Shown here: one piece after another, positions 1 through 64,000 of the stretch
Numbering within the stretch: the stretch's first letter is position 1
Layout: each line of letters starts with the position of its first letter
Assembly: GCA_963514005.1 (NCBI GenBank)
Contig: OY740809.1
Location: 22,072,001-22,136,000, forward strand
Reading direction: 5' to 3'
Source of the DNA: Raja brachyura
Lineage: Eukaryota
Length of the DNA: 64,000 nucleotides
Notes under the pieces: model-generated
Databases searched by the model: none
What the model saw: the letters and a program-made list of their open reading frames with translations, nothing else
What the model was told of the DNA's origin: nothing
Made by a program: the position numbers and the translations under genes

Positions 1-1011
1 TTACTGCTGCGATATTATCTGGTTCTGTAGTTTCCAAGGTTCTCAGTTGTGCCTTGAATTCACTTTGAATGAATTGAATTGTCAGATGACTGGCTTCTCT
101 GATGGTGGGGGATCTCAGGAGGAATCTGAGGTGGGTTATGCATGCGGCACTTTTGGCTTCCCCCACCTGATTTACCTTCCTCACCAAAGTCACTCACTCA
201 TACGATTTTGCTTAATTTTGTACTTCACAAATTTGTTGCACCCACATGACCATACACTTCATTAAGATTGCCAAAATTCCTTGGTGTATTTAGAAGTCAT
301 CTCCATTGCTGTGGCTATCTTACATGCCCACCCATATGTTGTGCATTCAATAACTTACAGTAGATTGAACTTGTCACTATGTTGAAGCGTGCATGAAATC
401 ATTACATTTGATTGAGGAAGATGCCAAAATCACAGTCATCATGACAATACTTTACTATAATTGGTATAATGCTACAAGTACTAATGGTCTCTTTTGATTT
501 TGGGTTCTGCTCCTAAATTTGTGAATTTTTAAAATCTCTGAGGATGCTGGAGTAGTGTTTCTCCAAAGTCTTTGCAACTTCACCAAACAAAAGAACTTTT
601 ACCTTGTTCAGAACCAGGAGGTCCGGTCTGACTTTTATTATATGTTGTCACAAGGGGCCTTATATGTAGTTACACAGTTCATAATTCCTTTGAGAAAATA
701 CCAGTCCTGCAGTTCCAATTTTGAAATGTTTGCAAATTCAAGACTGGCATCTTTATAGTGATGTGTACCTGGCAACCGGAATGCTCAGAACCTTCACAGT
801 TCATACTGATTTTCAAACAGCTGTAGTCAAATTTATATTATCTATGCCAGTTAATTGTTTAGCTCTGCAACTTCCAAACATGCTTCAAAAACTTTGTAAA
901 AGTGTCTACATTTTGGTGCAGCATCCATCTACTTTGTGTCAAAATAACCGGCACTGACTTTGGGTTCAGTTACTGTTTGGTTGCTGAGGAGAATTAATTT
1001 TTTTGCTGTCT

Positions 1012-1145
1012 TTCAGATTCAGATTCAGATTCAGATTCAATTTTAATTGTCATTGTCAGTGTACAGTACAGAGACAACAAAATGCATTTAGCATCTCCCT
1101 GGAAGAGCGACACAGCAAATGATTTGAATAAATAACAATAAGTGT
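1012..1145 (-). mobile_element. 3' tail of a non-LTR retrotransposon with (TGAATC)n tail
   Basis: (TCAGAT)n array followed by an 'attgtcatt...' motif, the reverse of a LINE 3' end (polyA-like signal plus microsatellite tail). Confidence 0.5.
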
Positions 1146-2641
1146 TATTGTTATGGGTGTCTCTTATGGTGTCTCTTCTGGTACCTCCCAAGTTTTTAGA
1201 GGGATTAGTTTAGTTTCAGTGAGAAATGGTTTCATTGCCTGATGGATGGGAAATGGTTCAAAATGTGTTCATCTCACATGGATTTATTTTTGGAAAAAAC
1301 AAGGTAGGTAATTTAAAAGGGCGTATAACCTGAATCTGGCATGTTCCTGTTCAATAGATGAGGTTTAAATTATCCTTAGTGTCTTTAGTGCTTGCATGTT
1401 AAAAGCAAATGTTAAATCAAGGTCAATAGGCCATGTTACTCAAGCTGCATATTGTAAATCTGTGGGAAAAGGGTAAAAGACACAGTCAAAGTCTCCCCTA
1501 ATCATTCCTATTTTTTCTGTGAAAGTAGGTAAGGAGAATATACCAGTACAAATAGTTGTTCACCATGATATATTAAATTCTGCCCTGATTATGGATTCAG
1601 AAAGACAAAGAGATATATCATTCCAAAATAAATGTGCCAATACCCTAAGAATGATACACGGAGACTATGTTGGATTAATTGCTCTGAATTCGCTTTCTGT
1701 TACCTCTTGGCAAATTTACGAGGCCTTAGATTGCGACCAGTTTCTAGTTGCTACTTCACCAACTCTGAAAGTTGTTTTAAATTATTTACCTGATAAATAT
1801 TCGGGAACTGTTCAAATTCCATCCATGGGAAACTTGATTTAAGTTTGAGTGCAACATTGCTAATGTATTCGCTTTGAATCCTATTACATTTGATAAGACG
1901 GGCAAACTTAACTTGGACCTTATTTATATCCCACGTACACCTGTAACTGAGGTATAAAATAGATGCCCTCTTATTGCAGTTCTTCTTTCGAGGAAAACCA
2001 AGTTCTGGAGTAACTCAGCAACTCCGGCGGGAATTGACAAGCAACGTTTTGGGTCAGGGCTCTTTTTCAGCACTGCGTTTCACTCAAGAATCCAGCACTA
2101 CAGTTCCTTGTGTCTTCATCTTTTGAAGCAGTTTGGATATGTTTGGGGTGGATTGGGAGTGAGCACTGTGGATGTTAATCCTGGACGGGTCTCTAACGCT
2201 GAGCTGCAGCCTGGAATTTTTTTTCAAGTTGCCATCAGCCCTTAAACTTAATTGCTGACAACTGATTGAACAAGTATGTTATCTGATCGAACCCAAACTT
2301 TGCATCCGTTGCCCTGAAACCTGCCTAAATTCCAACTGGAATAGGTATAGTGTCATATTCTGGTTAAATTGAGCTTTTTGAGTAAATCGTGTATGAATAA
2401 TGGATTTTGAGTGAATTTATGTGAATAGTTAGATACATTTACAGTAAAAGGGCAATCATTGTAAATAAGATGAGAAAATGCTGCACTTTCTGTCTGTTAT
2501 TCTTTTTGTTTTTGCCTTTTGAACCCATCTCTGGTTTCACAAAATTGAGATTGAGTTGGGATAAATTTAAAAAATGAGATTTTTCTAGTATATTTTGAAA
2601 TTACTTTCTCTTTTTTGGAAAATAACCTAAAGTTATGAGAA

Positions 2642-2853
2642 GAAAGACACAAAAAGCTGGAGTAACACAGCGGGTCAGACAGCATCTCTGGGGAAAAGGA
2701 ATGGGAAAAGGAAAGGAATTCTTCAGATGAAGGGTCTCAGCCCGAAACGTTACCCATTCCTTTTCTCCAGAGATACTGCCTGACCTGTTGAATTACTCCC
2801 GCTTTTTGTGTCTATCATCGGTTTAAACCAGCATCTGTAGTTCCTTCCTGCAC
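2642..2853. mobile_element. Short fold-back element, Penelope-like pLTR derivative with degenerate hammerhead core
   Basis: Inverted arms at ~2645-2705 and ~2753-2813. Core cagatgaagggtctcagcccgaaacgtt. 12-bp TSD AAGTTATGAGAA at 2630-2641 and 2854-2865. Confidence 0.7.
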
Positions 2854-3791
2854 AAGTTATGAGAACCTAATCTTATTTACAATCATTTCCTGTTCAGTAA
2901 GAGCATCTCTAACTGTGACATTTTGTTTACCATATTTGTTTTGTTCTACATTAAAATCAGTCTGAATACAAGGCAATGTGTTCAGATGGTCCTTTTGGCT
3001 GTTTTATTCAAAATATTTTTAAATTTTGGTTCATGTGAATAGCTGAGAAATGGTGTCATCTCCTGGTTAGTCACTGATCATACGGAATGCTTTCAGTTCC
3101 AGTATATCTTTTTCCTGGACCGCGAATTTCACTTGCTGAATATTTATTGTTGATCATTTATTACAGACATCAGGGAAACTGGGAAATGCAACCAGCTATT
3201 TTAACACTAAGGGATGATATATACATGTAATAATCCGCAGAGGTCGTATGGGAGATTACAATGTATTTCTCTGTTTACTTTTCAGTGACTGTTTTCCAAA
3301 ATTGATTTTCGAGAGCACAATTGAAAACTGTTGGAAAGGGACACTTTTGATTTGTCATAAATGGCAAACCTTCAGATCCAGAAAGGAGGATAATTTGAAG
3401 GAGTTTATCATGAAACAATAAACTTCAGTGATTTCTTTTGTTGACGGATGGTTTTGGCAAAACAATAATGCTGCATAGACAGAGCTTATCAGAAATGCAC
3501 AAATGTCTTCTCTACAGTACTTCTGTACACTGGATATGGCCATTACTCTCACTGTTGATCCTTAATTCCTCTTGAACTGAATGGCTTGTTACGTAATTTT
3601 AGAATGCAGTTATGTGGCAAAAAAACGTTAGCAGGTCTGGAGCCATATTAGGCCAGATCTGGTAAGGACATCAGATTTCCATCGCCGAGTGAGTGAATTT
3701 GGATACGTTTTTCCAACAATCTGGTCATTCCATGCTTAATGTTGCTGATCCCAATGTTTTGTGCCAAGATTCTTCCATTACTTGTTTAAAT

Positions 3792-4823
3792 TAGCAATGT
3801 TAAAACATTTTGAGATTTAAAAAATCAAGTCTACAATTTATCCCATCAGATAAAGCATAAAAAGAAGTTTAATTTGACACCTAATTCACTTTCATATCTT
3901 CAGTATTAAAAAGGTTATGTCCATTTTCATACTCAGAAATTAGCATCTTGTTCCCCATTGCCTTTCCATTGACTTAACGCAAAAGCTGTGATCTAGGATG
4001 GTCTAAAGCCCATAACTTTCTTAAAAATTAAGAGAACTCAATGAAATTTTCAGTTATTATAGATTGAAGCATTCTGAAACAAATATGAAACAATATTACT
4101 TGGATGACCTGAAATTAAAGCATATAATTAGTTATTTACCTAATTGTAGCTAATTACAAAATTCAATTTCTAGATCTAAACATCTATACATTTCTTAAGA
4201 AAAGATAAACTTGCTTAAATTGCCTAAGTGTACAAATAACATTCACACAATAATTCACAATATAACATGATTTTTAAATCTAATTTTCATGAATTTATAG
4301 GCCAAATTGAAGGAATTTAGTGTTTAATTCCTGTAAATTAATGGCCATTTAAATCAACTAGCGAGTGGGTTTTAGTGGAATGCGGTGGATTAGAACATTG
4401 CGGTTTGCAGTGAAGTCGGCATGAAAAACACTGCCGGTTCATACATTTTTTTTGTCCCCATTTTGCAACATGAAAATGTGATTAAAGCCTTCCTAAAAAC
4501 CAAGTTTTAATGTAAAAATAAACTGTGCACTTTATTTTCTCCCCTACATAAAATCCTTCCCGTTGTCGGCGCTCACGGCTTTAGAAGATGATTTTTAAAT
4601 TACTCTAGTTAATAAATAATCTAGTGTAATTTAAAAATACCTTCATGAATGAAATGTCAGAGCGATTTTTCTTCAGCAACAAAATCGCCCGACATGGATT
4701 GATTTGCCCAGTTTGTGGAAAACGGCACTTTAAACACGCCCCCCTCTGAAAGGCGCCAAAGTCACGCACACGGGGAGCAGCAGAACTGCAGCGCTGCTCA
4801 AGGTAAGTTTTGTAACATACCTA
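3792..4823. mobile_element. Non-autonomous DNA transposon with imperfect TIRs
   Basis: Termini TAGCAATGTTAAAACA and (rc) TAGGTATGTTACAAAA. Flanked by TTTAAAT at 3785-3791 and 4824-4830. No ORF. Confidence 0.55.
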
Positions 4824-4839
4824 TTTAAATGTGCTTGCT

Positions 4840-4979
4840 TCTTCATCTTCTTTCGTGTGGCGCGCACAGCCTAAAGTTATAGGACAACTTGTTCTATTTG
4901 ATCTTCCGTTTGAGCACGTCGAGTTGATTGCATTAGTTGAAATAGGGCGGACCACGTGAAGGTTGCAATCTTCCACCCC
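4840..4979 (-). mobile_element. ~140-bp retroposon with (GAA)n tail, RTE-type
   Basis: Near-identical to 39010-39151 in reverse orientation. 12-bp TSD AATGTGCTTGCT at 4828-4839 and 4980-4991. Confidence 0.75.
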
Positions 4980-6915
4980 AATGTGCTTGCTGCTGAGGTG
5001 GATAAGAACTCTGGTAGACTAGGTCTCTACAGTAGTTGCAATTGAATGATTAGCTAAAGTAGTTGTAGCCTCTCACTTCTTTTTGTTCTGATTGGGGTCC
5101 TGGAACAGAAATGCTAGTTGTTTCTCTTTTCACAGATGCTGCCTGACTTGCTAAGGACTTTCGGGATTTTCTTTTTTATTTCACCTTTCCAGCATATGCA
5201 GCTTTTTGTTTTCTGATATACTTTTTGTATTTGCTATTTGGCCATTATTTTCATTTCAGTAATAAGACTATGTTGCTTCCTCCTCACAAGAGGCTTGGGT
5301 AGCTCTGTCGTAGAGGATACAAACTGAAACTTGGAAGAGGGAGTGCACAGTAGCAGTGACAAATAGTAAAACAAAACAGTAATATAAGAGCATAATGAGC
5401 CAGAGGTTCCAGACTGTAGCTCGTTGTCTGCACTTTGATCTGTGAGGTAAGTATGTCGTTGTCTTTTGAGGACCACTGCTGTTAACCTGCTGTTTAGCTT
5501 AGGCCTAGTGTTCATTTACAGAAGAGCTGGAAGAACTTTAACCACTGGCTAAATCATGACTGCAGCTTACCTGGCTGTCAAAAGCCTCTTAAACTGTTGA
5601 ATATTTTTGGTATTCAGATGCAGCCAAAACACTTCAATAAAAGTTAAATTAAAATAAATTCCCCTAATAATAACAATGGTCTCTCATGGCTATTTCTCTC
5701 CACTGTAAAGAATCGGCTCACTGCTTCTGGACTTGGTTTAACCTGAGCAGTGTAAAGTCAGGGTGGAGTCAGGAAAGGTTGTTTGAGAGAAGTGTGGATG
5801 TGAAAGTGGGATAACATAGAGCTATCGTGAAGGGGTGATCGATGGTAGGTGTGGACTCGGTGGGTAAAAAGGCCTTTGTTTCCATGCTGCATGTCTGAAC
5901 TACAATTCAAACTAATTTTCACAAGCATGGAATCGTACATCTAATGTGCTTAAAGCAGAGAACGGCTAGCAGTTCCATGTGGACCGAGAGCATTTCCCAG
6001 GCACTCTGGACCAGTCTTTATTCTTTGTATCTCCAGAAGTTTTTGATACCTACATTTGAGCTGTTCTTGTTGGTGGGTTTTAGTTCCATATGTATCAATG
6101 ATTTCATTTTTTCAGACTTGAAGTCAAATATGAAAGGTGTCCAAAGAATGAGTAGAGAAACTTAAGCAGTTAATTTCGAGCATTGATTTTATTACATGTT
6201 CGATCTTTATGAAATTGACTTGAGAAGATGGTTGAATAAGACAATGAAACTTTGACTTACATTTTAACTGCAAAACATTCTGGTTTTGCAATAAAATAAA
6301 AAGCAGATAATGAAAATAACAAGATATATTTTTATGGCAGTTGTTAAACTTAACTATTAAGTTTGAGTGACTGGAATAATGAATAGTTTATATGCACTTT
6401 TAAAGTTATGGCATACAAAATTTTATTTTTCCACATCATTTATCTTTTACTGCCATACCAAATCTATGGCATTATTGGGGATGGATTTGAAAGGCAAGAG
6501 TATAAAGTGCCCTTTCCACAGTGTCCAAGACAGCATATTAAATACGAACTTGTTTATTTTTCGGTAAACTAGTAGTCAAACACAAAAATGATGATGTTTT
6601 CATTTAAATGATTTAGTCACTTGTTAAAGCTATCTGTCTTGCACAAATTATATGAATTATATGAGCTTGTCTGAATTAAATTGGTTTCAGGCCTTTTAGT
6701 ACCAAAGATCAGCCCTGGTCTCATTGAAATTTGGAGCAAGGTTGAGGGTCCTGGTTTCCTAGCATTTTCCCCTTGTCCATGCCATTTCTTCACATTCACG
6801 ATGCTTTGGTGCCCTTACTTAACAAACATGACCTACTTGCCCTCTCTCTTTTCAGTAAGGAGATGTCAAAGGATTTATTGGTGTTCCAAATGTAAACATC
6901 AAATCCTGAAGCTTT

Positions 6916-7203
6916 GATTGAAAGATATAGTATGGAAACAGGCCCTTCGGCCCACATTGTCCGCGCTGACATTTACCCACTTCACATCCACTCCCTACAC
7001 ATCTAGGCAATTTACAGCGGCCAATTAACTGACAAACCTGCATGCCTTTGAGATGTGGGATGAAACGGGAGCAGCTGGAAGAAATCCATGTGGCCACAGG
7101 GAGAATGTGTAAACTCCATGCAGACGCCATCTGAGGTCGGGATTGAACCTGGGTCTCTGGCACTGTAGGCAGCATCTCTACCGACTGCGGCATTGTGCCA
7201 CCC
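6916..7203 (-). mobile_element. tRNA-derived SINE (HE1/V-SINE-like)
   Basis: Reverse complement has a tRNA-like head (A box GGCACAATGCCGCAGTCGGTAGAG, B box GGGTTCAATCCC) and the LINE-derived tail gtgggccgaagggcctgtttcc. Homologous to the copies at 12320, 13282, 15556 and 34866. Confidence 0.8.
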
Positions 7204-8104
7204 TTTGCTATGTGCGCCCTCAACGTTTCATTCTTTGAGCATAAAAATATTCAGTTTCCTTAGTTTTGCCTTCATTGTCATCCATCTGGGTTTTCAGGAT
7301 GACATATATACTATGGGTCAAAACTCAATAGGGGCTCATAATTTCCATAGTGACGCTGTAACCGAGATTCCTTTAGACTGTGCTGCAGTAATTTGTTCTT
7401 TACTCAAGATTCCAGCATCTGCAGTCTCTTGTGTCTCCATTTTCTTTTGATTCCTGCTTGTGACTAAGCCCTGTGGCAATCCCAGGTTTGCCCGTGATCA
7501 TTTAAGTAAAGAATGCCTTTGTGAGACAACATGGTGTTGGCATCAAATGCATTAGTAAGGGAAAATTCAAGGCTGGGATTAAATTGGATGGTGACAATCA
7601 TACAGGCTGGTTTGCAGCTAAGGCTAGGAGGAATCTTCTTTATAAGAAAAGCAAAAGTGATTATATATCAACAAATTTCATGAGGAACAAGAGGAAGGAG
7701 GAATAAACAGCAATTGGGGATGCGGTGAAGAATGAGGGAAGATTATTCAAAGCAACGTCCATGATACAGATTTTGAGGAGGACCATGAAAAGGGGGAAAA
7801 TGTCAGTCTTTGGGACAAAGTCTGGGAGAATTTTGAACAATTAAGCTAACAATGGAAGTGGGTGAAGGGGCATAAACAGATATTGGTGGAGGTGAAGGCA
7901 CTTGGACTTTGATACTAATCTGTGAGGAATGGGGTGGGGCAGAGAAGGTCCAGAGAAGGGCAAAGGTAGGGTGATGGGTGAATAGGTGAATATTAAGTGA
8001 AACTCAGGACACTGGGTAGAATAAAATAGACACAGAGTAATGGAGTAACTCAGTATGTCAGGCTGACCTGCTGAGTTATTCCTGCACTTTGTTTTTTTTT
8101 GTTA

Positions 8105-8530
8105 AAGAAGGAACTGCAGATGCTGGAGAATCGAGGGTTACACAAAAAGCTGGAGAAACTCAGCGGGTGCAGCAGCATCTAAGGAGCGAAGGAGATAGGC
8201 GACGTTTCGGGTCGAGACCCTTCTTCAGACTGGTCAGGGATCAGGGAAACGAGAGATATAAACAGTGATGTGGAGAGATAAGGAACAATGAGTGAAAGAT
8301 ATGCAAAAAAGTATTGGTGATAAAGCAAATGGCCTGCTTCCTTTATCATCAATACTTTTTTGCATATCTTTCACTCATTGTTCCTTATCTCTCCACATCA
8401 CTGTTTATATCTCTCGTTTCCCTGATCCCTGACCAGTCTGAAGAAGGGTCTCGACCCGAAACGTCGCCTATCTCCTTCGCTCCTTAGATGCTGCTGCACC
8501 CGCTGAGTTTCTCCAGCTTTTTGTGTAACC
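8105..8530. mobile_element. Young fold-back element with 192-bp inverted arms and two hammerhead-like cores
   Basis: Arms 8134-8325 and 8341-8532 have one mismatch and a 15-nt spacer. 18-bp TSD CTTTGTTTTTTTTTGTTA at 8087-8104 and 8531-8548. Confidence 0.85.
8438..8465 (+). ncRNA. Minimal type I hammerhead-ribozyme-like motif (mirror copy at 8201-8228 on -)
   Basis: CTGAAGA-A-GGGT(CTCG)ACCC-GAAA-C-GTC gives the CUGANGA and GAAA boxes, helix II, a palindromic ACGT helix III and a GUC cleavage triplet. Helix I is weak (about 2 bp). Confidence 0.55.
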
Positions 8531-8829
8531 CTTTGTTTTTTTTTGTTATCTAGCAATTGCAGTTCCTTGTTTCTACACTGGGTAGAACTTGTGCGTGGCA
8601 ATTTTTATATGTCTAGAATTTTTGCAGCAGTGGTAATGAGGTGCACTGTCTTATTATTGGATAGGGTGAGTGCTTGAAACTCAAAGCAATGTCCTACCAG
8701 TCTGCATGAATCATGACTGAGGGTAATTGGCTGCTGTTTTTTATTTGATTTCATGTTTATTATATTTGGTTATTCTGCTCAGATGCTGAGCAACTTCACT
8801 CACTCTAGTCTCTGTTTTGTTTCTTGCAG

Positions 8830-8971
8830 GAGAGGCTGTGCACTTGGCCAGGGATTTTGGGTATGTTTGCGAGACTGAGTTCCCGGCGAAAGCAGCAGCA
8901 GAGTTCTTGACCAGACAGCATTCAGACCCCACTGAGCTCCATGCCCGAAAAAATATGCTTCTTGCCACCAA
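8830..8971 (+). CDS. TFAP2E: Transcription factor AP-2 epsilon, penultimate coding exon (helix-span-helix domain)
   Basis: Acceptor ttcttgcag|GA and donor AA|gtgagt bound a 142-nt exon. It translates (G)[46 protein letters not shown](K), the AP-2 family motif, closest to TFAP2E. Phase matches the next exon. Confidence 0.95.
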
Positions 8972-9075
8972 GTGAGTACCAGATATCAATATTCATATTT
9001 CTCCTCTCATTCAGAATGTAAAGTCTACTTTTACCTGGACTCCTGCTGTTTGGAAAGGACCATTTTGAACATAAA

Positions 9076-9180
9076 AGGTAGACAAAAATGCTGAAGAAAC
9101 TCAGCAGGTGAGGCAGCATCTATGGAGCGTAGGAAATAGACAACGTTTCGGGTCGAGACCTTTCTTCAGACTGAACATAA
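9076..9180 (-). mobile_element. Single-arm copy of the hammerhead-bearing Penelope-like repeat
   Basis: Core on - at 9142-9169. 14-bp TSD ATTTTGAACATAAA at 9062-9075 and 9181-9194. Confidence 0.7.
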
Positions 9181-9224
9181 ATTTTGAACATAAATATCGC
9201 TTACATTGATGAGGCTTTTTTTGG

Positions 9225-9690
9225 CGTACTGTGTCCGCCCTGGTCACCCTGCTTCAGGAAGGATATTGTTAAGATGGAAAGAGTGCAGAGAAGATTTACG
9301 AGGATATTGCCAGGACTGAGGGCCAGAGCTATAGGGAGAAGTTGAGCAGGCTAGGACTTTATACTTTGGAACACAGGAGGATGAGGGGTGAACTTATAGA
9401 GATGTATAAGTTCATGAGAAGAATATATAGAGTGCACGGATCATTTTATCCAGAGAAGGGGAATCAAGAACCAGATAACATAGGTTTAAAGTGAGAGGGG
9501 AAAGATTTAATGGAAATCTCTGGAGAAACCTTTTTTGCACAGAGGGCCAAGGGTATATGGAATAAGATGCCGGAGGAAATAGTTGAGGCAGGTACAATAA
9601 CAATATTTTAAAAATATACGTATGGGCAGGTACATGGATAGGAAAGGTTTAGAGTGTTATGGGCCATATGCGGGCAGGTGGACCTAGTGT
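9225..9690 (+). mobile_element. CR1-clade LINE 3' fragment (HER1-like); tail resumes at ~11455-11515
   Basis: Degenerate RT C-terminus (ERVQRRFTR, RG.LIE.YK, SRTR.H.FKV) and 3' UTR. Interrupted by a Rex/Babar element. Confidence 0.75.
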
Positions 9691-9709
9691 AATGGGCAAT
9701 TTGCTTACA

Positions 9710-11455
9710 GGTAATGATGGTCTGCCACAGACAATCTGCCATAGGCAATGATGGTCCAATTCTATACTGCCATTGTAGAGTCTGACCTCACCTTCTCCAT
9801 CATGGTCTGGTTTGGTTCAGCCACCATGCACAACATCTGGAGGCTGCAGCGAATCGTTCGATCAGTTGGGAAGGTTGTTGGCTGCAACCTTCCCCCCATT
9901 GACGAACTGTACACTGCAAGGGCCAGGAAGCGAGCGGGTAAGATCATCTCTGACCCCTCCCACCCAGGCCACAAACTTTGAAGCACTTCCCCCTGGAAGG
10001 CGACTCCAGACTGTCAAAGCTGCCACAGCCAGACATAAAAACAGCTTTTTTCCACGCGCAGTAGCTCTACTCAATAACCAGAAGTCTGTAGCCTCCTTTT
10101 GCTCTGGTATTTTATTTCATTCACATGTTCAAACTATAATGTTTTATTCTTAACTAGAACAAGTGAGACCCGTTGGGTCCCATCCCCCAACGTGCGGGGG
10201 GTGGGGACGACGATATCACACGGGAGGGCTGGTCCCTGAATGCGGTTTCAGCGCTCACCCCGTAGACAGGCACCCCCCGGAGCCATTCCCCCAACGTAAC
10301 CCATTCGCCCAATACAATATTCCACCACTCGCCCAGAGCTCCCAACTACGCAGGCGCGGCTCATTTCCCTCACCTCCCGCCCCCTCCTCTTCAACCTCCC
10401 TCTTCTCTCCCCTCACCTCCTCCCCTCCTCCATTCCCTCCTTCACCTCTCCCTCCCTCTCCTTTCTCCTACCATCAGTTCCTCCCTCCCACCCTCCATAA
10501 CACCTCTCTCCTCCATACCCCCCTGCCCGTTGGGCCCCGTTTCACCAATGCAATATTCCACCACTCACCTGATTCCCCAACGCAACCCATTTCCACCACT
10601 CATCCGTTCCCCCAATGCAATCAATCCTTCCCACATGGGGGGGGGGGAGGGGGGGCAGTGGCCGCTTCCCGAATATTACATTCATGGTATGTGCAACACT
10701 CGACTTTAGGGTCGGCGTCAGCGCTCCCTTGAGTCAACCAATCCTTCCCATGTGGGGGCGAGGGGTGGGGGGAAGAAATCTCACTCTCTCCTTACTCCCC
10801 TTGAAGCTGCTGATCCCATTGTCTCTCTGTCACCTCTCCCTCCCTCTCCTGTTCTCTACCCTCATGCACTCCCTCCCTCACCGCTCCCCTTCCACACTCC
10901 GCCACCAACGACAATTTTTAAATACCATTTCTCCTCACATCCTCCACTCCATCAACTCTCATAGCTTGTGTATTGGCAGCAGAGATCACATTGTGATGTC
11001 ATTTTCGGTTGTCGGAATGTTCGCGGTAGCTTGTGTAAATGAGATCCTATTGTGATTGGAGGAGTGTGAGATGCCATTGTGACATCATCACTGGAAGCTG
11101 TTTGTAAAGTCTCACTCTCACAGTCAGTGATTCTCAAAGTTGGCTTTTTATACACTTTAAATATCAATAACCATTGAAATATAACATCAAATGTGAAGAA
11201 ACTTGCAAACAACCACAGGACAAAGCTGAGCAAGATTCTGCAAAAAATGTTCACGCTATTGTGTACCATTTTGGCTTAGCTCCTGAGATCACTGCAGACA
11301 GACAAACAAGTCGAGACTTTTAATAGTATATAGATGTTTAATGTTTTATTCTTAATTGTTTACTGTATGTCTTGTTGTTATTTGCAAGCGGAGCACCAAG
11401 GCAAATTCCTTGTATGTAAACAAACTTAGCCAATAAATGTATTCATTCATTCATT
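9710..11455 (+). mobile_element. Rex1/Babar-like LINE 3' end, split by a Helitron
   Basis: ORF fragments FYTAIVESDLTFSIMVWFG...LQRIVRS...IISDPSHPGHKL and LPPGRRL...RHKNSFFPRAVALLN. The 3' UTR continues after 11334 to AATAAA and (ATTC)n. Confidence 0.75.
10154..11334 (-). mobile_element. Non-autonomous Helitron
   Basis: The minus strand starts 5'-TCTATATACTATTAAAAG and ends with hairpin GGGACCC-AAC-GGGTCTC followed by ACTTGTTCTAG-3'. It is inserted between A and T with no TSD. Confidence 0.85.
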
Positions 11456-12319
11456 TTGGTTAGCAATGGCAAGTTGGGCTGAAGGGGCTGTTTCCATGCT
11501 GTATGACTCTGACTATTACAGCAAAAATAACATAATAAAGGAATACGTGCTGGACTAGGCTATTCAGCCTTTGCCTGACCATTCAATAAAATCAAAACTC
11601 ATCTCCTACAAGCCATTTTCCTATCCTCTATTTTGATTCCCTTAAAAAACATTTTCCTGTGAACATCGAAAGTCGGCTTTTTTTTAAGACGGATTGATGG
11701 AAAAGCAAGGAATTTCAAAACATTTTCTTGCACTGTTGGTTAACTGAATCTTGTTTGTCCTGAATATTACATTCATGGTATGTGCAACACTCCTTGAACT
11801 CTATCCAAGGGTTCTACAGTCAGAGTCAAAGTTGATAGAATCCTACTGTTGGATTTAACATTTATTAAGAATAATCTTCTGGGATCTGCATGTAGTTTTA
11901 TAACTGTGTGTACTGTTTTAAACATTGAAGAGCTTTGTTTTCAAATCTCTTATTCTGCTACATCCTTATAAGAAGCATTTAATGCAAGCAGTGCTGGTAA
12001 AGGTTAAACAGCAATCTGAAAATGCAGTTTTAATGAACAAAATATATATTTTTTGTCAATACAATATTTAGTAATGTTCCAAAAATCACAAAGAAAACAC
12101 TCTTCTTGAAAGTGCTAAGTAGGAGTTATAGAAATGAATAACCCAGAGCTGTAATAGGCTATTTGAGAGAAGTGGATTATCTCTCCTATTTTCAATTAAT
12201 GAATTTAAAAGATTAGAAACAAAACGGGGTAGATATTTTCTTCTTCATTAAAATTAATATTGCTACGAGATAATATTTAGATTGAAATGCAGGAGCTTTA
12301 ATTTTTCATACTTTGGTGA

Positions 12320-12638
12320 GGGGCAGCACAATGGCACGGCTGGTAGAGCTGCTGCCTCACAGCACCAGAGACCCAAGTTTGATCCTGACCTTGGGTGCCC
12401 TCTGTGTGGAGTTTGCTCGTTCTCCCTGTGACTGCGTGGGTTTCCTTTGGGCGCTCCCGTTTTCTGCTACATCCCAAAGACGTGCGGGTTTGCAGGTTAA
12501 TTGGCTTCTGTAAATTGTTCCTAATGTGTAGCGGGTGGATGAGAAAGTGGGATAAGATAGAACTCAAGTGAATGGGTGATTGATGGTCGGTGTGGGCCTC
12601 TGGGCCTAGTTCCATGCTGCATCTATCAATCAATCAAT
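12320..12638 (+). mobile_element. tRNA-derived SINE (HE1/V-SINE-like)
   Basis: tRNA-like head, conserved central gggtttcct...tcccaaagacgtgc body and (TCAA)n tail. Confidence 0.8.
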
Positions 12639-12794
12639 TTTGTGTTTTTTCTTCTAAGTTCCGTGACCTGTTAATGTACGGATGCTCAGAACTATGAACA
12701 ATGTTGTGAAGTGGTATACAATATTCACCAGCACCTTTGAAGCCTGCCCCTATGTTCCTTGAATGGAACATATCCATATTTTTAAATTGTCCTG

Positions 12795-13110
12795 TAATGG
12801 AAACAAAAGAGATTTCTTCTCCTCCCAATGTTCAAGTGGGCTTGTGGCCATTGGCAGTGAATCCCTAACTTCCCAGCTTTGCTCACGTTAACTTCATTTT
12901 GCACCAGTCCACGTTGCTGGCTGCATTTGAACCTTCACGGCAAACCAAAGTTTGGATATTGGGTGACAAGAGACTTCTGCTGATGTTTTGGCTCACGGGC
13001 TTGTCCTTGCACATACAGGCAGCTTGCAATTGATGAAAACCAAAATGCCACACCACATGTGGAGCTCTGCAGCACTCAGGAGGGTCGGTGTCATGGTTTA
13101 CAGCAGTCGG
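12795..13110 (+). pseudogene. Fossil PIF/Harbinger DDE transposase fragment
   Basis: Frameshifted motifs appear in the expected order: NKRDFFS.NVQV, HVNFILHQST..FEP, WILGDK....WL and GALQHS. These resemble Harbinger/HARBI1 NRKGFHSLNVQ, HDAFIL..S, WLLGDKGYP..WL and GALQYS. Confidence 0.6.
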
Positions 13111-13281
13111 TTTTCTGTTACACAATGTCATTGTTCAACCAGCCACAGAAATAAAAGTTCCCACTATATAAGTCTAGGTGATAAATTCAGTTGTGTCATA
13201 CAAAAGTCAGTCATCCTTGAAACTTGTCTTTCCGCCTACCTTCCAAGTGCCTCTCTGTGTGATAGTGCTCATACGCACTAC

Positions 13282-13584
13282 GGGTTGGTGCAGTGGTAGA
13301 CTTTGCTGCCTTACAGCACCAGATACGAGGTTCGATCCTGACCTTGGGTGCTGTCTGTGTCGAGTTGTCCCTGTGATCACGTGGGTTTCCTCTGCGTGCT
13401 CCGGTTTCCTCCCACACTTCAAAGATGTACAAGTTTGTAGGTTAATTGGCTTCGGTAAAATTGTAAATTGTTCCTAGTGTGTAGGTTAGTGCGAGTGAAC
13501 GGGGTGATCGCTGGTCGGTGTGGACTCAGTGGGCCGAAGGTCCGGTTTCCACGCTGTATCTCTAAAGTCCAAAGTAAAGTAAAG
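13282..13584 (+). mobile_element. tRNA-derived SINE (HE1/V-SINE-like)
   Basis: B box GGTTCGATCC, family body and (TAAAG)n tail. Confidence 0.8.
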
Positions 13585-15555
13585 CAGGATGACCAGATCT
13601 TCCATGTGGCTGGTGGAGAAGGCACATAGCTCTGTCAGTCAGTCTGCCAAGTGATCTTCCTTGACCTCGGCTGCAGTGGTCTATGAGAGTCAGCCATTGC
13701 AAAGCCACTAATATATTGGTTCTTGTAAGAGTTAAATAGTGACTTCCGGAAAGGAGACTATGTGTTGGTGCACCCTGGAACCACTGAATTTGCCCTGTGG
13801 TGATACGTGGCAGTTCGAACATGCTGATGGAGGTATATTTGCTGTGACTCTGCTTACTCAAATCCAAAACCATTACGGCAGCAGTTTCAGTTTCCACTGA
13901 GGCACTCAGCCATCGGGTTCCTGGAGCTGCAGGTGAGGTTGTGGAGAGCAGTCTTGCCTCAGGATTGTGTCCATAGTGTGCAGGGAGAAAGCTGGCCAAC
14001 TAACGGAAAGAACAGTCACCAAGCTCCCATATCACACTCAGGTCCGGACTCCATACAGTGCTAATGGCAACCCATATCTGTGTCTGAACTCACGGCCGTG
14101 AGTGTCAGTGAAATTATGCCATGGCAATTATTTGTCTCTCCCTCTTCCAGCACTATCGTCCCCGACTGCAGTACTTGGTGATTTGAAATGAAAATGGCAC
14201 GATGACAGGGTAGGGCTGGATTGGAAGCATGCACGGGAGTTGGTGGGGGGAAAATAGTGGAGGAAACACAGGAGCTCCTTACATTGTCTGTCAGAAGACA
14301 CTTAGGATGTGTGCAAAGTGAGTTTAGAACAGAAAGATCTGAATGAAGTTTTGGTCGTCTTGGGTCATTCCTGCCACTCATTAGGACTTACAGGAATACC
14401 TTTCCAATCCGATTTACTCCTCCTGCCTCTTTGCCTGGAGTGATAGAGGGATGTCCAATCTGTTTGTGTGTGAATTGGCTGCTGCGGAGTTAAGTGTCAC
14501 AGTGTGGTGGAGCACTTTAATACTGGATCCCAGCTCTGATTGATAGAGACTGTTAGTGGCTGAGTGAATGGGGCTGAAAACTGTGCTGCGGTTAAGATGA
14601 CAATCTATCACTGTTCAGTTGGGATAGTACAGACTTGCCAGTTACCCATTCTGGGCTGAATGAATTCAGGGCCGGATATGAAGGCTGGCATTAGTCCCAT
14701 CCTCCCCTGAGCCATGAAAGACTCTGATGGTTTGCCAGCCGTCCTTGCTGGCAGAGATCCAGGCAGAGTGTGGACTGGAGAGCTGGAGGCTGTGGCAACG
14801 TTGGTGAGAGCAATGGAACAGAGGCAAGTGTGTGGAGGGCTCATGTAGCGTAATATGTTGGGAGTGAGTAAATGGGAGTGCATCCACTGGGAGTGTCACT
14901 TCATTCCTCCCTGGAGGAGGAATGCCACAAACAGAGGGAAACACTCTCCTTGTATTGCACTGACCATGAATGGTGCCTTTTTGCAAGGGTGTGTGTGGCT
15001 CTGGTAGAGAGAGCAGAGACCATGGCAGGGAGAATAGAGGCAGCAGCAGTGGCAATGGAGTCCACATGATCTATCACCCACCCCAGCTCAGTCTGAGCCG
15101 GCTTGACCCTGTGAGCGATTGCTCTGTCTGCTTTGATCTGTCGCAAAGCCAGGCCACTTGCAATGTTGGCAGCAACCTATCTCCTGCCTGATCTGCAAGG
15201 GGCTGATCACTGTTAACCAGCGCAGGATCCTGCCCACACACATCGTCAGGTTTAAAACAGTATTGATAGTGGAGTTTATTTTTAAATTTAGTGAAATTTA
15301 TTTTTATTTGCAAGAATACTTTTGTAATTACTGGAACAAGCAATTCAGAACCAGCTCAATCCTTCAAAAAGAGGCCTATACACTCACAGGGCCTCCTGTT
15401 GCATAGAACCGTGGTGGGGCCACACCTGACAAAACGTGCTTTGAGGTTTTAAATAGCTTACCTCCTTGTGGCCGCTTTGAAAAGCATGATCACCCTATGT
15501 GTAGTTGTTTGGATACGGCATTTGAAAATGCATTCAGTAATTTTAATAACTTTGA

Positions 15556-16133
15556 GGGTGGCGCAGAAGCGCAGCAGTAGAGTTGCTGCCTTATCCAAAC
15601 CAGAATCAGAATACATTTATTGGCCACACATACAAGGAATTTGACTTGGTGCTCTGTTCGCACATGGTAAAAACATGATAAACAGCGCACAATTAAAAAT
15701 TGTCAATTGACAATTAAAAATAAAACATTACAATTTAAACACGTGAAAATAAAGCACCAGAGTAAAAAGAGGCTACAGACTTTTGGCTGTTGCATAGAGC
15801 AGCTGCTGCTCATGGGAAGAAACTGTTTTTATGTCTGGCTGTGGCCGCTTTGAGACCAATAGGCACCCGGGTTCAATCCTGACTACGGTTGGTGTCTGTA
15901 CAGGGTTTGTACGTTCTCCCTGTGAGTGCGTAGGTTTTCTCCGGGTGCTCGGGTTAACTCGCTAACCCCAAAGACGTACAGGTTTGTGGGTTAATTGGCT
16001 TCGGTAAAAAACTGTAAATTGTCTGTGTAGTGTGTAGATTATAGCTGTTGAACGGGATGATCGCTAGTCGGCACGGACTCTGTGGGCCGAAGGGCCTGTT
16101 TCCTCGCTGTATTTCTAAAGTCTAAAGTCTAAA
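15556..16133 (+). mobile_element. HE1-like SINE interrupted by an antisense Rex/Babar 3' end (~15595-15853)
   Basis: The SINE head is split between 15556-15592 and ~15865 onward. The insert is the reverse complement of the 3' end seen at 10020-10150 and 11335-11450. Confidence 0.75.
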
Positions 16134-17107
16134 CTTAGTTAAGGTCATTGAATTTCTCACGGAACTTAATACAGATCTGCAGGATTCATGGCAATGGGCT
16201 CCAGTGGTTCCTGCTCTCAATGCCTTTTAGGCAATCCTCTGATTGGTTTTTAGTTGTTCTCTGCATGCAGGTCATTTATCTTCCTTTCCCTCTCCTCCAC
16301 CAAGTCTCCAATGCTATGTTTAAAATCATGAAAACTTCGATCATCCATATGGCATTATTTTTTAACAGCCTTCCACTTTAATTTCAGTTGTAGAGATCTT
16401 GCTAACACTTTCTCGAGCAACAATATATCTTTGTTTTAGGAGACGAAGGCAGGCTTTAAGTAGTGGGGGATTGCCTTAAATGAAAGTAGCCTTCATACCA
16501 TGCCTCCCTATTGAAACACAAATGGACTCATCTTTCAAGAATTATATAATATGGGCAACAAAGTAGAAAAACAGAGAGTACAGCAGAAAGTGTTGGACTA
16601 ATTCAGGTGGCTGCATCTCTGGAGGGAATGGTTAGGTGTTGATTCGGGTCGGGACCCTTCTGTAGACGGTTAAACGAAGGAAATGCAGAGTTTTGGTCTT
16701 TGAAACTGGAACAATGGCCAGCAACAACATAATGATTGCACCTGTGGATGAATTAGGGACACAAACTGTAGTAAGGCAGATATCTAAAACTTATAGGAGT
16801 TGGGAAATTGCAGCGATAGAGATGAGGAAGTTAAAAATGGGAACAAACAGAAAAGGTGTACATTTGCCTAATTGGGAGCTGACGTTCAAATCAAATACAG
16901 GGTGATTGGTAGATGACAGTTGGTTGGTTTTAGGAAATGAGCAACGGAGTTCTAGATTCCATCAAGATAATAGAGGATAAAATTAGGAAAACTAGAATAT
17001 CCTAGTGGCATAGGCATAGAAATAGGCATAGGCATAGAAGAAGGTCTCACAGGCAATTGTGCTGGTGTGGGATGGAGTCAGACAATGTAATAGGTGGAAA
17101 TAACAGG

Positions 17108-17817
17108 TTAACCATATAACCATATAATAACCATATAACAATTACAGCACGGAAACAGGCCTTCTCGGCCCTTCCAGTCTGTGCCGACCATTTATTTTCC
17201 CCTAGTCCCATCTACCTGCACTCAGACCATACCTCTCCATTCCATTCCCGTCCATATACCTATCCACTTTACTTTTAAATGTTAAAATCGATCCTGCCTC
17301 CACCACTTCTGCTGGGAGATCATTCCACACAGCCACCACTCTCTGAGTAAAGAAGTTCCCCCTCATGTTACCCCTAAACTTCTGTCCCTTAATTCTCATG
17401 TCATGCCCTTTTGTTTGAATCTTCCCTACCCTCAATGGGAAAAGCTTATCCACGTCAACTCTGTCTATCCCTTTCATCATTTTAAAGACCTCAATCGTCC
17501 CCCCTTAACCTTCTGCGCTCCAAAGAATAAAGACCTAACTTGTTCAACCTTTCTCTGTAACTTAGTTGCTGGAACCCAGGCAACATTCTAGTAAATCTCC
17601 TCTGTATTCTCTCTATTTTGTTGACATCCTTCCTATAATTAGGCGACCAAAATTGTACACCATACTCCAGAATTGGTCTCACCAATGCCTTGTACAATTT
17701 TAACATTACTTCCCTACTCCTATATTCAATGCTCTGATTTATAAAGGCCAGCACACCAAAAGCTTTCTTTACCACCCTATCTACATGCGATTCCACCTTC
17801 AGGGAACTATGCACAGT
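17108..17817 (-). mobile_element. CR1-clade LINE 3' fragment, well preserved
   Basis: ORFs 17491-17832 and 17202-17480 give the RT C-terminus (LYKALVRPILEYGVQFWSP, RRLRGD, FFTQRVVAVWNDLP). Tandem-repeat tail (AACCATAT)n on +. Confidence 0.88.
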
Positions 17818-19004
17818 TGCGAGACTCAGCAAATGTGTGCTCTAAAGGTTTTCGGGGGTCACGTTTGATGTCACGATTGTGCAGAGTTTGGTTCATATTC
17901 AGAAGGTTATCCGAAGGAAGAAGTGTTTGTTTTGGGGTTGAAGCTTGTGGCGGTTTCAGGATTCTCAATACGTCACTGGAGGAGGTTCAGTTCACTGAGC
18001 ATCGATAGAGAGGTTCGAGTGGTGATGAGGCAGGTGTCATTGATGTTCATGTGGAAATTGATTCCGTGTTTCCGGAATACGTTGCTGCGGGCAGCACTGC
18101 GCACAGTGTTTGGTGGGTGGCCTGTGGTACACTGAATGAGCAAAGGTCGCTTGCCAATCTCATTTCCTGTGTGGATTTTCAGGGGCTGTGGAATGTAGCC
18201 CCCCGATGTGTTTTTATTTGCCCACAGGATAGGCTCTAGGTTAGTAATGTTTTGTCCTGGTGATATGCCGGTGCGGTATCTGATGTGTCGTTGTTTATGG
18301 GGGAGTAACTGGCAAATTTCCTTGTCTGGTGTTAATTAATAGGTCATGATGTAATGTTTTTCGAGCATTGCCATCAGGGTATATTTTGTTTAAACTGGAA
18401 TTTGTACACCTGCCAACAACCTTGAACCCACAGGGCTTAACACCGTGATATCATTAAATTTACTTCAAAGAATAACCTTTGTAATATTTCATAGAATTGG
18501 TGTTGCATTGAATCCCTGTTACTGTCACCATTAATTTGACAGCTCTGCTAGTAAGAGGCACTAGGCAAGAAATGACAGTGTTAGGGTTTCAGTGGAGTGT
18601 GATGTTTTCCCCTGTGAAGCTTTCTAGATTGTTTAACACAACCACTGAAAATGGAGCTGCACTCCAGGCAGTGGTGAGTCCTGTAATTTTACTCTGGGAT
18701 CCATTACTGGCTTTGATTGAGCCAAGAGCATTTAAGCTCCATCTGACATGTTATCTATTCACGCGACACAGTTGGATTTAGAAAGACTGACTGAAAGTGG
18801 GAATCAAGAATGACTCACCCCCCCCACCCCCACCCCCCTCCCCCAGTGATGTTTACAGGTAAGTGAATGATGGATCTACTGGAAACAGTAACAATGACAT
18901 TCATTCAGTTACGATGAATAAGACGAGTGGAATCCATGTGCATTGAAATTTATTGCCAATCTGGGATTATTGCCAATCAGGTCTCTGCATTGTACTCTGA
19001 CATT

Positions 19005-19365
19005 CAATAGACAATAGACAATAGGTGCAGTAGTAGGCCATTCGGCCCTTCGAGCCAGCACCGCCATTCAATGTGATCATGGCTGATCATCCACAATCAG
19101 TACCCCGTCCCTTCCTTCTCCCAATACCTCCTGACTCCACTATCTTTAAGAGCCCTATCTAGCTTTCTCTTGAAAGTATCCAGAGAACCGGCCTCCGCCG
19201 CCCTCTGAGGCAGAGAATTCCACAGACTCACAACCCTCTGTGTAAAAAAGTGTTTCCTCATCTCCGTTCTAAATGGCTTACCCCTTATTCTTAAACTGTG
19301 GCCTCTGGTTCTGGACTCCCGCAATAACAGCAACATTTTTCATGCTTCTGACGTGTCCAAACCCT
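19005..19365 (-). mobile_element. CR1-clade LINE 3' end; 130-bp segment repeated at 19523-19654
   Basis: ORF SRTRGHSLRIRGKPFRTEMRKHFFTQRVVSLWNSLP and (CAATAGA)n tail. Confidence 0.85.
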
Positions 19366-19367
19366 TA

Positions 19368-19522
19368 AGGGCCTGTCCCACTTACGCGACCTTTACAGGT
19401 GACTGCCGGCACCCGTGATAGGTCGACGAGATTTTCAACATGTTGAAAATTCAACGGCGACCAGAAAGACGCTACGACTCTTTGGAGACCTCTCATGGTC
19501 ATAGGAGACCGCTCACGACCAT
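19368..19522. mobile_element. Truncated MITE (one GGGCCTGTCCCAC terminus)
   Basis: Same terminal motif and internal TTTTCAACATGTTGAAAA palindrome as the element at 47769-48125. Confidence 0.6.
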
Positions 19523-20763
19523 ACAGTACCCCGTTCCTGCCTTCTCCCCATATCCCCTGACTATGCTATCTTTAAGAGCCCTATCTAGCTCTCTCTTGAA
19601 AGTATCCAGAGACCCGGCCTCCACCGCCCTCTGAGGCAGAGAATTCCACAGACTTTGCCTCGGAGTCATTCCCTTTCTTTCAACTCTGAAGTTGCAGGAC
19701 TGTTGCCCAAATCCCCCGTCCCTCCCCTTTCCTTCCTAATGTAATTGTGACTTAATCTAGTCTAAAACCTTAAGCAGTGAAAGAATCATGAAGAACTTCT
19801 CCTCTCCACGCCGAGCACAGTATTCCAAATGTCCAAAACCTGGGATATGGTAAAGCAACATTTAAACTATTCTGGATTAAGTAATATGTGCAATGCAGTG
19901 ATATGTAATTTATGAAATCAACCAGGTTTAAGTAGCAAGTCAGAAGATTCTAGCAAAAAAGTTGTAAAATACAAACTCCTCATAATATGAAGCAACAATT
20001 CTTTAGATCAGCATTTGTTAATTACGAAGTTGTGGATTAAAAACCCATAATAAAAATTACATGTTTCACAAATTCAGCTATAACAATTGTTTCTCGTGCT
20101 TTGGAGTCCAGATTTATTTCAGGGGACTTCAGTCACTGTCAAATGTGAGGGTTTTGCTGCTGCTATTTCCCCCCAAGCTCTCCCTCTATTAGCCGAACCA
20201 AGTTAACTAACTACATCTGTGTCTGCAATTCCCACGATGCGACCATCCTCGCACAGTGTGAAGAATTTCCGCACGTGAATATGATTTTCTTAGTGCTTGT
20301 GGAAGTGCACCTTTCCTTATCCCGCAATCGGTTCTTTGTTTTTCTGAATGTTGAGGGAAAAGGAGCTGGAGAATGAATGTTAACAGCTTAATTTTTAATT
20401 CAGAGTGTGAAATGTGGTGAACGCACCACCTGTGCTATATTTGCTTTCTGCAAAGAAATCGTGATATATCATTATTCAAAGGAATATTTATTTGGCAGTG
20501 CAAATGTTAAATTGCATTATTTCTCATTTTTTTCCAAATACTTTTGGCAATATTTAAGGAATTTTGTTTTGAGTTCTGTATTAAAGTCATATTCAGCTTT
20601 GTGTTCTGATTTAAAGAGATCTGTGATGGATACAGGATGATGATTTATAGATCCTACACTCAGTTTTATATTCTGAATTACAGACCAAATAGTAATTAAT
20701 AAGCGAGTTTGGTGTTCCGACAGCGCATGCCCAGGTCATAGGTCACTCGCGATAAATATTCTC

Positions 20764-21819
20764 GACATTTGCTGCTGCGTGTGTGCAGACCTGCGTTTCG
20801 CTCGTGGTTGGGGTGGGCCCGGGTCTCCGACGCTATGGGCACTGTTGAGTTGCTGATGGGCCGTCCCCGTCCCCATCCCCGTCCCCTCCCGGGTGTCCCA
20901 TCCCTGTCCGGGGGCAGCCGGTGGTATCCGGGGTGGCCTTGGGCTGGCTGGGTACTGGCGCAAGGGGGAGGCGCTGGCTCCAGCTCAGTGCTGCTTGTCC
21001 CACCTGGTTGGCTGGCAGCCCTGGACTGGTGGCCGCCAGCCCGGGGTGGTGGTGGCCCTAGGGCTTGCAGCCGGCACGGAGGAGGTGCACTGGCTCTGGC
21101 TCGGCTCTGCTCCGGCTCCCGGGGGGCCTGTTCCCCGGCGGGCCGGGGACCGTCGGCTGCGCCTCTCGCCTTGTCCAGTGGCTATTGGTTGGCCCCCTTG
21201 GTATCGGCGGGGGGGGGGGGGCGAGCACCGGTCATCAGCGGGGATGCACACAGGGTGCTGCCGTGGCTCGGCGGGTCAGGCAACATCTCTGTAGAAAGGT
21301 CTCGACCCGAAATGTCACCCAATCCTTTCCTCCAGGGATGCTGCCTGTCCCGCTGAGTTGCTGCAGCGTTTTGTGTGTATCCCCGTTGATGGCTGGTGTT
21401 CGGGTTTCGCCAGCGCCCGGTGGGGTTGGCCGGCGGCCGCTGGGTGGGGCGGGGATTCCTCGGCCCGTTGGGGAGCAGGTTCCTCGGGAGTTGGAGCGGG
21501 GTTGGGCTGGAGTGGCGCTTCTTCTCTGTGCTGGCTGTGGGCTTAGGGCCGGCGATGTCCCATCGGTCCAGGGCTGTCGGCTGGCCCGTCGGGGCAGGCG
21601 GAATTGAGCTGGACTTGGCGCTCCTTCTTCAGTCCGGGGCAGCCCGGACGTCTCCAGCCGCCTCCTGGGCGGGGATGGGACACTCGGGGGGGTGGGGGGG
21701 GGGTGGGGGTGGGGACGGACAGGAACGGTCCAGTGGTGTTTCGGCAGTGCTTACGGCACCGGGAACCCAGATTTGAATCTGGCTGCGGATGAGGCGCAGG
21801 TCTGTGTGCCGAAAATGTC
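20764..21819 (+). repeat. ~1.05-kb GC-rich imperfect inverted repeat (long G-U-rich hairpin) in the last TFAP2E intron
   Basis: Arms ~20764-21299 and ~21324-21819 align as reverse complements along their length, with some indels. For 21115-21149 vs 21457-21491, all 8 of 35 non-Watson-Crick positions are G-U on the + strand. Confidence 0.9.
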
Positions 21820-22307
21820 TCTTCCAAAGTCCAGTCTCTCCCCCTGTCTGCCACTCACATCTGCCCCCCCTCTCTCTCTCTCTCGCTGTTACACCCCGCT
21901 CTCCCACTACCTGGCACTCCCGTTCCTCAAGTTAAATATATATTTACACATAAATTATGAATAAAGATAAGAATGTATACACAGTTTATACAGCCAGCAC
22001 TTTGTTAGCTTTTTCATTTATCGCAAATGACCTTTGACAAATCCCATGATTCCTAGCGTTTTTCAGAATACTGAACTCGCTTATTCTCTGATTGTCCTGA
22101 GGCTTTGTTCACTTAAAAATTAGACCTTGTATCCTCAAAGTCCATTTGCCAATTGTATATTGTTGTTTTAGTTCTGTTACACCAAGGTACACAAACAGAG
22201 AAAAAGAAGATATTGAAATCTTCCATTTTGATGAACTGAACTCTGCGCTAGTGTTGAAGTCATGAATTTATAAACAGGGGCTGTCATTCTGGAAAATGCA
22301 TTTAAAT

Positions 22308-22480
22308 ATGTGTAGGAAGGAACAGTAGATGCTGGTTTACACTGAAGATAGACACAAAATGTTGGAGTAACTCAGCAGGACAGGCAGCATCTCTGGATAG
22401 AAGGAATAGGTGACGTTTTGGGTCGAGACCCTTCTTCAGACTGAGATTCAGGGTAGAGGGAGACACAGAGATAATGAAGT
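22308..22480 (-). mobile_element. Penelope-like hammerhead-bearing repeat copy; further degraded copies to ~22980
   Basis: Family consensus gaaggaa..agatgctgg..gacacaaaatg.tggagtaactcagc..gacgttt.gggtcgagacccttcttcagactg. Confidence 0.7.
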
Positions 22481-24032
22481 GTAATGTATTTAAGCATTTG
22501 GCTTCTAAATAACTCCAGGATGTGCCCTTCTGAAGTCCCTCTCAATATGAACAAAAGTCTAAAGGAATTAGGCTGTAATGAAAAAGTTTTAAAAAACAGC
22601 TGATGCTGGAAATCTAAAGTAAAAAACAATGCTTGAAATACTCAGCAGGTCTGATGGTATCCGTGGAGAGTAAAACAAGTGACATTTCAAGTCAATAACT
22701 TTCCATCAGTAATTGACTTGATGCTGGGGATGGCACAGAGTGTTGGATTAGCTCAGTCGGCCAGGATGCTTCCTAGAAGAACATAAATAGACGATGTTTC
22801 GGGTCAGGACCCTCTTTCCCAAAGCATCGCTTGTCCATCTTCTGCTGAGATTCTGCCGAACCAACTAAACTACTCCAGCACTCTGTGTCGAAACAAAGAA
22901 CTGCAGATGCCTGTTAAAAGAAGGGTCTGGGCCTGAAACGTCATCTATCCATGTTCTCCAGAAATGCTGCCTGACCCGGTGTGGAGGGAGCAAAGGAGGA
23001 GCTAGCAGGGGTACTTTGTAACTTTGTAACTTTGTCAGCTACATTTATGTGGCGACTACTTGTATACCTTGGGTATGCAAGTGAAAAATTCACAGTGTCT
23101 TGTCACATGTGACAATAAAGTATACCATTCCATTCCATTCGGCATGAATCCATTATGGTATATATGTGAGCATGGCCTCTATTCGCTACAATCTGCCACT
23201 GTGAAGTCAAACTGTGGTTCAACATCACGTATCACCACATGAGTTCATGATTTTACTCTTTCCTACTTTCATCATTTTCTACTCAATGTCACTCCACATT
23301 TATCGTACTGGGTGAGGCCAGGCCAGGCCAGCATTTAAAAAAACTCAGATGTGAAATAGTTGTAAATGATCAATTCTGTGGTTTATACTGAGGTTCATGA
23401 GCCATGTTGCTATCATGGTTTATGGTGACATTAGAACTTGTTAATTGAATCATTGCCGAGTAGCTCACTGCCAGACATTTGCATCTGTTATAGTACGTAG
23501 CCTATAATTATTTCACATTTTGTTTCCATATCCTATGGGTATTGTGAGCACGGTAAAACTCATTTAAAGATGTGCCTCTTCGCGTGATCCCTGCACTTGA
23601 CACAGAAGAACACCACTTCTGTTCAAATCATTCCTAAGCCTGCCTATATATTTTTTTATTCTGCGCATTTTGTTTTGGTCATTTTAATTTGCTTCCCAAA
23701 AATGTTTTATCATTTTTCTGTGCACACAGCACCTTCGGGGCATCGAACCGGCAGCTGTTTCCAGGCCTAGGGCCTTATTCAGCTGTCAGCTCGAGCAGCC
23801 CAGCCCATCCCCCTCTGATCTGTTTCCCTTGATGAGCGGTAGCTACTATTGTTTGCTTGGTGCATGATCTAGATCCCTGTCGGGTATTGGGGACCCCCCC
23901 CCCCGTGTGCCACCAAGAATTAGGGTCTGTTTTGTCCAAATGCCCTGATGCTGCAACACAACATGGAGGGGGAATTCAAGAGTCAAAGTGTTTTATTGTC
24001 ATAGGTCCAGAAACCAAACAATAAAATTCCTA

Positions 24033-24256
24033 AGATAGACACAAAATGCTGGAGTAACTCAGCAGGTCAGGCAGCTTCTCTGATGAAAACAAATAGGTGA
24101 CGTTTCTGGTCGCGATTCTTCTTCAGACCGTAGAAGGGTCCCGACCCAAAATATCACCTATCCATTTTCTCCAGTGCTGCTGCCTGACCCACTGAGTTAC
24201 TCCAGCATTTTGTGTCTATCTTTGGTGTAAACCAGCATCTGGTGTTCCTTTTTACT
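24033..24256. mobile_element. Fold-back Penelope-like copy nested in a LINE tail
   Basis: Inverted arms. Degenerate 15-bp TSD ACAATAAAATTCCTA / ACAATGAAATTCTTA at 24018-24032 and 24257-24271. Confidence 0.65.
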
Positions 24257-24969
24257 ACAATGAAATTCTTATTTGCCGCAGTACATGGTACTCTGTAAAC
24301 ACCATAATAGACAATAAAAACGTTCAGGATATTAAAAAAAAGAAGTATTAACAATGCAAAGATAAAAATAATGCCCCCAAGTCTATGGAGTTCACAGTTT
24401 AGTTGGAGGCGTAGTGTTTAACACGCTGGTGATTGTTGGGAAGAAGCTGCTCCAGAACCTGGACATTACAATTTTCAGACTTCTCCATCTTCTTCTCGAT
24501 AGCAGGTGTGAAATGAGAGCGTGGCCAGGGTGGTGTGGGTTTCTGATGATGCTGGCTGCAAGTCAAATTGTGATCTCCACCTTGGAATGAAATGTTTCAT
24601 TTTTAAAAATTTGTAAACACGAACAGAGCAATTGAGTGGGGCCGGCCATCCATAGAAGGATTAGCCTTGGGGTAATTGATTTGAATAGAAAGACCTGGCG
24701 TGGGCAGGACTGCTGGGCAGAGGCTGTTTGCCAGGGAACTAACTAAACACAGACAAATCTGCAAATATACTTTTTCTACGTGAATGCTTCTTATATTAAT
24801 TCATTTTAAATGGTCAAGACATCACGAGAAATAGAAATGGAATTTTAGAAAGATGTTACAAAAAACAGAAATAATTATAATTTAAAAAAAAAATCATGAT
24901 AATGGTTAATTATTTCAAATATCATTAAAACTCCAAAAACAAAAGAACTTTGAAGTGGCATTGAGCAAT

Positions 24970-25795
24970 CATATAGTCACAGAGCACAGAAATCAGGTAT
25001 TTTGCCCATCATATTAAGTATCCTCCTGTCCCATCTGCCAGCACTTGGTCCATTGACTACTTAAATGTTGTGAGATTGTCTTCCTGCAACACCTTCTCAG
25101 GGAGTGCACACTGACTTCAATTACCGTCTGAATAATTTTATTTCTTGAAGCAATTAATCTTCAGATCTCCACTAAACCTTCTATTCCTCACCTTAAACCT
25201 ATGGTCTTTGGTATTAGACACCTCTACTTGGGATAAGGTTTCTGTACTATTTACCCAATCTATGCTTCTTATAATTTTGGGCAGACATGTCTTAGGTTTC
25301 CCATGGGACTCCTTCTACCCAAGGAAAACCCAAGCAGCCCATCCAGTCTCTCCTCATAACTTAAACCTTCAATCCCAGGCAACATCCTTGTGAATCTCCA
25401 TTTCCACTCTCTCTTCTGCAATCATGTCCTTCCTACATTGTGATGACCAGCCCATTTTTGGCTGTGGTTTAGCCAAGACCTCGCTGCACTTATATTCCAT
25501 GGCCAGGCTAATAAATGCAAGCTTCCTGGGTGCTTTCTTTACTGTCCTGTCTACCTATGCTGCCACCTTCAGGGATCTTTGGACTTGTACAACATTTCTT
25601 TGTTCCTCATTCTCCCGTCGGTGACCCCCTGCACAGTATGTGTCGCATCTAATTCGATCCCTAAAATACATCACCTCACACTCATCAGGATCATATTCCA
25701 TCTGCCATTTCTCAGCCCAAATTACCATCTGCCGAAATTACCAGACCAATTACTCCCCACTTTCAACAATGCCACTAATTTCTGTGTCATCTGCA
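24970..25795 (-). mobile_element. Degraded CR1-clade LINE fragment
   Basis: Similar to 17108-17817 (aatcccaggcaacatccttgtgaatctc, gccaccttcaggga). Confidence 0.6.
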
Positions 25796-26719
25796 GCTTT
25801 ACACTATTTTCTTTGTTTTTGTTAAATTTTGAACGTTTTAAAAAATGGGAGCCATTATAATCACTTTGGCTATTACCGAGAAGCCACTGAGTTGATTATG
25901 GCCATGTCAACTAATGTGAGATAGTGAAGATTTACTCCCTTGAAAAGCTTTGATGTGTGAGAAATTATAACTATTCATCTGAATACAGGAACAAAACTTG
26001 TGTCCTCAGCCTTAAAGGCACTCCACAACCTGAATTGTCCATGTCTTTTTTCGATCAGTGACAGCTGTGAATGGCAAACAAATGATGTGTAATACTTTAG
26101 AGTAGCACCACACATAAAGAGAGACCATGAAGGCTATAGCTGATTTTGTGAAATCTGGGGGAGATCACTGGAGCAATTTTATGGAATTCAGAGAAAATGA
26201 CAAGGGGAGACCATGCCACTTTTTCCTCAAACATTTATAAACAGGAGCTGTGTGTTTCTCCAGGAAATACATGGAGGGGCTAGAAAGCTGGGGACACAAC
26301 CAGATGAGTTGAATTTCCTTACAAGAATTGGCAAACCCAAGCAACTTTGAGAAGAAGGAAATTGGTCCATTGGTGAAAGGAGTAAAATCCACTCTGGTGC
26401 TGATGTAACATTGATGGGCAATGGATTTATCGGTTACTATATGTTGATTCAGTCCCCTTGATAACACACAACATTTCTCTTTCAACACGAGCAGTTTTTA
26501 TATTGTCACCAAGGTCTTTTTAAAAAATGGAGGACATGGATAGGCAATGTTTCATGTCGGTACCCTTCTTCAGACAGTCACCTGTCCATTTTCTCCAGAG
26601 ATGCTGCCTGACCCACTGAGTTACTCGAGTACTTTGTATTTTTTTGCTAAAGATTACAGGATCTGCAGCTCCTTGTGTCTACTAAAGCATGCCTATTTTC
26701 TATCATCTATTCAAAAGAT

Positions 26720-27065
26720 GTCGATATTACTGGCAAAGTCAACATCCATTGTCCATTCCAAATTTTCCCCTTGAACTGAATAGCTTGGATGACTCTTGGA
26801 GTTAATTCAATTTGCGGTCTAGCCTCGATGATGGGCCTGGAGTCATATGTAGACCAGACCGGATGAGGTTGGCAGGCTTTCTTCCCTGAGGAAATTAGTA
26901 GATCAGATGCTTTTTATGATGATCCTGTCCTTTCAAGGTCACCATTATTAATACAAGAGTTTCATACTAAATGTATTTAATTACTCAAATCTGAATTCCC
27001 CAGCTGTTGTGGTATGATTTTGAATTCATGTCTCGGAATCATTAATCCAGGCTTCTGGATCATAG
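26720..27065. mobile_element. Ancient interspersed repeat (probably an old SINE); related copies at ~3540-3790 plus 4990-5040, and ~48160-48450
   Basis: Shared motifs cccttgaactgaat, ctggagtcatatgtagaccagacc and atttaatta...aattccc.gctg in several places. Family not determined. Confidence 0.45.
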
Positions 27066-27240
27066 TTCTGTAAGTTAACACTGTAGAGATAAGTATGTAT
27101 ATATAAGTATGTATTATATAGGTACTCGTTTAAAATAGCCAAATAATTATTAAAGAGCTCATCTTACAATTGCAGAATTTGTTCAGTCGATATACTGTCG
27201 GCAACCAACACTCACTGTCCCCATTTCCTTCCTTTTTCAG

Positions 27241-27532
27241 GCAGATCTGTAAAGAATTTACAGATTTATTAGCTCAGGACCGGTCTCCACTAGGAAACAG
27301 CCGCCCGTCAGCCATCCTTGAAGCGGGAGTCCAGAGCTGCCTGACTCACTTCAGCCTGATTACACACGGCTTCGGGAGTCCCGCCATCATTGCTGCATTA
27401 ACTGCCTTCCAGAATTACCTGGTGGAGGCTATAAAGGGGCTGGATAAGATGTTCCTGAGCTCATCCAACAGCCATCCCTCGGGGGAATCCGGGACTAAAA
27501 GCACAGACAAAGAGGCCAAACATCGGAAATAA
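27241..27532 (+). CDS. TFAP2E: Transcription factor AP-2 epsilon, last coding exon
   Basis: Polypyrimidine tract plus ag ends at 27240. Translates [60 protein letters not shown]...KEAKHRK*, stop TAA 27530-27532. The epsilon assignment is supported by the C-terminus and PSMB2 adjacency. Confidence 0.95.
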
Positions 27533-28377
27533 CCGGGGACAGATGGCACGGACCAAACTGTTCTAATTATCAAAGAGATTAAACAGTCATTCAACGTGCA
27601 ATTAATAACAAAGGACAAATAAAATAATCATCAGGAGGATTGTGTTGAGGTGGCTGCGCAGTGGCAACTTTCTAATTGAGGCGAGAAAGGAGGAAAGAGT
27701 TAGCCTGGTTTTATCGGGACCAAAAACGGCCTGAATCCAGGCTTGTCTCAAGCAATGGGCACGCACATTGAATTATCTTGGGACAAGAATTTGGGAACAT
27801 TAATATGGTGAGACATTAATAAAGCACAAGTTTGAAGCAACAGCCTCGGCAGAGCAAGCAAATAGTGTTCCACATGTATATATTTATTTATGTGTAATTA
27901 AATGGGAACTTTAAATAGACCCGTGCAAGCTATTTATCTGCTGACCTGGTTTTTCTGCTGTGAGTGATAGGAGATGAAGACTTTGCTTTTAGATTTTTTT
28001 TTTAACTTGAGGTTTCAGGGACAGGATAAGGGCAGATTGGCAGTATCTGTGTAAAGGTCATTGTATGTTCTTGTGGAAGTGATGCACAGAGGAATATTTG
28101 TGAATGTGTTCCTGAACCATATTTTGAAACGGTGGTGTGTGAGGTACGAGGTTATAAATCTCTTAATTTGTTTGTCTAGAGTGTTTCATAAATTGTTGAA
28201 TAAATTGTGCTGCTATACAGAACAATTCTATTATATGTTTCTTTCATGTAATGAAAATTTGGTTATCAGGACTTTGTAAGATTTTGTAACCTATTCTCTC
28301 CTACCCCAAACTCTCTGCAAAAAGATTTAAATTGAACCCATTTTTGTGTTTTAAATTTCCTCGCAATCTGTCTTGTT

Positions 28378-28383
28378 AATAAA
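28378..28383 (+). promoter_or_regulatory. Candidate TFAP2E polyadenylation signal
   Basis: AATAAA at the end of an AT/GT-rich, repeat-free stretch after the stop codon. Other AATAAA hexamers occur at 27618, 27818 and 28199, so the site used is uncertain. Confidence 0.35.
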
Positions 28384-28802
28384 GGAAAATAATTTAAACA
28401 GCGCTAAAATTAAAACGCTCACTTTGATTGAATAACACTGTTTTTTGGCAAAGACATGATTCAGATTTTCCATCAGCTGATGGGACTTCATGCATCCATT
28501 TTTTAAGCGTCTGTTATTGTCACAAACGGTGACACTTTAGTGACAGCAGTTACTAACAGTGACAATATAAATTAAGCACAGCACAATCGTGCAGAAAATC
28601 TTTATTGTCAGTGGATGGGACTTTCTGTCATTCTGCTATTATTAGCAGTTAGTATTTTGAGGTTCTTCCAAAGTGTTTTCTGCAGTTGATTATCGCTATC
28701 GCATGTACATTCATTTAGACAGAAGTAAACACAATCTTTAATTGTTGCAGTCATCTGCCTTGGGTTGAACTATGAGCATGGTACAAACAATCTTGCAAGA
28801 TG

Positions 28803-29105
28803 GAGAGTCACACAGCATGGAAACAGGCCCTTCAGCCCAACTTGTTCATGCGTACCCCAATGCCCCATTAGCACTAGTCCCACCTGCTCGCAATTGGCCC
28901 ATATCCCTCTAAATCTTTCCCATCCATGTTCTGTACCTGTCCATATGTCTTCTGAATGTTGTTATTGTATCTGCTTCAACTACCTCCTCTGGCAGCTCAT
29001 TCCATATACCCACCAACCTCTGAGTGAAAAAAGTTGCCCATCCGGTTCCTATTAAATCTTTCCCCTCTCATCTTAAAGCTATGTCCTCTGGTTCTTAATT
29101 CACCT
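28803..29105 (-). mobile_element. CR1/HER1-like LINE 3' end
   Basis: Reverse complement resembles 9470-9690 plus the tail at 11455-11515. Confidence 0.7.
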
Positions 29106-31634
29106 ACTTACCTTAAGATGCAAATAGTGCCTTAAGATAATAGCAATACAAAAAACTTTAAGGTTGGAGTTTCCCTTTACTGCTTGTATACACACACTAT
29201 GGGGCCATATGAGGTAACATGGTTCTCTAGCTTTTATCTGATTTGGCAGAAATTAAAGAACAATGTTGTTGATGGCAAATATGATGGGTCAAATTCATTT
29301 GCCAAACTAAAACACTGGGCTATAAAACACTGGGCTCTCAGACGTACCATGAGACCTTCCATTTGTAAAAGCCCTCTTACATTGTTTTATGTGCAGTCTC
29401 TTCAAGCTACATGGTATTTTCTATTTAAGATGCTGATTAGGTTGATATGTTGATAATGAATGTATTATTTTTGGAAAACTGCTGTTGCTTTGGTGTGGGA
29501 GAGTATGTATACCAAAGCTGATCATCCAAGTCCATTGGCAGGATAAGTAAGCCAATCTCAGAATCCTCTCCCAGACCAAGAACCCAGCATTGAGGGTCTA
29601 GTTACATTCATTTGGGTCATGTGGGAAAGCCACAGTGTTTGCACGTTAAACACCAGATGACACATTGTGATGGACTCATAAATTGTGGGGAAAAAGTACT
29701 AATCCTTGGCCCTCAAAATGGAGAAGGAGCATTGTGAAAGGCATGGAGCAGTTCAAGCCTTTTCTTTTGGAGCAAGCAGAAGTCCACCGTGAGTGAGGGG
29801 ATGCCTCTCACACTGGACGCTTATCAAGTCCTTCCCGCCCCTATGCGCAGCATAATTTGCAGATACCACACGCGGCTCATCAGTTACATGAAGATCTACA
29901 AGCTGAATGCTGAAAATCGTTTCCAATGATGGGGGACAATCGAAGAAGAAGAATGTGTACAATTTATACTTGCTTATATACTGTGGAGTTGGCTGAGCTA
30001 GGTTATATGGCTAACATTCTGTATTTACCTAGTTAGGAGGATATGAAGAAAGATTACTCAGCTTTCTGCTCACGTTAAAAAGGTTAAAGGATTTTTTAAA
30101 TATCTGGAATCACCTAAATTCAGCCTGAATGGCTTAAAACTGGTATATGTAACAGTCTATCACACAAGACAACCTTCCCCCTTCCCCAGCCCCCAATTGA
30201 TACCATTTATATCTCATGCTGCCTCAGTAAAGCAGTCAACGTATTCATCGGTCATTCACACCCTAGTCATTCTCTCTTCCCCCTTCTCCCATTAGGCAGA
30301 AGATACAAAACCTTGAAAGCATGCACCACCAGATTCAAGCTGTTGGCGTACCTGCATATAGGGCAGTGCTCACTCATATGAGGAAGCTAGAACGGAGGAA
30401 ACAAAGAAGATAAAAGAATCCTGAAAATCAAAAAGGTTCTGACGCTGCAGCATCCTTGCACCTATGTCACTTGTGTCAAGTCCAGATTGGTCTAATCAGC
30501 CACTTCTGTACATATTTCCCAGAATAACACAAAAAGGTCATATTGGACAGAGAAGAGCAGGGAAGAATGCAAATTTATGATAAGAACAGAAAATGCTGAC
30601 CATATACAGTAGGGTTATCAGAAGTGGAAAAACAATAAGAGATTAAGATTTGATGATTTAATCAGAGTTAGGAACATAATGTCTCTTGAAAAATAACAAT
30701 TTAGCTTGGATGTTTCACAATGACCTATTATTGTACGATAACTTCTTGTATCAGATTGCTTTTTCTGCTATGCAACAGTGTTTTTACCTCATTTATTCTG
30801 AACAGATTAACATCTTGGTCATAATAACCGAGAGAGGAATTTGGTGCATTCAAGAGCAGAATTTCTATGACATTATTGCCTGACTTATCTCCCCTCAGGC
30901 TCGTTTGAGCTAATGCTTTTCAGGGGACATTTCATTCAATCCTAAATGAACACGGATGGTAGTGAATGAGTTAAACTTAAACTGCAGTTTTTAAAAAACG
31001 GTTGTGAAAAAACAATCGCAAGCATTGCGCAATGCTTCAAGGAGGTCAACTTCTGAATAGTTTTGAACTGTCGCTAAGATAAAACTAAATCTTCCTCAGT
31101 GGGTTAATTCACAGAGACAGACTTGGAGTCTCACAAAGAAAACATATTTAACAAACATTATGATATGGGAGGGAGCACACTGAGAGACATGTCAACATTG
31201 AAGTAAATAAAGTCACATTACATGAATCCAGCAACTCAAGCAGAAGCCGCATGGACACTTTCAGGAAACGCCCTGAGTAATAATTTGCTTCCAAATCCCA
31301 GGTTTTCGCCCCTTGTAAAATCAGACAGCTTTCAATGATGTCCTGTGTTAGTGTAGGGAACGATAATCCCACACGCTAATATCATTCACATTTCAAGTGC
31401 GCAGTCTTACACTAGAAATTGCAAGCTGAGTTGGAAAATAGGAAACTTAGAAACGTATCCTTACAAATGTTTTAGAAAATAAATATCTTAAAAGTATAAT
31501 TTCTGCTAGAATCATTCTGCCTTATTCCTTGCAATCAGTAGTTTTGAAGAAGAAACTGCATGAGAAAATAAAGGAATCAAATAAGTGAATAATAAAATAA
31601 AAGGATCATGAGAAAGACGGTCATCCACAGTGGT

Positions 31635-31803
31635 CTAGTTTAGTTTAGTTTAGTTTAGAGATACAGCATGGAGACAGGCACATCAGTCCATCGAGACCGC
31701 ACTGACCAGCGATCCCTGTACACTAACACTATCCTACACACACTAGGAACAATTTACAATTTTACCAAGCCAATTAACCTACAAACCTGTACATCTTTGG
31801 AGT
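31635..31803 (-). mobile_element. 3' half of HE1-like SINE
   Basis: (TTTAG)n tail and family body. Confidence 0.7.
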
Positions 31804-32917
31804 GGTTGTGATAGACATTTCAACCCATTGACCTTCATTAACGGCACACATTCCACATATACTGTATATTCTGTGGTATCAAATGTTCTTTGCAACTATT
31901 CTGATTATAAATATCTGGTATGTTATTTCTCTGGATGTCAGTATTATTTACCAGCCACTTGGTCCTTCTAAATGCCTTTAAAATGCATATATAATCAGAC
32001 CAGTGTGATAGTTCTCCTTTCCTTCAAAACTTTTATTGCAGAACCAGAAATACAGTAAAACAATCCTGCTCTCAATATGCTTTGGAGCATATGTTCCCAC
32101 CCACATTACTGGGCAAATTCCCTATGGATCCAAAAAATATTTTGCAAGGTTCCTGCATTACATAAGAAAAATTGACTTTTCCATTTGCTTTTATTAAAAT
32201 ATTTGAGAGCTTTTCCTTTCCTCCTCCCAATTCCCCAATATGTTAACTTCCCATAAGTGCACCTTTCTTGGCTGCTAAACTGCTAAAACGCCTTTGCACA
32301 GTCTGCTAACACCACACTTTGGTTGTTTAAGACATTCTCAGTTTCTTTTGTTTCTCCCCCCATGCTCTCACAGCTGCTTTGGTTAACCGAGCCAAGACTG
32401 GTATCGTGCGGAGACGGCGAATGATATTCAAGACTAGTACTGTGCATTGGGATCTCGCTGAGAATCTAAAACCGTAGCACTATAATTACATCATATTTTG
32501 AGACATTTTGACTATTCTCTTAAGCTGGTAGCTGTAGCCTGAATTTATGCTTTAACAATTAGCCTGAAGGTGCACAATTCATATGTGTTCACATTGGGCA
32601 CAATTGGCAGGGGGTGCTTCAAATTAAGGTGACTTCAGACATCTGAATGCAGGTGTCACTGTTTAGCTCTGTCACCAAGAAGCACGAGGGCAACACATGC
32701 AGTGGAATGCCACCACCTGCACGTTCCTGTCATGTTGAGCACCATCCTGACTTGGTAATAAAGTAATAGGCCATCGTTGTCTCTGATTCTGGAACTTGGA
32801 ACCTATTAGAATCTGCCCAACAGCACTGTGGAAACACCTTCACCAGAAAGTTTTCAGTGATTAAAGGGAGCAGTTCACCACCACCTTCTCAACGACAATC
32901 AGGGATAAGTAATAAAT

Positions 32918-33046
32918 GTGTATGAAGGAACTGCAGATGCTGGTCCAAACCAAGGATAGACACAGAATGCTGGAGCAACTCAGAGGGACAGGCAGCATCT
33001 CTGGAGAGAAGGAATGGGTGACGTTTCAGGTCGAGACCCTTCTTCA
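32918..33046 (-). mobile_element. Penelope-like hammerhead-bearing repeat copy
   Basis: Family consensus. TSD GATAAGTAA(T/C)AAAT at 32904-32917 and 33047-33060. Confidence 0.72.
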
Positions 33047-33549
33047 GATAAGTAACAAATACTTAATAAAAACCAGAATCTGGACAATGGTTTAGGAGAT
33101 GAAGATCAAAGATTTGTTTGGTCAAAATGGCAAAATGGTAAGACACAAAAAAAACCCGTTGGAGGAACTCAGTGTGTCAGGCAATATCTGCGGAGGAAAA
33201 TAGACGGTCAATGTTTTGGGTTGTGACCATTGAAGACCCTTGATCACTGACTCGCTAAGCTCCTCCTGCGGTTTGACTTTTGCCCAATATTACACCATTT
33301 GCAGTCACTTGCGTTTCCCATAAGACAGCAAACACTCGACTATAGGTGGAATAACTACTTTTAGCCAGCAATGAGTCATGATTAATCTGGTTAGGGCGTT
33401 ACCTGTAGAATTAAGCAATAACCTAAAGAGAAAAGCAAAAGACTGCAAATGCCTGCACTCTGAGGCACTCCCTTCATTAATTTGGACTGACCTCCTGAGT
33501 ATTCGGAACATTATCTGTGCTATTTTAGCTCAGATGATAAATCTGAAAC

Positions 33550-34270
33550 CAAGGGACTTGGGAGTTTTCGTGCAGGATTTCCAAAAGGTTAATTTGCAGG
33601 ATGAATCGGTAGTAAGGAAGGCAATTGCAATGTTGGCATTCATTTCATGAGAACTAGAATATAAAAGCAGGGATGTAATGCTGAGGCCTTATAAGGCACT
33701 GATCAGACCGCATTTGAAGTATTGTGAGCTAATATGACTCCATATCAGAAGTGGGATATTCTGGTGTTGAAAAGGACCCAGAGGAGGTTTACAAGAATGA
33801 TATTGGGATGATTGGGTAAACGTACGATGGGCGTTTGGCAACTCTGGGCCTGTATTTGCTGGAGTTGAGAAAGATGAGAAGAGATCTCATTGAAAGTCAC
33901 CGAATAGTGAAAGGCCTGAATAGAGTGGATACAGAGAGGATGTTTCCACCAGTGGGAGAGTCTAGGACCAGAGGCCACAATCTCAGAATAAAAAGACGTA
34001 CCTATAGAAAGGCAATGAGGAAGAATTTCTTTAATCAGAGGGTAGTGAATATGTGGAATTCATTACCACAGATGGCTGTGGATGCCAAGTCATTGGGTGT
34101 ATTTAAAGCAGAGATTGACAGGTTCTTGATTAGTAAAGCTGTCAAAGGTTATAGGGAGAAGGCAGGAAAATGGGATTAAGAGGGAAAGATAGATCGGCAA
34201 TGATTGATTAGCAGAGTAGTCTCAATAGGCCGAATGGCCTAATTCTGCTCCGATTACTTATGAACTTATT
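33550..34270 (+). mobile_element. CR1-clade LINE 3' fragment
   Basis: ORF 33835-34179 (RRDLIE, SRTRGHNLRI, FFNQRVVNMWNSLP). Related fragments at ~38575-38815 and ~39680-40000. Confidence 0.85.
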
Positions 34271-34865
34271 ACCCATTAAATGGCCGAGACTTAATAAATA
34301 CAAAGCTCGCAGAAGATGCATCTGAAGTCTAGTGTTGATGTTGATATCCAGGGACAAATACTTACTGCCCATTTTATTCCCAATTACATGGGGCTTTATG
34401 AAAATTAACAATTAACAAAAATATCTTTGAAAGTATAATAATGAGTAATCACGCCTCAGTTCATATTCAGTAATGTCTGTCTGAAGAGGTCAAAGACTTT
34501 CTTTGGTTTGCACTTTTAATTCTGTTTATCTTTCAACAGATGCTGCCTAACTCGCTAAGTGTTTCCAAAGTTCTTCATTTTTTATTTTAGATTTCTAGCA
34601 TCGTTTTTTTTTTAATTTTCAAGCTCGTCTAACTCTATTTTGACATCACTAAATCAATGGAAGCCCTTATTGAATGCCGTGCTGGCCGATTCCATGTTAT
34701 TTTTTAATATGTAATGATTTCAGAATTATTATCATGTAAAATAACGCAGATAATGCTCAGAATGCTCAGCAAGCCAATTTCATGCCAGATTCACCTTCAT
34801 CCCAAACAAGCACAAGACCTTTGTAAAGAATGATGTGAAGAAAGACGCCATGTTATTGATGAAGC

Positions 34866-35178
34866 TTTAGTTTAGTTTAATTTAGTTTGGTTCAGTGATA
34901 TAGTGTGGAAACAGGCCCTTTGGCTCACCGGGTCCACGCTGACCAGTGATCACTGTACACAAGTTCCATTCGAGCCACGAGGGACAATTTACAGAAGCCA
35001 ACTAACCTACAAACCAGTACATCTTTGAAATGTGGGAGGAAACCGAATGCTCGGAGAAAACTCACGCATTTTAGGGAGAATGTACAAAATCTGTACAGAC
35101 AGCACCCATAGCCAGGATCGAACCAGAGTCTCTGGCGCTGTAAGGCGGCAATTCTACCGCAGCGTCACCGAGCCGCCT
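34866..35178 (-). mobile_element. tRNA-derived SINE (HE1/V-SINE-like)
   Basis: Full head-to-tail copy on -, with a (TTTAG)n-like tail on +. Confidence 0.78.
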
Positions 35179-35652
35179 ACAACCCGGATCCATTTGGGAA
35201 TTGGTGCTTTTTCAATTAAAGCACAGAAGAGTAAAAAGGATCAAAGTCTTTGGATGCCTTATTTAAATAAATGGCTGATGTGTTGGCTGGGTGGACTAAA
35301 ATCGAAATATTTAAGTTAAAAGCAAATATAGCAGTCAGAAGAAATGCTTTTTGTAGGCAGAAATTGGATTATATGCTGGGAACAGAATCTATAATACTCT
35401 AAAACAAATAGATAAATGTATTAAAAAGTTTTTAAACAATACGGCGAGAGAGCAGGTGAGTAGAAATCTTCTTCAGTAGGTGAACATAGATGTAATGGGC
35501 CAAATGTCCTCCTTTAGTTGTATATCATTCTCTTACTATTATCCCACATTCCACGTCAGTGGCAGTTTGAGAATACCATAAGCTACGTTGAAAATGTTAT
35601 GGATCACTTAAATCAATTTTCAGAAGATATGGTGTTGGCAGGTTGGAGTGTA

Positions 35653-36208
35653 TGTGGAGGTCTTCCTTGGCCTGCCAGTTCCTTTGTGATTAGTAAGCTC
35701 ATGAGTGCTCTCTTTCTTCTTAATGATGTTCCAAACAGTTGATTATGGTAAGCCTAAAGTTTGGCTGATGTCTCGAACTGTTTTATTCTTGTTTCTCAGT
35801 CTCATAATGCCTTATTTGACTTTCACTGGCATAACTTTGTTCCTCATGTTGATAAACAGCAATAAAAGTTTCCAAAGGTGATGGAAAGACTTGAAGAAAG
35901 ACCAGCTGCTGAGAGCTCTCTTATATCTGCATTAAGGAGGCAATTAAACACACCCGAGCAACTACAAACGCCTGTGAAGTCATGTGCCCCAAACATTATG
36001 GTGCCCTGAAATGGGGGGACTATGTATAAACACAGCTGTAATTTCTATATGGTGAAACCAAAATGTATAACAATACCCTTTAGTAAAATCTGACAATGTG
36101 CACTTTAACCACATGTAATTTTTTTTCTATTACAAATCTCAAATTGTGGAGTTCTGAGGCAATTAAATAAATGATGGGTCTTTGTCCCAAACATTATGGA
36201 AGGCACTA
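35653..36208 (-). mobile_element. Tc1-family transposon left end with decayed transposase N-terminus
   Basis: From ATG at 35847 on -: MRNKVMPVKVK*GIMRLRNKNKTVRDISQTLGLP*STVWNIIKK...GTGRPRKTST (HTH plus GRPR). The terminus carries direct repeats CCCAAACATTATGG (~35988 and ~36186) and ends next to TA. Confidence 0.85.
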
Positions 36209-39009
36209 TAATGCAGCATTTTGCTGCTCAATGTATAAATTCCAAATCTGAGTTCATATCTGTGCCAATAAGGATACAGAAATCTTTCCCCTTAGCCAGT
36301 TGAAACGGTTCCAATTGAAAGATGAAAAGTAATCGTGCTAAATGTTAAATAACAGGATGGCTCAGCAGGGGCCTTCTTTCCCTTGAGTCTGTGGAACCTC
36401 AGAGGCCACAAGCAAAGATACCAGAGCGGAGCAAGATAGACCACTCCTGCAAAATCCAATGGACTGACATGTAGTACGCAATGGAGCGTAACTTCCGCCA
36501 TTTCAGTAAACCCGACCTGACTTCAGTTTTGCCTCTCGCAGTGTAATCAGCATTGCGGGGGGACATTTTTAAATGTTTTAAATGCTTTTTAAAATGTTCT
36601 TTTTAAATACACCAGGAGTGACACAATTCATCCCAAACCCCTAAACCTTCAAAGAGGGCAAAGAAGTAAATACAGCTCAAATAAATCTGAGCTGCATCAA
36701 CATCAAGAATTCTTTAGCAGTGGACTGGGTCCATGTTTGACAGAGACTAAGATCACTGGTTAGCAGAAGGTTGATGCCAATTACTCGAGTGTTATATGTC
36801 CAGGATTGGCAGGGATACAAGTCCACCAGTAGAAGAGGGTGAAGTCTATGAATGACAGAGGTAGGATTGCATACATAACTTGACAGTAGGAAGTTCATTT
36901 TTCTATTTAATCACATGACGTGAGGTAGAATAGAAGTTTGTATTGTACAGTGGGATGGTTGTAAATTTGATGTCAGTTTTACTCTCCATAAGATTTTCTT
37001 TTCCTTTGATGTGTGATCTTTGAACATTCAAAATATTTCTCAAATAACTACAAAAGGACCTGGCTGGATGCTGGCTGGCTTTCCCATTCAGTGAAACATT
37101 CCCTGCACTTGATTCAAGGCATGAACGTAACCATGTAATTTCCACAAAGCTCAACCAGGTCCTAATTTAAAATCAAAGTTAAAGGTTCTCATGTAACGCA
37201 AGTGGCTGCCATACACTTCTTTAAACATTTGGAAAGATTTGCCCTCTACCTTACTAAATATACTGGGGTACTTGGCTTCACAATAATGAATTTGCATTAA
37301 ATAATCTGTCTACATCTGTCTAGAATCTTGTTACATTTCCTAATCATAAGAGGGTTGCAGCTTTTAATCTCTTACTGTTAAACTAACACACAAATAGCAG
37401 CTTTATGTCACCTTGGAACATATGGAGTCATTTTCAGCTCCAATGTGGCTTAAACATCAGATTCTCCAACAAGTCTGTGACAGGTTTGCACCAGATTTAA
37501 AATTGGCTTACTTTGAAAAATAATTAGATTGCCAGCGGAAAGCCATTTTGTGGTGTACAGCTGAAAAACAACACTCAAGATAGAATGTGACAAAGGTTTA
37601 ACAAAGTACACAAACAAAACTGTTGCCATTTCCAGTAATGCCAAGTTGAAGGCATGGGTTTAAGCAAGTCTCAAGCTTTGCAGACGACAAAATATTTATT
37701 TTCCACTCACACCCAACTTTGCAACACCAAGCAGGCAGAACCAAAGTTTTACCTTATGGTTAAACTGATTATTATAATTTATTATTATGGTATTTGTAAT
37801 ATTATTTTCTTATCAAGAATACAATGCTATTTCAGACTATGGACATTGAAATGATGCATCAGGTGTTTAAAAAGTCAACAGGAGAGAAATATGTTTAAGA
37901 TAAAAACATATGTCTAGCATCAAATTAATTACACCTTCACAGCCAACCATTGACATTGACAGCAATGAAACGGAGAACAGTCTTGATCACAGTCATGAAC
38001 AGTGCAAATGGTAGGCCATACAAAACTGCCTGTTTTATAATTATCTCTTAGGGTGTGGGGGGGAGGGGGGGGGGCATCTACCCTAGGGAGATCATGACAA
38101 CAGCTTCAGAATTTACAAAAATGTCAATTTTTGAGATGTTTTAGCACATCAAAGCGAGATCACAGATTAATTACAGGAATCTCCGTGCACCGGAGTACAT
38201 CTCCATTAGAAATTAAGGGATTTTAAATTTGGAGTGTTTCAGAAGACAAATGAACTATATGACGATTATTTAGGCAGAAACTACTGGCATTCAGCTGTTC
38301 AAGTAAAAGTGTGCCTTGGACTTGTGGGAACATTGAAAGGACCAGATGTAATGAATGACAGATGGTGTCACATCCATTTCTGCACTCTCGTGCTGTTGGG
38401 GTTTCCAATTCTATGCTCAGCCTGGTATGGCCAATACCTGGTGTTTTGAAGACCTGAACCTGAACAGGGTGATGAACATTGCAGTCCATTGCAGGCTTGC
38501 CACTTCCATCCATCCAGTCAATTTTCATGCGGTGTTGCTTCCGGAAGGCTGAAAGTATTGTCAAGGATACTTTAGTCAGACGGTGGTGAATCTGTGGAAT
38601 TCTATGCCACAGTAGGCTGTGGATGCCAAGTCAGTGTATATTTTTAAGGTAGAATAGATCGATTCTTGATTAGTACAGGTGTCAGGGGTTATGGGGTGAA
38701 AGCAGGAGAATGGGGTTATGAGGGAGAGATAGATCAGCCGTGGTTGAATGGCGGAGTAGACCTAATGGGACGAATGGTGTAATTCTACTCCTATCACTTA
38801 TGACCTTATGACCTAAGGATGTCGGCCACCTTGACCATTCCCCTTTCTCTCTTCTACCATCTGGGAAAAGATAAAGGAGCTTGAAAGCCTTGACATTCAG
38901 ACTTAAGAACAGCTTCTTCCCCACTGCTATCTGATTCCTGAACCAATCACCTCTTTCACACTCACCTGCTGGAGGTGCTGCCACAAACTCTTACTCTTAA
39001 CTCTACCTC

Positions 39010-39151
39010 GGGGTGGAAGATTGCAACCTTCACGTGGTCCGCCCTGTTTCGACTAATGCAATGAACTCAACGTGCACACACAGAAGATCAAATATAACAA
39101 GTTGTCCTACAACTTTAGGCTGTGCAGGCCACACGAAAGAAGAAGAAGAAG
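39010..39151 (+). mobile_element. ~140-bp retroposon with (GAA)n tail, RTE-type
   Basis: Starts GGGGTGGAAGATTGC and ends GCCACACGAAAGAAGAAG. 11-bp TSD AACTCTACCTC at 38999-39009 and 39152-39162. Confidence 0.78.
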
Positions 39152-40210
39152 AACTCTACCTCATTTGGTTATTCAGTTATTGCAGTTTAGTAATTTTTTG
39201 CACTACTTCAGATTGCACGACAATCTTTGCACCATTCTGCTGTTTCGTACTAATTGTCGTCTTTAAAGTTATATCTGTCATTACAATGCATATTGTTTAC
39301 TCTATAAGCTTCCTATGAACAAGTGCATATGGCACCTAATCAGAAACAGAATCTGAAACAAAGTCAGACTTGGAGAAGAATCAAAGACCCCAGTTTCAAT
39401 GGGGGTTCTAGGCGACAAGGAAACTACTGTAAGTAAATATTTAGAATTATTTTATTTTAGCATAATGTTGTTTTTTTATTTTAACGATTTAATCATTTCC
39501 ATTCATTTTAATATATTTTAGTTAACATTTAACAAAGTTAATTTGCCTTTAGCTGCGTCTTCTGTTAAAGCCTGTAAGGATATCTCAGGGACAAGGCCCA
39601 GTAGCCTGAGACCACACTGGTGCTAAGACTACACAGATTCATGCCTGGGTCTGTGAGGCACTGTGGCATCAGCCCTGGATTCAGTGGATACCGAGAGGAT
39701 GCTTCCACTAGTGGGAGAGTCTAGGGCCAAAGCCTCAGAAGGAAACGACATACCTTTAGAAAGATGAGGATAAGGGTGGTGAATGTGTGGAATTCATTGC
39801 CACATAAGGCTGTAGAGGCCAGTCAATGGATATTTTTAAGGCAGAGATTGATAGATTCTTGATTAGTATGGATGGCAGGGGTTATGGGGAGAAGGCAGGA
39901 GAATGGGGCTGAGAAGGAAAGATAGATCAGCCATGATTGAATGGCGGAGTAGACTTGATGGGCCAAATGGCTTAATTCTGCTCTTATAACTTATGAACTC
40001 ACTTGTCTACATAAAGAGGGCTGATGTCACAGTGAGCAGGACAGTAGTTGGGATTTGGCCGCATTTCTCTCATTAAAGTCTGGCTCACATGATTGTGATA
40101 ACATGGCCACAATCACTTTATAGGAGGAAATATTAATGTTTGTATGTAATATATTTTTTAAACATCTCAACGGTTCTCCACAGGGCATAAATAATCTCCA
40201 ATGAGTTGGG

Positions 40211-40241
<31 letters not shown>

Positions 40242-40330
40242 ACTCTCACTCTTTCTCACACACTCTCTCTCTCTCTGTCACTCTCTTTCAATCTCTATTT
40301 CAGTCTCTATCGCTCTCTCACACTCACTCC
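40211..40330. repeat. Imperfect (CT)n microsatellite
   Basis: Directly visible in the sequence. Confidence 0.9.
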
Positions 40331-43023
40331 CCCTTTCCAAGCAGATTGGCAGGATAACCCTAGGAGTTATTCTCGTTCCTCAGTTACAGGTACCTTTCTT
40401 AGTTGGGGATGATGTATTGGATCCTGGAAGCCTCTCCTGCCAAGGACAAGATCATGCAAAGTAAAAAAATACAGCTATTATTTACAATATTATCTATATT
40501 AATAGATTTTACCTTTTAAAGTCAAAAATAGTTCACATTAAAATCTTAAAAGTGAGTACTGGGATTTAGCAGATGAGAGTGCTGTTTCAGATGGAATCCA
40601 CCTGAAGCTGCAGAAAACGCTTGTTGCAATCATGTGATATGGAGATTTATAGAATTACAGTTTGCGAAGTGGTAATGATTCATGAGGAAATGATTGAATC
40701 CATGAAAATATTTCAGGCCATTTAACAAATCCCATGATATCTATACATATGTGTGCTTAAAGAATATACTGTACGTTATATATAAATAACCGTTAATAAT
40801 TCACTCTTCCTCCTCTGTTTCCAGATCCGAAGAATAAGTAAGCTACCAGACCTTGGCTTCCAGTGGAATCACGCACATGACAAAATGTGTTTCCATGACT
40901 ACCTATTCCACACATCTATCTCTAGACATGGCTAAGGGACCAAATAATTTTCAGTTGATCCTTTAAATAATAAAGAGCAAAGTTTATACGAGTCCCCTGA
41001 CCCTCCCCAAGCTTTCATTGTTGGCACTAGTCCAGGCTCTGCATTCCTCTACCAGGCACTGGGGAGTTAGAAAGTTCAGTAAGTTTATAAATTACTTACA
41101 ATAACTTCACAATATGGTATTGACATAGAACCTTTCATGCCATGTTAGAATGCACCAAAATGCTTTGCAGCCAATTAAATATCTTTCATGCATAGTTGCT
41201 GTTGAATTATAAGAAATGCAACAGCCAGTTTGCACATGAGAAACTTCTCCTTACAGCAATGTGATCATGCCCAGTTCATCCGTATTTGATCTGTAACATT
41301 CATTGACAAACAAATAGTATCCTGGGAAGTGTTCATAAAATAAAAACAGAAAATGCCGCAGACACTTAGCAGGTCAGGCAGCATCACTAGAAAGAGAAAT
41401 CAGAAAAGAGTCAGAAAACATTTCAGGTTGTTCAGAAATGGAAAAGTGAGAAAAAAATGTTTTAAGTTGCGGAAAAGGTTGGTCAGCGATGGGCAGGGGA
41501 CTAACTCCCCTGCTTTCCTTCAATAGGGTGCGATGAGGTCTTTCCCTTTCACTTGGAGGATTGCCAGGCTGCTGAATAACTGATCCTGATCTTGGTCAAT
41601 ACCCGATTAAATAGGACTAGCACAGAAATGTATCTTAGTCAGCATGGACAAGGTGGGCTGAGGGGCCTGTTTCTGCACTCTGTAACTCAATTACTTTATA
41701 ACTCATTGATCCAAAAATCAGCAACTGATCTTGCAGTACTTCCTCCGGCCTGCAGTGGTTGGCTATCCTGGTTTTATGTGTTCAAACCTCTGGAGTGGGA
41801 CGAATCAACAACACTTATGTGCATGTCATGTCATGTATGGATACATAAATATAAATGTAATTCTTCGAGAACTTAATAATAAATATACATAACACGTGAG
41901 AATAAGGTAGAATTGAACATAAAATTCAGCACCAGAAATAATCAAAACCAGAAATAGCCAAAATTGCATTTCACAGGAATAAGACAGGGAGTCTGCATAT
42001 TCATTCAGATGTTTATCATTACTTATGTTTAAGATTGCACATTGTTTCTGAGAGAAAGGTAAGTAAATATATAATGCATACTAAACTCTTTCTGGTAGCT
42101 CCAGAAATATGAGACAATTGGATTGTAGATGGGTTGGTTTGTCAAAGATTTGCTTGTTGTATCGAGCTGCCACTTGTCCCATTGTTAATACCAGCTGCTA
42201 CAGTATACAACTGACCATGTTATTTGCTGCACGCTCCCAGGCTCTGAAGGTCTCCTCATATTTTGAAGTGAGAGATGAACAACAGCAGAGCACGTCCGAA
42301 TGGCTTGCAGGATCTTTATGACATAATTGACCCTACTTGAGCTGCACTGTGCCATCAAACACCTGAATATTGGTAAGGAACCAGTCAGGAGCTCTGCTCT
42401 GGGTTGCATCACATGAGAAGGTAGAGCTGTCGTGCACTACAGATTTTATTTACACTTCAAAACCTTTTAATGAGATGTTTAATTACAGCTATCTCTCTTG
42501 GTTGGGTGCCACCAACAAGCCATAATTTGCGTGCTGTCAGTTCTCACCAATTTTGGCTCAGAAAATGGAACCTGTTTCTGTGTTTCAAACATGAATGTAA
42601 GGAATGGGACAATCTTGAAAAAACCTGAAGGGATAATGAGGTTGAGTTTAGATTTTAGGTGGACATTGGATAGAAATAATATTTAGCGGACTCAAAACGT
42701 GTGTAACAAAAGGGAAACATGAATCTAACAGGAATGAGACCGGCAGCTGCATGTTCATTCAGATTTCTATTATTAAGTGTTTAAGATTACACATTGTTTC
42801 AGTGAGATGGGTAAATAAATATATAATACATACTTAAACTTTTTCTGGTATCTCCAGAAATATGAGAAATTGGCTTGCAGATGGATTGGTTTGTCAAAAC
42901 ACATGAAACAAATGCATTTTGGCTGGGCACTCACATTAAACAAAGTATACACTGTCTATTTTGATTTTCTGTTCCGTTTAAGACTTAACTCTGTAAAGTA
43001 TAATCTTTCCCATTTTAATTTCC

Positions 43024-43085
43024 ATAATGCAAGGATCCATACTTTGTCTCTGTGATAATGCAAGGATCCATACTTTGTCTCTGTG
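43024..43085. repeat. Perfect 31-bp tandem duplication
   Basis: ATAATGCAAGGATCCATACTTTGTCTCTGTG occurs twice in tandem. Confidence 0.95.
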
Positions 43086-43994
43086 ATGCCATCTCCCATC
43101 ATTTCTGCATTGATATTACTGTTGTTCTGCATCTCCTGCAATACATCCCATTAAGGTGTAACTCCTGATCATTTTACACACTGGTCTGGGATTCCAGCTT
43201 CTAACTCTTTCTGTAAATTCTGCCCTCAAGCCATCATTTTCCTGTAACCCCATTTCTTTTGTCATCATCCTTATTCACTAAAGTGGTAGATAACAAATAT
43301 GACCGTCTTGCTCTTGTCCTGTTTGAAGAGGGCTGACACCTTTCGATCACTGGTATTGTCAGCGTTGCAACATAATTTCTATGTACCAGCCAGAACTTCC
43401 ACAATTCCTTACATATATCACATTAAGTACTGTTTAAAAGTAGTACAAATCATCTCTATTAAATCTTCAAAGTTTGCTTAATCATATTTACATTTCTTCT
43501 GAAGGAGGCCATTTGGCCCATTGAGCATGCTTTCACAGCAATTCTATCAATCTCAATCCCTCACTTATTTCCCAGTCACCTATTCTCTCACATAAATCCA
43601 TTAACATCCTTAATTCTCCCACCAGCATTTTACAGTATTTATTTAACCTGCCAATGCGTTTTCATCGATTTTGAATGTTTCTGCTATCAAAGGCATATAA
43701 AATCTGTTCAAAGGCCTTTGGCTTTGGCAAGCTTGGAGCCCAGTCTGTGTCATGGGATGTCTCTCGGGTGCAAAATATCAGCTAGCATCAAGATAAAATT
43801 AGTCCAGGTAGATGGAGTCTGCAGGCAGTGAAACGGAGTGGTAGCTGTATCCTGGGCTATGGAGCTCATTGAATTAATACAGCTTTACAGAACATCAGGG
43901 GTAATATCTGATCCTGGTGGAGTGAATTCAGAACTGGTTTATATTTCATCGCAGTTTCCTTTCTATTTTAGCTGGTAGCTATTCCTGGTGAATA

Positions 43995-44595
43995 CATTGG
44001 CAGTGCTGAAGTAAAGATGGTTGAAAGCTTCACGTTTTAGGAATAAATATCACTAGCAACTTGTCCTGGACCAGTCATATTGAAGCAATGGCCAACAAAA
44101 CAGACCAACACCTCTACTTCCTTAGAACGCTTAGGAAGTTTGGCATGTCCCCAACAACCCTCACCAACTTCTAAAGATGTGCCATCAAAAGCATTTATTT
44201 TACCCTGGTAATTCTTTCCACTCCCTGCTCTTATCAGGCAAAAGGTTCAGAAGCTCGAAAGTGTGCTCCAGGTTTAGGATTCAGATCCAGCCAACGTAGG
44301 AACAGCTTCTTCCCCTGTTATCAGACTTCTGAATGGTCCTTCAATAAGCTGGAGTACTGTTCAGTTCAACTCTACCCGATTGCAGATATTGGACTTTGTC
44401 TAAGGAACTGTACTCCACAATGCTGAGCACTATATTCGGCACACTGCATCTTCCCCTTTGCTCTGCTCATTGTACTTGAATTTAAGCTGAATTTATTTAT
44501 ATGTACTATTTTCTGATCTTAGTGAATAGCATGCAAAACAAAGCTTTTCACTCTAGCTCGGGAAACATGACAATAATAAACCAAATCCTAAACCT
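43995..44595 (+). mobile_element. Degraded Rex/Babar-like LINE 3' fragment
   Basis: Motifs VESF.FLG.NI...LSW..H, LYFLR.LRKFGMS, NSFFP, and an AATAAA plus short-repeat tail. Confidence 0.6.
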
Positions 44596-47500
44596 ATTCT
44601 GTTGGTGTAGTTATTCCAGATGAACTAGACAACTGGTTATAAATGATGTTAGCTGACAATTTCGTTCCCATATTAATGACTAAACAGACAGTTTATTATT
44701 GCTTGGTAAAATCCTGCTCCTTTATTGCCTGCACTCTATTGCATCTGTTTACAAACTAAGTACAGTGTTTGTTAAAAGGATATACACATTAATTGTAGAA
44801 CATGTGTGGTGATACAACAATAACGTAACACTGCAGATGACTCTCAAGTGGATCACAGAGGAAGGAACCACCAAATTGTTCTGAGGAAAAGAAAAAAGAT
44901 TGAGGAGAATTAGAATCATCCACCAAGTTTCATCCCAAGTGATCTCTTTACGGTTTACTTCTGTATTGCTTTTATGTACCAGGATCATTAATATCTGATG
45001 GGCCGTAGGACCCAGATGTTTTAGCTTAGCTGGAACAATTCTATTAGCAGAAAGGCTACATATCCTTTCCACATATTGTCTTGATAAGTTTTAATTTATT
45101 GTTATAGTGGCAGTAGAATACATTAACCAAAATCAACTTTGCAAACAGCTGTCAATCATTTCCTCCGAGTCCTGGGGGGTGAACTGACCTGCTTTCCACC
45201 ATATGTGCCCCAGTAACAAACTCTGAACTTAATGTTATGTGGACTATCTGAGGTATGGCCTAGAACAAAGGGATGACAGAGAAGCGCACAGTGCTTCTCA
45301 TTATTATGGCCTTTTTGCAATTCAGGAGGAATGAAGACTAACGCTAAACACATTTCCTCTTTGTGCCGTCATGGTCAATGTATCTGAGCATTTCATATAA
45401 AGAAGCTATATGTCACACTTTATTTGGTCTTTAATGGGAATACCATTTAAACGTGTTTTAAAGGGCATGCAATTGGGAATATGATGATATCACACCACCA
45501 ATTATATCTTACATTAAATATTTTAAGGATTGAAACACAAGTGAACTAGAGGTTGCAGCACCTGTTATGGAGAACTTTTCCAGAGTCCGCTGTGGCGACT
45601 CTGATATCCAGTTTACAAGGTAATTCAGTCTTGGCCTTTTCAGTAATTGTCATCCCAAAGCACCAGTTGCATGTCAGAGCTAGTCCAATAACAGCAAGTG
45701 CTGCTCCAGATCTGTCATTTTCCTGTTAATATTTTTGCTTTAGTTCCTATTTGAAACTACTGCTCCCTTTTATTGCAATACAGTTATTAATAGATGAACA
45801 CATGGATAGATTAACACAGGCTTAGATGGATATTTATGTGCCTAATGCGGGCAGGTGGACAAGTGTAGATGGAGCACCTTGGTCAGCATGGGAAAGTTAG
45901 GCCAAATGGGCCGTTTCTGTGCGTTAGGACTCTATGACACTATGAGGCTTGGACCTCAGCAAATATGGAAACTCAGATCAAAACTTTCCATTGCATAGAT
46001 AACGCTGTACATAAACTACTACTAGATCTGTTTAATTGAAGTGGATGATCACAATGCATTAGAATTCATCTCATTGTTAATGTTACATGTAAATGTCCCA
46101 TGGCATTGTATCTTTATGCAATTGACTATATCTTTGTTGAAATGGGTCATGATGGAGGTTGCATGTGGATGGAAGGAATTATTATAGGGAGAGGCAGGCA
46201 GCTACTGTTGAGAAACAATGACCCATCATCAGAAAGGGAGAAAATAGAAGTGTTTTAAAGGAGTTGCGATAGGATAGACACTGAAGGTTGCCCAGGAGAC
46301 ACAAAATCATCGGGTTTACGGATGTACAGGGGCAGTCAGAGGGAAAGAACGCAAATAAACTACCGTGGGTTGCAAAACACAGCAACTGTTAGAAAGCTGA
46401 GAAAAAAAAATGAACGTTGGAACTACCTAGCAGATAAGGCAGCAATTATGGATTGAGAATGATTGAGTGATTGCGTTTGGATGATCGCACATCAGTAGTA
46501 ACCACTTCTCACATCATCAGGAAAGGCTGGTTATCTTAAAATGGTGACTTCAATATGTATTCCTGAGGGCTGCAACATGGACACTGCACAACTGGTTAAC
46601 TTCCCTCCTTCCAATTCAGGTGCAAGCAAATCTCAATTAACATCGAGAACTCTGATTATTAATCTGCTCAACCAAAGCTAATTACTAATTTGAGTTACGG
46701 TAGTATGACAGAATAATTATTTGGTTGATATACGTCAACTGATATATTTTAATTGATTTATTTCTAAATTGTTGCTTTGAGGATTCCAAGCTTGTAATTC
46801 TGGTCCAGGGGCTCGCCAGGTTCTGAAACATCTGATTTAAGGAAATCTGACTTTATTCTCCTGTACATCTTTAAAGCATTTTTCATGCTAGTAGCAATAA
46901 TAAAAATGTTTCATGATATTTATTCATGGCTGGATGATGCATTTATTCCGGTAGTTTAATTATGCGCAGTTTGGGGGTAATTATTCAATGAAATTATAGA
47001 ATTACAGCAAGTGTACCTAGAGTGATATAATTTCGGCAGCTATAGAAAACAGACATTCCTGATTTACAGAGTAATCAGCTTATGAACAGTTCTCAGGAAG
47101 AGAACTCTTATGTTACCTGGGGACTGCCTATGCCAATAGTTCAGATTCACATTTGTAGTTGCTTTAATGGGATTATTTTTTTACAGCTAACTTCAATGTT
47201 AGAACTATATTAAGAAAATTAGGCCTTGTTAAGAATAAAACTGTCATGATATACAAAGAAATCTGATATTTTTTTCTCGTGAATTAAATATGCAGGGTGT
47301 ACTTGAATGAAAACTACAATTTTAAATTACACCAAGACTGAATCATAATTTCAGAGAAATATAGGGGTGTATAATGCGTGCGCACTTATGGCCAAATCCT
47401 GCCACAGACAAACCGCCTACAAACTAATTTGGGTCAATATCCTGGAGTGCAGATTATTATGATTCATCAAGACATGGAGAATATTGTTGTTTTTTTATTT

Positions 47501-47768
47501 CTTTTTACTGGAAACAGATATCTGATATAACGTTAGTGCAAATAGTTGGATTTACTATTGTGCATTTCATTGATTGATTGCTACTTTATTGTCAAGTGTA
47601 ACCAGTACAGTGAGCTTCTTTGTTCGTATACAGTACAAGTATGCAAGAGTCACTACATAAAGGGAGCCAACAAAGTTACAAAAGTATTCAATATAGTCCC
47701 TCTTCCTTCTCTCCCTCCAACCCCCCACCGCCCCCCACCCCTGCTGAGTCCTCTCTGTTCTCCATCAT

Positions 47769-48125
47769 GGGGCTGTCCCACTGTACGAGCTAATTCAAGA
47801 GTTCTCCCGAGTTTCCCCTGATTCGAACTCTGAGAATTATGGTAATAGCCGCTCGTAGGTACTCGGGGCTCTCGTGGACATTTTTCAACATGTTGAAAAC
47901 ATCTTTTCAAATGTTGAAACATTTTTCAACATGTTGAAAAATCTTCACGAGTCTTCACGAGCTTACCGCGTTTCCCGATTACCTGCCATTAGCTTTACGA
48001 GCCTCTAAGAGACATCCCGAGCTCCGACGTACCCACTACATACATTCTACGTGCTTACCATGAGTTTGATTTTTTTTTTAAACTCGGGAGAGCTCTTGGA
48101 TGACCTCGTACAGTGGGACAGGCCT
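47769..48125. mobile_element. MITE with ~45-bp imperfect TIRs
   Basis: GGCTGTCCCACTGTACGAG...CTCCCGAGTTT at the left end and AAACTCGGGAG...CTCGTACAGTGGGACAGGCC at the right end. Repeated internal TTTTCAACATGTTGAAAA palindromes. Confidence 0.8.
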
Positions 48126-49569
48126 TTCACTGTCACTGATCCTATCACTGATTGCTCCTGGACCCATCTTTTAATGTTAGGCTTTGGGAGTCAATTATCT
48201 TGTTATGGGTCGGGAGACACGCACAGTATGGGCCAGGCTAGATAAGTCAGTATATTTTCTTCCTCAAAGGACTTCAGTGAACTAGAATGTTAATATTACA
48301 ACAATTCAATTGTTTCAAGATCACCAATAGGAATAAGAAGATTTTACTCTAGATGTATTTAATTAAAAATCTTAAATTCCCCTGCTGGCATAGAAGATTG
48401 ACCTTGATAATCACGCAAGCCCATGTTTGCTAGTCTAGTAACTTAAATAGGAGCCTTCTGTATGGTGATCTATGTTTTAATTTATGATGAATTCAATACA
48501 TAATCTTTTATTAAGTACTAATGGATTTATTTAACTATAATTTAGTGATTGATAAAATATATACTGTATGTTCTTAGGTATATTTTGTTCACCGATTTCC
48601 TCAGCTTTTAGTTTTGGTCCTGCATTTGAAACTTTAGCTTCCGAGAATTAACAATTGTAACCCATAACCTTATGATACTTATGGCAAAAAATGCTGCCGA
48701 TAACTGAGAAATCTTGCTGGTTTTCAGAATTTTCCTAATTGGAGGGTCTTTGGGCTCCATGTTTTGATGAGAAAGTAAGTAATAGTAACAAGTTAAGAGT
48801 GAGACCCAACACATTTGCAGGACTCTCTATTGCCAGAGTTGCATTGTGCGCTCTATATTGTCCGTTCATTCGCAGGTGAGGAGATTGTGTCCTCTGTATC
48901 AGACCAACATAAACTTTAGAAACAAAGAACTGCAGATGCTGGTTTATACCAGAGAAAGACTCAAAGTGCTGGAGAAACTCAGCGGGTCAGGCAGCATCTC
49001 TGGAGAAAAAGGATGGGTGAAGTTTCGGGTTGGGTGAGAGTAGGGGTTGGGGGTTAACAGCTGCAGCTTATGGTCTCTCGACTGTTTTCTATTCTGATCT
49101 TCAGTCTGATGAAGGTTCAATGCATAAAGGATCAACTACATTGCTAAAGTGACTGTAGACAAAATCTTGCGATGTGGCCTGCAGCTAATCATTTTATGAA
49201 TCTGGAGGAAAATGTTAGGAGAGCATTTACTACCTAACCAAGAAATGAGAGGGAGAGCATTTACTATAATCAAGATTTCAAATACAGAGGTGGATCAGGG
49301 AGAGCATTAATTGCAGGTTTCATTATGAGCATTGGTGTCCTGAAACACAAGTATAAAGATGGCTTTATTGATGGAATTATCCCACTGTAGATGCACAGAA
49401 TTCATTGCATAGTGATCTGTTGATCTAATGGATGTAGAAACTTACATTTTGTAGGGAATTATTAACCTTGCTCTTAAATGTAAAACATAGCCAGACTTTC
49501 TTCAACATAACAAATTAGAAGTCTCTGGAACTGAGTGAGACAAAAGAGAAAGTGATTTTTGCAAATAGG

Positions 49570-51350
49570 ACATAGAACAGTACATCACAAGAACAAGCCC
49601 TTCGGGGCCACAAAATCTGTGTCAAACACGATACCACGACCAACACTTATCCAACTGCACATAACCCATATCTCTCCATATCCCTGTGAATATTTAGAAG
49701 TCTTTAAAAAGCCACTGTTGAACCCGCCACTACCACTACCCTTGGCAGTGCACTCCAGGTACTTGCCAACAACGGTGTAAAAAAACTTGCCCTTCACATT
49801 TCCTTTATTTATCCCTCTCAAATTAAAGCTATGCCCACTGGTATTTGGTATTTCCATCCTGGGATAAAGGTTCTGAGTGTCAACTCTATCTGCACCTTTC
49901 ATAAGTTTATATACTTCTATCAGGTCTCCCCTCAACATCCAGCATTCCAGATAAACTAATCCAGGTCTACCTACCCTGTCCCTGCAGCTAACACTCCCAA
50001 ATCCAGGCATGATTCTAGTAAAGATAGGACAAAAGTGCTGGAGAAACTCAGCGGGTGCAGCAGCATCTATGGAGCGAAGGAAATAGTCAACGTTTCGGGC
50101 TGTGACCCTTCTTCATGATTCTAGTAAATCTTATTGTGCCTTCTTCAATGCCTCCACATCCTTCCTGTGCACGCAGTACTACAATTTTCTCTTGAGGCCA
50201 CCTAATATAATGTAAAAAAATATAAAAATGTCATGCAAGGATAAGAATCACTTAAATTTTCACGTCAAATTACTATGAAAAACACCCAACAAGAGACAAA
50301 TGGAACAGAGACTTACGTCACAAATGAATTAAGAAATTTCCATTATTTAGTGGCTGGATTTCCTAATAGTCTAATATTGAGTGCTTGAGTCTTAGAGCTA
50401 TATAGCATGGAAACAGGACCTTCAGTCCAACTTGTGCATGCAGCCCAAGTTGCCTGACCAAGTCAGTCCCACTGGCCTGCCCCAAGCCCATAATGCTAAA
50501 TTTTTTCTCCATCTCCTTACCTGTACAATTAGATGTCGTAATTGCACCTGCCTCTACAACTTCCTCAGGCAGCTCGTTCCATGTACGCTGCACCATCTGT
50601 GTAAAAATTTAGTCAGTCAGGTCCCTTTTAAATCCTTCCCCTTTCACCTTTGCTTTCCAGTTTTAGGCTCCACTAATCTGGGGCATAAAGCTACAGCTAT
50701 TCGCATTATCTTTTCCCCTCATGATTTTATAAACTTCTATAAGATTACCCTTCAGCCTTCAATGGTTCAGAGGATAAAGACCCAGCCTATCGCCCTCTCC
50801 TTGTAACTCAAAGCCTCCAGATGTGGCAACATCCCCTTAAAGCTATTTTGCACGCGTTCTATTTTAATGGTATCCTTCCTATAACAGGGCAACCAGAAAT
50901 GTACACAATATTCCAAATATGGCTCTATCAATGTTTTGTTTAGCTGTAACATGACATCCTAACTCCTATGTTCAAAACAGTCACAAGGGTCTCAACCCAA
51001 AACATAATCAATTCCTTTTCTCCAGAGATGCTGCCTGACCCGCTGAGTTACTTCAGCATTTTGTGGCTATCTCCAATATTCAATATCCTGACCAATAAAG
51101 GCAAGTGTGCCAAAAACCTTCTTCACTGACCTACCTACCTATGTCCCCACCTTCATGGAACTATAAACTGCACCACTAAGTCTCTCTGTTCAACTACAGA
51201 GGACCCCACCATTTATTATGTAAGCCCTGCCAGCCTTGCATACTGTATATGAAGTAAATGCCATTTTCCATTCCTCCACCCACTGGTCCAGTTAATCAAG
51301 GTCCCATTGCAATCACTGATGTCCTTCTTTAGTGCCATTATACCACCAAT
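49570..51350 (-). mobile_element. Cluster of CR1-clade LINE fragments with nested Penelope-like copies (50023-50113, ~50985-51075)
   Basis: ORFs with LRGDLIEVYKLMKG, LEYCVHFWLPCYRKD and WNELPEEVVEAG. The nested copy has a perfect 15-bp TSD CATGATTCTAGTAAA at 50008-50022 and 50114-50128. Confidence 0.8.
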
Positions 51351-53817
51351 ATTATTGTCATTAGGGAAGTGAGGAGTGAAGTTCAGATGTGACCAGTTAT
51401 TTTCTTGTGACTGGAGGCTGTGACCACTTTTACCCAAAAGACAAAGCGCTGGAGCAACTCAGGAACATCTGGAGAGGACTACATTACAGGCTGGGGCCCT
51501 TTTTCAGATTGGATCAGTTTGTATGGACAGGTGCCGTTTCGAGTTGGAACCCTTCTTTAATCAGTCAGAAGGAGGGTCCTGCCATGAAATTTTGCTGCCA
51601 TTCACTGTCCAATTGCTGTCTGACCTGCCTCTGTAATCTTGTGTCTCCACTTTTACCTGGCGATGTTTGTGCTGCAGTTCAAGAAGTTAGAGACTTTTGG
51701 TTGCACCCAAGACAATTCCCATTCCAGCAAATTCCCCAACATTTTTAAATGATCAATTGTCAAGTGGAATAAGAGAAATTCCCATACACAGCTCTCTTAA
51801 ATATTCCCAAAAGTTAAACATATTGAACTTGATTTTGTTTGACCACTGAAATTCTACATACATATTACATCGATGATGATAAAAAGGAGGGATCACTTAG
51901 TTCCCGTTTCATTTAACTGGGATTATTAGCAATTAAACTCTCTGAAGGCTGGTGTTCACTTGCCAAGTTGTCGGTTGGAGGGTATGCGAGAGGGTCGCCA
52001 AGAATACGCAGAGAATAGTGAATTGTGACAGGCCAGGATTACCCTGTCACTCTGCGCTTCATTAAAGTGGTAATAATAGACGTATTGTAAATGACTGAGT
52101 ACCTTTGACCTCAACAATGGGGACAGGCAGCTGATGGTTGCAGCTGTTTCCAAACAGACACACGCACACACACATATATACATACACTCATATTGGACCC
52201 TAATCTGTCACCAACAATGCTCTTTAACCAAAACAAAACGTCAGCATTTAGCAAAAGAGGCTAATACTTTGTTCCAATGAATTTCATGAGTATAACAGAA
52301 TTAGAGGACACAGTCACACGAGCGTTTAGTTTGGCTATTGAATCATTTAGCCTGGCACTCTCGTAACCAAGTGCTTTCTCGTGGTCTCCGATAACCCGAC
52401 CTCGGATTTCCTCATAATTGTGAATCAAACATATGGCATCTTATGCAAGAAGAATCTAGGAGGCAAAGGCCACGCACTAGTTACTTTCTTCACAAATAGC
52501 GAAACAGAAATGTTATTCGTTAAAGCTGCAGAAGTAGATCAAACTTTGCTAGATTTGTTTATGTAACTTCCGATGCATCAGTCATAGAGAATTATAAGAA
52601 GTTTGATAACAATAAATTGACTACACAAGCAATCAATGTATACTGTATCTGTTTTGAAATGCGATGTTCAGCCAACTGATGTGGAGCCTTTTGGGAATAG
52701 TGACCACAGTTCTATTATCTATAAAATAGTTGTGGATAAGGACAGGGCTGGTACACAAGTTTAAAGTTTAAAATGAGTACAAGGTAAACGTTGATGATAT
52801 TAGTCAAAAATTGACAAAAGTTGATTGGTGTAGGTTATTTGCAGGTGAAGGGATGTCTAGAAAGTGGGGTGCTTTTAAAAGTGTGATAGTGAAAGTTCAC
52901 GGTATACATATTCCTGTTAAAGTGAATGGTAAAATAGGTACAGGTTGGGAACTCAGGATGACGAGAAAAAGTTAAGTCCACATCAGAAAAAAGGAGAAAG
53001 GGAAATAAATAGGGTGAATGCAGTCTTTTTCACAGGGTTGGGCAATCAAGAACTAGAGGGCATAGGTTTAATGTGAATGGGGAAAGATGTTCAGAATCAT
53101 TTATCCTTTTCCACTTCAAAGAACACAGTAACATTGAACTCGTTGACAATTTGCTCATCAAAAAGTATTAGAATCACTTTAGCTTTGAATGGAAATTACT
53201 AACTCAAGTTCAAAAAGGTATCTTGTGTCGTTATGTATCGTAAAACTGGTTCATATTAACATGCAAATATATTTTCAATGTGCTTCCACTTGGCTACTAT
53301 ATTTACCCATTTTTTTTAGTAACTTAGTTATGCAACAAATAACAAACTCAAAATAAATCTTTGATTATGAGCGCTCTGGGAGCATCTGTGAATGCTTTTC
53401 CCTCTGAAAGAATGTAAAGGGAAAGTTTTATTCATATGTATTTTCCTTTAATATCAGGTAACATAACTAAATGTGGAAAAGGCAGTAACATGAATATTAT
53501 CAAACTATCAATAATAATCATAAAGATTTCAATACATAAACTGAACCTATTGGTGAATAAAGCTGTAGATACTTAAGTTATTCACCTGAATTCTAGCAGA
53601 TGCTTGGAGTGACGTTCAGTACTGCAACACTCGAAAATACCCACGTGAACTCATCCTGACTACGTCTCCCTATGCACATCTACATTGCACAAAATTACAG
53701 ATTTTTTAAATATACATATTTTTATTCTGTATGCAGAAAATTAGGAAGCAACCAGTGTCAAAAAAAGGATGTTGAGAAGCTTGATTATTAAAAAAAACAT
53801 AACTTTCTTACAGTGTG

Positions 53818-53997
53818 GCTACAAGGAACTGCAGATGCTGGTTTACAAAAAAAGACACAAAATGCAGGTCAGGCAGCCTCTCTGGATTCAGGTCAGGAAA
53901 CTTCTTCAGTCTGAAGAAGGGTCTGGACCCGAAATGTCACCTTCTGCAGAAATGCTGTCTGACCCGCTGAGTTACTCCAGCATTTTGTGTCCTTTTT
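53818..53997. mobile_element. Fold-back Penelope-like copy
   Basis: Family motifs in both orientations around the core CTGAAGAAGGGTCTGGACCCGAAATGTC. Confidence 0.65.
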
Positions 53998-56900
53998 TAC
54001 ATTACTGGACCAGGATTATTGTGAACCTTTAAGTGATTGAGCATACTGACTTCTATGGCTATCTAGACTGTACCTCTGTCACCCTGCTCCCTGTGAGGAC
54101 ACTATTCCATTTCCCCCAGTTTCTTCATCTCACCTTTTCCAATGACAAGACTGTGATTTTGAGTCGCCTTCCTTTCCCCTCATCGTTGACAGGATTCACA
54201 ACACATTTCAGTTATTTCCTGCACTTCTTTCACCCCGCCTGCACAGCCAAAGCAATGCCGGTGTACCCACTGCCCTCACAGCTACCCTGCCAGCCTCCAC
54301 ATCCAAAGAAGCAGCCCAACCTTCAACAAGATTTTACAGCCGGACAAAATCTATCTTTCTAAAGGCACTGTTCCCTCTGTGACTCGCTGGTCCCTTCTCT
54401 CGTTTCCTCTCGATCCCCACTAACATATAACAGTGTAGCGCAGGAACAGGCCCTTTGGCCCACAATGTCCATGCCAAACATGAAGCCAAGTTAATCTACT
54501 TTCCTCTGCCTGCATGTGATTCAGATCTCTCCATTTTCTGCAGGTCCATGTGCCAATCTTAAAGCCTAAAGGCTCCAATCCACATGACACTTTACCTTAC
54601 AATCACAAGAAATACAACCACTCATATAAATGCCCATTCCCGTCGAACATTGTATTTCCATTTCTGACCATCGTTCGATCCATCCAAGTCCAATGTTAGC
54701 GCAAGAATCAGCACCTCGACTTCCAGGTTGCAGCCCTCAGGACTCAACATTACTGATGAGCCTTTCCTGTTTGTATCAGAGCTGCCTCATTCGGAAGCAA
54801 AGTCATCCACCTATAAGTCAACAATATTTCAGTTTTAATTTTGCTTTCTCCGTAAGTGCAAACTTAATCAGAACAATTTAACTCTCTTTATTTAATATTT
54901 CCAGTAACTGCTGTATTCCAAGTTCTTGCATGTTGCTTTGTTTACTCCACCTCACTCATTTATGTCTCTATTTACAGTATGCTCCTCCAAATTGATCAAC
55001 TCTCTCTCTCTCTGACAGATCAAAAGCAATTATGTCACTTAATAACCTTTGATCTCCACTCCGTCAGATATTCTTTTGTTCTTATTGCAATTTAGTACTC
55101 TTGTCTTTCTCACTTTTCCATCTCTGATGAGTCATTGTGCTGAAACATTCTCTCCACAGATGCTGCCTCGTTGACTGAATATTTCCAACACCTCATTTTT
55201 AATTTTAAAATTAGTAAATTATGGTAGGCTGTTATAAATTTGTTATTCACTTAATACAATTTCTCCCACTGAACCAGTAACACCAACACCTTCTGCCGTG
55301 TTCGAGTACAATTTTTAACATTTGCGAACCGATCAAAATATTTCAGTTGTAAAGAAAACAAAGGAGAGAATGAATGGCAGCAATGTTAAATGTGGAAACT
55401 TGGCTTTGAAGAAGTCTACACAGGTGTGTGGAGCACAAGGCCAAACAGCAATAAACTTGCTGCCTCAGCTTATTTTGATTAATTTCCCTTGATACTACTA
55501 ACCAACAAAAATTAATTTCAGGCCTTCAAAATTCAGTTGACCCAGCATCCATTGCCCTTTTGGACAAGACAGTTCTTGGTTTCTACAACTGTTTGAAGAA
55601 AGACATCCGGATTCAACTGAAAAGCATGATGAATATTAAGATTATGCTCCCTTGTGGGGAATTACCCACAAAAAAAATCTGCACTATAGAATTGCCATAT
55701 TTTAAGCAGCTCCCAACTACTTATTTCCAAAAGGCTTCAAATAATAATCTCACATTTTTTTTTTGTATATGAAAAGGATCCTCATCATATTCCAAATGGC
55801 ATGAAATTCTCAATGAAAGCTGCTGGCTGGTCCTGTGCCTGCAATGACAGGGGTAATACCGTTGCTGCCTTGCAGCCTCTCTCTCTCAGCGGGGAAGCTG
55901 GAGGGTCTCCAGCCTCAGGCAAAACATATGTTACTTTCAAACTGATTAATACGAGTTTATTTTGGAGCAATAATTATCAAATGTCTATTAATCACCTCTG
56001 TGCACATGAGCACCACTGAATAAAGATCACCGCATTGAGACAGGCACAGAAAATAAAACAAAGGGACAGGTGAAGAGGCTGATAAGTGTTACGTCTCTCA
56101 GTATCTGATATATTTGTATGTCACGCTATTGGGCCCATCAAACAAATTGAATGTAAATATGTTTAGGTTTCACAATTTTCTAAACCATAAAAACGTTGCA
56201 CACATCTGCAATAATTAGATATACAAGATCCCTATTAGAACAGTGACATTTATTTTCACAAGGGGATCTTGAAGCAAAAGCTGGCTGCAAAACACAAACT
56301 CCTCAAGAAAAATGCTCAGCATTTCAATCGACGTTCTGGCTGGCATGACTTTCTTTTATGTTCAGAAAAGCCAGGCGAAACCTGTTCTTGCTAAAAAAAA
56401 AAAGGAGCATCTTTGGTGATAAGTTATGACAATGCTCATGCTCTCTGTGGAGATGCAATGGATACGGTTGACTGATAAATGATAAAATGTTGCATTAATA
56501 CACAGGAGAAAACAGCAATAAAATCATGACTGCTGTGCCCTACAGATAGAAGGCTAAAAACAGTTGTTGATGCAATTCAAGAAAAAAGTGATTTAACTCA
56601 ATCTTATCCACTGATACGAACATAAATAGAATCAGCAGTAGGCCATTGGGCTCTTCGCACCTGCTCCACCATTGAATAAATCATACCTGGTCTTTGGCCC
56701 CAGGGCCACTTTTCTTAACCGACCCTATATCCCTTCACATCCAACAATATAAGTGAACAATCCTCAGTGAGGTTGTAGATTGATAAATTAACTTTAAACC
56801 CAGCATTATAGAAGGCCCGTGTAGATAAAAACGTGTAGAGAAATCTTCCACTTTTTAAAATGATAGCTCATTTCAATGTGAAATAATTCAGAGTCTCTCT

Positions 56901-58380
56901 AACCTTTAATAACAATATTATTTTTAACTATCACTTCTTAGATGCTGGGAAAATTCAACCACTGTATATGTCATTACATTGAAATGTTGCGATGAGTATT
57001 ACGGGGAAATGCAAGTTCAATATATTAGTATTTGATGGTTTGATGATTTACTGGGGGGGGGGGGGGGGGGGGGGTGTAATATACAGCAGCTGTGGTTGAT
57101 CTTATGTAAATCAGCAACAAGATCACACACTTGCCTGAATCTGGCCATGAAAGTTAGCCTTTCAAACATTGACTGATATTTGGTTTAAACTAAGTCCTAG
57201 CAGTGGACCTGACAATTGATGGGTTTAAATTAATTTTAATTTTGATTAAAATTCTTCTACAACAACAAATAAGGATTCAAAAATGAGCGAAATACATTTT
57301 ATTTACAAGAATTCTGAATATTTCCGTTATGACCCATGGTGGAACAGAAAAGAGCAACATTATGTTTTATTTAATAAAAAACAGGTGTTTCGATCCTCCA
57401 GTAGAATAAGCTGGAACCAACAAAAAAAACTAGGGAATATACATCAATCTATCCAGATCGATCTTGGTGCAAACTATCTGAATTTATATTTTGTAAAAGT
57501 ACACAAAGTGTTCAGTTAATCTGTCACGTGTAATAGAGCATGATAACTTTCCCAAAATAACATTAGTATACACACGGAAAGAGTTATGATTATAAAAAAA
57601 TACATGCCAATTTCTAGCATAAAACAATTACATTTTAGCAGATGTCCAATCAACAAGCACTTCTAGCTTGGGTTTAACTGCAATAATCTGATCACTTTCA
57701 CCGCGTTCCTCTGTTGCTGCAAGACTGCAGCATAACATAAATTGAATTAACTCGAATGCTTTGAGTAAGACATCACGACCCCAAATTTAAATGTACATTC
57801 GAGATTCAGTTCAAATAATTAGCCCTCAAAAATCAAAGATTAGACTGGCAAACTGCTGGTGACAAAACAATTCTTTGCAGAGCACAAGTTTAAACTCTCT
57901 GGTCTGGCATGTTTTTAAATTGTACTACGCATCTTTACTAATTCTAGCTCAGATTTACCATGATCTAAGATCTGTACTGATCTGCAGCTAATTAGCCTAC
58001 CAGTGCAAGTTTTATATATCTTAGCTGATAGCATTAACATTTTATGAAAACCAGATCATGGACCATTCTTGGAGTTCTTCAGCTTCCATTTCCTATAATT
58101 GTCCCACCAAACCCATCCCCTACTCAGAAGAAGATGATCAGGGGACAATTTCTGTGGTCCATCACAGGGCAGTCACAAGGATGCTAGACCAGAGCATCAA
58201 CCAGTATTTCAGAAATATTTATTTTACATAGTTTTTGCAAATTACTTATGAGCAATTTTCTGAAACTCTTGGCCAATTAATATTGTACTAACATAAATTT
58301 GAAGTGTATAAATCGTATGTTTGTGCATAAGTGAGGTCATATTTTCAATCAAACTCCATAACTTTTAGTGAACCTTAGGC

Positions 58381-58386
58381 TTTATT
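58381..58386 (-). promoter_or_regulatory. Candidate proximal PSMB2 polyadenylation signal
   Basis: TTTATT on + (AATAAA on -) about 55 nt past the stop. Further hexamers lie at 58218 and 57366. Confidence 0.45.
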
Positions 58387-58441
58387 GGGCTCATATACAT
58401 AATAAATTTCTACAAGTAAAAAAAAAGCCAAAAAAGTACAA

Positions 58442-58543
58442 TTATATCTTTGACATTGTAATCTGCTCCATATCATGAACACCATCCTTATCAATGATTC
58501 GAACAGTAAAGGTGGGAAGGTTCAGAATAAATCGTTTCTGGAT
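58442..58543 (-). CDS. PSMB2: Proteasome subunit beta type-2, last coding exon
   Basis: ctttcag|ATC start. Translates [33 protein letters not shown], stop at 58442-58444. Confidence 0.95.
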
Positions 58544-59152
58544 CTGAAAGACAAAACAATTACAACTGAATTCAATCAATCCACAATTTCAACATACGAT
58601 TAATGTCAACTGATGCATTTAGTCACAAACAAGCCCAATATGGAAATACAGCACTGGTGAAAGATGGGGTGCATTCGAGTAACTGGGCATTTTCACATCT
58701 GCTATTCCCTTTATCAGCAGTGCATGGAAGAGCAGCAACTGTACCTTTGTCTTAAATGGAGCTCCCTCCCACCCAGAAAATCTTAATAACAGCATAACAA
58801 TTAGAGAGAAAAATGAAGACATGAACGTCAATACTCCTACTCAATTGATATCAGGATACACATGTAGAAAATGAAAAGTGTGTTCACTCCCTGAACGTTT
58901 ATCCAGAGCAGTTGATAATATCAAAACTCAGTAAAAGCTGAGAATGCACTCTTTAAAGGAAACCTTAGTCTTGAACAGACCTAGTGATACCCGTTCAAAG
59001 CACAAGGCCAAAATTACAAGGGCTGTATGTTTTGATGTCAACGTGTGAAAATATAAACATGTGCAGCAAGTTTCAGAAACCCAGAGGTGAATAATGTATT
59101 TTATAAAAAGAACAAATTTTGCTACAGAATTCCACTCGGATTTGGATCTCAC

Positions 59153-59202
59153 CTCTAGCAAGCATTTCTTCAAGAGCTCAATGGCCTCTTCGCGCGTGAG
59201 AT
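59153..59202 (-). CDS. PSMB2: Proteasome subunit beta type-2, 50-nt exon (exon 5 equivalent)
   Basis: tttgcag|AT...GAG|gtgaga. Translates (D)LTREEAIELLKKCLLE, in phase with both neighbouring exons. Confidence 0.94.
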
Positions 59203-60632
59203 CTGCAAACACATTGTTTCAATTTTTGAAATCTTCTCAAATAAAAACAAGCCCCAACCCCCTCCCTCTGCAAAATTAAATAAAGTCCAGACTAGAAAAC
59301 AGAAGTTATCTGACACACAGCTGAACACGGTCCATATGTAAAATAGGGTTTTTAAACAGAATCAGGCCCACTCAAACTGCAAGCTGGAACGAATCAATTA
59401 GTTTTTGGAAATCGAATCGCATCAGAATCCGCCTCCTTTTCCTGGTCCAAACCCGGGAAAAGGACAGGCACTTCTTAGATTCAATTTATTACAAACAGTG
59501 TAATGAGCTCCATCTGCAGATGCTGGCTGCACTTAGCGCATTTCGTTTAACCGGCCTCCTGCTGAGCATTAGATTCATCAATCGAAGTGACACGTGCTTT
59601 TGACTTCTAAGAGTAAAGACCTGTGCTTATTCTGCCATAACGATCCGTGATATAGTCTATTCCACTTAACACAGTGAGAGCAATTTTATTCATTGTATGT
59701 TTCAACAGAAATTTAAGATTAACTCTAAAAGATGAAATGTAGCATTAAGATCGGACAATTCAAAGCTCAGAACTAGTGCACCATGTTATTCCAGAATTCA
59801 TTTTAATTGTCAGAATTATTTTTGTACATTTTATTAGTAAAAACTACTTCAATTGCATTTGTACAATCCAAGCTAAAGTATTTCTTCCTTCATTTGAAAT
59901 GCTTCAGAAGAACTGTGGCTCGTGTTCATCTTAAGTGGCTATAATGTGTTTCAGAATTTACAAAACAAGATCAAATTCTAATTAAGATGGGTTTATAATG
60001 CAATTATAATGCCTGTTTAAGAGGATGAAGGAGGGAAAAAAAGTGACAGGATACTTTTAAAATTTAATTATCTTTCCTTCTCAGGTAAAGAAAATCTTTT
60101 TGCACCTTTTAATAACAGATGTCCACACAGCTTCAATTTTGATTATACCGCAAGGTGATAAAAATAGTTACATTGTTGACATGGCATCCAGAAAAATAAA
60201 TGAACCAAATTAACCACTTTACCCTAAAAGGGAAAACCATTTCAAAATTAATTTGTACATGGAAGACTGATTTTTACCAGCTTTACACAGCTGGCTTCAC
60301 TAAATGTACATTGGCTGCTTCAGAGGAAAGAATTTACTTCCTTCTGGAAACTGACCTTTGGACTGGCATAAAGTTAGCAATAATACCCTGCTCAGCTACT
60401 GAGTGTTACAACAAAGTAAAAATGAAATGGGATGAACTGTTTTGTTGAATTAAGAAATCAATGTTGACTAAATTAGCATAATTAAATAATCGACACTAGT
60501 CATCAGTGGGCAAGTGGCAAAAAATGCAAGCCTGCTAGAACAGAACAGCTACAGATCATTATTGTGTAACCAAGGCTTTTCAATCCTGTGATGCAAAGCA
60601 GATAGAACAAAGGGCTGGAACACAATAGTTCA

Positions 60633-60869
<237 letters not shown>

Positions 60870-60989
60870 TCACTATTCATAACAAACTAACTTAGCTCTT
60901 ATGATAAGCAGCACTGTAAATACATCTCAGTTGCGTTGCCCATATCCTGTTTAGTGTTCAATTATTTTATTTTAGAATTATGGTTTCTT

Positions 60990-61300
60990 AAATAAAATTG
61001 AAACTATCTCCCTCACCCTAAAGCTTTGTCCTCTAATCTTTGACATTTCCACCTGGGATAAAAATTGAACCGTCTACCCTATCTGTGCCTCTTGTAAATA
61101 TTATACACTTGCATCAAAGAGCACAATACAAGTTTGTCCAAACTCCCCTCATAGTTAACATCCTCTCCTTTCAGTTTATAGCCTCTATTCCAGGTAGCAT
61201 TCTGGTAAACCTCTTCTGTACCCTCTCCAAAGCCTCCTAATCCTTACTTTAAGAGGGCGACTAGAACTGCACACAACATGCCAAATGTGTTCTATAATAA
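60990..61300 (-). mobile_element. Degraded CR1 LINE fragment in PSMB2 intron; Penelope-like copies follow at ~61705-61990
   Basis: Similarity to the other CR1 and fold-back copies in the window. Confidence 0.6.
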
Positions 61301-64000
61301 AGGTTTTCTAAACTAGTTTTCTCCCCCCCCCCAAATATTTGTTTACCCAAGATAGAGATAAAATTTGATTTTTATTAGATTTAATATTCAGAAAATACAC
61401 TGCTCTTTCCTTGCTAATCCAATAACGGGAATTAAAGCTAAAGATGTGAGCATAGAACACAAAATACTGCACGACCAGTGTGTCAATGGCACCATACCTC
61501 ATTACTGGTCTAAATTATGAAGCTCGACAAAATTATCAATATAAAGATCATGTATATCACCTATTTAAAACTGTTTGCAATTCTTGAGATAAGCAACGCC
61601 AACCGGTTATATATGACTTGCACATTTGTTTATTCTTCACAATATTAAAAAAAAGGGAGAAACCATCCATCTTAAATCCACCTTTATATAGGTTAAGAGA
61701 CCAGGATGAACACAACATGCTGGAGTAGCCCAGCAGGACAGGCAGCATCTCTGGAGTGAAGGAATGTGTGACGTTTTGGATTGAGAACCTCATTCAGAAA
61801 AAAGGAACTGCAAAAGCTGATTTACAAAAAAAGACAAAGTGCTGGAGTAACTCAGCAGACCAGGCAGCAATTCAGGAGAATATGAATTGGTCACGCAGAT
61901 AGCAGTCTAAAAAGGTCCCAACATCATCTCTCCATGTCGTCCATAGATGCTACCTGACCAGCTTAGTCACACTGTAACCATGTTTCCTTTTTAAAAAAAA
62001 TATAAAAGTGAATATGGCTCATGTGTTCCAGAGTTCTTTAGACTTGTACATTTATTAATTATACAGCTATTTTTGTATATGCAAAACATAACAGACTATC
62101 CCATGCATTTCCCATTCACTCCCATCATGCAGTGAATTTGCATTTGTCCCAAGTGATTTTCTTCTACAGCTGATAAACAGGACAGCGGGAAACAATGAGG
62201 AACACTAAAATTATGGATGGCCGAAAAAGAGTAAAGAGGAAAGGCCCAGTCCCCTGAGCAGGTGTATCGATTTAAAGCAAATGGCAGGTGGATCGGAAGG
62301 CAATGAGTAAAAGTTAGATTTTCACCTAGTGATGGTGTCGATCTTAAACTCACCGCATGAAATGATGGCAGAAGCTCATCACATTCAAGCAATACTAGGA
62401 TGGTAAATGAATCCACAACAAGCAAGGTTGTGAAACAAGTGCTGAAAGGGGGCATTAGGTCGGGTAGCTCTTTCAACTGGTACAGATGTGGTCTGAATAG
62501 CTTTTTTTCCTGCCATGATTATTTTGATAGGGAGTAAAGCAAAATTGCTAATAAGGAATGGTTTTGTCAATGTAAGGCGATTGGTCAAAAAGAACAGTGT
62601 GTATTTTGTGGAAAACCATAACTGCACATTAATTAAGAGTGAAACGAGAAGGGTTTGCTGAATGCACCATGTACTGCAAATCTATACACACTGGATACAA
62701 TTTGCAGCACCACAGGCTGCGCATGTCCCCTTGGCTTCATGGATCAGATGGGCAGAATAACTAATGTGAATCCAAGACAAAAGGTCTCCCTCATGCCTCC
62801 AAAAATGCATCACTGAATGATTTTCACAAAATTGCTACCACGCCAAATTTAAGGGTAGCTTCCAGGAGTATGTAGCAGTTCTAGAGTGTTACTATAAAGA
62901 ATATCCAGAGACAGTTTAATTTTCCTTATGATTGTAAAATAATGCTCCATATCAATTAAGATTAGACAGCAAGTCCCCGATGCTGAATACTGACAATAAA
63001 GAATAAGGAATTTCCCACCAATTAAGAAATTATACTAAATTCAAGCAGTCGTGGAACAAGTGGAAGCAGCATAGGAAAACAAACAACCAAGAAAAATGAA
63101 GTGAATGGTGATTAACAAATTAACTGTGGATGTTGAAGATAGCATCAAGCAAAGATAGAAACAGCTGCTGTTATATCCAAATCATAACAGATGATCAACA
63201 TCAATGTTTAGAATATACAATCAGCTAAAGTTTTACTATAAACGTTTGAGTAGTCAGTGAAGGCATTCACTACTTTAAAATATTGGTTTGATTAAAATCA
63301 TTGAAAGTGAACTGTGCAATATAACCAAAGCAGGGCAATTAAGCTAACAAAGTTCAATAAAAAAAAAAATTAAGCAACAAATAAGATGATCACACTATTG
63401 ATGGTTTTTTCTGCGACATCTGGTGAAACAACCTAACAGTTCAGGCAGAGAGCAAGGAAGTATCCCACCGAGCAGTGGAGCAGGAGCGTTAATCTCATAT
63501 TGGACCTCTTCCAACACCCAGCAGCAATAATTAAATCTTTAGAAGCTTGCACCAACAGCCGGCACAATTCGAGGAGGAGCAAAATACTGATGAAGGAAGT
63601 TTCACCAACTGACTTTGACCAATCACAGCAAACCATTTCAATGTTGCAAAAAATTACCCTATTTGTCCAGAATAGCGATGCATCCTCAAAATAAAACCAA
63701 GTCAAAGAAGCCCTTTAGCCTCTGTCCTTTTCTTGTTGAGAGAAATAAGAATCATACACGAGTTGGAAGTTTGAAACAGCTGCTGGTTTACCTTTTTAGG
63801 TAATTTATAAAGGTACTAACAATTTCCGCATCTCCGTTTTGTTTTGAATGGCTCGGGGATTAACACTTAGATGATAACCTAATACTCATTTGAGTTGTCA
63901 TATTCCTCCACTCCTAATGAGGGAGTATATATGGGGCTCAGTGCTGTACCACAAGATACATCCATACTGAAACCACAAGCACTGCTAAAGCTCATTATAC

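Follow-up and report, generated by a model that had tools for sequence, protein, structure and literature searches.

ADAR-type hypermutation that is read after reverse transcription is known for retroviruses: for the avian retroviruses (Rous-associated virus, avian leukosis virus), the available part of PMC12925331 describes an inverted repeat in which nearly 50% of the A's are changed. Host deaminases also leave marks in transposable elements, and in the APOBEC3 DNA editing of retrotransposons the G>A changes are made on cDNA independently of any fold, as set out in the accessible portions of PMC2873906 and PMC12548423. As far as these portions go, PMC2873906 reports no excess of A>G clusters in DNA traces, and PMC12548423 raises ADAR for one provirus, for which a matching context was not found. 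The RNAs of inverted Alu repeats are hyper-edited, with clustered A>G in TE-derived duplexes and G depleted upstream (excerpts of PMC3197674 and PMC4982230), and the 2016 review among these sources (PMC4982230), in the part at hand, leaves the role of editing in Alu subfamily evolution open. Our literature search returned no DNA transposon family fixed with ADAR-type edits; Repbase and most subscription journals were outside its scope, so absence from print is not established.

Here we analyse a hairpin of the skate Raja brachyura within a window of 64,000 nucleotides (contig OY740809.1, positions 22,072,001 to 22,136,000). The hairpin makes up the interior of a non-autonomous DNA transposon of ISL2EU type (20701-22082), a dispersed element. 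As in the avian retroviruses, A>G changes of one strand occupy both arms of an inverted repeat and would have been read out after reverse transcription. These viruses live by reverse transcription, whereas the changes described here sit in a DNA transposon, are fixed in the germ line in many copies and reach 74% of sites, and a second layer is present on the opposite strand. With APOBEC3 editing the family shares a host deaminase signature frozen in genomic TE copies, but the changes are A>G confined to duplex and not G>A on cDNA. In the inverted Alu RNAs, by contrast, the edits occur in RNA only, and the 3'-G excess is missing here. The element class is ordinary, while the heritable two-strand editing record is not. 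We consider it quite probable that the shared one-strand A>G layer goes back to an ADAR hyper-edited transcript of a perfect fold-back, which would have been reverse-transcribed into germ-line DNA.

To examine the fold-back, 20700-21310 was aligned to 21311-21900 in reverse complement, and two scoring schemes were used, neither of which favours G·T. It is a single structure in which the left arm (20764-21300, plus strand) pairs with the right arm (about 21325-21819, plus strand) around a loop at 21301-21324 (plus strand). G·T mismatches outnumber A·C mismatches 113 to 17 under the first scheme (p=1.4e-18) and 121 to 16 under the second (p=3.9e-21), far from the equality expected of neutral decay in the initial annotation, which had described a G·T-skewed hairpin of about 1 kb and proposed this count; its own example, 21115-21149 against 21457-21491, does contain 8 G·T among 8 mismatches. 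A content in 20764-21819 is 10%. The plus strand of this segment folds to -760.7 kcal/mol, forming 113 G·U pairs and a longest helix of 57 bp, and the minus strand to -515.1 kcal/mol with a longest helix of 12 bp, in agreement with the strand-asymmetric rod claimed earlier. The description of the island as isolated does not hold, as the hairpin belongs to a dispersed repeat family. The window insertion was also recovered in contigs under other organism codes: X2 spans the left junction and pieces of the arms, with a difference of about 1%, and X8 spans both junctions. Since matching arm pieces occur in contigs of two organism codes, and a third code has both junctions (X1 may be the source of the assembly), the hairpin is not an assembly artefact.

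Searches of the skate's own genome with the left arm, the tail and the right arm gave 1451, 1021 and 1614 first-look candidates, of which 40 per query were scored, so that these figures are not copy numbers. Homology among the copies spans 20701-22082 and is bounded by 20-bp inverted repeats, in the window copy the core of the left TIR at 20701-20720 (plus) and the right TIR at 22063-22082 (minus). The AT target-site duplication lies at 20699-20700 and 22083-22084 (both plus) and is present at either end of 52 of the 66 full copies that have both TIR cores; the 66 copies are flanked by A in 60/66 and by T in 58/66, which gives the target A/AT/T. The target preference reaches outwards to C before AATT (31/66) and G after it (29/66), and a 2-bp direct repeat just outside the target is seen in 8/51 copies against 2.8 expected (p=0.005). 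Such a 2-bp outer duplication (11/43, 0/12 and 8/51) was rejected as the target-site duplication, because it came from ends set 3 bp too far out and the real one is the inner AT. The leader at 20721-20763 (plus) contains a subterminal inverted motif at 20735-20757 that is 87% complementary to its partner at 22016-22038 (minus). In longer relatives the leader precedes an exon/donor-like segment and the remnant of a transposase ORF, and it would have had the role of a promoter. The unpaired 3' tail at 21820-22015 (plus), with AATAAA at 21960, is the part best conserved among copies.

The available text of PMC4482050 characterises ISL2EU elements by an A/AT/T target with AT duplication, short TIRs, a transposase with THAP and HTH domains, and a YqaJ ORF. 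Our family resembles this group of the PHIS superfamily in the AT duplication within A/AT/T, the short TIRs, the THAP-like and HTH remnant and the YqaJ ORF. The coding traces come from longer copies with the same ends (L183, L211, L213, L215), whose frames are broken and hold transposase remnants: HTH_Tnp_4 matched in a longer copy with E=3.2e-8 (33.5 bits against a cut-off of 27), THAP with E=1.2e-4 (23.2 bits, just below the cut-off of 23.9), and YqaJ with E=2.9e-11 at L183:3352-3939:-, within the same TIRs of this relative rather than in the window copy and on the strand opposite to the transposase frames. It differs from ISL2EU in being a non-autonomous fold-back derivative, in TIRs that begin with AAG and not GG, and in that the DDE domain was not recovered, with no match in 10 scanned frames of 78 listed from relatives that are broken and internally deleted. 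The initial GG is usual rather than obligatory according to the consulted portions of PMC4482050 and PMC9179366; the latter, to the extent available, reports that ISL2EU was not detected in elephant shark, coelacanth or gar. In the present genome, ISL2EU-type remnants were seen at L183, L196 and L210-L215. One chimeric subfamily (L064, L060, L039, L056, L080) joins the unedited 5' exon/donor-like segment of the long element to the edited hairpin, and some of its copies have an additional 190-bp insert. Five edited copies (L015, L020, L075, L005, L006) have left flanks in common, and two of them, L015 and L020, are without the right TIR and joined to an antisense Penelope-like piece, from which we conclude that a larger composite repeat carries the edited element. 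Neither the captured inserts nor the arm core matched anything in 33 longer transposase-bearing loci.

Parts of the hairpin were acquired from other repeats. A piece of the right arm near 21745-21790, which we take to be SINE-head-like, has 7 copies outside the element. The apex (21243-21381, unstranded) derives from a local high-copy palindromic repeat, which here lacks its centre and may correspond to the 3' end of a Penelope-like element. At L231 this repeat stands in register 3' of a GIY-YIG remnant in the same orientation; this holds for 1 of 8 interstitial GIY-YIG loci, the repeat is absent from 5 array loci, and it is so common that its nearness to GIY-YIG says little. A free palindromic copy lies at 24029-24225, with 94-bp arms that are 81% complementary. 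Its centre presumably contains a hammerhead-core-like motif, for which Rfam gave no match; the 5 Rfam matches in 19000-25000 all fall under the gathering score. In the hairpin apex the motif is broken by the centre deletion. The genome has intact Penelope-like ORFs together with fragments that we assume to be of LINE origin. Many GIY-YIG matches with near-identical scores, lying in 760-aa open frames of Penelope-like type, form tandem arrays near contig ends, and at L222 (G000:C1:490185-493436) a Penelope-like ORF is followed by telomeric CCCTAA repeats, which places endonuclease-bearing elements at telomeres.

Six of 43 full copies have normal A content and balanced mismatches (summed G·T 109, A·C 121), and a search with one of these unedited copies yielded more, including L087, a complete fold-back with nearly equal folding energies for its two strands (-832 and -836 kcal/mol). 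The unedited paralogues whose search had been suggested thus exist, as near-perfect hairpins. The column-wise majorities of 18 unedited copies served as yardstick for 34 edited ones; L031, L035 and L044, which are short or interrupted, were excluded. In the interior of the edited copies A>G reached 2076/3550 against 117/4083 for T>C, and at their ends A>G was 87/2229; the corresponding values in the 18 unedited copies were 50/2144 and 47/2109. In the window copy, G stands at 59 of 88 yardstick A's of 20764-21278 (T>C 1/82) and at 38 of 69 of 21346-21819 (T>C 2/85). Among 136 loci, 123 could be classed, 38 with 0-7% and 85 with 27-71% A>G, in samples of edited and unedited loci that were shaped by the queries used. 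A search with the tail, which takes no account of the arms, found 29 loci; 16 were edited, 1 was doubly changed, 10 were unedited and 2 unscored, i.e., 17/29 edited.

Scored per arm site by the state of most edited copies, A>G was fixed at 113/152 sites, T>C at 0/161, G>A at 2/277 and C>T at 5/278. Outside the stem no A was changed (leader 0/18, loop 0/7 within 21279-21333, tail 0/57; 0/82 together), so the loop does keep its A's as had been noticed. The changes depended on the 5' neighbour: A>G affected 20/20 sites after U, 25/25 after A, 34/48 after C and 28/52 after G, or 45/45 after U or A against 62/100 after C or G (p=7e-8). The initial annotation had asked whether a 5' G is avoided, and G is indeed the lowest of the four. 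On the 3' side no excess of G was found (G 33/53, C 38/47, A 24/27), nor did a 3' G have an effect among sites with 5' C or G (24/44 vs 38/56, p=0.21). On an 800-bp duplex, ADAR1 and ADAR2 show the same order of 5' neighbours, the 5' side being dominant and the 3'-G preference strongest for ADAR2 (PMC3113232, from the text available), and a 3'-G excess is described for cellular editing sites in the accessible part of PMC3197674. The family presents three features of ADAR hyper-editing, namely one-strand A>G far above other changes, confinement to the duplex and U or A over C or G on the 5' side. The A>G polarity that had been proposed from the apex was supported by copies outside the element, in which A is commonest at 15 of 17 edited sites having such copies; the reverse polarity, G>A from a G-rich ancestor, was rejected on the same count. 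The fraction of 74% exceeds the retroviral value of nearly 50% given in the consulted part of PMC12925331, which suggests more than one pass of editing or another process.

All edited copies have one common pattern, which indicates that one edited master spread as DNA. Site frequencies among them are bimodal, and in the median edited copy 90% of the majority-G sites read G (71 copies). Where A is found at such sites, it occurs at the decay rate of ancestral G's, with 0.19 vs 0.17 in CpG and 0.07 vs 0.05 elsewhere. Private G's were in slight excess in one count (60/1360 vs 142/5028, p=0.004), where 11 of the 60 fall on a single site, and not in another (49/816 vs 173/3513, p=0.22). A tree of 40 copies built without A/T columns grouped the edited copies with fold-back unedited ones (support 0.93), and did not recover the edited copies as a single clade.

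A second layer was found in L144, which has T>C in addition to A>G and belongs to a subfamily marked by an insert. Among 30 insert-bearing loci, 20 have a common T>C pattern, 4 have few such changes and 6 are unclear or unmapped; the AT duplication is present in 14/20 loci of this subfamily with both TIRs, and none of the 30 proved to be the source locus of the insert. In the inner stem, T>C affects 13/14 T's opposite G, 6/13 T's opposite A and 0/7 in the loop, with other transitions at 1/120; for A-T pairs against the loop alone the difference is at p=0.05. These T>C changes equal A>G on the antisense strand, made at A·C mismatches and some A-U pairs. In the best reading, this opposite-strand, stem-only layer marks a later subfamily and editing was written back at least twice. 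A third round in L154, L157, L169 and L173 was rejected since the segments are re-copied inverted duplicates of the right arm, and L168, L170 and L174, in which T>C and G>A occur together, were set aside as matches to the opposite arm.

The hairpin was originally placed in an intron on the sense strand, and this was confirmed: it lies in the last intron of an AP-2 family gene, between the penultimate exon (8831-8973, plus; Pfam TF_AP-2 E=1.3e-10, AG/GT ends) and the last coding exon (27242-27532, plus; TF_AP-2 E=2.7e-15, splice site). The 83 ORFs at 9-27 kb had no Pfam match. On the minus strand, an exon-like frame at 58928-59218 resembles the end of a proteasome beta subunit, with no supporting Pfam match, and the neighbouring minus-strand exon gave no informative family; we presume the frame to be PSMB2, a neighbour of TFAP2E. 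Across the genome the G·U strand follows the element, with 41 copies on plus and 43 on minus contig strands, so the match with the AP-2 sense strand reflects how the window copy landed. Since insertion, this copy has decayed evenly (C>T 26/279, G>A 21/277, p=0.54).

In both arms of one strand A's were edited and in the loop and tail they were not, which points to a folded single strand as the substrate; with the 5' rule this substrate suggests ADAR acting on RNA, and fixation of RNA edits needs a reverse transcriptase. ADAR editing followed by write-back could have proceeded as follows. An element with captured repeats would have undergone inverted duplication, and its transcript would have folded, whereupon ADAR may have edited about three quarters of the paired A's. 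A host reverse transcriptase would then have copied the edited RNA. The cDNA would either have inserted together with both TIRs or have recombined with a DNA copy, replacing its interior; chimeric and deleted derivatives are numerous and indicate that the interior is readily exchanged. The transposase would have spread the edited master as DNA, with one copy entering the AP-2 intron and decaying neutrally there. Later, an antisense transcript of a derivative, in which G·U is read as A·C, may have been edited and written back, turning A-T over G·T into G-C. As to a retro-junction, no poly(A) end was found in 56 one-ended loci screened, full copies end in TIRs with the AT duplication, and no common retroelement flank runs through them. 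The TIRs and subterminal repeats could pair, yet are unedited, which counts against ADAR. The initial annotation had named write-back of an ADAR-hyper-edited dsRNA as one of two explanations; the strand, the restriction to the stem and the 5' context bear this out, but the event did not happen at this locus, as the pattern is genome-wide. It had also named a known TE already carrying this exact sequence as evidence against its reading, which is partly the case, the sequence being carried by a multi-copy TE family.

The missing retro-junction, the intact TIRs and the stem-only one-strand A>G would all be accounted for if no reverse transcription took place and ADAR deaminated DNA in inter-arm RNA:DNA hybrids, dI being fixed as G at one germ-line master locus. 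The RNA of one arm is complementary to the sense DNA of the other, and only the arm A's on the transcribed-sense strand would be exposed. In hybrids dA is deaminated by ADARs, best at dA-C mismatches (PMC5389660, in the part available), which fits the second layer. However, such a process predicts strand-skewed partial A>G in unedited fold-backs, of which there is none in 18 (heterogeneity p=0.26), the classes are discrete, and conversion of about 75% of one DNA strand without repair would be hard to reach; we regard DNA editing as unlikely. For the second layer in particular, G·T could have become G-C in an extruded hairpin, through DNA repair or conversion of one arm by the other, and only a single write-back would then remain. 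The change of 13/14 T's opposite G speaks for it, as does the re-copying of arms known in the same subfamily (L157, L169). However, T's opposite A changed too (6/13) and so created new A·C mismatches, some of them in 12/12 and 17/17 copies, for which repair of G·T alone is insufficient, and resolution of G·T to A-T did not occur at a matching rate (G>A 1/53). We find this account doubtful.

The other explanation offered at the outset, an intronic RNA duplex under selection, is very unlikely as the origin of the pattern. Selection would keep an RNA rod on the sense strand of the element or intron while removing A-U pairs, for an hpRNA source or for evasion of dsRNA sensors, and it could draw on the helices of up to 57 bp that the plus strand keeps and the minus strand loses, and on the 17/29 edited copies in the least biased sample. 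However, selection for G·U would also allow C>T, the commonest mutation, which was fixed at 5/278 sites against 113/152 for A>G; it predicts no 5'-neighbour rule; and the copies, the window copy included, decay evenly, many with arm segments lost. The locus-specificity of an hpRNA or a selected duplex is lacking in a multi-copy sequence whose pairing is not kept against decay. Even if selection did not create the pattern, it might influence how well edited copies survive relative to unedited ones. Scarcely credible is an element that itself moves through RNA, as a TIR-bounded retroelement gaining edits in each cycle. The existence of two layers and the AATAAA in the tail would suit it, but near-perfect fold-backs spread unedited (38 loci at 0-7%), edited copies have one pattern (median 90%, 71 copies) with no private editing, and the ends, like the ORF remnants, belong to a DDE-type family. 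A more general reading of ADAR editing with write-back, which we put forward only tentatively, is a class II family with a recurring RNA-to-DNA channel, in which ADAR-edited transcripts of either strand re-enter TIR-competent copies, found subfamilies and ratchet A-T to G·T to G-C. The route would possibly be recombination of cDNA, assisted by the YqaJ exonuclease of the element, or ADAR action on RNA:DNA hybrids between the arms.

The family preserves A-to-I editing as a fossil in the germ line, and the same genome also contains the controls, i.e., unedited ancestors, an edited master and a twice-edited descendant. The 152 scored sites amount to a single-molecule record of editing in vivo, with which ADAR action on the unedited hairpin can be directly compared. 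The finding is relevant to the question of whether there is feedback from RNA editing to the evolution of genomes and TE subfamilies, and it implies that sequence derived from RNA can be taken up and spread by DNA transposons, although these lack an RNA step. If the recurring channel is true, RNA editing would be heritable and would build GC-rich, CpG-rich islands across a vertebrate genome.
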